Shown: positions 1 to 64,000, numbered from the stretch's first letter. The stretch is DNA of 64,000 bases from Adineta vaga (GCA_021613535.1 CP075492.1:3286001-3350000); one strand, 5' to 3'. Notes: a model not told the origin generated them from the letters alone. Numbers and translations are program-made.

Positions 1-370
1 GATCTACTTTATGTTCTGTTTATTAACCCACTTTGATAGCATTGAATTTGAACTATATAAACAAGTGAGTTAATCCGTATCTATCAAAATGTATCAAACA
101 AAAGAAAGATTTTTAACTAGATTTTGATGGTATAAAAATAGTAAAACAATGAATGATCTATGTCAATTTTAAAAGTATATCTTTATATTGCGCCATAAAG
201 AACAGACATGTTTGCATATTTCTTGTCGTATTTTTAGAAATAAAATGTTTTATTACTCTACTATCGACCAATAGAATTTTATGTCATAATAATTCATAGA
301 ATTCATGAGGTACGTCTCGCTACCTCCATCGTTTGTTTGCACAGAAACGAGCTACTAAAATTTCTGTTCT

Positions 371-1135
371 ATGGCTAGTGAAGTTCTTCATCTTCAAATT
401 GGCTCAAAAGGTATTGAAATTGGAAATTATTTCTGGGAATTATATTGTCTTGAACATAATTTATCTACCGATGGATGTTTACAAAATGATTTAAATTCAA
501 ATATTGATCCTCCTCAATGCTGTTTCTCTGAACGAAATGATTGTAATAAAAGAAATTATCGTCCATATACATCTTTTATTGACCATAATTCAACTACAAT
601 TGAGAAAGTGGAAAACAAGCAAAATGAACAACTTGTATAATGATAATCAATTTCTCGTATTAGTCAATTCTTCTGATTCAATTATGGATAAAATTCAACA
701 TGAAATAGAATCTTATGATAAATTTCAAGGTTTTATCTTTTCGCATTCTGCATATAAAGAATATGAAAATTTATCATCGAAACTTTTAATAAATCTTAAA
801 TCTGAATATTCAAATAAAATAATTTTATCAAATACAATAATCGGATCATATATTGATAATCATACTATATCGGATCTATTGAATTATGTTGATATTATTA
901 TATATATGGAATACAAATCTATTTTTAATATATGTAAACATCAATTAGAAATTGAAACACCAACTGATGTTAATATAAATAAATTTATTGCTTTGTGTTG
1001 GAGTAATATAACATGTTCAATGAGATTTGATGGATGCGTTTATTAAAAAATCTAAATGAATTTCAAACAAGATTAATATACCTATTCCTTCATTAAAACT
1101 AATTTCATCATATTTATCACCATTAATTCCATATA
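371..1135 (+). pseudogene. Highly divergent alpha-tubulin-like gene, frameshifted and 3'-truncated
   Basis: EVLHLQIG..GIEIGNYFWELYCLEHNLSTDG and ITCSMRFDG..LNEFQT match alpha-tubulin. Frameshifts near 610 and 1043. The GGGTGSG signature is replaced by AYKEYEN. Similarity ends near 1135. Confidence 0.75.
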
Positions 1136-1366
1136 AATGTAGTCAAAAGAATGATCATCAGCCTTAAACTCACCCGCACCCACTTTGTTTTATATTGATA
1201 TTGAAAGAAAACTAGCGACATCAACTTAGATCGTTATTAGTGGATAGAAAAAGAAAAGAATAAGATATAACTAACATTCTATTTCTTTGTCCATATTCGT
1301 TGATATTTCTGTGTGATTTTTTTAATCATTTGTTGTAATATATAACAAAGGCAAAAAGAATTCATT

Positions 1367-2362
1367 ATGGCATCGTTTGATAGTTCGTCGATTGTTTATC
1401 GTTCTGTAGAAAAACACGAACAAAAGAAGGCATTAAATTTATGGTGTCCTATTTTTAATAATCATGTTGATTTAGAGGAACGCTACTTTTTACAGAATGC
1501 CTCACCACGTTATCAAGAAGGTGATACTCTGGGTGCTTGGTACAATGATGAATTAGTCAGTACAATACATATTCGACGATTTATATTACAATCAAGTGAA
1601 GACAATAAAGAATATTTATGTGCAGGTATCACCAATGTAGCTACTAGAATGGAATATCGAAGACACGGTCTATCTCGACATTTATTACAAATAGTTGTTG
1701 ATAAATTGGAGAAAAGTAATGAATTCGATATTTCAATATTAGGTACGAATAAGCCGAACCATTATGCATCTTTTGGATGGGAACAAGTACCTCAACCAAT
1801 TCGTATTATGATCGATTGGAAACTTCATACTTCATTGAATGAAATTATTCAATGGCGTTTAGCATCGGATCTTTCACATCAAGATATTGAACTTATGTTC
1901 AAGATTCATTCAGAAAATCCACGTTTCTATCAAATGAAACGATCTCCATCTACAGTATTTCATCATTGGGTCAAAGCGAGATGGAAAAATAATGCAGCTA
2001 TTGTCTGTTTATATGAACATGAACAAACTCAAGGCTATGTAGTGATTAGTAAACCTGATCGTGAACAAGATATATGCGTGTTAGAATGACGAGCATCTAA
2101 TCTAATTCTCGATCAAAAACTTTTATCTGTGGCAGCAACAGAAATTCGACAACGTTATGGATCAACAAAACCTATTCGTCTGTTTACATTACCACAACAT
2201 ATGACAGTTGATGAGTTAACTGAATGGGCTGGTCCTGTTCAGATTGATACGAATTATGAAATAATGGCGTGTAACATTCGACTATCTATTGATATCTATA
2301 AAAAGATCAGAATTTGTTTTTCTGATGGTCGTGCTGTTTTTTGGGCAGGTGATTATTTTTAA
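1367..2362 (+). CDS. Intronless GNAT (Eis-like) N-acetyltransferase interrupted by one in-frame TGA
   Basis: AcCoA-binding motif AGITNVATRMEYRRHGLS and HYASFGW. ORF 2129..2362 is in the same frame after TGA 2087-2089 (VLE*RASNL). Confidence 0.8.
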
Positions 2363-4008
2363 TAAGTTGGAAATAAAATGAATACTGATGAGAATAAAAC
2401 GAACTTTTCTATAATCTAAATCAAGTCGAAATGACATTTAGTTCACATCTAAACTTTGCTCTTTTTTTATTCTTCACAATCTTCTACATCATCTTTGTAA
2501 TGATATTCCACGAAGAATTCGAAATGATCCATCACATTGTATAGTACTCTTAGTCTATTGAATTTAATTGAATCTATGTAAAATTTATCGTTAATCATGC
2601 CACCACTATTGTATCAACTTACTCAAGATGGAGAAGATAACCTTACGGTATAATCTCTTGTAAGTATAACATCTTTTGAGAAGATTGAATTTGATTATCA
2701 ATATTTGTTTTATTTTATTATATTGAATGATAATTAGTGAATCAGAAAGACTTTTCATTGACACAAGTGTAAAAATCTATTATACCTAACACAATACATT
2801 CATATCTAAGATTGAAAGTTTTGTGTTTTACTTTAATTAAAGTAATTTCTATTACAAAAGTCTATACTCCATCCTTCTTCAATCACCGAAAAATAATGGA
2901 TACAGAAAAAAAGATCAATTTCTGCTCATTGTCTTTTAATGAAACACGTAAAAGTTTGTTATTTCAATAAATTTCCTCGTGATAAAATTCATTGATGCGT
3001 TTCACATATGCTCGAAATTGCAGACTTTCATTGAGTGCTACATCACAGTTTGAAAATTTGACTTGGTCGGACGAACTTTTGTATTTGAACCCATAGTATT
3101 TAACTGCTGTATAATCCTTTTTCTTTCAGAAAATGTCCCGTACGATTCACATATCAGTAAGGTATGCCGGTAGTGCATCGTGGAGAGAATATGATTACAA
3201 CCCATTGAAAAATTGTGTATAAGAAAAACTCGATTTATTCAAACATATTTCAATACTATTTGGGATGAAAATTTTTTGATAACTTTTATAATTTAGTATA
3301 AAACTCACAATATTATCTGTCTGAAAAAACATTTTGACATCTGCTCTCATCTAAGTAGTATAGAAAGAAAAAATGATAATCCTCTTATCAATGATTTATA
3401 AAAGAGATTTCAAAATCTTTTCTTCAGGTGCGATGTCACCGAACATTTCAATTAGGCCTTGAATTTGAACTGCATAGACATTCTTTCAACCTGTGACTTC
3501 AAAAATATAACTATATCCTATATAAAAAAAATAAGAAGTATAGATGTTTTTTCTTGACAAAAGAGACAAATTAACAGAAAAATCAGCGGTATTGTCCATG
3601 TTTATTACAAGTGTTATTAATTCATTTTTCATTCGAACAAGTATAATCATTCTCATAATGCTATGACAGAAAATATATGCTCTATGACTTCTCAAAGGAA
3701 AAGGCTTGGATATGTTAGTCAGTATAAATCTATATAGATACTGATGTAAAACACAGTATGATATTCAACTGCTGTAAGATTATTCTAAAATCATGATTTA
3801 TTACTTAATAAATTTAGCATCAAGAAAATATGACTTTATAATAGATGTTATTTATCACAAGGATTTATATGTCAACAGTGAGTTAATCGGATTAAATATA
3901 TGTGAACAAACAATGTTTATTGAACAGATCTAGTCATATAGTTAATCTTTTTCACATATTTCATCCTTTTTTTTTACTTCATATAGACATCATTCAGTCG
4001 GTAGGAAA

Positions 4009-5019
4009 ATGTCATCATCGTCGGATGCAAATCTCATTGCTTTGTTAAATAATATTTCTATTCAATTGAATCGTTATTTAGCAATTTCAATCTTATTCTT
4101 TGGTGTTATTGGTAATATTCTCAATACACTTGTTCTCTTACAACGACCTCTTCGTTCAAATCCTTGTGCATGGTGTTTTCTCGTTTCATCAATTGCCTAT
4201 CTCATTAGTATTTTTTGTGGTCTTGGTCCACGAATTTCATCTACTTGGAACGCTGAAATTACAGATACAAATCAAATTCTTTGTAAACTTCGTATTTTTA
4301 TCTATTTCACTTCAACAACGATTGCATTTTGGCATATCTTACTGGCTACGATCGATCGATGGCTTTCTTCAAACGTCAATGTTAATCGTCGACAAAAAAG
4401 TACATTAAAAAATGCACAACGTAACACGATTATCGTAATCATTCTATCAGTTCTTATTGAAATACAACAGATCTTTTGCTACGAAGCCAATCTTACTAAT
4501 ACGCCACTTAAATGTTATTCAAAGACAGTTACATGTGGCATTATATCAGACATATTCTTTGCTTTTGTTACTGTTCTTTTTCCATTATCATTGATGTTCA
4601 TCTTTAGTTTATTGATCATCTCAAACGTTCGTCAAACAAAAGCTCGTTTACAACCAATACACGATAGTCGTATTGATCAAAATACATCAATTGATAATAA
4701 TAATAATCGTTTGAATCAACAAAAGAAAACAGATCGTCAATTATTATTTATGCTTCTTCCTCAAATTTTACTCATTCTTGTATTTACTCTTCCGTTTGCT
4801 TTATCTAAACTTTACGCAACAATAACTCGAAATATAGTGAAATCAACATTACAAAATACAATTGAAAACTTCATATTTGGTATATTTCTTCTTTTTTTAA
4901 ACATCGCTTCTGGTATGCCATTTTATATTTACACATTGAGTGGAAGAAGTGTATTTCGAAAAGCTCTATTGGATTTGATGAAAACATTTAATCAAAAAAT
5001 ATGTTGTCGTTGTCACTAA
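4009..5019 (+). CDS. Rhodopsin-like orphan GPCR, intronless
   Basis: Seven hydrophobic segments, GNILN in TM1, TIDRW (DRY-like), PFYIY in TM7. Confidence 0.9.
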   Translation: MSSSSDANLIALLNNISIQLNRYLAISILFFGVIGNILNTLVLLQRPLRSNPCAWCFLVSSIAYLISIFCGLGPRISSTWNAEITDTNQILCKLRIFIYFTSTTIAFWHILLATIDRWLSSNVNVNRRQKSTLKNAQRNTIIVIILSVLIEIQQIFCYEANLTNTPLKCYSKTVTCGIISDIFFAFVTVLFPLSLMFIFSLLIISNVRQTKARLQPIHDSRIDQNTSIDNNNNRLNQQKKTDRQLLFMLLPQILLILVFTLPFALSKLYATITRNIVKSTLQNTIENFIFGIFLLFLNIASGMPFYIYTLSGRSVFRKALLDLMKTFNQKICCRCH

Positions 5020-5099
5020 TTTTTCTAAATTCACCAATAAAAAGATTATTATAGTACTAAATTGTTTTTTTTCAGTAGTAAAATAATATCCAATACAAA

Positions 5100-5164
5100 A
5101 TCTTGAGGGTGCCGATGTAAGTTGAGTTGAATATGAATTGATCATTCATCCTGACCCTCAAGAT
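5100..5164. repeat. Telomere-like palindromic element (perfect 11-bp arms)
   Basis: ATCTTGAGGGT at 5100-5110 and ACCCTCAAGAT at 5154-5164. Confidence 0.8.
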
Positions 5165-7234
5165 AAATCTTCTAATGATTGATTAATTTTCAACGATTGA
5201 TAAAAGTTCGAAACTATACTGTAAGGAGACGTTAAGTGTTTCAAAACGAAGTCTTCCCATTGTCTTGTTCATCACTAAAGCTTTTACAATATATTCCATT
5301 AAAGCGTCATCGCAACCATAATGAGATACAATACCGATAGGGTTCGATTGATTTTCAACATATCTCCGATCACTCTGATGCATCTTCGTTCAGATCTTCC
5401 CGTTGTGGTAGAAAAATATCTAATCTGACAATGCCAACTGAATTTGTCTGAAGATTTATCACATGCAATTAAAGGATGACTTCCGTTGCGATCATATGAC
5501 TATAATCAGCATGGAATGCTTTAAAACTGTCGTTATCAATTTGAATTCGAATTCGTGAACAAGTCCATGTACATGTTATATATAGTTTTCTCTTTAAACT
5601 CGTTCGAGTTTTGTTCTCAATTTTTTCGTATTCGCTTGCTATTACAACAAATGGACATGTGAAACTATGTTTTGGTATTTCTTTATAGATAAACATTGCT
5701 TGATCATGATTACATCACCAGAAGTTAGTTTTTGTCAGAAATACTTGCTATTGAATTAGTTATTATATATTTGGATCGACTACGATAATGATCTTCTATG
5801 GAAAAGATTAGAAAACGGCATATACATGATTATTTATGTTTGTTATATGACTATGTTTTCACACGATTGGGTGTAAATTCTGTATCCCATTTTAAGAGAA
5901 TTAGTATCTTTCAAGATATATAAATATGATGTTTGAGGATTCATTTCGATTAATCTATCGTTTATTTCAAGCATATTTGAAGAAACCAATACGATATAAC
6001 ATGCAAACAATATTATTTTCAGTTATTTTTTGTATTATTCGTTTGTTTCTGAACATAGTGAGGAAGATATTGGTACACGTGCAAGACAAATAAGGTCAAG
6101 ACGCCAATGTGTCTACGTGATTATGATGGACGTCGTTTTTGTCGTCATTTATTCAATTAATTTCACTTAAAATATTCAATTATTCATTCATATTTTGTTT
6201 CTTTAAAATAAATATTCAAAACACATCACATGTCACTTGTTCATAGCCTATATGATCGCTTTCTTAGTCACCAAATGTCATTAACTGCTTGATTATTCTA
6301 TTAAATAAATAAATCGATCATATTAGATAAATCGTTGTTGTTGAAGATCTCCTTCTCTATTCTCATTACACTCGAGTACATAATCTTCGCCGAATGCGAA
6401 GTAGGATGTGTATTAGCGTCAGTAGATGACTCCACATGAAATTAACTTTGGATTGCTTTTCATCTGTATTCTACTAATTATTTTCTAACTAAGTAAGTCA
6501 TTTTATCAATGAGTTAATTAAACAGTATATTCTGTATATCTAATACGATAGAACTAGACAACTCCCCCAGATGACTAATTTCTTCGTCAATTCTATGTGA
6601 AACTTTGATAAATTTGGCATCGAAAATGAATCTGATAGATAGTAATCTTCTTAAATCAACATCTTTTTGATTTTTCTTTCGATCACAAAGATCGGTTAAA
6701 GATTCAAATACATTCATCTTCGTAATAATATTAGTTTATATCCTTTTCTTTATTCTATACACGTGGAAAAAAAGTAATAGTGCGTTGTTAAAAATATACA
6801 ATCGGTATACTTTTTTATTTTTAGGTCAATGCAAATATTATGCTCCGCAAGCAAGCATCATAAATGAAAGTAAGGTATAAAAATTTTCTAGTTTGTTTAC
6901 GATAATATTGCTTTTTCATACAAAGAAAACATCAGTCATTCTTTTAATATACATTTTCGTACTCATTCACTTACTATAAAGATATAATAATATCATAATA
7001 TCGGATCCAATCGGATGAGATATACGTATTATTTTCAACTCAGATCTGCATTCCCATTCATTGCTTTTCACTGTGCACCCGCACTTTTCAAACAACAATA
7101 TCGATCATATTCGTAACTGAACTCATATTCTTCATTTATTTTAGTCACAAAATCACTATAACAGATGAACATATTAATAGAGAACGATAATCCACCCTTC
7201 ATTAGAGTCTCCAGGACAGGTCTTTTACTGTCGT

Positions 7235-9774
7235 ATGTTACATTATTGTCTTAAGACTGTGAACACATTAAGGTTACTGGAGTTTCATCTTATTAGGAAA
7301 TCGTTTCCATTTTCAGTCTTATACTGTTTACTCTTTATGATCGGTTTGATCGTAGGAATTGTTGTGATACTTAGTTTAATTCCTACGTATTTATCAACAA
7401 AAAATTTAGCTGGTATTAACACTAATTCATGTAAATCTGTCATCGTCTTTTTTCATTAGTGTAATTTAGACATAAAGCAATTTATTTTAGTTACCGTTTC
7501 ATTGGCTATCATCTATAAGACTAGTTTTAAAAGTATCGATTCATCATCGATTCCAAATCAAAATCTTTTAGTCATGAATATATATTGCTCTTTTGTTTTT
7601 ATTGTTGTAGTTGATGAAAGAATATCCACTAACATATGTCAATGTTTTCAACATGAAATTTATTTCAACGTCTTTAATGAGTTTTGGTAAAACACGACGA
7701 GAGACTGCGTAAGAATATGTTCAATGTTATCGAAGTAGATATTTTATGGGTACTTTTGCTTTGTAGATCAACGAACGATCCATGCATTATTGATTCAAGT
7801 ACAGCAAATGATTTAATGTCTATGAATGTTTTGATCGAATATCGATCTTCATGTCATCCGATTTTTTGTCAAAAGAAGTTTAACGAAACAGTTGAACGTA
7901 TCATGGAAACTCTAAAATTGAATATAACTTTACCCGTTACATTGACTAATAGTTCAATAGTTACTGTTCAATTAGTCTTCTGCTCATTTGCTCATATTCA
8001 ATCAGGTGAATAATGAACTTGAAAGATATTTGAAAAGGAAAGAGTAAAATTGTAACCTTCGAAAACTATAGGTTTCTAATTTAGTACTGGTAGAAAACCG
8101 TTCTCTGTAAATAAGTCAATCAAATGTGAACAGCAAGAATTCAGTTGATACGATAAATCGATGTAGTAGTTACTTAAAGAATTCTTTACTTCTGAATCCT
8201 ATTGGATGAACAGTGTTAGTTTCTAACTGTTGTTAATAGGTCTAAAATTGTAGGTTTAGCAATAGTTAATTTTTGCATGTCACTGTATGTTTCTATGAGA
8301 AGAATGTTATGCTTTGTTAAATGGCCAAATATTCAATTGAAATACATTTTATTTAAGAGACAACAGCTACAAAAACCACTACGACAACTACCACTACCAC
8401 TACTACTACTCCAAGTACGTAAATAGTTTTCACTATAGCTAGCAAAACATAATGTTTGAAGATTGTTGATAGAAATAATTATATTTCAATGTTGTTCTTC
8501 TCAAGAAAAAAGCTTTTCAGTACATTTTCTTTGCGACTAAAATATGGAACTTCTATAGTCTATTTTTGATGATATAGTCTGTTTGTAATGTGATCGTATT
8601 GATAAAGGAGTTTTTTTTTCCAATAGGGATCTATCTGTAATAAAGAAATACAAACAGATTTGTATATTTGATATGTATAGTTAGGATCTTTTGTATTGAA
8701 TGAAATGTTTAATTCATTTGTCTTCCTCTTAGTTTTTCAACCAATGGTTGCATACACAACTGGTGCAAACTCTGGACCATATGGTATAAGCTCTGGCTAT
8801 TTCGATGCTGATTCTTTCAAAGATCTTATTGTAGTCAACAAAAAGAGTGGAAATGTAGTCTTTCTTTCTGGAAAAACTGGTGGAACTTTCAATTCACCAG
8901 TATCGATTCTAAATAGTCTATCAACTCCTTATGATGTTACCGCTGGTTATTTCGATAGTAATTCTTACTTAGATATTGTCGTTTCCAGTCATAATGATAA
9001 AAAGCTAAAAATTTTACTCGGCAATAGTGATGGAACTTTTCAATTGCCGACAGATTACGCTATTGATTTTCCAACGTCTACCGCAATTGGTGATTTTGAT
9101 GGTGATGGTGACAGTAAAGTAGACCTTGTAGCTACTGCCTTTTTTCAGCGACAGTGTGCGTTTTGAAAGGCAACGGCAATGGAGGCTTTGGAACGCCACA
9201 GCCTTATTCGATTGATACAAAACCATTTTGGTTCACAATTAATGATTTCAACAACGATGGTAAAAAAGATATTGCAATTGCCAACTCAGCTCCGGGCAAC
9301 GTAAATGTTCTTCTCGGCCAGAACAGTGGGACGTTTGAACCAGTTACAGCATACAACATCGGTACCAATACAAATTCAATTGCAAGTGGCGATTTTAATG
9401 TCGATAAGAATGTGGATCTTGCAACCATTGCTTATAATCCTCCTGATGTGAGCGTACTAAACGGCGATGGAACTGGACATTTCGCAACACCTGTGTATTA
9501 TCCAACAGATGAGGACTCTAATCCTCATTCGATTGCTGTCGGTGATTTCAATCGTGATGGTGCATTAGACCTTGTCGTTGCCAACTTTAGTACTGATGAG
9601 CTAGTTCTTCTTATTGGCCGTGGTGATGGGACTTTCACATCTCAGAAATCGTGTAAAACTGGCCTCGGCCCATTTACGATGATTGTCGACGACTTAAACA
9701 ACGATAATAAACCGGATCTTATCGTTACTAATTCTGAGGACATTACTGTGGGAATTTTTTTAAATATTTTCTAA
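7235..9774 (+). CDS. Multi-exon membrane-anchored FG-GAP/VCBS repeat protein, one frameshift near 9145
   Basis: TM segment ending SLIPTYL, Thr-rich exon ~8358-8414, terminal exon 8733-9774 with repeated GDFN.DG..DL.VAN motifs. Adding one T to the T6 run at 9140-9145 joins the two ORFs (TAFFSATVCVLKG). The 5' exon structure is uncertain. Confidence 0.75.
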
Positions 9775-10903
9775 ACTTATACAACGCGCTCGTTCATTCG
9801 AACTGCACATTCTCTGTTATTCAGTATGGCTACTCATGGATTTTAACATTCAAAACACTTTTGTTTCATCAATCTATTTTATTGAGTTGACAGTGGTTGT
9901 AAGAGCCTTGAATCTAGATTCATATCCTCAAGATTATTTTGATCATACTTGTAAAGTCCATAAAGATTTTTTTCGATTGATAACAGAGAAGTGAAAACCG
10001 GTTGGTTCTCTTATAAAAAAATAATAATAGTTTGAAAAAATATAATAGAACGCCCAGTTGTATTCTTCTAGAGAAATCTGTGACCATATTCTATAATATC
10101 AATGAAAAAAACTACTATCAACGTCATGACCTAATTACTATTTTCATCGTCCTTTTTTGTGACCCCAATTAGTAAAAAGTGCATTCGTCATTATTATCAT
10201 TGTTATTTACGCTAGCAATATGGTACTTTTCAAAAAGAAGAACAGATGGTATTGATGGATTTTTTTGAAAAAAAATGTCCTTATTCAACTTTTCGCCCTT
10301 TTATTCAATCAAAGATATGCATTCATAAATCCATATCAACGATAAGAAATAGATGGCTTCTTTTTATTAATTAGTTAAATTTTTATAATAATTTCCAAAA
10401 TCCCTTCAAATGGACTATACATTTTCAATGCGTTTACATACCCGTTCTTCTTCTATCTGTAGTCTACAGAAACAAATCTGTACAAGCATATAAACTTTTT
10501 TTTTTCTAACTAAAGCATATGCTTCTCATTATCTGTGTGGATTGTTGTTTACGCGTCTTTTCATTCAAATTGCTCAATAGCATTTTTATAAGAGTATCAA
10601 ATAGATTGTTAATAAAGAACAACTAAAAATCTCAGATAATTATAACAAAGCCAACTGTGACCATTTTGTTCTTTCAAAAGTATGATAAACATTATATTCT
10701 ATTCAGAATCTGGGTTAATGACGAATGCACTTTTACTTAATAGTATGTGTTAAGAACACAATATGATACAATAATTTCTTTTATTATAAGTTAAAAAAAA
10801 TATTGATGACGACAGCACATTTAAAACAGCCCGCATATAAAAATGAGAGAGATTCGAAAAGCATTCACAATATTTTCCATTTTTGATCGCTTCCAAACCA
10901 AAA

Positions 10904-13900
10904 ATGTCTCCATACAAACTTGCTTTTGTGACAATTCTGGTTATGACCAGCTTCCTCAACATCAATGCTACTGCCACAGCAAGTAAGCTTCTTTGCGATT
11001 AACGGTCATTCTTAATTGTTCTCCCATAAAAATGTGAATCTTTTTTTATCTAGAATCTACAGCAGTCGCTGCAGTTCAATCACATGCGTGCTCATCAACA
11101 GACTCCAAAACTATCAAAGGTACAATGGTAATCAAGAACGGTGATAGAACATCACTCACTGCTCAAAAAGACACCATTTCAAAGACGTTGACTGATCAGG
11201 TTCGATCCGGATCTTCATCGAATGCAAAATCAGAAGCATCCATCGACCAAGTTACTGAATTGGAGAATGGTGATCTCCAAGTGTCATATACATGTTCGGG
11301 TGTCAGTGATCATGATTCTGCACAAAAATCATTGAAGACTGCGTGCAGTGGTGACACAGTAAAACAAACTGTTGCAAAATGTTCGCACTCAAATGGTCAA
11401 AGCTCAAAGGCCACTCAAAATGAAGCACAAACATCTGCTACTGCTAAGAAGGCCACAGAAGCAGCGACCACCGCCAACGGTAAGTAACTTCTAAGATACA
11501 TGTACAAGAATGAATCATAATTCCTAACAACTCCAATGATAAATAAATCAACCACACCCCATTTATTCATTTCTAGTAGCAACACAAAAACAAACAACAA
11601 AACAAGCCGAACAACAAGACAGTAAGAGTGTCTTCTTATTAATTTCTTTCATTCACGTTTGACGTTCACCTTTATTGTAGAATCAACAGCTGCAGTTCAA
11701 TCTCATGATTGTTCATCAACAGATTCGAAAACAATCAAAGGTACAATGGTAATCAAGAACGGTGATAGAACATCACTCACTGCTCAAAAAGATACCATTT
11801 CAAAGACATTGACTGATCAGGTTCGATCCGGATCTTCATCGAATGGCAAATCGGAAGCATCGATTGATCAAGTTACTGAATTGGAGAATGGTGATCTCCA
11901 AGTGTCATATACATGTTCGGGTGTCAGTGATCATGATTCTGCACAAAAATCATTGAAGACAGCGTGCAGTGGTGACACAGTAAAACAAACCGTTGCGAAA
12001 TGCTCACACTCAAATGGTCAAAGCTCAAAAGCCACTCAAAATGAAGTACAAACATCAGCTCCAGTTAAGAAGGCAGCACAATCTGGAGCTACCGGTAAGA
12101 TAAAAGTGTCTAAACTATAATTATGGATGCGCCGATTTGTTTATCGAAAAATAGAAGTATACATCATATTAACGTAAGATAGATCTAAAGCTGGATTATC
12201 ATGAGTCTAGCAGATACGCTAACTGTTTTAATCTGATGGTACAATAGTGTGAAAGTATGTGTACGAGAAAGTCCAATCATAGCAAAGCAGACATCTACAT
12301 AAGTTTAGCTGCTAGTCAAAATAGCGAGTGAAAGAGTAATTCAGAATGTGTTGGTTGTAAACAGAATATAGTGTCAGAAGCAACAAATATACTTATAATG
12401 AACTGCGCAACCTGTGAATATGAACTCTGAGCTTAGGCACTTTCTTTCACCGACCACTTAATTAATAACATCGGATAGGAAGCATCGATTCAATACATCA
12501 TACAATGCCAATATACTGCTATTATCAAAGATGCTTTAGTTAAATTCATAATGATAGCTCACAGCCAAAAGAGTTTTCATATTCTACCGTGGATGAAAAA
12601 ACAGCGACCACTTCCTTTCACTAAAAGCGATAGAGATCATACAACATCCGGCAGTTAGATCATGCTATGTAAAACAGAAAATGAATTATCGAGATGATTC
12701 TAGACACATAACATACTCTAGAACACACTATTCATCACGTATTATCACTCTTCACTAGCATCTCAACCTCAGAGTACTCAACACGTTTCTATGACCACAC
12801 ACCAAGCCACTGAGAGCGCAAAACAAAATCCAACTACATCTCATTCAAACCAAGTGTCCACACATGAACCTGAAGCTAACACAAAACAGCAGCCTTCCAA
12901 ATCTACTTCTGAACACGCTACATCTCATGCCAGTGAAGCATCGGAAAAACAAGCCACCAAATCCGTTCCTGAACACGCGACATCTCATGCCAATCAAGCG
13001 CCAACACAACAAGTCAGCAAATCCGCTTCCGAGCATGCTACCTCGCATGCTAGTGAAGCACCAACCCAACAAGCCACCAAATCTGCTCCTGAACATGCTA
13101 CATCTCATGCCAGTCAAGCGCCAACACAACAAGTCAGCAAATCTGCTGCTGAACATGCTACATCTCATGCCAGTGAAGCATCGAAAAAACAAGCCACCAA
13201 ATCCGCTTCTGAACATATTACGTCTCACGCGACTGGCGCATTGGCACATGTCCCAACTAAACAAGGCCCTAAATCTACTTCCGAACAAGTTACTTCTCAT
13301 CCAAACCATGTATCGACACACGCATCAGTGAAAACGGATGCTACCACTCATGCAGAGATGGATCATATAAAGGATCATGAAGAACAATCACATGATGAGC
13401 ATCAAACAACTCATTCGAGCCATACATCTGAACATGAAAACGCAAGCCATGAAGAGCATCGAACTACCAAAGCCAACTCTGAACACGACACCACACTAAA
13501 ATCACATCAACATCGTGACGAGCTTGATGACCATACAGATTCTGTCCACGGCAGTACTCATTCGAGTCTTTCGTCTACATCCAAACCACAACACAATAGT
13601 AACTCAAATGGTGAACATGCATCAACGGGTAAACCCGAACATGAAGGTAAATCAGATGGAGAACATGGATCAACTGACAAACCACAACATGAAAGTAAAT
13701 CAACTGGTGAACATGAATCAACTGGCAAGCCAGAACACGATGGTAAATCAGATGGAGAACAGGGATCCACTCATAAACCGCAACACGAAGGTAAATCAAA
13801 TGAAGAACATGGATCAACTGGCAAACCACAACATGAAAGTAAACCTCACGGAGAACATGAATCAACTGGTAAGCCAGATCACGAAGGTAAATCTCACGGA

Positions 13901-15281
13901 GACAATGGATCAACTCACAAGCCACAACACAATGGTAAATCACATGAATCAACTGGCAAGCCAGAGCACGATGGTAAATCACATGGATCAACGGGCAAAC
14001 CCGAACATGAAAGTAAACCAAATGGAGAACAGGGATCCGCTCATAAACCGCAACACGAAGGTAAATCAAATGAAGAACATGGATCAACTGGCAAACCACA
14101 ACACGATGGTAAATCTCATGAATCAACGGGTAAACCAGAACATCATGATAAATTACATGGTGACCACAAGAGCACTCACAAACCGGAACATTTTGGTAAA
14201 GACCATGAAGATGTATCGCATGGTGCATCGCATCCAAGTCATGATTTAAAAGGTGAGTTGGAAGATAAATTAATATATGACATAATTGCATTGATTGTAA
14301 GTTTGGGATAAGCGATAACGGGTAGAAAGGTTCTGATTCTACGAAAGCTGAGTTGTTTCATGTTTCAAACCTAGGATTGATATGTACCACTTTTGGTAAT
14401 AAAAAGCAAATGCGTTCATGAAAGTATGATAGGAAAAGTTTTAGTAAACACTATAACGAATGATCGGATCAAGGAGTAGTATCACCCAAATACGAATGTG
14501 CAAACAGATTATATAATGGGATTTTCTTTTTAGGTAAATCCTCTGAACATGATCATCCATTATCGGCGGAAGATGGGAAATTGAAACATGGTCATGCAGT
14601 AAGTATGAATAAATAGATTTTTTTTAATTATACATACAGTTTTGGTTAAGAAATATTGTTTGTTTGGTTATTGTCGATGAATGACTTTTGAAAGCTGATT
14701 GGTCATGTTTTGGACAGGATGTTTTTCGGAGTTTGAGGAAAATTCAAATTTTGTGGGAGAACTAAAGTTATGGAGAATAAACAAGAAGCGAGATTTCTGA
14801 AATGAGATGAAGCTTAAATGATCTTTCGAGAAAATGTTCACTAATGCTAATCCTATTTCTCATAGTTTTATTTTTACTTTTATATCGTAGCAGAAAATCT
14901 GAGTGTCTTGTTATGATTTAGGTTCGCTCACAGGACTCTGAAGGTTCTTCTTCTAGTGAAGAGAATGTAAAAACTCAACCCGATCGATGTGGTCGTTGTG
15001 CAATGCGATATATAGTTTCGTCTGTTGTTATTGATAGTCTTACACTTGAACAAGTATCTCGTAAATCCGCTGGAAATTTTGTTGAACATTTCAAGAAAGT
15101 TTTATTAAATGATATCGAAAAATATCATTCTAAAGGTGTTAAATCAATCAAAGTTACAGGTTTAAATACGTTTGAAGATAAGAAATTAATCATTGAATTT
15201 GTTACTTTTGTTGATCCAACACGTTATCATCAAATTAACAATGCAATACGTCATGCTCTTACTTCCAAAAATGTTTGTTGA
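10904..15281 (+). CDS. Secreted repetitive His-rich protein, 7 exons
   Basis: Signal peptide MSPYKLAFVTILVMTSFLNINATA. Exons 10904-10982, 11054-11479, 11577-11621, 11681-12094, 12759-14252, 14534-14598, 14922-15281 splice in frame with GT-AG introns. Confidence 0.8.
11054..12094 (+). repeat. Near-identical tandem duplicated exon/domain
   Basis: 11054-11479 and 11681-12094 encode almost the same ~125-aa domain. Confidence 0.95.
12898..13290 (+). repeat. Coding 60-nt (20-aa) tandem repeat, about 6 copies
   Basis: KSAPEHATSHASQAPTQQVS-like units align vertically on successive 60-nt lines. Confidence 0.9.
13580..14200 (+). repeat. Coding ~48-nt (16-aa) His/Gly/Lys tandem repeat, about 12-13 copies
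   Basis: GEHGSTGKPQHEGKSN-like units, some with 3-aa deletions. Confidence 0.9.
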
Positions 15282-15548
15282 ATTTATTTTCTTTTTGAAA
15301 GAATTTATTCTATTCTATTTTATAGATTGATAAAACACTCAGACAGCAATATAATTGATGGCATTAAATATATATTCATTTCTTTGATTCATTCATTGCA
15401 GGTTCAATAAACTTTATGAATTTGAATTTTTTTGGTGTAAGAAAGAAAGCGTAACTAATTTTCATATTCAATAAAACTATTCTGTCGCAACAAATTGATT
15501 TTTTTGTTCTTATCTTTTCCTTTTCAAGAAACTCAAAATAAATCAACT

Positions 15549-16370
15549 ATCTTGAAGGTGTGGGAGTGAGAGTCAGAAGGACATTCAATCATAATCTTCA
15601 CCATAACAGCCTAGAATTGAGGAAAGTATTAAGTTCGAAGCTACATGAATGCAACGCGTATTCTAATCTGGCACTGTATCAGTTAATACGTGTTAATGTA
15701 CACTTTAGAGATCGAAGGGCTTAAGAAGATACGATAAGAAAGGAAGAAAAGAAAAAGTATAAAATCCTGAAAAAGGAGATATGAGTAGGAATAGAACAGC
15801 CGAAGAAGCATAAGAAAAAAAGAGAAAAATCAAAGGAGGATAGAATGAATTCTTCCTCTTTTATGACTCAACAAAGTGCAACCACTTCAGGAGGAGTGAC
15901 TCGTGTCTGCTTATCATGCTTTCTACTCGATTTAACCGAAAATATTTAGCGACATAATCATTGTCTCGCTCTTGAAAAGGTCATCCCGATAAAAAATATC
16001 GTTGAAGAAGAAAGGTGATCCTAGATCTGTGATGTGCATAGGTTTTGTGCTGATACCGAGGGACAGCGATACACCAATATAAGGCCTACTCGAAACGTTT
16101 GCTGTAAAACTTGCTACTGCGAATAAGGCAGCAATGGATATAAGGAGAAATGCCAAGCAAAGTGAGGAAAGATATAGGCGAAGAAACACTGTCGCACATC
16201 TATCTATGGTTGGTTTGAGAGAAAGTTTATCTGTCCATGTGAATTCTAAGTATTTGAATTCTTTTACTACTTCCAATTGTTCCCCGTTCATCTTCACGTT
16301 AACCACAGGAGCTTATCGATCGTAATTTGTATGAGGCTGTACTCTTAACTCACACCCACACCCTCAAGAT
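15549..16370. mobile_element. Segment bracketed by telomere-like inverted arms and containing a decayed non-LTR reverse-transcriptase fragment (minus strand)
   Basis: Left arm ATCTTGAAGGTGTGGGAGTGAG, right arm CTCACACCCACACCCTCAAGAT. Inside, VKMNGEQLEVVKEFKYLEFTWTDKLSLKPTIDRC resembles the LINE RT FKYLG C-terminal region. Confidence 0.65.
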
Positions 16371-16532
16371 GATGCAATTGTCTTACACAATCATTCTGTA
16401 AGCTAAACTGATAGGATGCTGAAAAAAAACGTTTTTATCAGTAAGTATATTACACCATCAATTTGTTTTGTTGTGTCATAATCATCTCTATAATAAAGAT
16501 CATATTCTGATTTTCGTTATTTTACCTTCAAT

Positions 16533-18215
16533 ATGAGTAATAATCAAGTTATTATGATATTGGAATCATTACCAAATGAATTATTGTTTCATTGTTTTGA
16601 TTATTTGAATGCATTTGATATATTTCATTCCTTTGATCGATTGAATTCTCGTTTGAATAAACTTATTCGATCTATTCAATTACATATTAGTTTGAAAAAT
16701 ATCAAAAAATCCATTTTTGATCAATTTTGTACTAAAATAATCCTCAATCCTGAGATTAAAAATCAATTTATTTCATTACATTTACCCGATCGAAATAAAT
16801 GTGTTCAATCAAAAGTCTTTACATCATTATTCTCACTCAATGAATTTCCTAATCTCGAAACTCTTCAATTAATTCCATCAAAGAAATATCGTCAAATTTT
16901 CACCGCTTATGATTTTCCAACAATCGAACTTGTTGATGTATCATTCTCTAAATTACAAACTTTATCTCTTATATCTCTAAATTATTCATTCATTAATACA
17001 AATAAAACATTTTCAATCGTTAATTTAACAATTGCACAATGTCCTTTATTTAAATTATACGAATTTCTCAAATCTACACCAATGTTAAAATATTTACATA
17101 TTCAACATATGTCTCATGGTTTTTCGAACCACAATTATAAACATTTGAGTAAGACAAAACTTATTTGTTTAAAACAATTGATTATTGGTGATTATCATGA
17201 CAGTTTTCACGACATTAAATTACTCATTTGTAGAATACCGAATTTAAGAAGTTTAACAATTATGACTTATGATAATGCACCTCTCATCAATGCAAATGAA
17301 TGGGAACATTTAATTCAATCTTCATTACCTTATTTAGATAAATTTAAATTTAAACTTTGTGTATTTTGTCGAGACGCAGCACTGATCGATGTTATTAACA
17401 AATTTAAACAATTTCAAACTGATTTTTGGCAAAAAGAACATCATTGTTATACGGAATATATCACCTCGAAACATTTAGCATATATCTATACAATACCATA
17501 TCCATCAAAGTCATTCCATTTATGTATGAATGATATTCGATATTGGAATAAATCATTAGTAAAGAAATTCGATAGGTTTAGTACAGTAAAAGATTTGAAC
17601 ATAGTCCAACAAATCTCAATGAATGATTGTTCATATTATTTTTCAAATATTACATCTTTAACAATAACTCTTTATGAATTTCCAACAGATAATGTTGAAT
17701 CATTTCAAAAATTTGTTAAATTAACACATTTAAAACATTTAGATATTGAATATTTTCATAGTAAAAGAAATGCATTGATGTTATTAGAAATTATCAAACA
17801 AACATCACAATTATCATCATTATCGATAGGTTTTGAATTTGTTGAAAATTTTCTTGATAACAATGAATTATGTGAATATTTAAATCGAATGATTAAAAAT
17901 TTGAAAATTAAAAATTTCTATCGATATAAATTTGAAGCCAAAAGATTTTGTCAAGTCTTTTCTCATATTCAACATTTGATATGTTATATTAAAAATGAAA
18001 ATGATCTTTTAGTTTTACTCAATTATTTTCCTGAATTATCAACTGTTGAAATCATATCAGATGATTGTTATCAATCATTACCAACATTTATCGAATTAGA
18101 AAAGAAATTAAGAAAGGAAAATGTTATTTATCATGTCCAATGTACTCCAACATGCAATGGTGATGGTGCGGAATATTCTGAAATGAAGATTTTTCTTTGG
18201 TTTAATAAACAATGA
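16533..18215 (+). CDS. F-box-like / degenerate LRR protein, intronless
   Basis: N-terminal LESLPNELLFHCFDYL..DIFHSF.RLNSRLNKLI and repeated P.L..L.I motifs. Confidence 0.85.
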   Translation: MSNNQVIMILESLPNELLFHCFDYLNAFDIFHSFDRLNSRLNKLIRSIQLHISLKNIKKSIFDQFCTKIILNPEIKNQFISLHLPDRNKCVQSKVFTSLFSLNEFPNLETLQLIPSKKYRQIFTAYDFPTIELVDVSFSKLQTLSLISLNYSFINTNKTFSIVNLTIAQCPLFKLYEFLKSTPMLKYLHIQHMSHGFSNHNYKHLSKTKLICLKQLIIGDYHDSFHDIKLLICRIPNLRSLTIMTYDNAPLINANEWEHLIQSSLPYLDKFKFKLCVFCRDAALIDVINKFKQFQTDFWQKEHHCYTEYITSKHLAYIYTIPYPSKSFHLCMNDIRYWNKSLVKKFDRFSTVKDLNIVQQISMNDCSYYFSNITSLTITLYEFPTDNVESFQKFVKLTHLKHLDIEYFHSKRNALMLLEIIKQTSQLSSLSIGFEFVENFLDNNELCEYLNRMIKNLKIKNFYRYKFEAKRFCQVFSHIQHLICYIKNENDLLVLLNYFPELSTVEIISDDCYQSLPTFIELEKKLRKENVIYHVQCTPTCNGDGAEYSEMKIFLWFNKQ

Positions 18216-18303
18216 CTAGAATTTTAATCTTTCTCTTTTTTTCTCTAAGGAAATCTATCGATTTTAACAACAGTCAGAAAATATGTTCTAGTATAATTTT
18301 TTT

Positions 18304-19358
18304 TTAAGTTGCAGGAATAATTCTAACACTACTACGATGTTGTGTCCATCGATTGAGACATCGAAAAATTTCTTCTTTCAATTCTGGCATTGCTAAAATA
18401 GCCGTCAGTGGAGAGAAGAGTGCTGCGACATAAATAAAACAAATTAATGTCCAATTTGTACTGAATTCATATGAAAGTGGAGTTGAATGAAAAGTATTAA
18501 TAACCGATGTAATACTCGATGGCATCCAAGATATGTATAACATTCCAATGAGAGATAATAGTTGGAAAAGCATTTTTCTATTTTTAATCCAAATACGTCG
18601 TTGCATCATTCGTTTTTTTAAATAAAGTACTCGTCCAATGAGAAATATATTGAAGAGAATCATTACAATCAAAGGTGCTATAATAGCAAAGACCCATGAA
18701 AATGTTCCCGTCACTGGATGAGTAAGATAACATGCTGTACCACATGCCCACGAATGATAATCAAAATGATTTTCACATGGTAAAAATTTGACAACATAAA
18801 CAACATAGATAAATGGCATAACAATAAAAGTAATCATTGGAATATAATGTAAGATAATCTTATGTCTATATGTATAAAAACAAAATCTTTTATTTAGATG
18901 AATAGAATTCTTTTCGACTTACTTGAAAAGAAATGGATTATGAAATATGAGAAGATAACGTTCAATAGATAAATATGCATTTAATTGTACAGAACTCATA
19001 TTTAAAAATGATGTTAAAATATACCAATACGTACAAAATATATCCGATGGAATGGCAACACTACCTTGATAAAATAAAATGATTGCTAAAGGTAGATCAC
19101 ATGTTCCCTAAAAAAAAGAAGAAGAATTTATCTTTCATAAAAGAATAAATTATTTCATGTATTTACTTGAATGAAATAGACGAAAAAAATACAGATGAAA
19201 AAATGATTGTTCAAACGAATTCGGATTTGTTTTTTACGTAGAAGAAAAGACAGAATAAAGAATGAACAAAGAATTGAGGGTAAAATCAACATAAGTAAGA
19301 AGATAGATGTTAGTTTTCGACTAAGTTCAATGTTTATTATTGAAGTAACATTGGCCAT
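18304..19358 (-). CDS. Rhodopsin-like orphan GPCR, 3 exons
   Basis: Exons 19358-19167, 19107-18923, 18865-18304. SIERY motif and hydrophobic helices. Confidence 0.85.
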
Positions 19359-19953
19359 TTTAACAATCTTTGAAAAAATGTTTATTTTCTTTAAGAATAT
19401 TCGTTATAGGTTTTTATTTATATTGTGAAAATGTGTGCGTGATAATTATCCTTTCTTCTTAGACTCAATCACATCAAGAAATATTTGACGCAGTTCTCGG
19501 AGATTTATAAAAGTATGTTTTAATCTTTGATGAATCTATTGAGAACGTCATTAACTACAATTTTCGATTTAATTAGAAGAAACGTCAAAGACCACGATTC
19601 TATGAAATAAGATAATTGTGTTGATTAGAGTTGAGAAAAAAGCCAGGTGTATTTCTGTCCTATGAAGCAAAAAAATTGATTCAGTTCATTTAAATCCATT
19701 ATGAAAAACGTGCAAAAAAAGCTTTTCAGGAATAAATCAAAGCCAATCAATTTGATTTTATCAGACCAATGTTCTCAAGATCATTCGATAAACTCAACGA
19801 ATGCAGACGTCATATTATCATGAAAAACTTTTCATAGTTTTAACTAACACGTAAGAAGATAATGATTTCCATTACGTCCTAGGTCATATGTGAAAGAGTA
19901 GAAAAAAGAATTCATTAATCAAAAAGTTAATTGAAACATTTCTAATAATGTCC

Positions 19954-20003
19954 ATTTTGAGGGTGAGTGACAGTAGTATATTTACGCCCACACCCACACA
20001 TAC
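19954..20003. repeat. Telomere-like palindromic element
   Basis: TTGAGGGTGAGTG...CGCCCACACCCACAC between the divergent GPCR and cullin genes. Confidence 0.65.
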
Positions 20004-20196
20004 GTTTTTCTGTGTATGATTTTCAAATGTTTCTTTTTCTTGTGAAATAACTGAAGTGAATAAGTGAATTGAATTTTGACTCACAACTGGGAAGAAAGAA
20101 AAACAATGGAAATAGGAAGAAAATCAAACAAACTGTACAACATTACAAAAAAATCATTTTTCTTCTTTATTCAATCTATATTATCTAGACTAAAAT

Positions 20197-23140
20197 ATGT
20201 CACAAAATTTAACAATTGAAGAGCAATTTCAAATAGAACATTTTATCAATCAAATCTGTCATTGTCATGAGATTTCACCTGAATTAATTGTCAAAATTCA
20301 ATCGTAAGTTTAGTTTCTTCATGTATTCATTTTAAATTATGATTATTTTAGTCTCATGTCGAAATACATGCATAGAAATCGTAATGATGAATTTGTCTTT
20401 TACCATCAATACATACTCACTTCTATTGAAAATAGTTTGAACAGCGTATATCAAGTAAAATATTCTTTTCTTAACTGATTTTTAAAATTTTTCTCTCATA
20501 TAAGAATGCACGAAACATGTCAGATGGTGATATTCTTGTTTTCTATGCCAAACATTGGCACAATTATCGAATCATGTGTGACAAATTACATATCGTTTGT
20601 TTATCATTAAATTTACAAAAAATTAAAATTAATTTAAGTACTATGAAAGGCAAATATATTGAAAGAATTAGTTCAGTATGTATAACAACTCGTTTTTTTT
20701 AAATGGAAACTATAATTTGAAGAATATTTAGTTATCTGAACGATTATGGGAGAAAATTTTGATCAAACCATTATTTTCACGTGTAACACAATCATGTTTA
20801 AATTTAATTAATCATCATCGAAATACTCAATCATTTGTTGATCCGAAAATTATCAAAGATATTCTTGATATTTATCGTAAGAGATGAAATGTTGTTTTTT
20901 TTGTTCTTACAATAAGAAAAGAATTGATGATTTATGTGGGTTTTTAGTTGATGAAAATTTCTTTAAATTAATCCAACAGGATAGAAATAATCGAAATATC
21001 ACTGATAGTTATATCGATTGTTTTGAAAAACAATATCTTCAACAAGCACAAGAATTTTATTCACATCGAAAGAATCATTTAGGAACCAATGAAACAATCG
21101 AATATCTCATTTCAGTATGTTGATATATCTTCAAGAGAAACACACATTATTATAATGAATATCTTATAGATATTAAATTATCTTTGTAATGAATTAAACT
21201 TTGCTAAATGTTATTTACCTAAAGATAAATCAACATTAAAAGATTTAAATGATACATTAGAAGATTTGTTTTTCTCTGGAAATATTTTTCATAATATCTG
21301 GAATGATTTGGAATTACTCATTGAAAATCAAAATCATTGTCAAAGTAAATCATAATGATTCGTTGTTTTTTTTTCTGAAGAAATATTTCGAGTTTGAATT
21401 TAGTTGCTAATTTTTATAAATCAATTATTCAAGTACCTCGAATCAAAACTATAGTTGTTGAATTAATTGAAAGGGAATTTTATCAAAAAGGTCTTAAAGC
21501 TTTTAAATTAATTCATAGAAATGCGATGGATGTAAGTTAGACGAATGTTATAGTCAAAACTTTAGTTTTATTCAAAATTTTTAGGATCCAAAACTTTATC
21601 TTGACACAATGATTGATATTCGTATGAAATTATCGAAATTTGTTGAAGATGATATTAATTTTCAACTTGGCCTTCAAACTATATTGGATACAGTAAAGAA
21701 TTTTTGCATAGATTTATATTTGTAACAAAAGTATTTAGGTTTGTAGTCGATTGATGCGTACGAATGTTTTGAATCCCATCGACAAATGTAAATCAAAATT
21801 AGGGGAAATAATAGCGATTATTTCGATGTATTATTAAGAAAAGAGTATGTAAAAATGAATTTCAAATATAAAAACAATCATCTTAATGATTTTTGTAGCT
21901 TTCGAACTATTAAAAAAGTTAATCTAAAAGAAAAATTTGAACAAATAATGGTATTTAGTAATAATGAAGTTTTTTATTGAAAATAAACCGATTTATATTC
22001 TTTAGATATTTACTGATTATATTGATGATAAAAATCTGTTTGGAATTTTGTATGAAAAACGATTAATGAAACGTTTAGTTGAACATTTAAGTATATCAAT
22101 TGATCTTGAATTATTTCTAATTACAAATTTACTAGTAGAAATAAAACTATTCTTTCAAATCATTTTTGTACATTCTTTCTGTTTAAAGGGAATCTGTAAA
22201 GATAAAATGATAACGAAATTTAGACGAATGTGTCAAGATATAACATGTAGTCAAAGATTGCGTAATTATCATCAAGGAAATTATCCAATATATGGTTTGA
22301 AATAGTATTCGAAAGAAAATCAAACATTGGTTTTCTTTTTAGAAAATTTTTCAATCACAATTCTCAATTCATTGATTTGGCCAATTTTATCTATGAATGA
22401 AATTATTCTTCCAAATGAAGTAAAATTTCCAATGAATTCATGTTATTTATCGAACTGTGTTCATTTTATATTCTAGTTAAATTCAAGTTATGATCATTTT
22501 CAAAAATGTTATAAGAATTATACGAAATTTCAAAGATTGATTTTACTTCCACAATATTCTTATGGAGAATTAGAAGTTTGTTTTAAGTCATTGAAATATA
22601 TTTTCGAAGTTTCTCTCTATCAAATGATTGTTTTATTATTATTTAATCAAACATCAATTTTAACAATTGAACAAATACAAAATCAAACAAATATTCGAAA
22701 CGATATTTTACAGGAAGTTATTGCGAGTTTATTGAAACATAATTTAATTATATGTGATCAAAGAAACAATTTAAATGATATGAATTATTCAATTCGATTG
22801 ATAAATGATTTTAAAAGTTCGACAATGAATGTTAAATTAAAAGTTCCATTAGAACTTACGGAAGTAAAAAAGAATGATGAGCAAAAATATGGGATTAAAT
22901 TACTTATTATTCAAATAATGAAAGAGAGAAAAAGTTTGTTAACGAAGTTATTAATTGGTGAAGTTATGGAAAAAATCAATCAATCAAATGAAATTTCAAT
23001 TCAAGTAAAATAGAAAATAAAAAATAGAAAAATAATTCTGAATTAATCTCGTTTAGAAATGCATTAATCAATTAATTGAACAAGACTATTTAAAAAAAGA
23101 TTTTAATCAACAATCCGATCTTTTACATTATTTACCATAA
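20197..23140 (+). CDS. Divergent cullin (CUL1-like), multi-exon, apparent frameshift near 21815
   Basis: YIDDKNLFGILYEKRLMKRL, KFRRMCQDITCS, ILNSLIWP, EVSLYQMIVLLLFN, neddylation motif IIQIMKERK, C-terminal CINQLIEQDYL..LHYLP*. Confidence 0.85.
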
Positions 23141-24184
23141 AGTTGACAAAGTCGTCCATCTCATATTATACTTAGAGAAAAGATGATGTTTTTTATAGGC
23201 CATTGTTTTTACTCTTTTAACTTGCTTTTCGTTTTATCCGTGAACTTTGTAATCGCACAATAAATGAAATGGGAAAAAAAACAAGTAATGTTCCTCGTTT
23301 CGACTCACTTGACGAGGACGTGGATGTTTATGTGCCTGTCAATGAGGATGGGTGTAGATGAAAAGAGGAACGATGTCTCAATTCTTGGAGCGTATACGGT
23401 CCAAATCTTTCGTTGAAATGTCATCGAGCACGTTTGGAGGATTGAAAAGTACGTTATAGTTTTGATCATGCATCTGTGATGTAAGTATTTAGTTACTAAT
23501 GAATCATTGTTATAAATACATCTATCTATTTTCGTGTCGATATTTTGTTTTGTCTGTACTTCTTTTTCTCTGCTCTATACACTTGATATCATGGTATGGT
23601 TTGCTAGATATATTTAACTGTATATGTTGTGTCTTTCTTCTGCTGGGCATTCAGATAAAACATTTTTCCTTCACTCTCGACTTCTTGTAATAGTTTAAAT
23701 TTGTTCAAAGTGGTCAAGTCGAATTGATTCCTGAACAACTGAATGAATATTCGAAACATCTGATTAATGATATAGACGAATTCGTATCTCACCATTGTTG
23801 AAAAATACATTAAATTGTTTATCGATTCATGTAATTTTGACATTCTGGTGAGTGCCGACGGTTCAAATTCATTTGTTCGTCGATATTGTAATATTCAGAC
23901 GATGAGTGAAGGTGCCGAGTATGCTTGTGGTGTAGTATATAATATACCAACAGATATATGACCATCGGAAGTCTCTCTATCAAGCGATTAATTGTATATT
24001 AACCGTTTCTCAAACTCCCTTGTTGATCAATTTGGTGTGAATAGGAAGAATTACGTGACCATTTAGAGATGTTTCAAACATATAATAAGTCATTAGATTT
24101 ATTAGATTATAGTCTATGTCTAAAAACATGTCTGTGGTCAGTTATTCGATAGAAACATGATTTTTTTAAATATTCATCATAAAT

Positions 24185-25125
24185 TTGTTTGAGAGTATGG
24201 TGCCAATTGTAATTAATGTTCAACATGCAGCTATCGTTGTTCGAGAACTTCGTTTTGAAATTAATAAAAAAACAGCAAACCACAAGTTCGCCAACGAAAA
24301 TAAAGATTTCAAAACAATGTTGGTATGTCTTGTTGGTGATGCTGCAATGAAGGTTTTACCGCGCGTACACTTGCCGATCTCATCGATCACAGTGTTGGAA
24401 GCTTATGTCTACGCAAATTTAAATCATTGTGTTACTAAATATACAAAGAAATTGAAAACAACACGAGAGATGGGTGGTGTTGAAATTTCCATGCAAACAA
24501 CATCAATTCTTACCTGTAACGAAAATTTGCAAAATCACTTTTTCTTCTACTCGTGCACAAAGTGGTCCCGTTCATTATCGATTTTTTATTTTATGGATTG
24601 TTGGTGATGTAGTAACTGAAAATACAAAGAAACTTATCAATTCAATTCAAATTTCACTGAAATTCGTTGATCGATCATTGATCAAAAATCAGTCTAATAT
24701 ATCAACTAGTGAGGCATATCACACATTACGTGTAGTTAATACTATCGAAGAGGCTAAAGAGTGGATACGAACCACGAAGGATCACGAAAACATTCAACGT
24801 AAAGATACTCATTTCAAAGTTGCTACTACAGGGTCTCTCAATAAAAGAACAAACAGCAGTAGACGTGATTCGTGCTGAAATACCACATGTTCCAATACTA
24901 ATTTTTCCAAACAGACATGAACATACACAATTAGCACACGAATTTCCAAATGCGGCTGTCATGAGTACAGTTTTTGAGCTATACGAGTTTCTCGGAGTCG
25001 CTCAAGCAACACAATGGAATACAGGTTATCAAGTAGAACATTTGGAAAATGAAACATCGATAACAACAACCAATCCATATTCGTATATTTATAAGACATC
25101 TAAAAGACTAACTTATGATCTATAA
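24185..25125 (+). pseudogene. Decayed gene fragment, possibly the C-terminal part of a FAD-dependent monooxygenase plus an alpha/beta domain
   Basis: Three overlapping frames. LVCLVGDAA resembles the flavoprotein GD motif. Confidence 0.3.
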
Positions 25126-25679
25126 TTTAACATAATTTCGAGTGAATAAAAACTTAATCAACGAAATTTCTACATATCTCAAAAGGCCTATTTGCGGTAG
25201 AATTAGATATTAAACATTTTCTGGGAAAATATTAACGACTAAGATGGATACATCATAATACATGTATTATTCGTGTGTTTCTATCTTCATCATTTTGTTT
25301 CAGTAGATAAAACTTCACTTGTTAATCGCTTTTATTCCTTTAAAATTTTTTAAATATCATTTAGAGCTCTGTATTGATGAGACATATGTAGTTAACGCAA
25401 TATTCTATAAATATTAAAAAAAAACATTTTATAAGCTTTTCTTTTTGGGAGGAACTGAAAGAATTGTTTTATCTGACTCCAAATTAAATCAATAATAAAT
25501 CATGCTTACTTGAAAATGATAAAAAATAAAATCCTGAATTGAAAACAAATATTTCCTCTTCATTAATTATACTAATAATAAAAAACTAACTAACATCTGT
25601 TCTTTTTCTCTTTTTTTTTCTTCATGATACTTCATACAAAAAAGAACAACAATAAATTTTATCATAGAAATATCAACAT

Positions 25680-27484
25680 ATGTCTTTAGAATTAGATTTT
25701 AAACATCCTGCAGAAAAAAGAGAACTTGTAATTTTTATATTAGATTTGCGATATTTTAAAATTATTCTAAAGGTGTTTTATCTATTATGAATAAAATACA
25801 AGTTGTTCAAGTAAATGATTTATAATGAAATCAATAATTACAACAACAAAAACAACTAACTTTGAAAGTTTTTTCATCATTTTAGTTTCAATCAACTGAA
25901 CCAAATCCATTAGAAACATCGACTTCTTACTTAAGAATATTGTATGAATTGATATAATTTCATAGTTTACCTTTTCTTTTTCTCTGTAGATGTGAATATG
26001 TTCGAAGAAAACTGATAAAGATTTTGTTAATTACAATTATTTCTGTAATAATCTTAGTTATAAGTGTTATTCTAACGATTATTGTAGCAAAAAAACAATC
26101 CGAGATACTTATAACGCCAACAAGAATAACTACAAGTACAACAACAACAGCAACAACGACAACAGCAACAACAACGACAACCACAACAGCAACAACAACG
26201 ACGACGACAAAAAGTAAAGTTCTGTAGAACAAATAGATATGAAAACATGAGATTATAATTTATCTTTTCATAATTATATGAGTAAGGAACTGAAGAGCAA
26301 TCTATATATCTCGGGATTTTAATATACATATCAACCAGTCGATGTCTGTCTGTCTTCTATGACAAATATAAGACCAAGTATATCCTTAGTGATAATCAAT
26401 TTTTACGTATAGTATATATTTAAACAAATTGTCATAGTTCAAAGATTCATAGTTTGTATTTACATGTATCTATATTTACTCAGGAACAATACAGACGAGA
26501 GAAATGCATATACCACGAAGCGGTCATACGGCAACAGTGCTCCCAAATGGCCAAGTATTAGTTACAGGTGGACAAAGTCTATTTTTACCTTTGTCTCAGT
26601 GTGAATTATATGATCCATTGACAGATCAATGGACAATCGTTGCTGATATGTCTGTTAAAAGAGAATATCATACTGCATCTATATTAAAGAATGGATTAGT
26701 TTTAATCATTGGTGGACAAAGTTCTTTGGATGTATACCACACTAGTACTGAATTATACAATACATCTACGAACGAATGGATAACTACAGGAAATATGAAA
26801 TATCCACGAGCTCAACACACATCTACTCTATTGCATGATGGAAAAGTATTAGTGGCTGGTGGAATAAATAAAAATTATTTGCTAAGAACTGCTGAGTTAT
26901 ATGATCCAATAACAGGCACTTGGAGTTTGGTAGAAGAGATGCATTTTGACCGTTCAGATCATACAGCATCTCTGTTATCAGATGGAAAGGTGTTAGTGAC
27001 TGGTGGAGATTGTCTTGTATACCCAGATCTGATTTCCTACAGTAGTGAATTATATAATCCAATCACAAATAAATGGTCAATAATAGGTTACATGAAGAAT
27101 GGACGAAGGCATCATACAGCAACTGTATTAATGAATGGAAGAGTTTTAGTTACTGGTGGTTTAAATAACTCGGAAACATCATTAGACACCGCTGAATTGT
27201 ATGATCCATTAACAAATCAATGGACATTCACTGGTAAGATGAATATTCCAAGAAGACGGCATACTGCATCTCTATTTTTAAATGGAACAGTCTTGATTAC
27301 TGGTGGATGGAATGGAAATATATTAGATAGTACTGAAATATATGATCCGTTAACTGGTATTTGGTCAATTGGTCGCACGATGAAACTATCACGTATCGGT
27401 CATACAGCATCGATATTAATGAATGGAAGTGTGCTAGTCATTGGTGGAACAGATTGGATATTTGATACTATAGAATTCTATTAA
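25680..27484 (+). CDS. Type II membrane protein with Thr stalk and Kelch/galactose-oxidase-type beta-propeller
   Basis: Short 5' exons, TM LITIISVIILVISVILTIIVA, poly-Thr, terminal exon ~26484-27484 with seven R..HTA.LL.NG.VLVTGG repeats. Confidence 0.85.
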
Positions 27485-27892
27485 TAATTGATCACATCAA
27501 ACTATCATAATCGATAAGCAATGGAAATCAAATTGTCTGTTTTTCTACTTAAATCGATGTAATTATTATCTATGAAGAAATATTTTTTTATAGAGAATAA
27601 AATTCTACATTTATGTCATCAGTGTCTGGATGATAAAGTTGATTGAATAACAATCGATAAGAAAAGTTAATAAAAATGAATTCTGAATATTTCATGAAAA
27701 TATTTTGATTTTTAATTTAAAAGGATATCATAATGTGTTCTTATACAATCGAGTCTAGTGTAATGATGATCAATATCTCAAAATAGTTTTCTAATCGTTT
27801 AATTCAAAGAAGATACATATGTATCATATCGATCAGTATTATTTCACATTGATCTTATAATAGAAAGTCTAATTATATGAGATTATTTCGTT

Positions 27893-27948
27893 AGAGTGGG
27901 TGTATGGATGTGGATTAGAAGTATAGCCTCACTTACATCTACACCGCA
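27893..27948. repeat. Telomere-like palindromic element (degenerate)
   Basis: GAGTGGGTGTATGGATGTGG...CTCACTTACATCTACACC. Confidence 0.55.
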
Positions 27949-29483
27949 TTTTGCCGTTTTTCTTCTTGTTGTCATGAATTTCACAATGTGCTTACAAACA
28001 ATGATTCCATACGACATCAGTTCAAATGAATTCTTTTGGAAAGAAATCTTTAATGCTATAGACAGTATTTCACTGCCAAAAAGATGATAATGTTCAAACT
28101 TGTTGCACCGCAGTAGAATTTCTTGGAAATTTTTTGAATGTCCATGACAAACAAAATATCAAAATTCAGGAGGAATATGACCGGTTCGTTGCCGTAAAAT
28201 GAGTCTCTTACTTCGAAAACGAGAAAACATTCAATTCAATTTTCGTACTGTTTCTCCACTTTATGGATAAGGATATTATTCATCATATGTACTAGACAAT
28301 GTTAATAGAAAATCTTCATGAAAAAGCTCAATAAAAAACAATAGAAATTTTACAAAAAAGAGAAAGAGGGACGAGTACGTATTTTACACAGATGTGGTTT
28401 TACTAAGAAAATTCTTTGAGAAAAATTTCACGATCGTACGATGTTGATTCATCAGGGAACAATACAAATGAATCGTACGTCGATTGAATTGATCAGAAAA
28501 TATATTGACTTTCACAGACATATTTGATAGAAGAAATTGATGCACGTAGGTTTTTTCCCATAACACATCACCGCACGCGAAAAGAAACATAAAATTTTCT
28601 TTCGTCAGACACTGTTCTGTTATGTGTTATTCGTTAGAAAGTTGTCAAGGTCAACATGTTAATGATGATTATTATCGTTATTATCAGAGAACAATGTCAC
28701 AATTAGAATGTGATATATAATATCGAGAAAATCGTGAATAGAGTAGATTATAGAGAATATATTATGGTTCAACATGCAATTAGAATATCATCGAAGAGAA
28801 CGTGATGAAGTAAATTATAAAGATTTATCAACGAATCCAACTGGATGCACAATGGTTCTTCTATTGATTTATAAGATTGAGAATAATACAACATGGTTAT
28901 TATTTGTAACGAAGTTTCTCAAAGAAAAACGACAAAAATATGAAAAAGAGTCGACTCGACAGTCTTTATTAGCATTTCCATCTTCAAATCCATGTAAGAA
29001 GGGTGAAGATCACACTGAAGTAGCATTGAGAGCATTTACAAACTATTACAGATAGACAAGAAATTCTTGATAATTCTCAGTGAAAATTATTTGTGCTACG
29101 TCTAAAACAGATTCTTAATGAGAAAGTATTCTCAAAAATGAAGATGCTATTAGGTATCTTTATCCATTTCTTACCAGACTTATTTAACAAAACAGCTGGA
29201 GAAGCATTAGCAAAATTTCAAAGGGTGGGTGAGGAATGTATTCTCAAACTCATCCTCAAGAGGTTGTGGATATCATTTTAATGCTCTATTACTTCATTGG
29301 TTTTCTTTATGAGATTCTCAATCAATTACCTGAATGGCCAAATTATTCCGATCGTTTGTCAGAAGATTCAAAATGGTATAAGCAGAGCTTGTCAACATTC
29401 TACTATTCAATTAAAACGAGATATTGATGGGAAAATATTTACATTATGGTCAGTGACAACGAATGTTTTAATATACATTCGAA

Positions 29484-29794
29484 ATCTTGAGAGTGAGGGT
29501 GTGGGTGACGGTCGGATGTAGGTACCATGTTCTCTCAATACTCACCTACAGCCAACGAGGCTATTGCCTATGTCAACCAACAATCATATCCAGATGTCTT
29601 CTTTGGTCTCAAAGGTGGTCCTTAGAATTTTGGTTTTGTAATTAATTTCAACGTGCGTGCCTTACCATAAACAGAAGTGTATGGTGGTGCTCTTTACTAT
29701 GCACAATCTGAATTCGATGCGGTGTGAGTGTGAATGAGAGAAGGGTGACCATAACGTATTTACACTTCAATCCCACAGACATGCACACCTCAAT
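29484..29794. repeat. Two telomere-like palindromes (29484-29553 and 29721-29794) flanking the FAD-oxidase fragment
   Basis: ATCTTGAGAGTGAGGGTGTGGGTGA...ACTCACCTACA and GGTGTGAGTGTG...CCCACAGACATGCACACCTCAA. Confidence 0.65.
29548..29724 (+). pseudogene. 59-codon fragment of a FAD-linked oxidase (BBE/VAO family, fungal-like)
   Basis: Manual translation TANEAIAYVNQQSYPDVFFGLKGGP*NFGFVINFNVRALP*TEVYGGALYY matches the PDLF..L(K/R)GG..NFG.V motif. Two stops. Confidence 0.7.
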
Positions 29795-31023
29795 ATGTGT
29801 AATCTACTATATCTGATTTTGAATCAAGACGGTGATCATCATTTCACAACTTGTGAGTCTCGAATCCTCACAATAAAAAAACCCATTTACTATAGCTTGA
29901 GGAGATGAAGCACAATATAATGAAGGATAATGTCCATTTATTTGGGAAAGAAACGATTGCGAAACAGAAAAAAGAAAAGCAACTCTCTATATAAGTATGG
30001 AAAAGAACGTCTAGGCGAAAGAAAAAAAGAAATAGATCATTGTGACGAGTACATAAAAAATAAGAGCAAAATACATATATCACAGGAACGAAAAACTGTA
30101 AATATGTATCCCACGGAAATTTTTTTTAATAAATACAGCGGTAATTAACGGTTTATTACTTGCGGTTTTGAATGGTGATTTTGTAGCGAAAAAGTCAGAC
30201 CTTTTATTAGGTTTTTCTACACCGCCCGAAACCGCCGTATGTTCAAACCGTGGTTATTAACGATTTTTGAAAAAATATAATTCATCGTATTGATGGTATA
30301 TTATTTCTGACATCTATCTGGTAATCTTTAACTTTTCTATGTTTGTAACCTATCCATTATCTTAAGATGATACTTTAACACTTCGGTCAATTCATTAAAT
30401 ACCACTATCTATTTTTTATTTATTTTCTTCTGATTAGATTCGAACTTCTTATCGAGTGATTGCAATCCACTAATTCCATTTAACCGTCCGGTGATATTCA
30501 TACTAATATCAGATATGATAGTCTAATCTAATCAGTGATAAAAAATCTTCTCATTTAAACTGATATGTTTCATTTATTAGTAGATTTATAAGAATCTTAT
30601 AATTCCTAATAATTTATATCTCATTTATAATTTTATTAAATTTTATGAGATATTCATGTTGATGATGTGCTATACGGGATATATATAAAATCTTATTTAT
30701 CACTCATAGTCATGATAATTAAACTATAAACACAATCTATTCGAATAAAATCATTTCTGGAGACAAATATACATTCATGAGTATCTTTAGTTGATGAACT
30801 GCGTTATCATGTGTTACGACAACGTCTAACTATTTTAAATATTATTACAGTTCTGCCTATATGTAGGTTTGTACGTCAGAATGCATGAGAATACTATTCG
30901 GTAGACTTATCTTGATTCCATCAGTCGAAAAAATAGATTTGTGTTTATTTTTATCTCTGAACTTTTACTATCTCATGAACATATTGTCACAAATGATCAT
31001 GTCAACGAAATCTGACTATAATA

Positions 31024-31312
31024 CCCAGACAGACAAAATCGATAAAAAACGCGATTCGCGAGAAAAAAACAACGTTCTTATATTGTTTTTTTTCCAACAA
31101 AACGTATATTTACCGTGTTAAAAAATACACTTTTGAACCCGTATAAACGATGTTTTTTCTTCCCGACAGAAAATAGGCAATAACAACGTTTATACGGGTA
31201 CAAAAGTGTATTTTTTAATACGGTAAATATACGTTTTGTTGGAAAAAACCAATATAAGAACGTTGTTTTTTTCTCGCGAATTGCGTTTTTTTATCGATTT
31301 TGTCTGCCTGAG
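31024..31312. mobile_element. Fold-back MITE with ~130-bp inverted repeats, flanked by TA
   Basis: 31024-~31154 is the near-perfect reverse complement of ~31182-31312. TA at 31022-23 and 31313-14. Confidence 0.9.
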
Positions 31313-32007
31313 TATCTTTAAGATGTATTCATGTCTATTTTCACTCAATATAATATTAGATTAATCTGTAACGTCTATTTGAATTTAGTTTAATAATTTC
31401 TTCGCAATTTGACTTTCAGAACAAGTCTTTTTATCTCATCTCATTTCATTTGTCAATGGAAAAAAACTGAATCTAACTTCAATCAGAAATATCTTTTGTT
31501 AAATTTAACTGTGATTATATGAATGGAAATTGTTGTGATATATCATTATGACAAAAATCACATAAAAAATATGACCATATTACTAACACGAAATCATTTA
31601 GAACAATGATATCTTCGTACATAATGAGGAGATCGCGGTTTGTAATAGAAAGTTCGCAAAATATAATATCGTAATGTATGGTAATTCTCGAATACCGCAA
31701 ATAATCTATGTCTTATCAAGCTTTTCTGAAACCGCGTCCTTCAGCGGTAGCGACTTAAATATTTTCCCGTGGGTAGATATGTGGAAGAAAAAGAAAGCTG
31801 TACAGAAAAGAAAAGAAAAAAACATAACACGCAGTTATCGTCCGTCTTAAGATAAAAAAATTGACACCAAGAAGTAATTTTGTGGCGTTCTTATAGAACG
31901 CGAGAAGCCTATATAGTAATTTACATTTTCATTTGATCAATATTTATTTTCAGATTGGTCTGAAACGAATCGGAACGAGTGTTGATGGTCTTTTTTTAAC
32001 AAAAATA

Positions 32008-34170
32008 ATGCAATCAACATCTGATGAAACTAATCTTGATACAATATGGCAAATTTGGTTATCGAATTCAGTTGATCTTTCCCAATTAATGGCTGATACT
32101 AGAGAACAATTTCGATCATCAATTAATTATGTAAAAACATATACAAATCGTATTGAATGTGAAGAATTTATCCGTTCTGTTTCATCGAAAGATCGAATTA
32201 TTTTCATTGTTGATGATCTATTAGCTGAACAAATCATATTTCAAATTCATGATCTTCAACAATTATGTGCCATTTATGTTTATACTACTAATAGACAAAT
32301 AAATCAATCCAAATTTAAACAATTTTCTAAAGTAATCCTATACATATTGAAGATCTTATGTAACTCTTTTTCTTTTCTTTCTCAGTTTCGAGGTTTTCGT
32401 ACACATATAAGACAATTGATTGCTTCAGATCGAAGACGTAATGATAGACGAGAACGTCGACGAACAGGAGAAGAAGCTGCTGAACAATTTACATTTAATA
32501 TATTCAATAATGAGCTTGATGAAGATAAATCAACTGGTGAATTAGATGGACAATTTGTACATTCTCAATTATTAATCGATTGTCTTCAACGAATGAAATC
32601 TACCTCAGAAGAAATTAAACAATTTGCAACATTTTGTCGAAAACAAAAAGAATGTGAAAAAGATACAAGATATTTAAAAATTTTAGATGAATTTGAAAGT
32701 GATTATTCAATGGAGAATTCATTATGGTGGTATACTAGAGATTCATTTGTTTATCGTATGTTAAACAAAGCACTTCGTGTACAACATACTGATATGTTAT
32801 TTCTCTTTCGTTTCTTTATTCGTGATCTTGCACAACAATTAAAAGAAAATCAATGGTTATTACCTGGATCTGTTTATCGAGGTCAATCATTATCGAAATT
32901 GGAACTTCAAAAACTTCAACAATCTGTTGGAAAATTAATTTCAATTAATTCATTTTTATCAACAACATTATATCGGGAAGTAGCATCGATTTATCTTGGA
33001 GATATACCAGATTTTGAAAAAGTTTTATTTAAAATTGATTTTAATCCTTTCGTTGATGGTATTAAACCATTTGCAGATATAACATTTTACAGTGAATTTC
33101 CTCAAGAAGGAGAAATTTTATTTATGTTAGGTTCAGTTTTTCTTATCGAAGATGTTTATTGTGATGAAACAAATACATGGATTGTTCAATTGAATTTATG
33201 TAGTGATCATGATCAAGTTTTGAAATCAATTTTTCAATTTCTAAGAAAAGAAGCGAGTCGATGTGATTTAGATTTATTAGTATTTGGAAATGTTTTACAT
33301 GATATGGGACAGTATGAACAAGCGAATAGCTATTATAATCGATGTTTACAATTATTACCATCGAATGATCAAACTTGGAAACCTTATTGTTATTATTTAT
33401 TAGGATTAATCGCAACTGAAAATGGTCGAAATGAAGATGCTCTTCATCTTTTTGATAAATCTCTATCTATTCGAACAAAAACTTTAAGTCCATCGGATCC
33501 AAGTATTGCTGATACCATCAATGCTATTGCTCGAGTATATTTCATCAATGGTAACTTAGAACAAGCATTTGAATTGTATAAAAAAGCATTGGATATATTT
33601 CATAAAGCATTTGGTGAAGATGATTTAACAAGCGCTATGACTTATACGAATATGGGTGTCGTTTGTCGAGCACAAGAGAAATATTCTGAAGCACTTGATT
33701 ATCATATGAAAGCATTAGACATTCGTAAAAGACATCTTCCATCGGATCATTTTCGTTTTGGTACATCGTATAGTAATATAGGTGAAGTTTATCATGGTCT
33801 TGGCCAATATGATATTGCTTTAAAACATTATGAATCAGCATGTAATGTCTATAAAACGTCATTACCATCACGGCATGTTGCTATTACAATATTATTGATA
33901 AATAAAAGTCGAATTTATGAACAGCAAAATGATTTTCAAGAAATTTTATCATGTTATAAAAAAGCTTTTACTATTTGTCGTTGTATATGGCCGGAAAAGA
34001 ATCATTATCTCACAGAAATCAAAAGTATTATCGACAAGGCGGAAAATACTCAAGAAATACAATTGTTGAAATCATCTGGAACAATTTGGATTAAGCTATT
34101 ACTTCCTTTCAAATGCATCGCTTCTCTTGATCCACGTTCAGCATATAGAAAAGGGTGTGGGTGTGGGTGA
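32008..34170 (+). CDS. Arginine-type ADP-ribosyltransferase (ART) + TPR protein
   Basis: WWYTRDSF, VYRGQ, SFLSTT, QEGEILF (R-S-ExE), then ~42-aa TPRs. Probable in-frame 54-nt intron 32332-32385. Confidence 0.9.
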   Translation: MQSTSDETNLDTIWQIWLSNSVDLSQLMADTREQFRSSINYVKTYTNRIECEEFIRSVSSKDRIIFIVDDLLAEQIIFQIHDLQQLCAIYVYTTNRQINQSKFKQFSKVILYILKILCNSFSFLSQFRGFRTHIRQLIASDRRRNDRRERRRTGEEAAEQFTFNIFNNELDEDKSTGELDGQFVHSQLLIDCLQRMKSTSEEIKQFATFCRKQKECEKDTRYLKILDEFESDYSMENSLWWYTRDSFVYRMLNKALRVQHTDMLFLFRFFIRDLAQQLKENQWLLPGSVYRGQSLSKLELQKLQQSVGKLISINSFLSTTLYREVASIYLGDIPDFEKVLFKIDFNPFVDGIKPFADITFYSEFPQEGEILFMLGSVFLIEDVYCDETNTWIVQLNLCSDHDQVLKSIFQFLRKEASRCDLDLLVFGNVLHDMGQYEQANSYYNRCLQLLPSNDQTWKPYCYYLLGLIATENGRNEDALHLFDKSLSIRTKTLSPSDPSIADTINAIARVYFINGNLEQAFELYKKALDIFHKAFGEDDLTSAMTYTNMGVVCRAQEKYSEALDYHMKALDIRKRHLPSDHFRFGTSYSNIGEVYHGLGQYDIALKHYESACNVYKTSLPSRHVAITILLINKSRIYEQQNDFQEILSCYKKAFTICRCIWPEKNHYLTEIKSIIDKAENTQEIQLLKSSGTIWIKLLLPFKCIASLDPRSAYRKGCGCG

Positions 34171-34205
34171 GAGTCAAGAGAACAGGCACACACACACACA
34201 CATCC
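34152..34205. repeat. Telomere-like element overlapping the ART-TPR stop codon, with (CA)n right arm
   Basis: AGGGTGTGGGTGTGGGTGAGAGT...CACACACACACACACATCC. Confidence 0.7.
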
Positions 34206-34678
34206 ATGGGAGTTATAACTACAGCAACTTTAACTCAAACAGTGATTTTTAAAAATTTTCTTTTTTCTATTGATTTACTAAAATAAAGTAGTGACGACTT
34301 GATCATATTAGAGAAAAAACCATTCTGTTCTGATGAATCGAGATGAAAAATCGATCTATTTTTTTTATTGTAGAACCTTAAGTTAAATAGGTCATTTCTA
34401 TATTTTTATGAAGTTCCGATAGAGAAAAAGTCACATCTTTCTGCACAACGATTGACATGCTTTAGGTTTTATAGTTTAGTATAGAAAAAGAGCTGCTGCA
34501 ATAATAATTATTTTTCTCTTAAAATGAATTTAATGTACTTTTGATATAATATGTATATTATTCAATAGAGTACAGATCAGTTATTTATCTCGAAGAACAG
34601 AATGTTTTTTTTTCTCATAAATATACTATAAAATCAAAGTAGTATGGTGAATACTGTCTCTCCAAGTTATAAATAATA

Positions 34679-35143
34679 ATGAAAATGATTTTCGACAAGA
34701 ATAGTTTCATAGTTTTGTTACTGATCATCGTTACAAGTTGCATCGCATGGAATGTTAGAAATCAAACAAGTAAACTCTCGTGTGATAGGGCATATTCTTA
34801 TCTTACGGTTTGTCCAAATCGTGTCTATGGCAATCTCAGTTTTATTGAACCTTATACGAATGATTGCGATACTACGATTATTGATATGCATATGAATCTA
34901 TCCAATCTAACTGATACTCTTTATTTTCATCATTATCGTGGTAATATTATAACTCAATGTGCGCCTAACGATATATCTAATTACACCATAATTGGTCATG
35001 CATATTTCACTGATAATCATTTTAATGGTACTGCAAGTATGTGTAATGATGATTGTGTTGATATTTTTTTTAAGGGTAAATATGAATTACATGGTGGTAA
35101 TGGTACTTGCTATCGCGTTTTCACTCTAGGTCCTGTCTGTTAA
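34679..35143 (+). CDS. Small secreted Cys-containing protein of unknown function
   Basis: Signal peptide, several Cys and N-glycosylation sequons, intronless 154-aa ORF. Confidence 0.7.
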   Translation: MKMIFDKNSFIVLLLIIVTSCIAWNVRNQTSKLSCDRAYSYLTVCPNRVYGNLSFIEPYTNDCDTTIIDMHMNLSNLTDTLYFHHYRGNIITQCAPNDISNYTIIGHAYFTDNHFNGTASMCNDDCVDIFFKGKYELHGGNGTCYRVFTLGPVC

Positions 35144-35234
35144 TAACACTATAGTTTTCTGGGGTGAAGGAAGTTTTTTTTATTAGAATATTAAAATGAA
35201 TTTATATTGAATCATTGCATTTGAAAATTTTCAC

Positions 35235-37613
35235 TCAAGCACAGTCGACACCGTGTGTAGTAAGAATAAAACGAACTGTGTCATTTGTACTGGAAGTCCA
35301 ACAACTAGGCCATTCTAATCCATCAAGACCAATAGTGAAAATTGGCCTAATAGGTTCATTGAATACACCTTGAGCAGTGATTATTATTTGATTATTCTCA
35401 GTATCATGTACAATAGATTTGAATCGTTGTTTACTAATGCCTGCCCATTTATCATCGTCTGTAAGAAGTGCCCATAATGGGTAATCTTTCAATTGCCATA
35501 TAGGTGATATATACCAAACACAGAAGTTTAATTCATGACAACGATCAAATGGAATAGTTAAAGGATGAGATTCATCGAAAATTGCAGGGAGTGTGTAACC
35601 ATCCTGTATGTAAATAACTCCTCGTTTAGCACCAATCATCGAAGGATATATTACATAATCTCTTTTTATTGTCGATGCGAATATAACATGAAATGTGTCA
35701 TTATCTCTAAATAGAGAAAAAACTTTCATAATTAAACAAAATGAAAATAAAAATTACATAGTTGTTTTTGTTGAATAAACTTCTCCTTGTGAAACACTAT
35801 CATTGAATGCCCAATCCGATAGTAAAGCATTTATCATTGTTATTGGCTGATCAGGTTTTAAAATCAAACCATCAGATCGGCAACATTGCATAGTTTTATC
35901 ATAGTTGGCATAATGAATCCCGTCACCAGGAGTAACAGGTCCTGTTGACAGAGTCGCTATTGCTATTTCTCGTCTTGCTTGTATTTCATGAGGAGTTGGT
36001 GTATAGTTCGCCGCACCAGGCTGTGATGCAGTTGACCAAAAAACATCTTTAAATGGTGCGAGACCAATAGCATCAGCAAATATACTTGATATGCCAATAG
36101 TCCATTGTTGTGCTTTACCTTCAAGATGAAAAGCATAATCAGTTGATACTCTTGTTTGTGTAACACGTGGAATTTCCAAAGCTGTTAAAATATGTCGAGG
36201 TAAACTCATACAATATTGTATGGTTATATTTAATTTTTCCGCTGCATTACCCATTGACATTAACCATTGATGTCCAAGATGAATATCGGTATATAATGGT
36301 TCAAAATCTTCTGTTTGTGTAATAAGCCAATCTTGTTCATAAACTATTAAACCCCATTGTTTACCTTGAGTAAATAAATCAATCCAAAATGAATCATTTC
36401 CAACTGGTAATGATTTTCCAGTTTTTTCATCAAATACGAAAGAATAATTGTTTTTATAAACTGTATCATATGACCAATATCGATTATGTGCTACCAAAGG
36501 AATATTTTCTGATCTACGATGAAATTCTGGTAAACCATGAGGAAATATATCTGGGCGAGCAATCCATTCCGAAACACCACCATCAATACCTTTATAATAC
36601 CACCAAGAATCAATTTGTAGATAATGTAAAGGAAGAGATATATTATGAATAACATCGAGCATTGTTTGCTCATAATTTGTATTATTTTCTGTATTATAAT
36701 AATAATAAGCACCATTATCAGTATAATAACCAAGTTTATTTATTGTAAGATCATTAATTCGATATTTATTTGTACGATTATATGCTTTTTGCATCGTTTG
36801 ACCCCACAACCTCGCACCCTCATTGATGCCTTTCGATGAATAGAAAACAATTAATGAATGATTATAATTTGGTGTTATTGAAAACATCGAACCCATAACA
36901 CCATATTCTAATGTATTATTTGTTTGTGTTAGTGATGTTGCCATAAATTTAGAAAATGGTGAAATAACTAACATATCACCTTCACCTCGTTGTGTTTGAT
37001 TAAAAAGAATAATTGGCCCACCTTCGAAACCTGAATGAACAACTTTACTTGATGAATTCCATTCACCTGCATGTTTATTACCATCACCTGTCATAACTCC
37101 TATATATTATGTCAAATATAAAATAAAAGAGAGTGAGAGAGACAAGATCTGACCTTCGAATGTAAAATAAGCTCGTTGATCATTATCATCATTTTTTTCA
37201 ATATTAAAAGATGGAAAAATTGTTCGAACTTGATTTTTATCAAGAGGAATTGTATTCGCTAATGTTTGATCACCTGTATTCAAATGAAATGTAATTGCTG
37301 AAATTTGATCCCATTGACGTATGCTAGCAACTATTTTTGTATGTATACCACTACGAATAAGATCATAATTCAATTGAGTTTCATTCCAATTACCCAAATA
37401 TCGATCTGTACCTTGATCAGTAGTTATCGTTACCAATGATAATGATTTATCATCTGATGAATACCATTTATTATCTGTATATAGACCTATTCGAGACGAA
37501 CGGAGCCATTCTTTGCCATTAATAAGAATTGTATATCCTCCCGTTCGATTGATTGATACTTTCATATCGCTCAAACATACAATTATCAACGAAAACAATA
37601 TAAGAAGATGCAT
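35235..37613 (-). CDS. Secreted glycoside-hydrolase-like (TIM-barrel, clan-D-like) protein, 3 exons
   Basis: Signal peptide MHLLILFSLIIVCLS. Exons 37613-37154, 37099-35758, 35706-35235. YLQIDSWWY, FPHGL, YEQDW and RVSTDY resemble GH27/36/31 motifs. Confidence 0.7.
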
Positions 37614-37887
37614 TTTAATCAGTTTGTTCTTTTTTTGTCTGTCTAAAATGAAAAATATACGCACATTATATACACAGTTATCTCCAAAGAGATAAGCATG
37701 TAAATGTTCTTTGTATACTGTTTCAAAAACTTGTTTTTGAAGATATTCTTGTGTAATTAAAAAGGAAACTTTCATTTTGACCTACTGATCTAGAATGTTT
37801 CATGTTTTTCGTACTACAGTTTCACAATATTTTTTCAAATTACAAAAAAAACATTTGCTACTGTGCGTAGTCAATCATACTTAACCA

Positions 37888-37952
37888 TGAGTGTGGGTGT
37901 ATGTGTACTTAGTATATTTAAAAAATCAATCCTACTTACACCCACACCCTCA
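37888..37952. repeat. Telomere-like palindromic element
   Basis: TGAGTGTGGGTGTATGT...ACTTACACCCACACCCTCA. Confidence 0.8.
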
Positions 37953-38168
37953 TTTGATTAACTGTATTCTACTTCAAGTGTATAATTACTAGTTTGAAAA
38001 TTATCAATTAGAAAATGCATTCAAATCGAGAAATATCATGAAACTCTTCTAAAACTCCACATGTAGCAAATAGTTAATTAGATATTATGAACATTATCAA
38101 GGGATTGAACGTTGTTTTTTTCTTGTATAAGTTCAACAGAATTATCATTCGTTATTTTACATTTAAAA

Positions 38169-39197
38169 ATGAGCACATCATTAGCAATTGTAAGTAGACA
38201 AATCGTTATCTATGGTGGAATACCCGTTTGTATTGTTGGTATTATTGGAAGTGTTTTAAATCTAATAATCTTTTTATCATTGGAAACTTTTCGTAAAAAT
38301 TCAAGTGCATTTTATTTAATAATTATGTCAATGTTTAATATTGGTCAATTATCTATAGGTTTTTTCTTTTCACGTATTATAACTGCTTTAATTGGGACAG
38401 ATGGAACAACATTCTCAATATTTTATTGTAAATTACGAATATATTTAATTCAAATATGTGTTGGATCATCATTGACATGTTTTTGTTTAGCTACAATTGA
38501 TCAATTTTTTGCTACTTGTTCTCATCCTCGTTGGCAACAATTAAGTAATATTAAAATAGCATATCGTCTCGTAATTCTAACTATCTTTTTCTGGATATGT
38601 CATGGAATACCATATTTAATTTATTATAAACATATTCAATCATTTACAACTAATACAATTACTTGTGAAAGTGAAAACATCTTATTTAATAATTATCGTA
38701 CTTACGTTTTTGTTCTTATATTAATTGGTTATCTTCCAATTATCTTTGCAGTTTTATTTGGTTATTTATCTTATCATAATATTCAACAAATAACTTATCG
38801 AACTGTTCCAATTATTCGACGTGAATTAGATAAACAATTAACAAGTATGGTTTTAATTCAAGTCATTTTTAACATATTTACTCTTTTACCATATACAACT
38901 TTCAATGCAATTGCAACGAATGCAAATTTTACTAATGATCCAAATATTCAACTACAATTGCAATTGATTTTAAATGTAATTATAATTATTTACAATATTT
39001 ATTTTGCAGTAAGTTATAATCTTTAAAAGAAATCTATCATTTTCTTCCTTTTTGCCCATTTTTAGAGTCCTTTTTATATTTATATCTGTGCATCCGAACG
39101 TTTTCGTAAACAATTCATGTATGTCTTATCAAAATTTCATTTAAATCAATGTAAACAACCAGAAATGGTTCATAATCAAATAATACCGGAAAAATGA
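38169..39197 (+). CDS. Rhodopsin-like orphan GPCR, 2 exons
   Basis: Seven TM segments, ATIDQF. Intron 39009-39065 yields the SPFYIYICASERFRKQ tail. Confidence 0.9.
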
Positions 39198-39415
39198 ACA
39201 GCAGTAAACATTAGTTTTACATTCAGCATTATCTTCTTTTCATGTAATGAATCTATTGTATTGAATGAATTGAAATTTATTAGAGACTCTAACGAAAGAA
39301 GAATGGAATAGTCTGCTTAGTATTTGCTATGATATCATAAAAGTACTTTTTTTACATTAAATATACCAGATCAAGATCATTTTTATGAAGCATTAAGGTG
39401 TTCTCGATTATACGA

Positions 39416-39473
39416 TTAAGTGTGGGTGTGACTAGCATATGTTTACACTTCGATTCCACTCACACACCTTTAA
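39416..39473. repeat. Telomere-like palindromic element
   Basis: TTAAGTGTGGGTGTG...CCACTCACACACCTTTAA. Spacer TTTACACTTC is shared with the 29721 copy. Confidence 0.7.
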
Positions 39474-39539
39474 ATAATCATAAACCTTAGAGTCAGAATC
39501 ACGTATTCTTTTTAAATACTTTTATTAATAGAATGTCAA

Positions 39540-40739
39540 TCAACAATTAAGATTATTTGAAACAATTGACGAACTTGAATTCACAATAAAATTTGCTAAT
39601 TGATTTTCCATACAAATATTATTTGATACAATAAATGATGAACCATTTATGTATAAACCTTGACCATTTTCAAATATTCTCGATGCAATGATTTGAAATT
39701 GTGTAACAGATTTATTCATAACCCAAATACCTTTCCCTTTATTATTTCTCACATGAACTCCATTCAAAATAAATGTTCCACTTTTAACAGTAATTCCATT
39801 ACACCAATCAGAATTCTTTGGACATTCATAAACTCCTCCATTAAAAATCGTCCCACCACTAATTGTTAAAAGTGCCGTTGTATTTTCTTCAATATAAACT
39901 TGATGCATTGTACTTGATGCTGCCCATATTCCCACAATTGAAACATAGCTATTGTCACGTATAATTAATCCTTGTCCATTTGAATCAATTGTTGCTTGAC
40001 TAATAAATATTTCTCTATTTGATCCATGTCCATTACTATTTTCAATTAATATTCCGGTTCCTAATGCAATGATATCTGTATTTTCAATATGAACTCCACC
40101 ATTATTTCCCGTACAATGAATTCCAATACTTTGATCAAAACGAAGATTTGGACCAATTATTCTTCCACCTAAAATTCTTACTTCTGATCCATAGCCAATT
40201 TCAATTCCTGTACCTCGAATTTCCCACATAATTACATCACGTATTGTATTTGTATCTGCAACACCTGATAGACATATTCCACTACTTGTTGGGCTAATTT
40301 TCGAATCATTTGAATTGATTATTAAATGTTCAATTTGACTTTTAACTAAATTCTCTGCATAGATTCCAAATTTATCCAATGATTTCGGTGTAATACTTGA
40401 TGTTATCACAAAATCACGGATCGTCACTTCAGATATTCCATTATTACTTGGTAAAATCTGAATTAAATGATCATTAAATTCCCATAAAAGAATCGAATTC
40501 ATCCCATCACCATTGATTGTAAATGGAACATTTGTTTGAAATATTAAAGATGAACGTATAACAAATGTTCCACTTGGAATATAAAGAACACCACCATTGA
40601 TCATACATTTGGAAATTGTATCTAATACAGCATGTGTATCATCAGTAATTCCATCTCCGATTGCACCATAATCTCGAATATTGAAAATTGTGGAGGAAAC
40701 AATTGGAAATAATAAAAACGCAAACTCTACACGAAACAT
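39540..40739 (-). CDS. Secreted pectate-lyase-superfamily (Pectate_lyase_3-like) beta-helix protein, intronless
   Basis: Signal peptide, FNIRDYGAIGDGITDDT..LYIPSGTF, Gly/Ile/Asn-rich beta-helix repeats. Confidence 0.85.
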   Translation of the reverse strand: MFRVEFAFLLFPIVSSTIFNIRDYGAIGDGITDDTHAVLDTISKCMINGGVLYIPSGTFVIRSSLIFQTNVPFTINGDGMNSILLWEFNDHLIQILPSNNGISEVTIRDFVITSSITPKSLDKFGIYAENLVKSQIEHLIINSNDSKISPTSSGICLSGVADTNTIRDVIMWEIRGTGIEIGYGSEVRILGGRIIGPNLRFDQSIGIHCTGNNGGVHIENTDIIALGTGILIENSNGHGSNREIFISQATIDSNGQGLIIRDNSYVSIVGIWAASSTMHQVYIEENTTALLTISGGTIFNGGVYECPKNSDWCNGITVKSGTFILNGVHVRNNKGKGIWVMNKSVTQFQIIASRIFENGQGLYINGSSFIVSNNICMENQLANFIVNSSSSIVSNNLNC

Positions 40740-40786
40740 TTTTTACTTTTGACTGTTTCTTATCTTTCTTATTTGATAAAAATGAA

Positions 40787-41080
40787 TTAAAGATAAGTTT
40801 TTACCCATTCTGCAATGAGATCATTCGCCTGTCGAAATGCTTTTATAACCACAGGATTGTCCTGATTTGGTCGTGCAGCAAATTCATCTCTTTGTGCACA
40901 AGCAAAAGTTGCAGGTATTGAAAGTTGTTCTGTTCATGAGACATAACAACCAACTGTTTGAATTCTTTGTATTCGTCTTTCAGAACGAAGTCTATTCGAA
41001 AGAAAGTTTTCTTTTCTAAATAGAAAATAAAACTGACTTTAAAAAATCTTTCGACAATTGGAATGATGATTTAGAAGAAG
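40787..41080 (-). pseudogene. Internally deleted dienelactone-hydrolase-family remnant
   Basis: Manual translation IPIVERFFK|intron|LRSERRIQRIQTVGCY..EQLSIPATFACAQRDEFAARPNQDNPVVIKAFRQANDLIAEWVKTYL*. Confidence 0.55.
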
Positions 41081-41474
41081 CTGAACCAGATTATTACAAT
41101 AACTGCCCTTCTAAGAACCATTACTATTATCTCAGTTTCATCTATTCTATATCGACTTATAGGATAAGTTTAATAGATTGCAGTTTATTGTTAACATTCA
41201 TCAGTCTTTAAATGTGTTCAAACAATATCAGGTTCATATATTTTTGTATTTGTGATTCTCTAATTGGTATTATTACTAATTAAATTAGATGATCTCTCAA
41301 GATATATTCGGTAAAATATTTTCTGTATATTTTACTGAAACATTCGACCTTACGTGTAATTAAGGGTTCTAATAATTAACCGGTACTATAAAAAGTATTT
41401 TGATTAGAAAAGAAAGACATAGACAGAAAAAAATAATTCGATTCACATTGAAATAAAATAACAGAAGAATAGAA

Positions 41475-42902
41475 TTACAAGTCTTCGTAAGCCTTAGTAT
41501 GTTTTCTACTCAGCTTTACATTATAAAACGATGAAATCTTTATACGATCGATATCTGCCATTGTTAGTGAGTCTGTTGTTAAACTATTTTCCATATCCAT
41601 GGTTCGTCTTTTCATAGATGATGCTGCACTTTGAATGAACTCTATTGTATCTCTTTGATCATCATTTTTCGTTTCTGCCGTAAGAGTTAATTTATCTTGC
41701 AATATATCTATTGTCTTGGAAATTGATTGTGATAGTTGATGTGCATCTTTGACACGTCCTTCACTCAATAATTTTGTTATTTCTTCTTGATGTCTTTGAA
41801 TTTTTTGTAATTCAATTAAATGTTGTATAATCTCATTTAATTCATTTAATTCTTTTTCATCTCGACTAAAAGATAACCGTAATGTATCTGTAGCAATTAA
41901 TTTCGATACTCGATCAGTAACATCAACCACCCATAATTCGACAATTATATAATCAATATCAGAATTCTTCAATACTTCATCGGTTATTTTCACTTGTGTT
42001 TCTAAAAGAATGTTCATCATATCGTTGTAACGAAGATTTCCAATAGAAATTATTTGTTCTTCTTTTTTGTCTGCCATTTCATATCCGTATACACCAGTAA
42101 TCTTTGTATCATATTTATTTATGATTTTTACATAAGCATCAATACCCATAAGGTTTTGAAATCCTTGATATGCTATACCAACAACTTTTTCCATACTTTC
42201 AGCACCTTTAATAAAAAAGTAATCACCTGAACCATAATCAGCAATATTTGTCATTAATTTTTCATCGAAATCATATCCAATACCAAATGAACAGATTGTT
42301 ACATCATAAGTATTCTTGATAGTTGTGATTTCTTTCAACAAAAGATTATGATCAGTTATACCTTCATTGATTTGACCATCAGATAAAATAAAAACTCGTT
42401 TCACAGTCGATCTATCGGCATATTTTTTTAATAATGGTATAAGTTGATCGAGACCTGCTTTCAAATTTGTACCACCAGATGGATATAAATTATGTAAAAT
42501 CGTTAACATAGCTTTTTGATCATCGGAATTTTCGAATACAACGGAAGAAATTGAATTATAATGAATCATATGTAATCTATCACCAGTATTCATACTTTTA
42601 ATAATATGTTCAATGGCTGATATGGCATTGGGCCACTTGTTTGCGCCGGCCATACTACCTGATGAATCGAGAACAATGAATAATTCACGTGGTAGTTTTG
42701 ACTGAGCACCCGAATAATTTCCTGTCTTGATTTCAATGTTTACATGTTGTGTGTAGGTAGAAATTTCATGTGGAAAAAATTGTTTTTCTTGACTGATAGA
42801 GAGCTGAACAGGAAAAAAAGAAGTTGCGATCGATTGAGTAAAAATTACCGTAAAATAGATGAATAGTAATGAATTCATTTTTAGACACATTCTATAGAGC
42901 AT
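41475..42902 (-). CDS. Secreted von Willebrand factor A (vWA) domain protein, intronless
   Basis: MIDAS motif VLDSSGSM, GGTN, ILSDGQIN, SFGIG.DFDE..M..IA..G.G.Y. N-terminal hydrophobic signal. Confidence 0.9.
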   Translation of the reverse strand: MLYRMCLKMNSLLFIYFTVIFTQSIATSFFPVQLSISQEKQFFPHEISTYTQHVNIEIKTGNYSGAQSKLPRELFIVLDSSGSMAGANKWPNAISAIEHIIKSMNTGDRLHMIHYNSISSVVFENSDDQKAMLTILHNLYPSGGTNLKAGLDQLIPLLKKYADRSTVKRVFILSDGQINEGITDHNLLLKEITTIKNTYDVTICSFGIGYDFDEKLMTNIADYGSGDYFFIKGAESMEKVVGIAYQGFQNLMGIDAYVKIINKYDTKITGVYGYEMADKKEEQIISIGNLRYNDMMNILLETQVKITDEVLKNSDIDYIIVELWVVDVTDRVSKLIATDTLRLSFSRDEKELNELNEIIQHLIELQKIQRHQEEITKLLSEGRVKDAHQLSQSISKTIDILQDKLTLTAETKNDDQRDTIEFIQSAASSMKRRTMDMENSLTTDSLTMADIDRIKISSFYNVKLSRKHTKAYEDL

Positions 42903-42949
42903 TCAACAGAAGAGATGTGATTTATGATTTCTATTCATCTACACACTTA

Positions 42950-43170
42950 CAGTGTTGGCCAAAATTATAAGAACAAGTTTTTTTTCAAATTGTGAGCGTG
43001 TTCTCGTCTCCTCTTTCCCTGCTTAGATTGATTTATAAATCAGTATATATACATTCAAGTATGCTCTATTCAAATATCACGTTGGATGTTTTTCAAACAT
43101 ATTTATTTTCGTAAGAAAAACAAATGAATGAAAAAATGTGCTTTTGACCTGGTCATAATTATAAGAACAA
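42950..43170 (+). mobile_element. Solo left end of an IR/DR-type Tc1-like transposon
   Basis: TA|CAGTGTTGGCCAAAATTATAAGAACAA terminus and an inner direct repeat GGTCATAATTATAAGAACAA at 43151-43170. Confidence 0.7.
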
Positions 43171-43910
43171 CGAAATCTTCGAATTTCATAACTGTATTAC
43201 TAATATTTACGCTCAACGGTAGTAAACAGTGAACCTGCATATTAATCGTGATAAAATATGGTAGAATTGTATTTTTCAGATATTAAATTGAGTTCATGTC
43301 TTTCGAGATTATCCAGTATATGCAACCTTTAAAGTTTCGCATAGAGTCTCAAACTAAGATGAACATTCCACGTTTGCATAGTAGTTTTTAAAAAGTCTAA
43401 TCTAAAATTATGTAACTGCTGAGAGAAAAACTCAATTCATGATCAAAATCTCGATCAGTTAATGAGGAACATGATGAAATCAATAAAACTCGAATACTCA
43501 ATGCAGGAGAACATTGAAAATGAAGAATATCGAGACATATTTCACCATTTGTACTTATATTTGAATGATAGATTGATGTAGTAAAACGAAGAACATGAGG
43601 TGGTTTGAATTGATAATTAAATGAAAAATCGATAGTAAGATAGAATCTATCACCAGCATAAGGTGCTTATTCTGGTTCATCAATATATCCAATTCAATGG
43701 GGAATATCTTTGTCAAAATGTTTTGGTTGTGCAGAGGGCGTGGGTGGAATGGCTTCCTCATACATCATCCATACCCCTCGTCCTCAATATTATAAAGCAT
43801 TGATATGCTACGAATTCGTCGCCCATGAAAATCATTCTCTGGTATATACATGTATATATATAAATTTCTATCTCATAAAGAGAAAATTCACAGAGGAATA
43901 AATAGGTCAG

Positions 43911-46531
43911 TTAGTATTCAAATGAAAGGCATAAATCATCAAAGCCGAATTCTGTTCCATTCTGTGCAAGACCATTCACCGGAGTACCACCTGATGTTGT
44001 AAAAATCAACGTATCTAGATTTGTGCAACTTCCACATGAAATAGTCACGAGTTAATTGTGTTTAACAAAGTGCTTCCACTAAGCATTGTAACACCAAGAC
44101 GATAACCGTATATGGTCCACGTTAGATCCAGACGCCAGCCAGCTGCCAATCTAACTTGATCGAAAGAAAAGCTTGTACCATTGGCTGATGTTATTCGAAC
44201 CACAGCTCCCCCTGGATTATAAGCGACATACGATTGAGAAACTACAGCTATTTTATAACCACTTAATGGTTCTTTTGATGTATTGAGATACAGAGTATTC
44301 GTCCAATTCAGACTTTTGTATCCATTAGGAATAACACCTGATGTAGACGTTTGACTAGGAATATCATCAAATGTGACACGTGTTGTACAAACTAAAATGA
44401 AAACGAAAAGAATAAAATAATTAGTTTAGGATGAAATAGTAAAATAGAAACTACAGGGTTTTGTTGTTGTCGTCGTTGTCGTCGTCGTCGTCGTCGTTGT
44501 TTTTGTTGTTGTTACTAAGCTGGTAATGGATACTATTAAAAGAAAAAAAAGAGAAATAGATTATTTCGTAGCCAGGATTTTGCTTTCTTATTCAATGTTA
44601 ATTGATTAGTAAAATAATAATCTAGTTTTTAGATAAGATAAAAGTTGTTGTATTTTATAAAATAGCTTTGGTCAGTTATGCATAATCTCTCGCTATTGTC
44701 GTCTTTCATCATACGATTTTCCTCTCTTCTCCTTCTTTCTATATGAGCGTGGATTGTAGTATGAAGTGAACATATTCTGGATATATGAGATAGCTCAATA
44801 AACATCTATACCGTGAGAAGTAGTAAGTTACTTAATCAGTTTGCCGTTACAGTGAGTGTGAGTATGTGTATTAAATAGCAAGAATATCCTCCCCCTCACC
44901 CTCAAAAGAACAGATCGATTCGAAGTCTAATCAAGGTGCTAGTTAACATACTAGTAGCCATATAGATGTACGAAACTTAAATTTCAGAATAAGTTACTCG
45001 TATTTTTGTATACACACGCAAGCTCATCATTAGATCTATAACAACTCATTCATACTTGCACTCGTGACAGAATAAATGCCAAGACTTCTAATAATTTTCT
45101 TCTTATATGTCAACAAGTCATAGCTACAATCATATTTCAATTTAAGATAAATAGACGTACCACATGAGTTAGTTACCAAAATGAATTTTTGAATTCTCGA
45201 ATTGTTTAAATCAGTAACAAATATGTTACCTTTATTGTCAAACGCCATCGTTTGTGGATTGTGCATTTGACTCGACGTTGCTCCACTTTTACCTGAACAT
45301 CCAACTAAACAGTGAAATCCGTTTTGGATTGATCGAATAATCCGGTGATTGTGACTATCTACAATAAATAGATATCCATCAGCGTCGAGTACAACACATG
45401 TCGGTCTGTTAAGTATGAAGTCTTGTGATGCGCCAAAGCCTGCCACGGTCACAGCATTTACTTCATTAGGTGAAAATAGCTGAATTCTGTTGTTGTAACT
45501 ATCCGCCACGTATAAATGGAAACTGATGTCGACAAAGATTCCGTTCGGATGATCGAGCATGTTGGAGACTGGACCAGGACAACCGGTGCCAGCGACAATG
45601 ATTGACATGGAATAGTTGCGGTCGAGTGCAAATCTAACAACTCGATGATGTTTTATCAACGAACAATATAGATTATTATTGATGTCCAAAAACAATCCCG
45701 TGCAAGATCCATCAACACGTACAACAGACTCACTGTTAGTTGTATTATTCACCAACCATTTGTCGATACGATTATTCAAATTACCGTTATCCACAAAAAT
45801 ATCACCGTGAGTTGTAACAAAGACACTCCATGATTTAATCAAATATCCAGTGATACTTTTGATTAGAGTGGAAGATCCATTGTACCAGATCACAATACGA
45901 CCATTTTCACCATCTGGTACATAAATAGTGTTTTCAGTGTTGATAAAAATACCAGCAGATCGTTGGCCAATTGTATCGTTCTTAGCAAATGTAATTGCAT
46001 CTAAGTTCCATGATGCACACGAACTAAATTTAGGCCGATTGTACGATACAACTGTTAAAAAGAAGAAAAATTTCTAGTTATTACTATTTTCTCCAGATGT
46101 AACACTTGGCTATTTATCTAGATAACAGATTTCTTCGATCTTATCTCATTTTCGACATTATAAGAGCTTAGACAAAGAGAAAAATGACACGGGCTAAGAA
46201 AATAATGATGCTCCGCTGTAAAATGTGATATAAAATTTCCTCTTCAAGATCAATATGACAAGTACTCAATTGTAAGAAATAACGGCACTAATATCTAATA
46301 GTATGATATATTTCTGAATATTTTAAAGTTGAACATTAAAAATCTCGATAAGTTTGCAGGAAGACTTGTCGTATATATATATTTTCCAGTGTTAGTGTCA
46401 ATCATTTATTTTACTAATCGTATTGAGTAAAAAGAAAAGTTATTGATCTAAACTGAATCAAGAAAATCATCTTTACCTGCAAAACAAGTACTAAACAAGG
46501 CTATGACACCGAAATAAATCATCGACATCAT
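43911..46531 (-). CDS. Secreted NHL-repeat protein with Thr stalk and C-terminal bacterial-like domain, frameshift near 44048
   Basis: Exons 46531-46477 (signal), 46051-45161 (NHL: P.GIFVD..LYVADSYNNRIQ), 44532-44455 (poly-Thr), 44391-43911 (VTFDDIP..IPNGYKSLNW...FGFDDLCLSFEY*). Confidence 0.8.
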
Positions 46532-48505
46532 GACACAACATTCATAGTCCATATAAATTTAATTTGCTAGGATTTTATTGATACTTGCTTCCTATTTACT
46601 GGTGATTTTGTGTTCAATGTATGACAGAAAATGAATAAATAGACTGAAATTTAATAATCAAATGTATACATGATAATATCATGAACAAGTTTCGAAGTAA
46701 CACTATCATCAAAGCATTTTTAGCATGTTTAACCCATGACGTGACATAATTCTATAGACCTAAAATACGTGACAATATATGCTCGAAAAGTCATGTCTAA
46801 TATTAGTTAGGTTTTATGTTCAGAAACTTTTGTGTATGATTTCGTTAAAAAAATCAATATTATTCAGATTTAATGTTGTCCAGAAGATGAGGATGGGTGA
46901 AGGTATGGGTGCCATTACAAAAGATACCCACATCCTTTCATTCCTGATTAAAATTATAAAAATGTCTCTATTGAACTTGAACCAATTTTACTGTTGTTGG
47001 TTACCATCGAAAGAGATTTCCTACGCATAAATATATATTGTACATAATTCACAGATTCATATTTATATTCCTATTCATTTTTTTCTCTAATGTAATAATT
47101 ATACTTTTATAGAGAATAAAATGTGAATGTTTCTTATTTGGAACAGCTTCTACGGCACGTTTAGAATAGAATAGGCTAAAGCATCGGAATAAGTCTTTTC
47201 ATCTTGCTCACAAATTAAACCAATATTTTTATGAACTTCTGCAAGATATGGATGTGTTCGCGAATTCTAATAAAAAGATAAACGTTTTTAATAATTATTC
47301 ATAGCAATTTCTGTTTGACCAAGTTTGTAATATTTAACATAACCAAATATGATTGTATAAGATTCGAGATGACAGATTTCCATGAAAATTTCCATTTAAT
47401 ATAAATTCACATGCTTGTCCGAAATAATCCAAAGATTTATGATAATTTTCAAGTTTACATTCAATTAAACCCAAATTCATATACATGACTATTCGTGAAA
47501 TTTGATTCTTCTTATTTAAGATAAATAAACGTTGAGCTTTTATACAAAACTATAACTTTTATGGATTTTATCTTTTTGATATTTTTCATGAATATGAAGT
47601 GCTGATTGATAGCATGATAATGCTGATTTATAGTTTCCAAAGCGTTCATAGACGGAACCCATGTCCATAAATCATAAGGATGTGAATGTGAGTGGAGTGA
47701 AGAAGATATACCCACACCTACACACTCAATGAATGTATTCCAGTTATTTTCTAAATATATGATTAGTTTAATGCATAAATAACACTCATCGAGGTTGACT
47801 CGCTTGACCGATTATTTTTGCTCAAAAGTTTTTGTTTAAAATGATTTTATGATTTAAAAACAGATGATGATAGAATTTTTCATATATTATGTTTGTAGCA
47901 AAACTATTTTCTTTCAAAACAAATAATTTTGTTGAAAAACAGATGTCAATGAATATTTTCAGTATATCGATATACTAATTATAAGAATTTTTCTTGATGG
48001 TAATGTCTGTAAGATAATGGGACAAAATTATCATTGTAAATAAAAAGTAGAAAAAACAATGAAACATGTTCTCTGCTAATTTTTGTACCTATGTGAAAAA
48101 AATCAACATTTTCGCATTTCTAGAGAAACAAAATCAGTGAGTGAGAAAGAGGGAGACAAGAGAAGAGAGAATGTTTAGACAAAAAGCTTTTATATTTTCA
48201 AAGAGTAATTGTCGGAATATTCGCTTTACTGATGTCTAAATTCAATAAAAATATCTTTGATTGGTGTTGACGTGCACTCATGTATTTACAAGTACATTTT
48301 TACTGATTAAAAGTGCATCTGTTTCGCTTTTGTCGAAGAGTGCTATTATATTCGAGAAGAAAAAAAAACGTTTACTTTTATCAACATTTTTTTCGTTCTT
48401 ACAAACACAAATGAAATTTCAACGTATTTTTCTTCATGAAAGTTTGATCATCAGCAATATTCAATTATTTCCTGACGAAACAAATTCTTCTTCGATAATA
48501 TTCAT

Positions 48506-49268
48506 ATGAATAAAACCAAAGAAACTTCTTCTAAACGATCAGAAATTATATATCCAACTCGACAAAATCATCTTTTCACTCAAAAATCCACGTTTGTTTC
48601 TCCATACAATTCACCTTCTCTTTACCAATTCGTTTGAATTATTTAGATGTACTACTTCACGGTTTATACGTATTCAATTATTAATTCTGTTGGGTCTTCT
48701 TGTCTTAGCAGCGATTATTATTCCCATAGTAGTGATTGTTCTTGGTAAGTGTAGATCTTATTTTTTAAAGTTCTCTCATTTATTTCTCTCAATTTTGTAG
48801 ATACTCGATTTAATGGTAAGTCGTTTCAGTAAGATATTTTCTTTGCTAAATATCAACATTTTAGCATGCGCACGATCATATACGGATAGTTTTATACAAG
48901 GTGTAACTCCAACAACTCAATGTATAAATTGGAGAATCTTTACAACTGGTTTAACATGTGCATCGTATTCAAAAATGCGTATTTATGGTTCGAATAATCC
49001 AACAGGTATAACAGTAACAGATTCAGCTAAGGTTACTGCACTTGCAATAGGTTTAAGATATAATACATCAGTACTTCTTAATCTAAATGGAGTCAATTGG
49101 AGAGTTGGCTTGTGTTCGTCGGGTTATGAAATAAGTTCAATAGGAAATTGTAATTGTAATTCACCAGGTTATGCACTTAGACCATGCCATTCAAGTGGAG
49201 ATTGGGGTGGAATCAATGGTCTACTTTGCAGTGCACCATCACAAACTTTGTCAATTTCTTTTGAATGA
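48506..49268 (+). CDS. Type II membrane protein with Cys-rich extracellular domain; includes a 15-nt microexon
   Basis: Exons 48506-48591, 48647-48744 (TM), 48801-48815, 48865-49268 (WRVGLC..CNC..GYALRPC..WGGING..C.APSQT). Confidence 0.75.
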
Positions 49269-49413
49269 AATGAATTGAAATTATATTTAAAAAATTTATT
49301 TTCATTAAAAAGAAAGAAGAGTATGATATAACACAAAAATTGATATATTCTCTTTGTCAAAGAGAAGACTTCAGCAAGAATAAAGTGTCTGCTTACTTGT
49401 CTATCCTCACTCC

Positions 49414-49480
49414 ATCTTGAGGGTGGGTGTGGGTGTACGTCTTACTTGCTATAATACACACCCACACCCTTTCTCGAGAT
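49414..49480. repeat. Telomere-like palindromic element (well preserved)
   Basis: ATCTTGAGGGTGGGTGTGGGTGTA...TACACACCCACACCCTTTCTCGAGAT. Confidence 0.85.
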
Positions 49481-50158
49481 ATTCGACTTCTGTTAAACTT
49501 GATAAATATGTCCTATGAAAATCTTGACAACATATTCGAATGATATTGCATTACTGTTATCTGATATTATTTTAATTGATGAGAGTAAAAATGCATGAAT
49601 TGATATGGCAAGTTTTACAACAGCATTTAAGGATATTTATGAAATTGTTGAAAAAATTACAGGACAAGTTAAAGAATTGTTTTTTAGATTATAATTTTGA
49701 ATTCACCGAAGATCAATCTTATCAAAATCTAACTTCATAACAATTAGATGATCAAATTTCAGAATTCATTAAATCCGTTTATGCGCGAAGTTAATATTGA
49801 AACTTTGAATTTTCATCTAGAAAATGTTCATTCGATTTTTTAGGTGATAGATATTTTCCGATAAACATTTCGACAAAATCGATTTTTTAGCACTAAAGTA
49901 AAAGATAAAAAAATACGTTATTGATAACTAGAAGGAAAAAGAAAAATATCTTTCTTTACACATAAAAACAAAACGAATGTTGCATAAAAGACGTTCTCTT
50001 CACTAAATTTTGCATCAATAATGAAAATAAGTTATCAATCATATAAGTGCCTACAATAATCACTGTTATCTTAGCGTATTTTATTGTTTCTTAAAGCAAT
50101 AAGATATTCGAAGATAAAAAGGCATTAGTCGTTATAAATGAACAATCAGATTTTCATC

Positions 50159-51079
50159 TTAACTCCATGTTTGTTGAGTTTGTTGTTTTTTGCAATCTCG
50201 TAAGAAAACAGAATGAGTATTTCCATCTTCAAAAGTGAAAATAACTTGCTTATTGTTATGAATTGGACCAAAATTAAATGCATAATATGGATTAGCACCA
50301 TGATGTACCCCAGATCGACCATCAATTGTTGCTTTAACCACTAGACGACCATTTGTATTTAAAAGTCCAATATTTTTATAATAAGAATTATCAACAGGAG
50401 CACCAGGATTGTAATAACAACGAGGACCATGAAAATTGAAAGCATTTCGATCAGTTAATTTAACACTACATGAAGTTATTCCAGGTGCTTTATTATTTGT
50501 AAGTTTATCCCAAGTTGAACCATAGAGATCAAGACCACCTCCTAAATTTGAATTTGTTACAATAATATCTAATGATCCATGATCACAATCAACATTAAGA
50601 ATATGACCACATAATTCAGGGCGAAATTTGAGATTTTTCAACGAATCAATATTTCCAAGTGCAACCGGATTAACAACAGCATAATCAGATGCTGGAAGTG
50701 CACATGCTCCATGTTCAGTTGCACCATGACGTGTTGTATGAACACCATAACTTACGTTACCTGTTGATGATCCTTCTTCTCGTATAACACCACAAACCAT
50801 ACTTCGATCACCAGTTTCAAAAGCATTTGCTTTCGTAACACGACCATGTTTCATCCAACAAGTTCCACCATTATGAGTTGTCCATGCAAAATGAGTACAA
50901 CCTGATGTTGCAGCACATCTTCCACCGCAATCTTCACCACGAATTCGAGCATCCATTAAATCATTTTTATAAAAATCACAACCAAATGCCCAATTTCCAT
51001 TCCAGACGATAGCTGATGTGTCATAAATAATCAATAGAAAAACAATGAGATATATAGGAATCAAAGATAAAGATGCCAT
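50159..51079 (-). CDS. Secreted PAN/apple + expansin-like (DPBB + CBM63-like) protein, intronless
   Basis: Signal peptide. CDF..NDL..CGGRC..CTHFAWT..GTCWMK (PAN). GACAL..VAL..CG..L.V.C..IIVTN..GLDL (DPBB). Confidence 0.75.
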   Translation of the reverse strand: MASLSLIPIYLIVFLLIIYDTSAIVWNGNWAFGCDFYKNDLMDARIRGEDCGGRCAATSGCTHFAWTTHNGGTCWMKHGRVTKANAFETGDRSMVCGVIREEGSSTGNVSYGVHTTRHGATEHGACALPASDYAVVNPVALGNIDSLKNLKFRPELCGHILNVDCDHGSLDIIVTNSNLGGGLDLYGSTWDKLTNNKAPGITSCSVKLTDRNAFNFHGPRCYYNPGAPVDNSYYKNIGLLNTNGRLVVKATIDGRSGVHHGANPYYAFNFGPIHNNKQVIFTFEDGNTHSVFLRDCKKQQTQQTWS

Positions 51080-51459
51080 TTTTTACTAATCTTTCTTTCT
51101 TTTTCTGCTTCCTCTTGTACGGATTATTCTATAGTCTACTGTGGGAACGACTTTTTGCGATTCCCATTTCCCATTCCCATAGTGGCCAAAAATACTTCGA
51201 AAGCTCCACTCATTCAAAAAAGAACGTGTTGTTAGCGTATATGTCGTAGTACAGATCAGAGTCTAGTGATTAGTGTCTGAAGCATACCCACACCCACCCG
51301 CCCATCGGATCTCTGTCGAAAATTCTTGTTTTTCTTTTCATAATTGTATAAGAGAAAAAAAGTGTCACATGTATATTGAATATGCGTACTTTCTATAGTC
51401 ATGAATCGCATACAGAAAATTTGTAGCAATAAGACTAATTATCAATAAAGCAAAAGCTG

Positions 51460-54193
51460 CTATTTTAATCTCTTTTCGACAATTTCAATCTTTTTTCGTA
51501 AATTTTGTAGATCAGGATGCGACAATGATAAGGAATTCTCCCAAATTTTCAGAGCACGTTGATAAAATACAAGTGCATTGGAATAATCTTTGATGGCGTC
51601 ATAAATTGACCCAATATCATCGTAAGAAATAGCTAAACCGGGATGTGTTGAAGATAAAGTTTTTTGTCGCATCTCCAGTGCTTTTCCCATAAAATCAAAT
51701 GCTTTTTTGTATTCTTTCATTTGATAATAGACTCTTCCAATGTTGTTATATGGTGTTGCTGAATTCGGATGATTTGAAAGAGAACTTTTCTCATCGATTT
51801 CTATGGATTTTTCAAATAATGATAATGCTTTCGAATAGTCTTTCATTCGATAATGTGGGTTACCGAGATTATTAAAAGCCCCAGCTGATAATGGATGATT
51901 GGAAGGTAAAATCTTTTCTCGAATATCTAATACTTTCTCGAGAAAGAAAAGCCCTTTCGAATATTCTTTTAAGTCTACATAAACTAAACCAATGAGATTG
52001 TACGAAGTTGCTAAGTCCGATTGTATAGGAGAGAAATGTTTCTCATGAATATCAATTGATTCTTTCAAATATGAAAGTGCTTTTGTATATTCTCCAAGGT
52101 TGTGATATGCTCCACCAATATTAATGTAAGATGTAGCCAGTAGTGGATGATAAGGAGAAAGAATTTTTTTCCAAATTCGAGATGCTTTTTCTAAATATGA
52201 AAGTGAATTGAAATATTCTCCCATTCTATCATATAATAAACCAACATTGTTATAGGATATTGCTAATGAATGATGATTTGTAGGAACAATTGTCTCTCGA
52301 ATTGTAATGGCTTTTTGATAAAGTTCCAAAGCTGATGAGTAGTTTCCCATCTGATAATACATTGAAGCAATGTTATGATAAGATTGAGCGAATGAAGGAT
52401 GATTGAATGAAAGAATTTTCTGACGAATCAGAAGATCTTTTTCATAATATAAAAGTGCTTGAGAATAATTTCCCATATTTTTATGTAATCCACCAATATT
52501 TCCATATAAGGTAGCCGACACAGAATGATTTGAGGGCAGACTTTCAGTTCCAATTTGAAGAGCTATTTAAAAAAAAGAAAGTGCTTTGCAATATTGTCCC
52601 ATTTTATTATATACTAAACCAAGATTATTTAGACAAATCGTTAGATTCGAATAATTAAGATAGAAAGTTTTATTATAAATATCCAATGCTTTTTGATAAT
52701 ACTCAATCGCATGTTCATAATGACCCTCACTATATTTAACATAACCCAGTTGATTTTGATACATTGCTTTTTGCATTTTCATTCTTTGTTTGATCTAATA
52801 GAACTAAATAAATTTCTTCTGCTTTATTAATTTGATCAATTTTAATTAATAAATGTCCTAATTGTTGCCAGCCATCTTCATTTGCTTTCCCATGATAATT
52901 GTTTTATCTGGTAATAAAAATGTAAAAAAAAAAATAAAAAAATATCTGAATTCTTTTTTCACGAAGAAATGAAACTTCATTTCTTAAATGATCAGTTAAT
53001 ATTCGAAGTTGTTGATCATCATTCGACGTCAAATGAAGATTAACTTCATAAAGTTGATTTGTCATATCAATTGATTGAATACTAACGACACGAAAGACAG
53101 TATGCATTGAAAAAAGAATTTCTTCTTCCGTATTAAATGAACTCAATTGATCAATTGATGCAAATGGAGTTGAAGATATTGAAGGATCAATAAACATTTT
53201 AAAAAGAATTCCAATTGTATGTTTATCTGTTGCAACACTTTCGGCATAACTTAATGAAATGTTTTCATTTTGACTCGTCGAAAGAAAATTATTAAATGAA
53301 ATTAATCCACCAATCGTTATTTGCAGTTTTTCATAATCATCTTTCGATAAACCTTGCCCTCTATAAACAGTAAAAGCTTCACCGTGATAATTGTTTATCT
53401 GTTGTTGATATAATTGTTTTATCTGGTAATGTAAATCATGAAGAAAAAATCCCATTTTAATAATCGTTTCACCATTTAATCCTCGAAGTGCATCATTAAG
53501 CATTGAATAAATAAATGTCGATGAAGTATACCACCAGATTGGTGTTTTATCGTAATATTCAATCTCAAATCGATTTACATTTTTTAAACTTCCAAATTTT
53601 CGATCTCGACAATAAGAAGTAAATGTCTTTAGGGATTCTTCGGTATATTCGAATTGAAAAAGAATTTCTTTGATAATTTGTGTGTACATAAAGGATGCTT
53701 CTAATTGATCTAAATTTGAATCCAATGGTTTTCTCAAAAAACTAACAGGAATCGAATTTTGATGATTAAAAGAGTTCATGGTTGACTTTAGTGATTCGCA
53801 AATATCTTTCATATTTGTTTGAATACTTTTTACCTTTGTCCATGAGTTATTTTGATATTTTTCATGAGATAATATATAAATACTATCAAGTTGAGAAATA
53901 TCATGAATTAAAGGTATTAATTGTTGATAGAGAAAGTCATCTATAATTAGAATAACTTTACGATGATTGAGATCAGTGAGAAAATCAATACATTCATCCA
54001 CTTGTTGAAATATATGAACATCATTAACAATATGTTGTAATTGATCTTGATAATTCTCACTGGATTGATCAATACGAGTATTCAAGTAAATGAGAATGAA
54101 ATCTTGTGTAGAACATGGTTTGAAATAATCAGAAGATTTCGTTCTATTTTTCAATATTTGAGACGTCGTTGCTTTCGATTTCTTTTGTCCCAT
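51460..54193 (-). pseudogene. Second ART-TPR gene, disrupted by frameshifts and an insertion
   Basis: IWWYT, VYRGQG, FLSTS, EEEILF followed by 42-aa TPRs. Breaks near 52890-52975, ~52770 and the A-run at ~52570. Confidence 0.8.
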
Positions 54194-54609
54194 TCGAGAA
54201 AGATATGACTATATAACTCGAGTTATTCTTTTATGATTAATTCTTTGTTGGATTTTTCCAACTGGGCCTGTTCTATTTTTATCAGCACATGAGAATACAT
54301 GCTATATGAAGTCTTTATTAAAATCAACATAAAATGTTATTGATATAGTTAGAAGTACGTGCCATATTCTGACAGCTGATAGAACAAAGTAGAATTAGCA
54401 TGTATAGTTCATCATATCAAATGGAATCTGTTACCTCAATAGTTAAGATAATATTAAAAGAACGATATGTTTTCTGTATATTTGATCAAAACATAAGACA
54501 ATGTTAAAAATATCGATTTAATAGAGATTAATTGTAATGGAACGACTAGTTAGCTCTAGGTTTATTTCAAAACAATGAGAAAGAAAGACATAGGATGAAA
54601 TTAATCATA

Positions 54610-57600
54610 TTAATAACGATCATATTCATCATCTCTCAAAAATAATTTCAATGTATTGTTCTTTCGTAAAGTTTTCATCACATAATTTTTCGTTACTTTT
54701 CCAATTTCGTTACGTCGCAAATCAAGTGTGGTCAGTGTCTACATGTATAATGATGAATTTAATTGAGATATAGAGAAAATAATTATGATATTTACCGTGT
54801 TATGTCGAAAGACAGCAGTTAATGCTTGTGCACCTTGATCGCCAATCACATTCGTAGCAAGATCAAGAAAAGTGAGTGTCTATTTTAATCAATCAAAACA
54901 TTACCAAAAAAAACCCACTGCATTATAACAAGAAAATTGAATTACGTTATTATTTGCAAAAGCATCAGCCAAATAATCAGCTCCATGTTGCTTAATTTTA
55001 TTATTACTAAGAATCAAAGTGGTAAGTGTCTGTGGCAAAAAAGATTCAGATAGAATATATGAGAAGAAAAACGAAGCTTAGAAATTTACCGTATTATGAC
55101 GTAAAGCATTACTCAATTCTTGAATGCCTTGATTTTTTATTTCATTCTGCTTAAGATCGAGTTTAGTAAGTGTCTACAACAAAAGAAAAATCACTGTTGA
55201 AATAAGAGAAAGAATAGTGGGGAAATATTGCCTTGTTATTTTGTAAGACATTAGCCAAATACTTGATTCCGTCATCTGCAATTGTATTATGAGAGAGAAT
55301 CAATGTAGTCAATGCCTATACGTAATAGTAGTCAGCATATATGAATAGACAAGAAATGAAATATACTTGAGTATTTTCTAAAACATTCGCTACATATTGC
55401 ATTGCTTCGTTATTAATCTTATTACGAGAGAGATTGAGCATCGTTAATGTCTATAAAAGAGAAATGATTCAGAAGAATTAACAAAGATTGAAACTCACAT
55501 TATTGTTTTGAAATGCCGTAGCTAAATGTTTCATGCCATCGACACTCAATGCATTATGTTGAAGATCGAGTGTGGCAAGAGTCTGTAGGGAAACACATCA
55601 GATATGAATACTCACATGATATGGATGGTGAAATTTACTTTATTATTTTGAAAAAAATTAATGAAATATTCGATTCCTTCAGCAGTGATTTCATTATTAC
55701 TAAGTTTGACTGCGATCAGTGTCTAAATGACAGAATATAGTGATATAGACGATGAAGAGACTTTATTTTACTTCATTGTTTTCAAGAGCTTTAGCCAAAT
55801 ATTGAATCCCTTCATTATCAATTTCGTTTTTACCTAAATCGAGTTCTGTCAATGTCTGCGTAAATGAAAGAACAATGATAAGAACAAAATAGAAAAACAA
55901 TACACAGATTTACATTGTTGTTTTTAAGAGTTTCAGCTAAATGTTGTGCTCCATCAGCGCCAATTTGATTTTCAGATAAATCGAGTGATTTCAATGTCTA
56001 ATTGAAATATAAATAGTATGACACAAGAAATAGAGACAGACAAAGATTTACAATATTCTTCTCTAAAACTTTTGCCAATTGTTCAGCTCCTTCAGGACCA
56101 ATTTTATTTTCACGAAGATTGAGTGTAATGACCGTCTATACAGAATTTCGATAATGAAAAACAAAAGTATAGTAATAAGGAATGTTTACATCATTATTTT
56201 CTAGAATCTTCGTCAAATGTTCAATTCCTCTATCGCCAATTGCATTAGAGGCAAGGTTTATCGTCGTAAGTGTCTGTAGATGAAAATCGTATGAAAATAG
56301 AAAACTATATAAACTCAAATTCACTTTATTATTTTGGAATGCATTTGCTAGATTTTCAATTCCTTTTGTACCAATCTTGTTATTTTCAAAATTTAATGTA
56401 TTGAGTGTCTATGTGTTAAATAGGTGATACGAATTCATGTAAGAAACAAAGTATATGACGTACTTTATTATTTTCAAATATATCAGCTAAATATTGAGCT
56501 CTTTCCATACCTTTCTCCTCATCTTTTAAATTAAATGTCATTAATGCCTATATGCATAAATTTAAATAGAAAACTTCGGAAAAAAACAAAAGAAAAATCG
56601 ATGACTGACTGTGTTACTTAATGAAGTATCAAGTTGTTCTTGTTGTTTATCTTGACCGGTAATTTCCGTATCTTCAAGGCTTATTGGTGTAGTTCTCTAT
56701 ACAAATATATAAAAACATAATAAAAAAAGAGAAAAATAAAGTTAACCATATCATTTTCGAAAGTTTTTTTCAAATATTGCATTTTCTCCTCTCCGATCTC
56801 ATTTCCTTTGAGACTGAGAGTAATGAGTGTCTGAAAAAAGAACCCAACTAATAGATGATCATCAAAAAGAATTCATTTTACTGTATTATCTCGAAATGCA
56901 TCTGCTAAATATTGTGCCCCTTCATCTTTTATAAGATTACCATAGAGACCAAGCTTGATGAGAGTCTTATGATAAAGAAGTATTGCAGATATTTTCGAAA
57001 AAAATCGAATATTCACTTTGTTATTTTGAAAAACTTTAGCTATTTGTTGAGCTCCAATATCACTAATGTAATTATTCTGTAGGAGGAGTGTATTGAGTGT
57101 CTATATAAAATATATGATGATGAATGTGAAATGAATTTTGAAAAGTAAAAGATATTTACATTATTATTTTCAAGAACAGATAATAAATAGTCAATACCAT
57201 CATCTTCAAGTTCATTTTGAATAAGACCGAGACTAGTGAGTGTCTGTAAATATGAACAGTAATATAATTAAGACAAACAAACAAACACAAATTTACTTGA
57301 TTATTTTCCAGAACAGAAGATAAATATTTAAGTCCATCATCACCAACCCAGTTATAAGATAGATCAAGTTCGATGAGTGTCTTCATGAGAAAATTAAAAC
57401 GTATTATTCAAATAGAATAATTTAAAATTTACAGTATTATTTTCAAGTAATTGTACGAAACATTCGACACCTTCAGGACAGAATTTATTCGTAGCCAATC
57501 GTAGTATCCTGATTGACTAAATAGAATTGTAATGATAATTACAAGCAAGATTAAGATAAGATCAAATTTACTTTATTATTACACAAAGCTTCAGTTAGAT

Positions 57601-60600
57601 ATTCGATACCTTCAGTACCATCAAGACCAATTCTATTTCTCGACAAATCAAATTCAACAAGTGTCTATCGAAAACAATTCATATACAAAATAAAATTACG
57701 ATGTACATTCAAACTCACCGTATTATTTCGAAGATAATCTGCAAGATATTTAACTCCTTCGAATCCAGTATTGACTCTGCTCAAATTAAGTGTTCTTAAA
57801 TTCTAAAGAAATCAATAAAACTATAACAGAAGAAAGAAAGAAAAAATTAATAATAACCGTATTTCTTTGAAGAACATCTATCAAATACCGAATTCCTGTA
57901 TTACGAAGTTTATTAAATCCAAGATCTAATGTAGTCAATGTCTAGAAGAAAATCTCATGAGCGAGATTAACAAATATGTCGAACAACTTACGGTCACATT
58001 TTGAAAAGCATTTGCTAACCATTGTATTCCTTGTTCTTCAATTTTATTATCAGCAAGTTTCAATATTGTCAAAGTCTATTTGATATAATCAATGAAAAGA
58101 TGATCATTTCATATTGAGAGATAAAATACTTTAGTATCTTGAAGTGCATTAGCTAAATATCGAAGTCCCTGATCTCCAATATCGTTATTATTCAAATTGA
58201 GTTCCACGAGTGTCTGAACAAAACATGAGAAATGAAATAAAACGAGAAGAAAAAAATTGGAATTTACTGTATTATTATGCAAGATATCTGTAAGATATAA
58301 AACTCCTTCGGTACGAATTTCATTTCCATCAAGTTCGAGATTGGTTAATGTCTATTGCAAAAACAATGAGAAAATGAAGTTTAGGAAAGAATTTTTACCG
58401 ATTTATTTCGTAAAGCTTTAGAAAGATATTCTGTTCCCATCACATCGATATGATTACCATTGAGATTAATTGCAGTTATGGTCTATTCGATAAATTGAGA
58501 TAAATATCAAAATATTCTAGTAAATTTACTGTATTATTTCGTAAGGCAACAGATAACAATCGAATTTCTTTGTAACCTATTTCTTTATTTTCAAGATTGA
58601 GTTTTATAAGTGTCTATAAACAAATTAGAATTAACAACATAAGAAAAAAGAAAATCTCTACCGTATGATTTTGTAATGTCTTAGTCAAATAATGAATCCA
58701 TTCTCCACCAATTTCATTCACAGCGAGATTATATGTCGTCAAACTCTATATAAAGATGATAATAAAATACTATATAAATACAAGTACAAATGTACCAATT
58801 TATTTCGTAAAGTTTGAGACAAATATCTTGCCGCATCAATTGTGATTGGATTACCTGTCATTCCTAATTCTGTTAATGTCTAGAAATAAAAGAATTCAAA
58901 ATAATAAACAAAGAAAGATTTAACAAAAAATATCTTCGCACAGTATTATATTGTAGAAAATCAGCGAGTTTATGTGCACCTTGATCAGATATTTGATTGT
59001 GTCCAAGTGTCAGTTCTTTGATTGCCTATATCATAGAGTTTAACATATGAAAGATAGTATCGAAGGAATTTTACCACGTTCATATTGTATACTAAAGCAA
59101 CAGCTAAAGATTCAGCACCACCATCACGAATTTTATTAAATCGGAGATTGATATTGTTCAATGTCTAGAAATCAGAAATAGAGAGAGAGAGAGAGAAAAG
59201 AGACAATTAGAACGTACTGTATTCTTCTGAAAAGATTCAGTTAGACTTTTAACACCGGCATTTCCTATTTGATTATTTGAAAGATCCAGTATACGAAGTG
59301 TCTATAAACTCCAATAGATAAAATGTATATATCATATAGAGAAATAATTATCTCTACCGTATTCGTTTTCAAAGCTACAGCTAGATGACTTACACCAGCA
59401 TTACCAATTTCATTTGCCGAAAGATTAAGTTGAATGATTGACTTTTGGAGAAAAAGAACAAACATGAATTTAAATCATATAGATTGTGTTCCATACTTTA
59501 TTTGTTTGTAAAGCATATGTAAGATATTGTGCACCGATAATTCCCAATCGATTGCTTGAAAGAGAGAGTGTAGTTAGTGTCTGTATAAAATGATAAATAT
59601 ACAATTGAGAAAGATAAAATAGAATTCAATTTACTGTATTAAGTCGTAGAATAGGAGCTAAAACTTGAATACCATCCGGTCCTAATTGATTGTAGCTCAG
59701 ATCCAGTTCAGTGAGTGTCTGTATTCAGAAGAATAAAAGTATAAAATAAAAGATTGAAATTATATTTACTGTGTTAAAGCCTAGAGTTTGGGCGAGACTT
59801 TTAGCTGCAATAGAACTGATTTGATTGCATGATAGATCGAGTTTAGTAAGTGTCTAGATAAATTTCAATAAATCTAAAAGAGAAGATCTGAAATAATGAT
59901 TCTTACATTGTTATTTTTTAAAGAATCAATTAGATATTGAATTCCTTCATTTCCAATTCCATTTCTTCCAATATCAAGTATTGTTATTGTCTGTAAGAAA
60001 AAAATCTTGATTATAGATTTCGAATGAAACGAAAAGAAATTTTTATTTACCTGATTCTTTTTTAAAGCATTAGCTAAATATACAATTCCATCGGATGTTA
60101 TTTCATTGTTTGAAAGTTTGAGTGTAGTTAAAATCTTTTATACAAATGAAAATCATTTCGATAAGAAGAAAAAAAAAGATTTACTGCGCCATTTTCTAAT
60201 GCATCAGCTAAATATTGAATTCCTTGACATCCAATTCTGTTCGATCCAAGATCGAGTGTAGTCAATGCCTTGGAAGAGATACAAAATAGATGATTGTTAA
60301 TGATAAGAAACTTACGGTATTAGTTCGAAGAGTATTAGCAAGATATTGAACGCCTTTATTTTCAATTTTATTCGATGCAAGATTGAGTGTATTCAACGAC
60401 TTTAAAGAAAATAAAGATTCAAATCGAAGATATGAAGAAACAAAGAAAATTACAGTGTTATTTGATATAGCCTTGTAAAGCATTAGCTAAACATTCTGCT
60501 CCATAATCTCCTATTTGATTATTTTCTAGATTAAGTATTTGAAGTGTCTAAAAACCAAGAATAACTATCGAATTTCTATCAATAGAATATTTACCATATT

Positions 60601-61082
60601 TCTCGGTATGACAAATGCAAGATGTTGAGCTCCATTATCTCCAATTTGATTACTCGAAAGATTTATATTACTCAATGTCTAAACGCGAAAATATCGAATA
60701 GAAAATATTAATAAATAAGAGATTTACTTTGTTATTTCCGCATGCGTTTGCAACATACTGAGCGCCTTGAGATTCGAGATGATTCGCTGAAAGATCAAGT
60801 ATTGTGATTGTCTAGTTTGAATAAAGAAAGTCTATAGATAAACACTACTGAATATGATTTACTCTGTTATTGAGTAGAGCATCAGCTAAATATTGAACAC
60901 CTTGATCTGATATACGATTTTTCGATAGATCAATTTTGAACAATGTCTACAAAGAATAACTACGAATGAAATATGAATAATATACAATAAAACTAACTGT
61001 ATTTTTTCGTAAAACATCAGCAAGTTGTTGAGCCCCTTTATCAGTAATTTTATTTTTTGTTAATTCAAGTATTTTTCCAGTC
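54610..61082 (-). repeat. Tandem array of ~84-nt exon + ~53-nt intron units encoding RNI/NLR-type 28-aa LRRs
   Basis: Period about 137 nt. On the + strand most units show ...GTCTA/GTCTG (acceptor) and TTAC/CTAC (donor). Confidence 0.92.
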
Positions 61083-64000
61083 TGTATGAATAAAGAAACT
61101 TTGCGATAAAACGATATTTCAATGGAAGAAACTTTCTACTTTTAAAGTTTCATGCACTGGTTGTTGTTGATCACAATTCTGTATGATTCTATCCGTATCA
61201 TCATTTTGTAAATTGGAACTTAAAAATCAAATGAAAACAAAATCGATGTTTTCAAAGATCGAAAATCAATTACATTTCTTTCTGTTTTTGTTCATCAAAT
61301 ACTTGTTGCCAATAGGATTCAGCAATAACTTTTTCACGATCTGTTATTTGATGATCCATTGAATTTGTAAGGATATTGACTTGTTTCGAAGGAGTTAAAT
61401 TCGGTAATGGTGCTAGAGAAATAAACAAATCATTATTTGAATTATTTCATTTGATACAATCTTACGAATATGTTTATTTACAAGTAAAGAAGTCGTATCT
61501 GTATCGGAAACAATAACAGATTGTAATCGTTCTGATTTATCTAAAGATGAAAATGAATTATAAGAAATGATTAATATAAATATTGATTTTACTATTTGTT
61601 CTATGATGTCGACGTGATCCAAATAAATTTCTACACATCGAACAAAGATACATAAAGAATTGTCCAAGATAACATAGAATATTAAATGGTGGAGGTAAAA
61701 CAGTTTTATCTTTCATCTCATAAATTAACCAAAATCGTTGATTTCTCCATAAATCATTGGATTTTTCTTGAACACGTGTAATCTTTTCACTAAATAATAT
61801 CCATAATTAAATCCTTCGATATCATATTCAAAATAACCTGATTTTCTTACTTAAATAATGCAATAAGAACATTAAGAAGAAGTACATTCGATATAACTGT
61901 AAAACCAATTGCAAAAAAGAAAACAAATGTACCACTGATATCATTTTCTAAAATGATTTCATTGTGTATGTTTTTTATTTCGCCATAATTATTCAAATAT
62001 TTTTGTCTACATACCACTAACAGAATCATTATAAGGTTCAGCAACTTGTCCAAATACTTTCCATATACCCCAATTGAATAAATCTCGTAATAATTGCCAA
62101 TTCCATAATTCACTACTATCCACGATTATTCTTGGAATTTGTAATGATGTATTATCCGATGCATTTGGCCAAAGAATTTGTGAATTCGTTGTTAAAAGTG
62201 CCCAAGACGAAACCGAAAAACCAAAAAGAATAATAAGAATAAAACAGACAAAGATCATCATCGCATCTTTTGTCTAAAAGAAACAATTATTAAATGAATT
62301 TTTATAATCTTCAATATAATTTCACCATTTCATAGATCATTGTTAATTTTGGTCCTAATTGTTTCGATGTAGCAAAGAAGAACAGTATTCGAATATACCA
62401 AATGACACAAGAAATCGACATGAATATTCTATATAAAAAAAGATAATCAAGATCTTTGGACAAAGAGACAAGTTTGTACTCCATACACCATAAGTTTTCT
62501 TTTCAATCTCTCGGTACTCTCGATGAATAGGTGATCTGAACTGACATAAGAAGGATTAGAAAAAGCATGTTTCTGACAGACGAGATATATGAAACGCGTT
62601 CTCTAACCGTTCGCCTTGATCTGGACGTTCACTCCGGAAAGAGAAAGAAATAACTTACTTTGACCAAATGAAAAATATTCGTTGTTCAGACCATCGCGTA
62701 CCAAATGCTAATAAATAGAAAAGTATACCAGCTTGATCCATCCAATTCCATGAATTTGTACTATAATTATAATTCATTAGAAGTTGTGAAATAAACTAAA
62801 GATAAATAATTCATTTTCAAAAATTCCAAAGAAAGAAAAACAAACTTGATATAATTCATCAATAATTAAACTCCACATACAAATATGTAAGATTAATTCT
62901 GTGAATGAAATTGGTAAATTAAAATATCTATAATGATATTCCATATCAACATTGAATGGAAAATAGCCAACCAAAAGAATATAACTGAATACGAATAAAA
63001 AAGCAACGAAAAATACCTAAGTAAAAGAAATGAAAGAAAAGAATTTTCATTGAATTGATGCAAAACATCTTGTTTTTACTAAATTATTATAAAAACGTAT
63101 CACTGGTGCTTGATAAAACCATTTGATTCGTTTTAAATTATTTGAAATACTCCATCGATTTGATAAACCATCTTTTGGTGTTGCTACTTTATAAACAACA
63201 GTTGCTTCATAAGGATTCGATGAATTCGATTTCTTGAAAACATTTAAACAAAAACAAAAATTCTCAAATCATTCATTTTCATTTGTAATTACCGTTTTAG
63301 AATTATTTAAACTATTCTTAAATAAAGATGGACATAAAATTGGTAAAATTGGTATTAACGGAAAAAGTAATGCAGCAAATTTAATCTATAACGAAAGAAA
63401 ATAAAGACAAAATCTTTTCATTGAAATCTTTTTAACAAACCCAAAAAGTCGCCGAAATATTTAATAATCTTTGTTGATAATTAAATCGATGATACCACAT
63501 GATTTCTAAATGTTTTTGTATTGTATCACTTGCAAGAAATATTCGACAATTAGCACGTTGGGCAATATCCAATGGAAAACAATTATAAAATGTTGATGCT
63601 TTACATTCAAGTAATTTCAATGCAAAATCTTTATCTGTCGATAAACATTTATCAATAATCATTCGAGAATGTTGATCAAATTCTCTACAAAAAAGGAAAA
63701 TAATCATCAAATACGAAGAAAAAGAAATTTACTCGGCTGTATTTTCTAAACATCGTTTATTTTTTCTCACAATTTTTTCAGCTGAACTATAAATTTCAAC
63801 AGCAAGAAGACTTGCAACTATTTGATTCTAAAGAAAAATAATTTTCAATAAATATGAATAATTCAAATTACAATTCGTTTTACTCGACTTCTTGAACAAA
63901 GATATTTGGCAATTGCGGGTTTATTCATAAATATAAACCAAAGATAAAGTGCTTCAGTTTTTCTTCCATCGAATATTTTTGATAATGAAAGAAAATTTCG
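54610..64000 (-). CDS. TRPM-like cation channel (5' part outside the window) fused to a C-terminal array of about 47 LRR exons
   Basis: MHR4-like PLDIAQRANCRIFLASDTIQKHLEIMW, WFYQAPVIRFY, YIRILFFF..SKQLGPKL.MI, SNVLLLNVLIALFN, W..QRF..I.E....LPPPF. In-frame linker exons lead to repeats T(L)..L.L..N.I...G...LA..L..N. Stop at 54610-54612. Confidence 0.85.

Follow-up and report, generated by a model that had tools for sequence, protein, structure and literature searches.

TRPM proteins are the standard example of ion channels to which an effector or sensor domain has been fused at the C-terminus, namely NUDT9-H in TRPM2 and an alpha-kinase in TRPM6/TRPM7. In LRRC8/VRAC, to our knowledge the only well-described combination of a channel with cytosolic leucine-rich repeats (LRRs), a C-terminal cytoplasmic LRR domain of the ribonuclease inhibitor (RI) type on the pore subunit modulates gating, and in NOMPC 29 ankyrin repeats form a microtubule-linked gating spring. 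Our literature searches returned no description of a TRPM channel with an LRR tail. A previous reading of the present locus, made from the sequence only, knew of no described example, which fits for TRPM but is too broad for channels as a whole, as a channel with cytoplasmic RI-type LRRs is already known in LRRC8/VRAC.

The window analysed here, a stretch of 64,000 nucleotides from the bdelloid rotifer Adineta vaga, contains a minus-strand gene that extends from window-equivalent position 66563 to 54610 (Table 1). It likely constitutes a single gene for a TRPM2-like six-transmembrane cation channel with a 47-repeat RI-type LRR tail, which is conserved as a family and would act as a regulated channel. 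That one gene joins a TRPM channel to a very long RI-type LRR tail, as the sequence-only reading had proposed, is supported by RNA contigs, gene models of A. steineri, the A. vaga ohnolog and a metagenome relative. The start ATG at 66563 lies 2,563 nt past the window end, and the 25 exons of channel and linker amount to 1,229 codons, which are free of stops in an ORF check on the spliced model. This model was used locally for frame checks, dN/dS and alignments, while database searches were made with single window exons or public protein identifiers.

Table 1. Coordinates of the channel, linker and LRR exons in the window.
Feature	Position	Strand	Description	Evidence
TRPM channel exons within the window	61593..64000	minus	late cytoplasmic N-terminal region to S1-S6, pore and TRP box	P0001 exon map and RNA contig pieces
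Channel exons (1)	64000(->64171)-63884, 63827-63733, 63684-63441, 63385-63293, 63232-63080, 63016-62846	minus		
Channel exons (2)	62795-62659, 62428-62326, 62273-62015, 61947-61851, 61789-61593	minus		
TRP-box exon	61593..61789	minus	197 nt; S6 end, TRP helix (WRNQRFW), LPPPFN re-entrant motif; phase 1 end	sequence and RNA piece 61593-61789
Linker exon 1	61466..61540	minus	75 nt; weakly conserved, length variable (48 nt in A. steineri), predicted disordered	75 letters between flanking pieces, RNA records 1 and 4
Linker exon 2	61274..61412	minus	139 nt; encodes REKxIAExYW helix	RNA piece 61274-61412; 139 nt in A. steineri too
Linker exon 3	61140..61218	minus	79 nt; final exon ahead of LRR array; phase 0 end	79 nt in A. 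steineri too; depth arithmetic
LRR exons 1-4	60595..61081 (exon 1 = 61081-60998)	minus	4 x 84 nt; phase 0, channel frame	sequence, ORF test, RNA
Damaged LRR exon 5	60454..60547	minus		RNA joints 60399->60472 (ends CT..GC) and 60547->60595 in X1-X3; depth arithmetic
LRR exons 6-46	54796..60399	minus	all open	sequence; RNA joints, which follow the LRR exons from 60399 to 58351
Terminal exon	54610..54738	minus	last repeat and short tail ending ...LKLFLRDDEYDRY, then TAA (54612-54610)	sequence

The family assignment rests on two public proteins, P0001 (a model of this locus) and P0069 of A. steineri, since single window exons searched as raw open stretches gave only sub-threshold Pfam matches (TRPM2 domain 1.6e-3, LSDAT 1.3e-3). 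P0001 carries LSDAT_euk (8.8e-16) and, between SLOG and the membrane domain, the TRPM2-like domain PF25508 (5.3e-12); it misses part of the S4 exon that RNA supports (62428-62326). In P0069 the N-terminal SLOG/MHR1-2 region is recognised as LSDAT_euk (2.1e-19), and residues 1-1310 match Ion_trans (7.2e-8), a six-helix core with pore loop and S6. Against the PDB, the channel retrieves TRPM8, TRPM2, TRPM5 and TRPM4 at 1e-25 to 1e-20, and its alignment to the choanoflagellate TRPM2 chanzyme spans S1 to the TRP helix (7e-28); no PDB homology was detected past the TRP region up to the LRRs. The window exons encode LGPKLTMIYEM, VFGQVAEP and SNVLLLNVLIALF, and the pore motif FGQ is present. In the alignment, the S2 E..Q, S3 N..D and TRP-helix E residues fall on the positions of the Ca2+ site in TRPM2/4/5/8, for which the roles of these residues are established. 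The TRP box (WxxQR) is followed by LPPPF, with WRNQRFW and LPPPFN invariant in alignment A2, and the top representative match of the TRP-box exon is 100% identical to residues 1040-1104 of P0001.

The helix encoded by linker exon 2 is shared with rotifer TRPMs lacking an LRR tail and thus belongs to the C-terminal domain of TRPMs, resembling the rib helix; its Y and W are near-invariant in A2, including the unfused Rotaria protein P0090. In P0090 this helix continues into a coiled-coil-like segment, whereas here only about 27 residues separate it from the LRRs. A NACHT or NB-ARC domain has no Pfam match in P0001, in residues 1-1310 of P0069 or in the precomputed lists for full-length P0069 and P0070. 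The predicted protein is not an NLR, and its likeness to NLRs is confined to the LRR part. The sequence-only reading had suggested that an NLR-like solenoid may gate the channel, possibly in innate immunity; none of the present observations points to an immune role.

From the TRP-box exon, a single open frame passes through the three linker exons into LRR exon 1, with AG/GT at all sites. The sequence-only reading had described this frame with its canonical sites, and splice sites, frame and RNA contigs bear it out; the linker exons it listed are real, but their positions were 1-3 nt off. The RNA data are assembled contigs from three runs (X1-X3) of a single study, and they omit precisely the predicted introns, with GT..AG ends. 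Record 4 of X2 (2,047 nt) spans a transmembrane exon, the linkers and the LRR array, and record 1 of X1 (934 nt) also bridges channel exons, linkers and LRR exons. For every linker exon, the contig depth multiplied by the exonic fraction of each 194-nt bin returns the reported depth (e.g. 7.73 x 109/194 = 4.34). Intron retention in record 1 of X1, where 356 letters would fit the unspliced stretch, was considered and rejected, as the bin depths fit exonic positions only. In the RNA, the four splices that lead from the TRP exon to LRR exon 1 all keep the frame and offer no stop, and reading of the junction sequence revealed no in-frame ATG for the LRRs after the rib helix and ahead of repeat 1. 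DNA run X6 is free of joints, with overlapping contigs (60849-61393 and 61364-61980) colinear across the junction, which excludes a misassembly, one of the findings named beforehand as speaking against the fusion.

The array consists of 47 one-repeat exons from LRR exon 1 to the stop at 54610. Repeats of 28 residues on 84-nt exons had been recognised from the outset, and 42 of the 47 exons are exactly 84 nt and phase 0, the others measuring 76, 87, 90, 93 and 129 nt (the last being terminal). The earlier count of about 47 also holds, but not the continuous frame ascribed to it, which is shifted by +1 at LRR exon 5. In LRR exons 6-46 the splice sites are canonical except for one GC donor (exon 55315-55232). 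The per-position consensus of 42 repeats is TLTTLDLSxNxIGDEGIQYLADALQNNT, and the 28-29-residue LxxLxLxxNxI strand and helix are those of the RI/RNI type; the LRR part of P0001 matches Pfam LRR_6 (1.2e-23), and the repeats match RI (1dfj, 4e-24), LRRC34 (1e-28) and also the NLRP14 LRRs in the PDB. In the predicted structure of an ortholog, the counterpart of linker exon 1 has pLDDT < 50, and a helix (110-148) runs directly into a high-confidence solenoid whose beta-alpha periodicity has pLDDT > 90. The per-position analysis of the 42 repeats revealed neither a hypervariable nor a hyperconserved face between orthologs, and a ligand-binding surface is thus neither favoured nor disfavoured.

The same design is found in other rotifer sequences. 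The A. vaga ohnolog (C3:13.745 Mb) has about 50 LRR exons after the TRP exon; its NCBI model P0072 (1,227 aa) ends ahead of the array solely because the reference appears to contain a 1-nt frameshift. The current A. vaga models of both copies are wrong or truncated. The A. steineri orthologs P0069 (2,574 aa) and P0070 (2,402 aa) contain SLOG, TRPM2 and LRR_6 domains, and the TRP and linker exons measure 197/48/139/79 nt there versus 197/75/139/79 nt here. The evidence from A. steineri consists of gene models. In L015, a distant rotifer-like metagenome contig, TRP box, rib helix and linker 3 form one continuous exon, followed by one in-frame GT-AG intron and then about 28-30 repeats. The linker exon 3 peptide is kept in the ohnolog and in L015, and a C-terminal LKLFL/LIVFL motif is common to the terminal exon, P0070 and L015. 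Relative to A. steineri, dN/dS amounts to 0.375 in the channel and 0.61 in the linker, as against 0.17 in LRRs 1-4 and 0.27 in LRRs 6-47. No LRR exons lie within 10 kb downstream of P0090, a paralog and the nearest Rotaria TRPM reached, or within 10 kb of four other A. vaga TRPM loci. Among the loci covered, the design is confined to one small TRPM clade.

The frame of this copy is broken at LRR exon 5. In RNA this exon is 76 nt long (60547-60472) and is spliced from a GC donor that lies 8 nt upstream of the lost phase-0 GT donor; at the ancestral 84-nt end (60464) AA follows where GT is expected, and splicing at the following GT donor (60453) would make the exon 94 nt long with an internal TAA. 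The 76-nt exon causes a +1 frameshift with a TAA 10 codons into exon 6, and the transcribed ORF comprises 1,376 aa, that is, the channel and about five repeats. As the neighbouring exons are all phase 0, skipping of exon 5 would restore the frame, with a computed product of 2,537 aa and 46 repeats; LRR exons 6-47 are in the channel frame in this case, and are out of frame in the observed RNA, for which reason the full-length protein at this locus is left as a prediction. The alignment places two intact A. steineri repeats at this position. A 131-nt deletion fusing two repeats was also considered as the lesion, but the nucleotide alignment better fits a loss of the entire second repeat together with the GT donor of the first. 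Both versions lead to the same broken frame.

These data leave one strong alternative, to which we give slightly less than an even chance: that this copy is an allele which was disabled or truncated not long ago, producing the short ORF or, after nonsense-mediated decay, nothing, with function in the ohnolog or the other haplotype and the 42 downstream LRR exons as an undecayed remnant. The GC-donor exon with its shift and TAA appears in all three RNA runs, DNA run X6 has no indel at exon 5, A. steineri retains both repeats, and P0001 holds an ORF only by dropping most LRR exons. Against this, all 42 exons downstream of the break are intact, open and precisely spliced at usable sites, and they display no relaxed constraint, either in dN/dS (0.27) or in lineage-specific amino-acid changes after the break (64 specific to A. 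vaga vs 62 specific to A. steineri, i.e. no excess); furthermore, an isoform without exon 5, in which phase-0/phase-0 skipping restores the frame, is compatible with the contig data. The lesion may be very young and possibly allele-specific, or it may be bypassed by exon skipping.

As a working model for the family, the protein would be a TRPM2-like, probably Ca2+-dependent cation channel with an LRR tail that binds proteins and serves for regulation or tethering. Each subunit of the presumed tetramer would continue past the pore into a flexible spacer, a rib-like helix and then a solenoid of about 1,300 residues hanging below the pore, in the place held by NUDT9-H in TRPM2 and by the kinase in TRPM6/7; there the solenoid could bind a protein or a ligand, in a regulatory or tethering capacity. 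More specifically, it might be an intracellular sensor that directly gates the attached channel in response to a ligand or pattern, like the LRRs of NLRs, to ionic strength, like LRRC8, or to force, like NOMPC, but we regard this as doubtful. If true, one polypeptide would be both receptor and channel, and no NTPase or kinase would stand between the two; we know of no animal example of such a signalling design. That the solenoid serves chiefly to tether the channel mechanically or to the cytoskeleton, as a spring like that of NOMPC or as an anchor, for instance to ciliary microtubules, and not to sense a ligand, is quite unlikely. The array is long and regular with no hypervariable face between orthologs, NOMPC offers a precedent, and LRRC34 and RI-like proteins (9fqr, 9y6s, 8j07, 9e5c), in what we take to be axonemal or ciliary assemblies, are among the top PDB matches of the repeats; these are arguments by analogy only, however, and RI-type repeats match many unrelated LRR proteins (RNH1, NLRP14, NOD2) equally well.

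That two genes, one for a TRPM channel and one for an LRR protein, are merely made to look continuous by read-through, chimeric contigs or misassembly is very improbable: contigs are no proof of single molecules and P0072 stops before the LRRs, but the stop-free, RNA-spliced junctions with no ATG for the repeats, the exon lengths and phases kept in A. steineri, the single in-frame intron of L015, the colinear DNA contigs and the reference frameshift behind the end of P0072 all speak against it.

The solenoid tail of the single-gene TRPM-LRR channel, with its 1,300 residues, is transcribed and kept in several rotifer lineages. Its symmetric one-repeat exons would allow repeats to be gained, lost or skipped with the frame kept. 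Since the A. steineri sequences are already public, though unnamed, these proteins could be directly expressed and recorded.

Among described channels, TRPM2 of choanoflagellate and sea anemone (PDB 8sr7, 6co7) is the best structural-database match of the transmembrane core (1e-27 to 6e-26), and has in common with the rotifer protein the SLOG/MHR N-terminus, the Ca2+-site residues, the TRP box, LPPPF and a large domain after the C-terminal helices. In contrast, the domain appended here is a 47-repeat RI-type LRR solenoid and not a Nudix fold, and the long pole-helix coiled coil of TRPM2 is not evident. TRPM6/TRPM7 are likewise TRPM channels with a fused C-terminal functional domain, whereas Pfam detects no enzymatic domain, such as their alpha-kinase, in this tail. 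A third type of TRPM tail, very unlike Nudix and kinase, would broaden the fused-domain concept. The LRRs of ribonuclease inhibitor and of NLRs (NLRC5, NLRP14, NOD2) share the 28-residue consensus, here with one repeat per phase-0 exon, but in contrast to NLRs the array has no NACHT, CARD, PYD or TIR and is joined to an ion channel. An undescribed metagenome protein, P0087 (2,303 aa, JGI), also unites TRPM-type SLOG, TRPM2-like and ion-transport domains with LRRs, which are however of the SHOC2/LRR_8 type and N-terminal, and it contains a RyR domain too; it is an independent combination. LRRC8 has a pannexin-like, hexameric anion pore of four helices and about 17 repeats, whereas the membrane domain here is TRPM-type, a six-helix TRP cation pore, presumably tetrameric, and the repeats number 47; each fusion arose independently of the other. 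NOMPC/TRPN is also a TRP channel with a very long cytoplasmic tandem-repeat solenoid, but of N-terminal ankyrin repeats, whereas the LRRs here are C-terminal. Alongside LRRC8 and NOMPC, the rotifer protein would offer a natural system for the coupling of a large cytoplasmic repeat domain to a TRP gate.

We mapped the public protein model of the locus (P0001), together with RNA pieces, onto the assembly of the bdelloid rotifer Adineta vaga (100.8 Mb, six contigs), in which the window (C3:3286001-3350000) is AT-rich (~29% GC) with introns of ~50 nt. The channel and linker parts of the gene comprise 25 exons with 3,687 nt and 1,229 codons, zero of which are stops, from an ATG at window-equivalent position 66563 (numbering continued beyond the window end, region L009) through the end of linker exon 3. 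From the TRP-box exon through the linkers to LRR exon 1, AG/GT flanks every splice site, and the junction coordinates of the sequence-only reading, which had joined these exons by manual splicing, hold to within 1–3 nt. The same reading had counted about 47 LRR exons, and 47 were mapped downstream, ending in a TAA at 54612-54610 (-). Exactly 84 nt, phase 0 and one repeat apiece characterize 42 of the 47, while the remaining ones measure 76, 87, 90, 93 and 129 nt. Such an array is far beyond chance, since every 28-codon frame is open at ~29% GC and the repeats score 1.2e-23 against Pfam LRR_6.

Coordinates of the junction exons in the window and of the TRPM-LRR gene in a metagenome contig
Feature	Position	Strand	Remarks
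TRP-box exon	61789-61593	-	encodes S6 end, WRNQRFW and LPPPFN; phase 1 at its end
Linker exon 1	61540-61466	-	75 nt
Linker exon 2	61412-61274	-	139 nt
Linker exon 3	61218-61140	-	79 nt
LRR exon 1	61081-60998	-	directly after linker exon 3
Complete TRPM-LRR gene, rotifer-like eukaryote	L015:6199-14281	+	JGI metagenome 3300003486; also L016, 3300003407

Two introns of the LRR array are of the GC-AG type, with donors at 55231-55230 and 60471-60470 (-), and the one that follows exon 55315-55232 keeps the frame. Among the ~50-nt channel introns there are two outliers, of 296 nt (window-equivalent 64905-65200, L009) and 230 nt (62429-62658, -); RNA depth is close to zero across 62468-62661, which overlaps the latter. 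Downstream, 417 nt past the stop codon of the array, the next gene (52904-54193, -) is a single-exon ORF of 429 aa that starts with a myristoylation-like MGQKKSK and contains a NAD:arginine ADP-ribosyltransferase domain (Pfam ART 1.4e-8; ADPrib_exo_Tox 1.4e-5). An ADP-ribosyltransferase beside a TRPM2-like channel is curious, although in a eukaryote proximity alone says nothing about a link between two genes.

In a search of sequencing runs, about half of the words in 60600-62300 were present in X1-X3, three runs of a single study, as expected for spliced RNA. Their contigs and those of a DNA run, X6, were compared with 58200-64000; the RNA support comes from assembled contigs of one study, and thus applies to contigs, not to single molecules or transcript ends. 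The RNA contigs leave out all predicted introns of this interval, with ends CT..AC, corresponding to GT..AG on the minus strand. The X6 contigs are colinear with the window and have none of the RNA joints, and two of them, 60849-61393 and 61364-61980, overlap at the junction, which rules out a misassembly there. The 2,047-nt record 4 of X2 contains the pieces 62795-62659, 62428-62326, 62273-62015, 61789-61594 and 61412-61274, followed by 978 more letters toward the LRR side. The last two pieces are separated by exactly 76 letters, which correspond to the 75 nt of linker exon 1 and the final TRP-exon base, 61593; record 1 of X1 (934 nt) has a matching arrangement. Short contig pieces are unlisted, so exon use was deduced from the depths of 194-nt bins. 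In all bins of 60916-61691 the mean depth equals the contig depth multiplied by the exonic fraction of the model (for X1, 7.73 × 109/194 = 4.34, 7.73 × 115/194 = 4.58 and 7.73 × 141/194 = 5.62), so that in the RNA splicing has taken out the introns of the linker as well as the one preceding LRR exon 1. Channel and LRR array thus belong to one gene, with one spliced reading frame across their junction, as the manual splicing had proposed.

The window copy and its ohnolog have words of at least 31 nt in common. At 60878 and 60262 RNA and DNA contigs depart from the window sequence and continue as ohnolog LRR exons (...IRNHQ|TITTI... in RNA vs ...IRNHQ|GTACTT... in DNA), so that the ohnolog array is likewise transcribed and spliced.

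Further into the array, the continuous frame that had been proposed stands through repeat 4 and most of repeat 5, and is then lost. LRR exon 5 is present in RNA as 60547-60472, of 76 nt only, with the joint 60399->60472 and its GC donor found in all three RNA runs; the bin depth (8.9 × 122/194 = 5.60) agrees with 76 nt, and not with 84 or 94 nt. The use of the cryptic GC donor at 60471 follows from the sequence: the end of the ancestral 84-nt exon (60464) is followed by AA where GT would stand, and the next GT (60453) would give a 94-nt exon containing TAA. The 76-nt exon causes a +1 frameshift with a stop 10 codons into exon 6, so that the ORF as transcribed encodes 1,376 aa, with the channel, the linker, four repeats and most of the fifth. 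Where this exon stands, the A. steineri ortholog carries two repeats, both intact.

An error peculiar to the assembly does not account for the lesion, since X6 has no indel at exon 5 either. Long-standing decay is disfavoured, because all 42 exons after the break have kept open frames and precise splicing, dN/dS versus A. steineri is 0.27 for them, and there is no A. vaga excess of lineage-specific amino-acid changes (64 vs 62 in A. steineri past the break and 66 vs 84 in the channel region, with the ohnolog's ortholog as outgroup). The lesion may instead be of very recent origin, confined to one allele, or circumvented by exon skipping. Both neighbouring exons are in phase 0, so skipping exon 5 restores the frame, and the computed ORF then reaches the natural stop with 2,537 aa. 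Whether the window copy gives a full-length protein is, in our estimate, an even bet.

The channel part contains a TRPM SLOG and a TRPM2-like domain (Pfam) and matches the solved structures of TRPM8, TRPM2, TRPM5, TRPM4 and TRPM7; membership tests on the SLOG and TRPM2-like domains, the six-helix core and the TRP box placed it in the TRPM family. The best alignments for the ortholog's transmembrane core are with the choanoflagellate TRPM2 chanzyme (7e-28) and sea-anemone TRPM2 (6e-26). Kept in the chanzyme alignment are E..Q in S2, N..D in S3 and an E after the TRP helix, which are the Ca2+-site positions of TRPM2/4/5/8, and the pore loop reads VFGQVAEP. These alignments show a TRPM2-like core that looks canonical. 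Linker exon 2 codes for REKVIAESYW, whose Y-W pair is nearly invariant among rotifer TRPM fragments. As the pair also occurs in an unfused Rotaria protein, where its helix precedes a coiled-coil-like end, we assign this predicted helix to the TRPM C-terminal domain, as a rib-helix-like element, and place the exact fusion point in the intron 61139-61082.

The repeat consensus, TLTTLDLSxNxIGDEGIQYLADALQNNT, matches the LRRs of ribonuclease inhibitor, LRRC34, NLRP14 and NOD2. Membership tests placed the repeats in the ribonuclease-inhibitor (RI) type, and did not place the protein among NLRs or LRRC8 proteins; domain searches of P0001 and of residues 1-1310 of the A. steineri ortholog P0069 found no NACHT, TIR, death-fold or enzymatic domains. 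For P0070:1085-1500, taken from the intact ortholog and modelled by AlphaFold2 on a shallow alignment (mean pLDDT 76.6), the S6/TRP helix is followed by a segment with pLDDT <50, corresponding to the variable linker exon 1, then by a 39-residue helix and, abutting it without spacer, a beta-alpha solenoid with pLDDT >90.

The design occurs twice in the A. vaga genome. The ohnolog, at C3:13745.6-13755.1 kb of the same 20,354,754-bp contig, has a TRP exon followed by ~50 one-repeat LRR exons, and its region codes for the NCBI protein I4U23_015247. The reference frame is broken by the apparent loss of 1 nt from a run of A in the ohnolog's linker exon, near 13748030: the linker (C3:13747990-13748080, L002) reads ...AATCGTGAAAAGTCTTCGCTG..., one A short, so that NREK and VFAETYW lie in different frames. 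The NCBI model (P0072, 1,227 aa) splices around this lesion and ends ahead of the LRR array, and A. steineri P0070 is in frame at this position. The missing base could reflect an error in assembling the homopolymer or be a genuine frameshift; in the latter case each of the two A. vaga copies would have one lesion that disrupts the frame between the channel and the bulk of the array.

Both public A. steineri gene models, P0069 (2,574 aa; 71% identity to P0001 in a best local alignment covering 47% of it) and P0070 (2,402 aa), contain LSDAT, TRPM2-like and LRR_6 domains. The TRP and linker exons measure 197/48/139/79 nt in the A. steineri locus vs 197/75/139/79 nt here, with equal phases, and dN/dS comes to 0.375 in the channel, 0.61 in the 89 linker codons and 0.17 in LRR1-4. 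By these comparisons the predicted RI-type solenoid tail is conserved under purifying selection. The P0069 model (L013:5807-7293) has a 66-residue segment, LTDSDFALKLLECKAP...NIPAAVW, twice in tandem, bordered by unusually long introns (463 and 484 nt); the repetition is due either to duplication in place or to faulty assembly.

Outside the genus, the metagenome contig L015 has 31.5% GC and short introns, and its TRPM gene is 37-42% identical to the Adineta proteins. This gene has lost many introns, with up to 10 repeats sharing an LRR exon, and its array ends in a C-terminal motif similar to that of Adineta. TRP box, rib helix and linker 3 lie in one unbroken exon, and a single GTGAGA...AG intron leads in frame into ~28-30 repeats. 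This arrangement directly demonstrates a coding linker and a fusion older than the genus Adineta. No LRR exons were found within 10 kb of four other A. vaga TRPM loci or of the nearest Rotaria TRPM reached; the tail marks a single TRPM subclade. An independent LRR and TRPM combination is P0087 (JGI metagenome, 2,303 aa), with N-terminal SHOC2/LRR_8-type repeats (~100-430), TRPM SLOG (795-1070), RyR (1516-1589), TRPM2-like and ion-transport domains; in P0086 an RyR domain is likewise paired with TRPM.

We are nearly certain that the TRPM-LRR architecture is real. The protein would form a tetrameric, Ca2+-dependent cation channel, each subunit holding, below the cytoplasmic ring, a solenoid of ~1,300 residues that would bind proteins or ligands and act by modulating gating or by anchoring the channel. 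That the tail is a sensor directly gating the channel is perhaps conceivable and on balance improbable, and none of the present results supports a role in immunity. By analogy, a tether of the NOMPC kind or a sensor of ionic strength like LRRC8 would be just as possible.

In full-text literature searches a TRPM-LRR protein was nowhere described, and in public databases these proteins are nameless ('unnamed protein product', 'Ion transport domain-containing protein'). LRR family expansions are known in A. vaga (PMC3846280). For human TRPM7, one paper reports an interaction in trans between its C-terminal domain and LRRC8A (PMC8137958), which is a loose parallel to the fusion and no more. Closest in function and design are TRPM2, TRPM6/7, LRRC8/VRAC and NOMPC; the position taken here by the LRR solenoid is held in TRPM2 by NUDT9-H, and in TRPM6/7 by the kinase.
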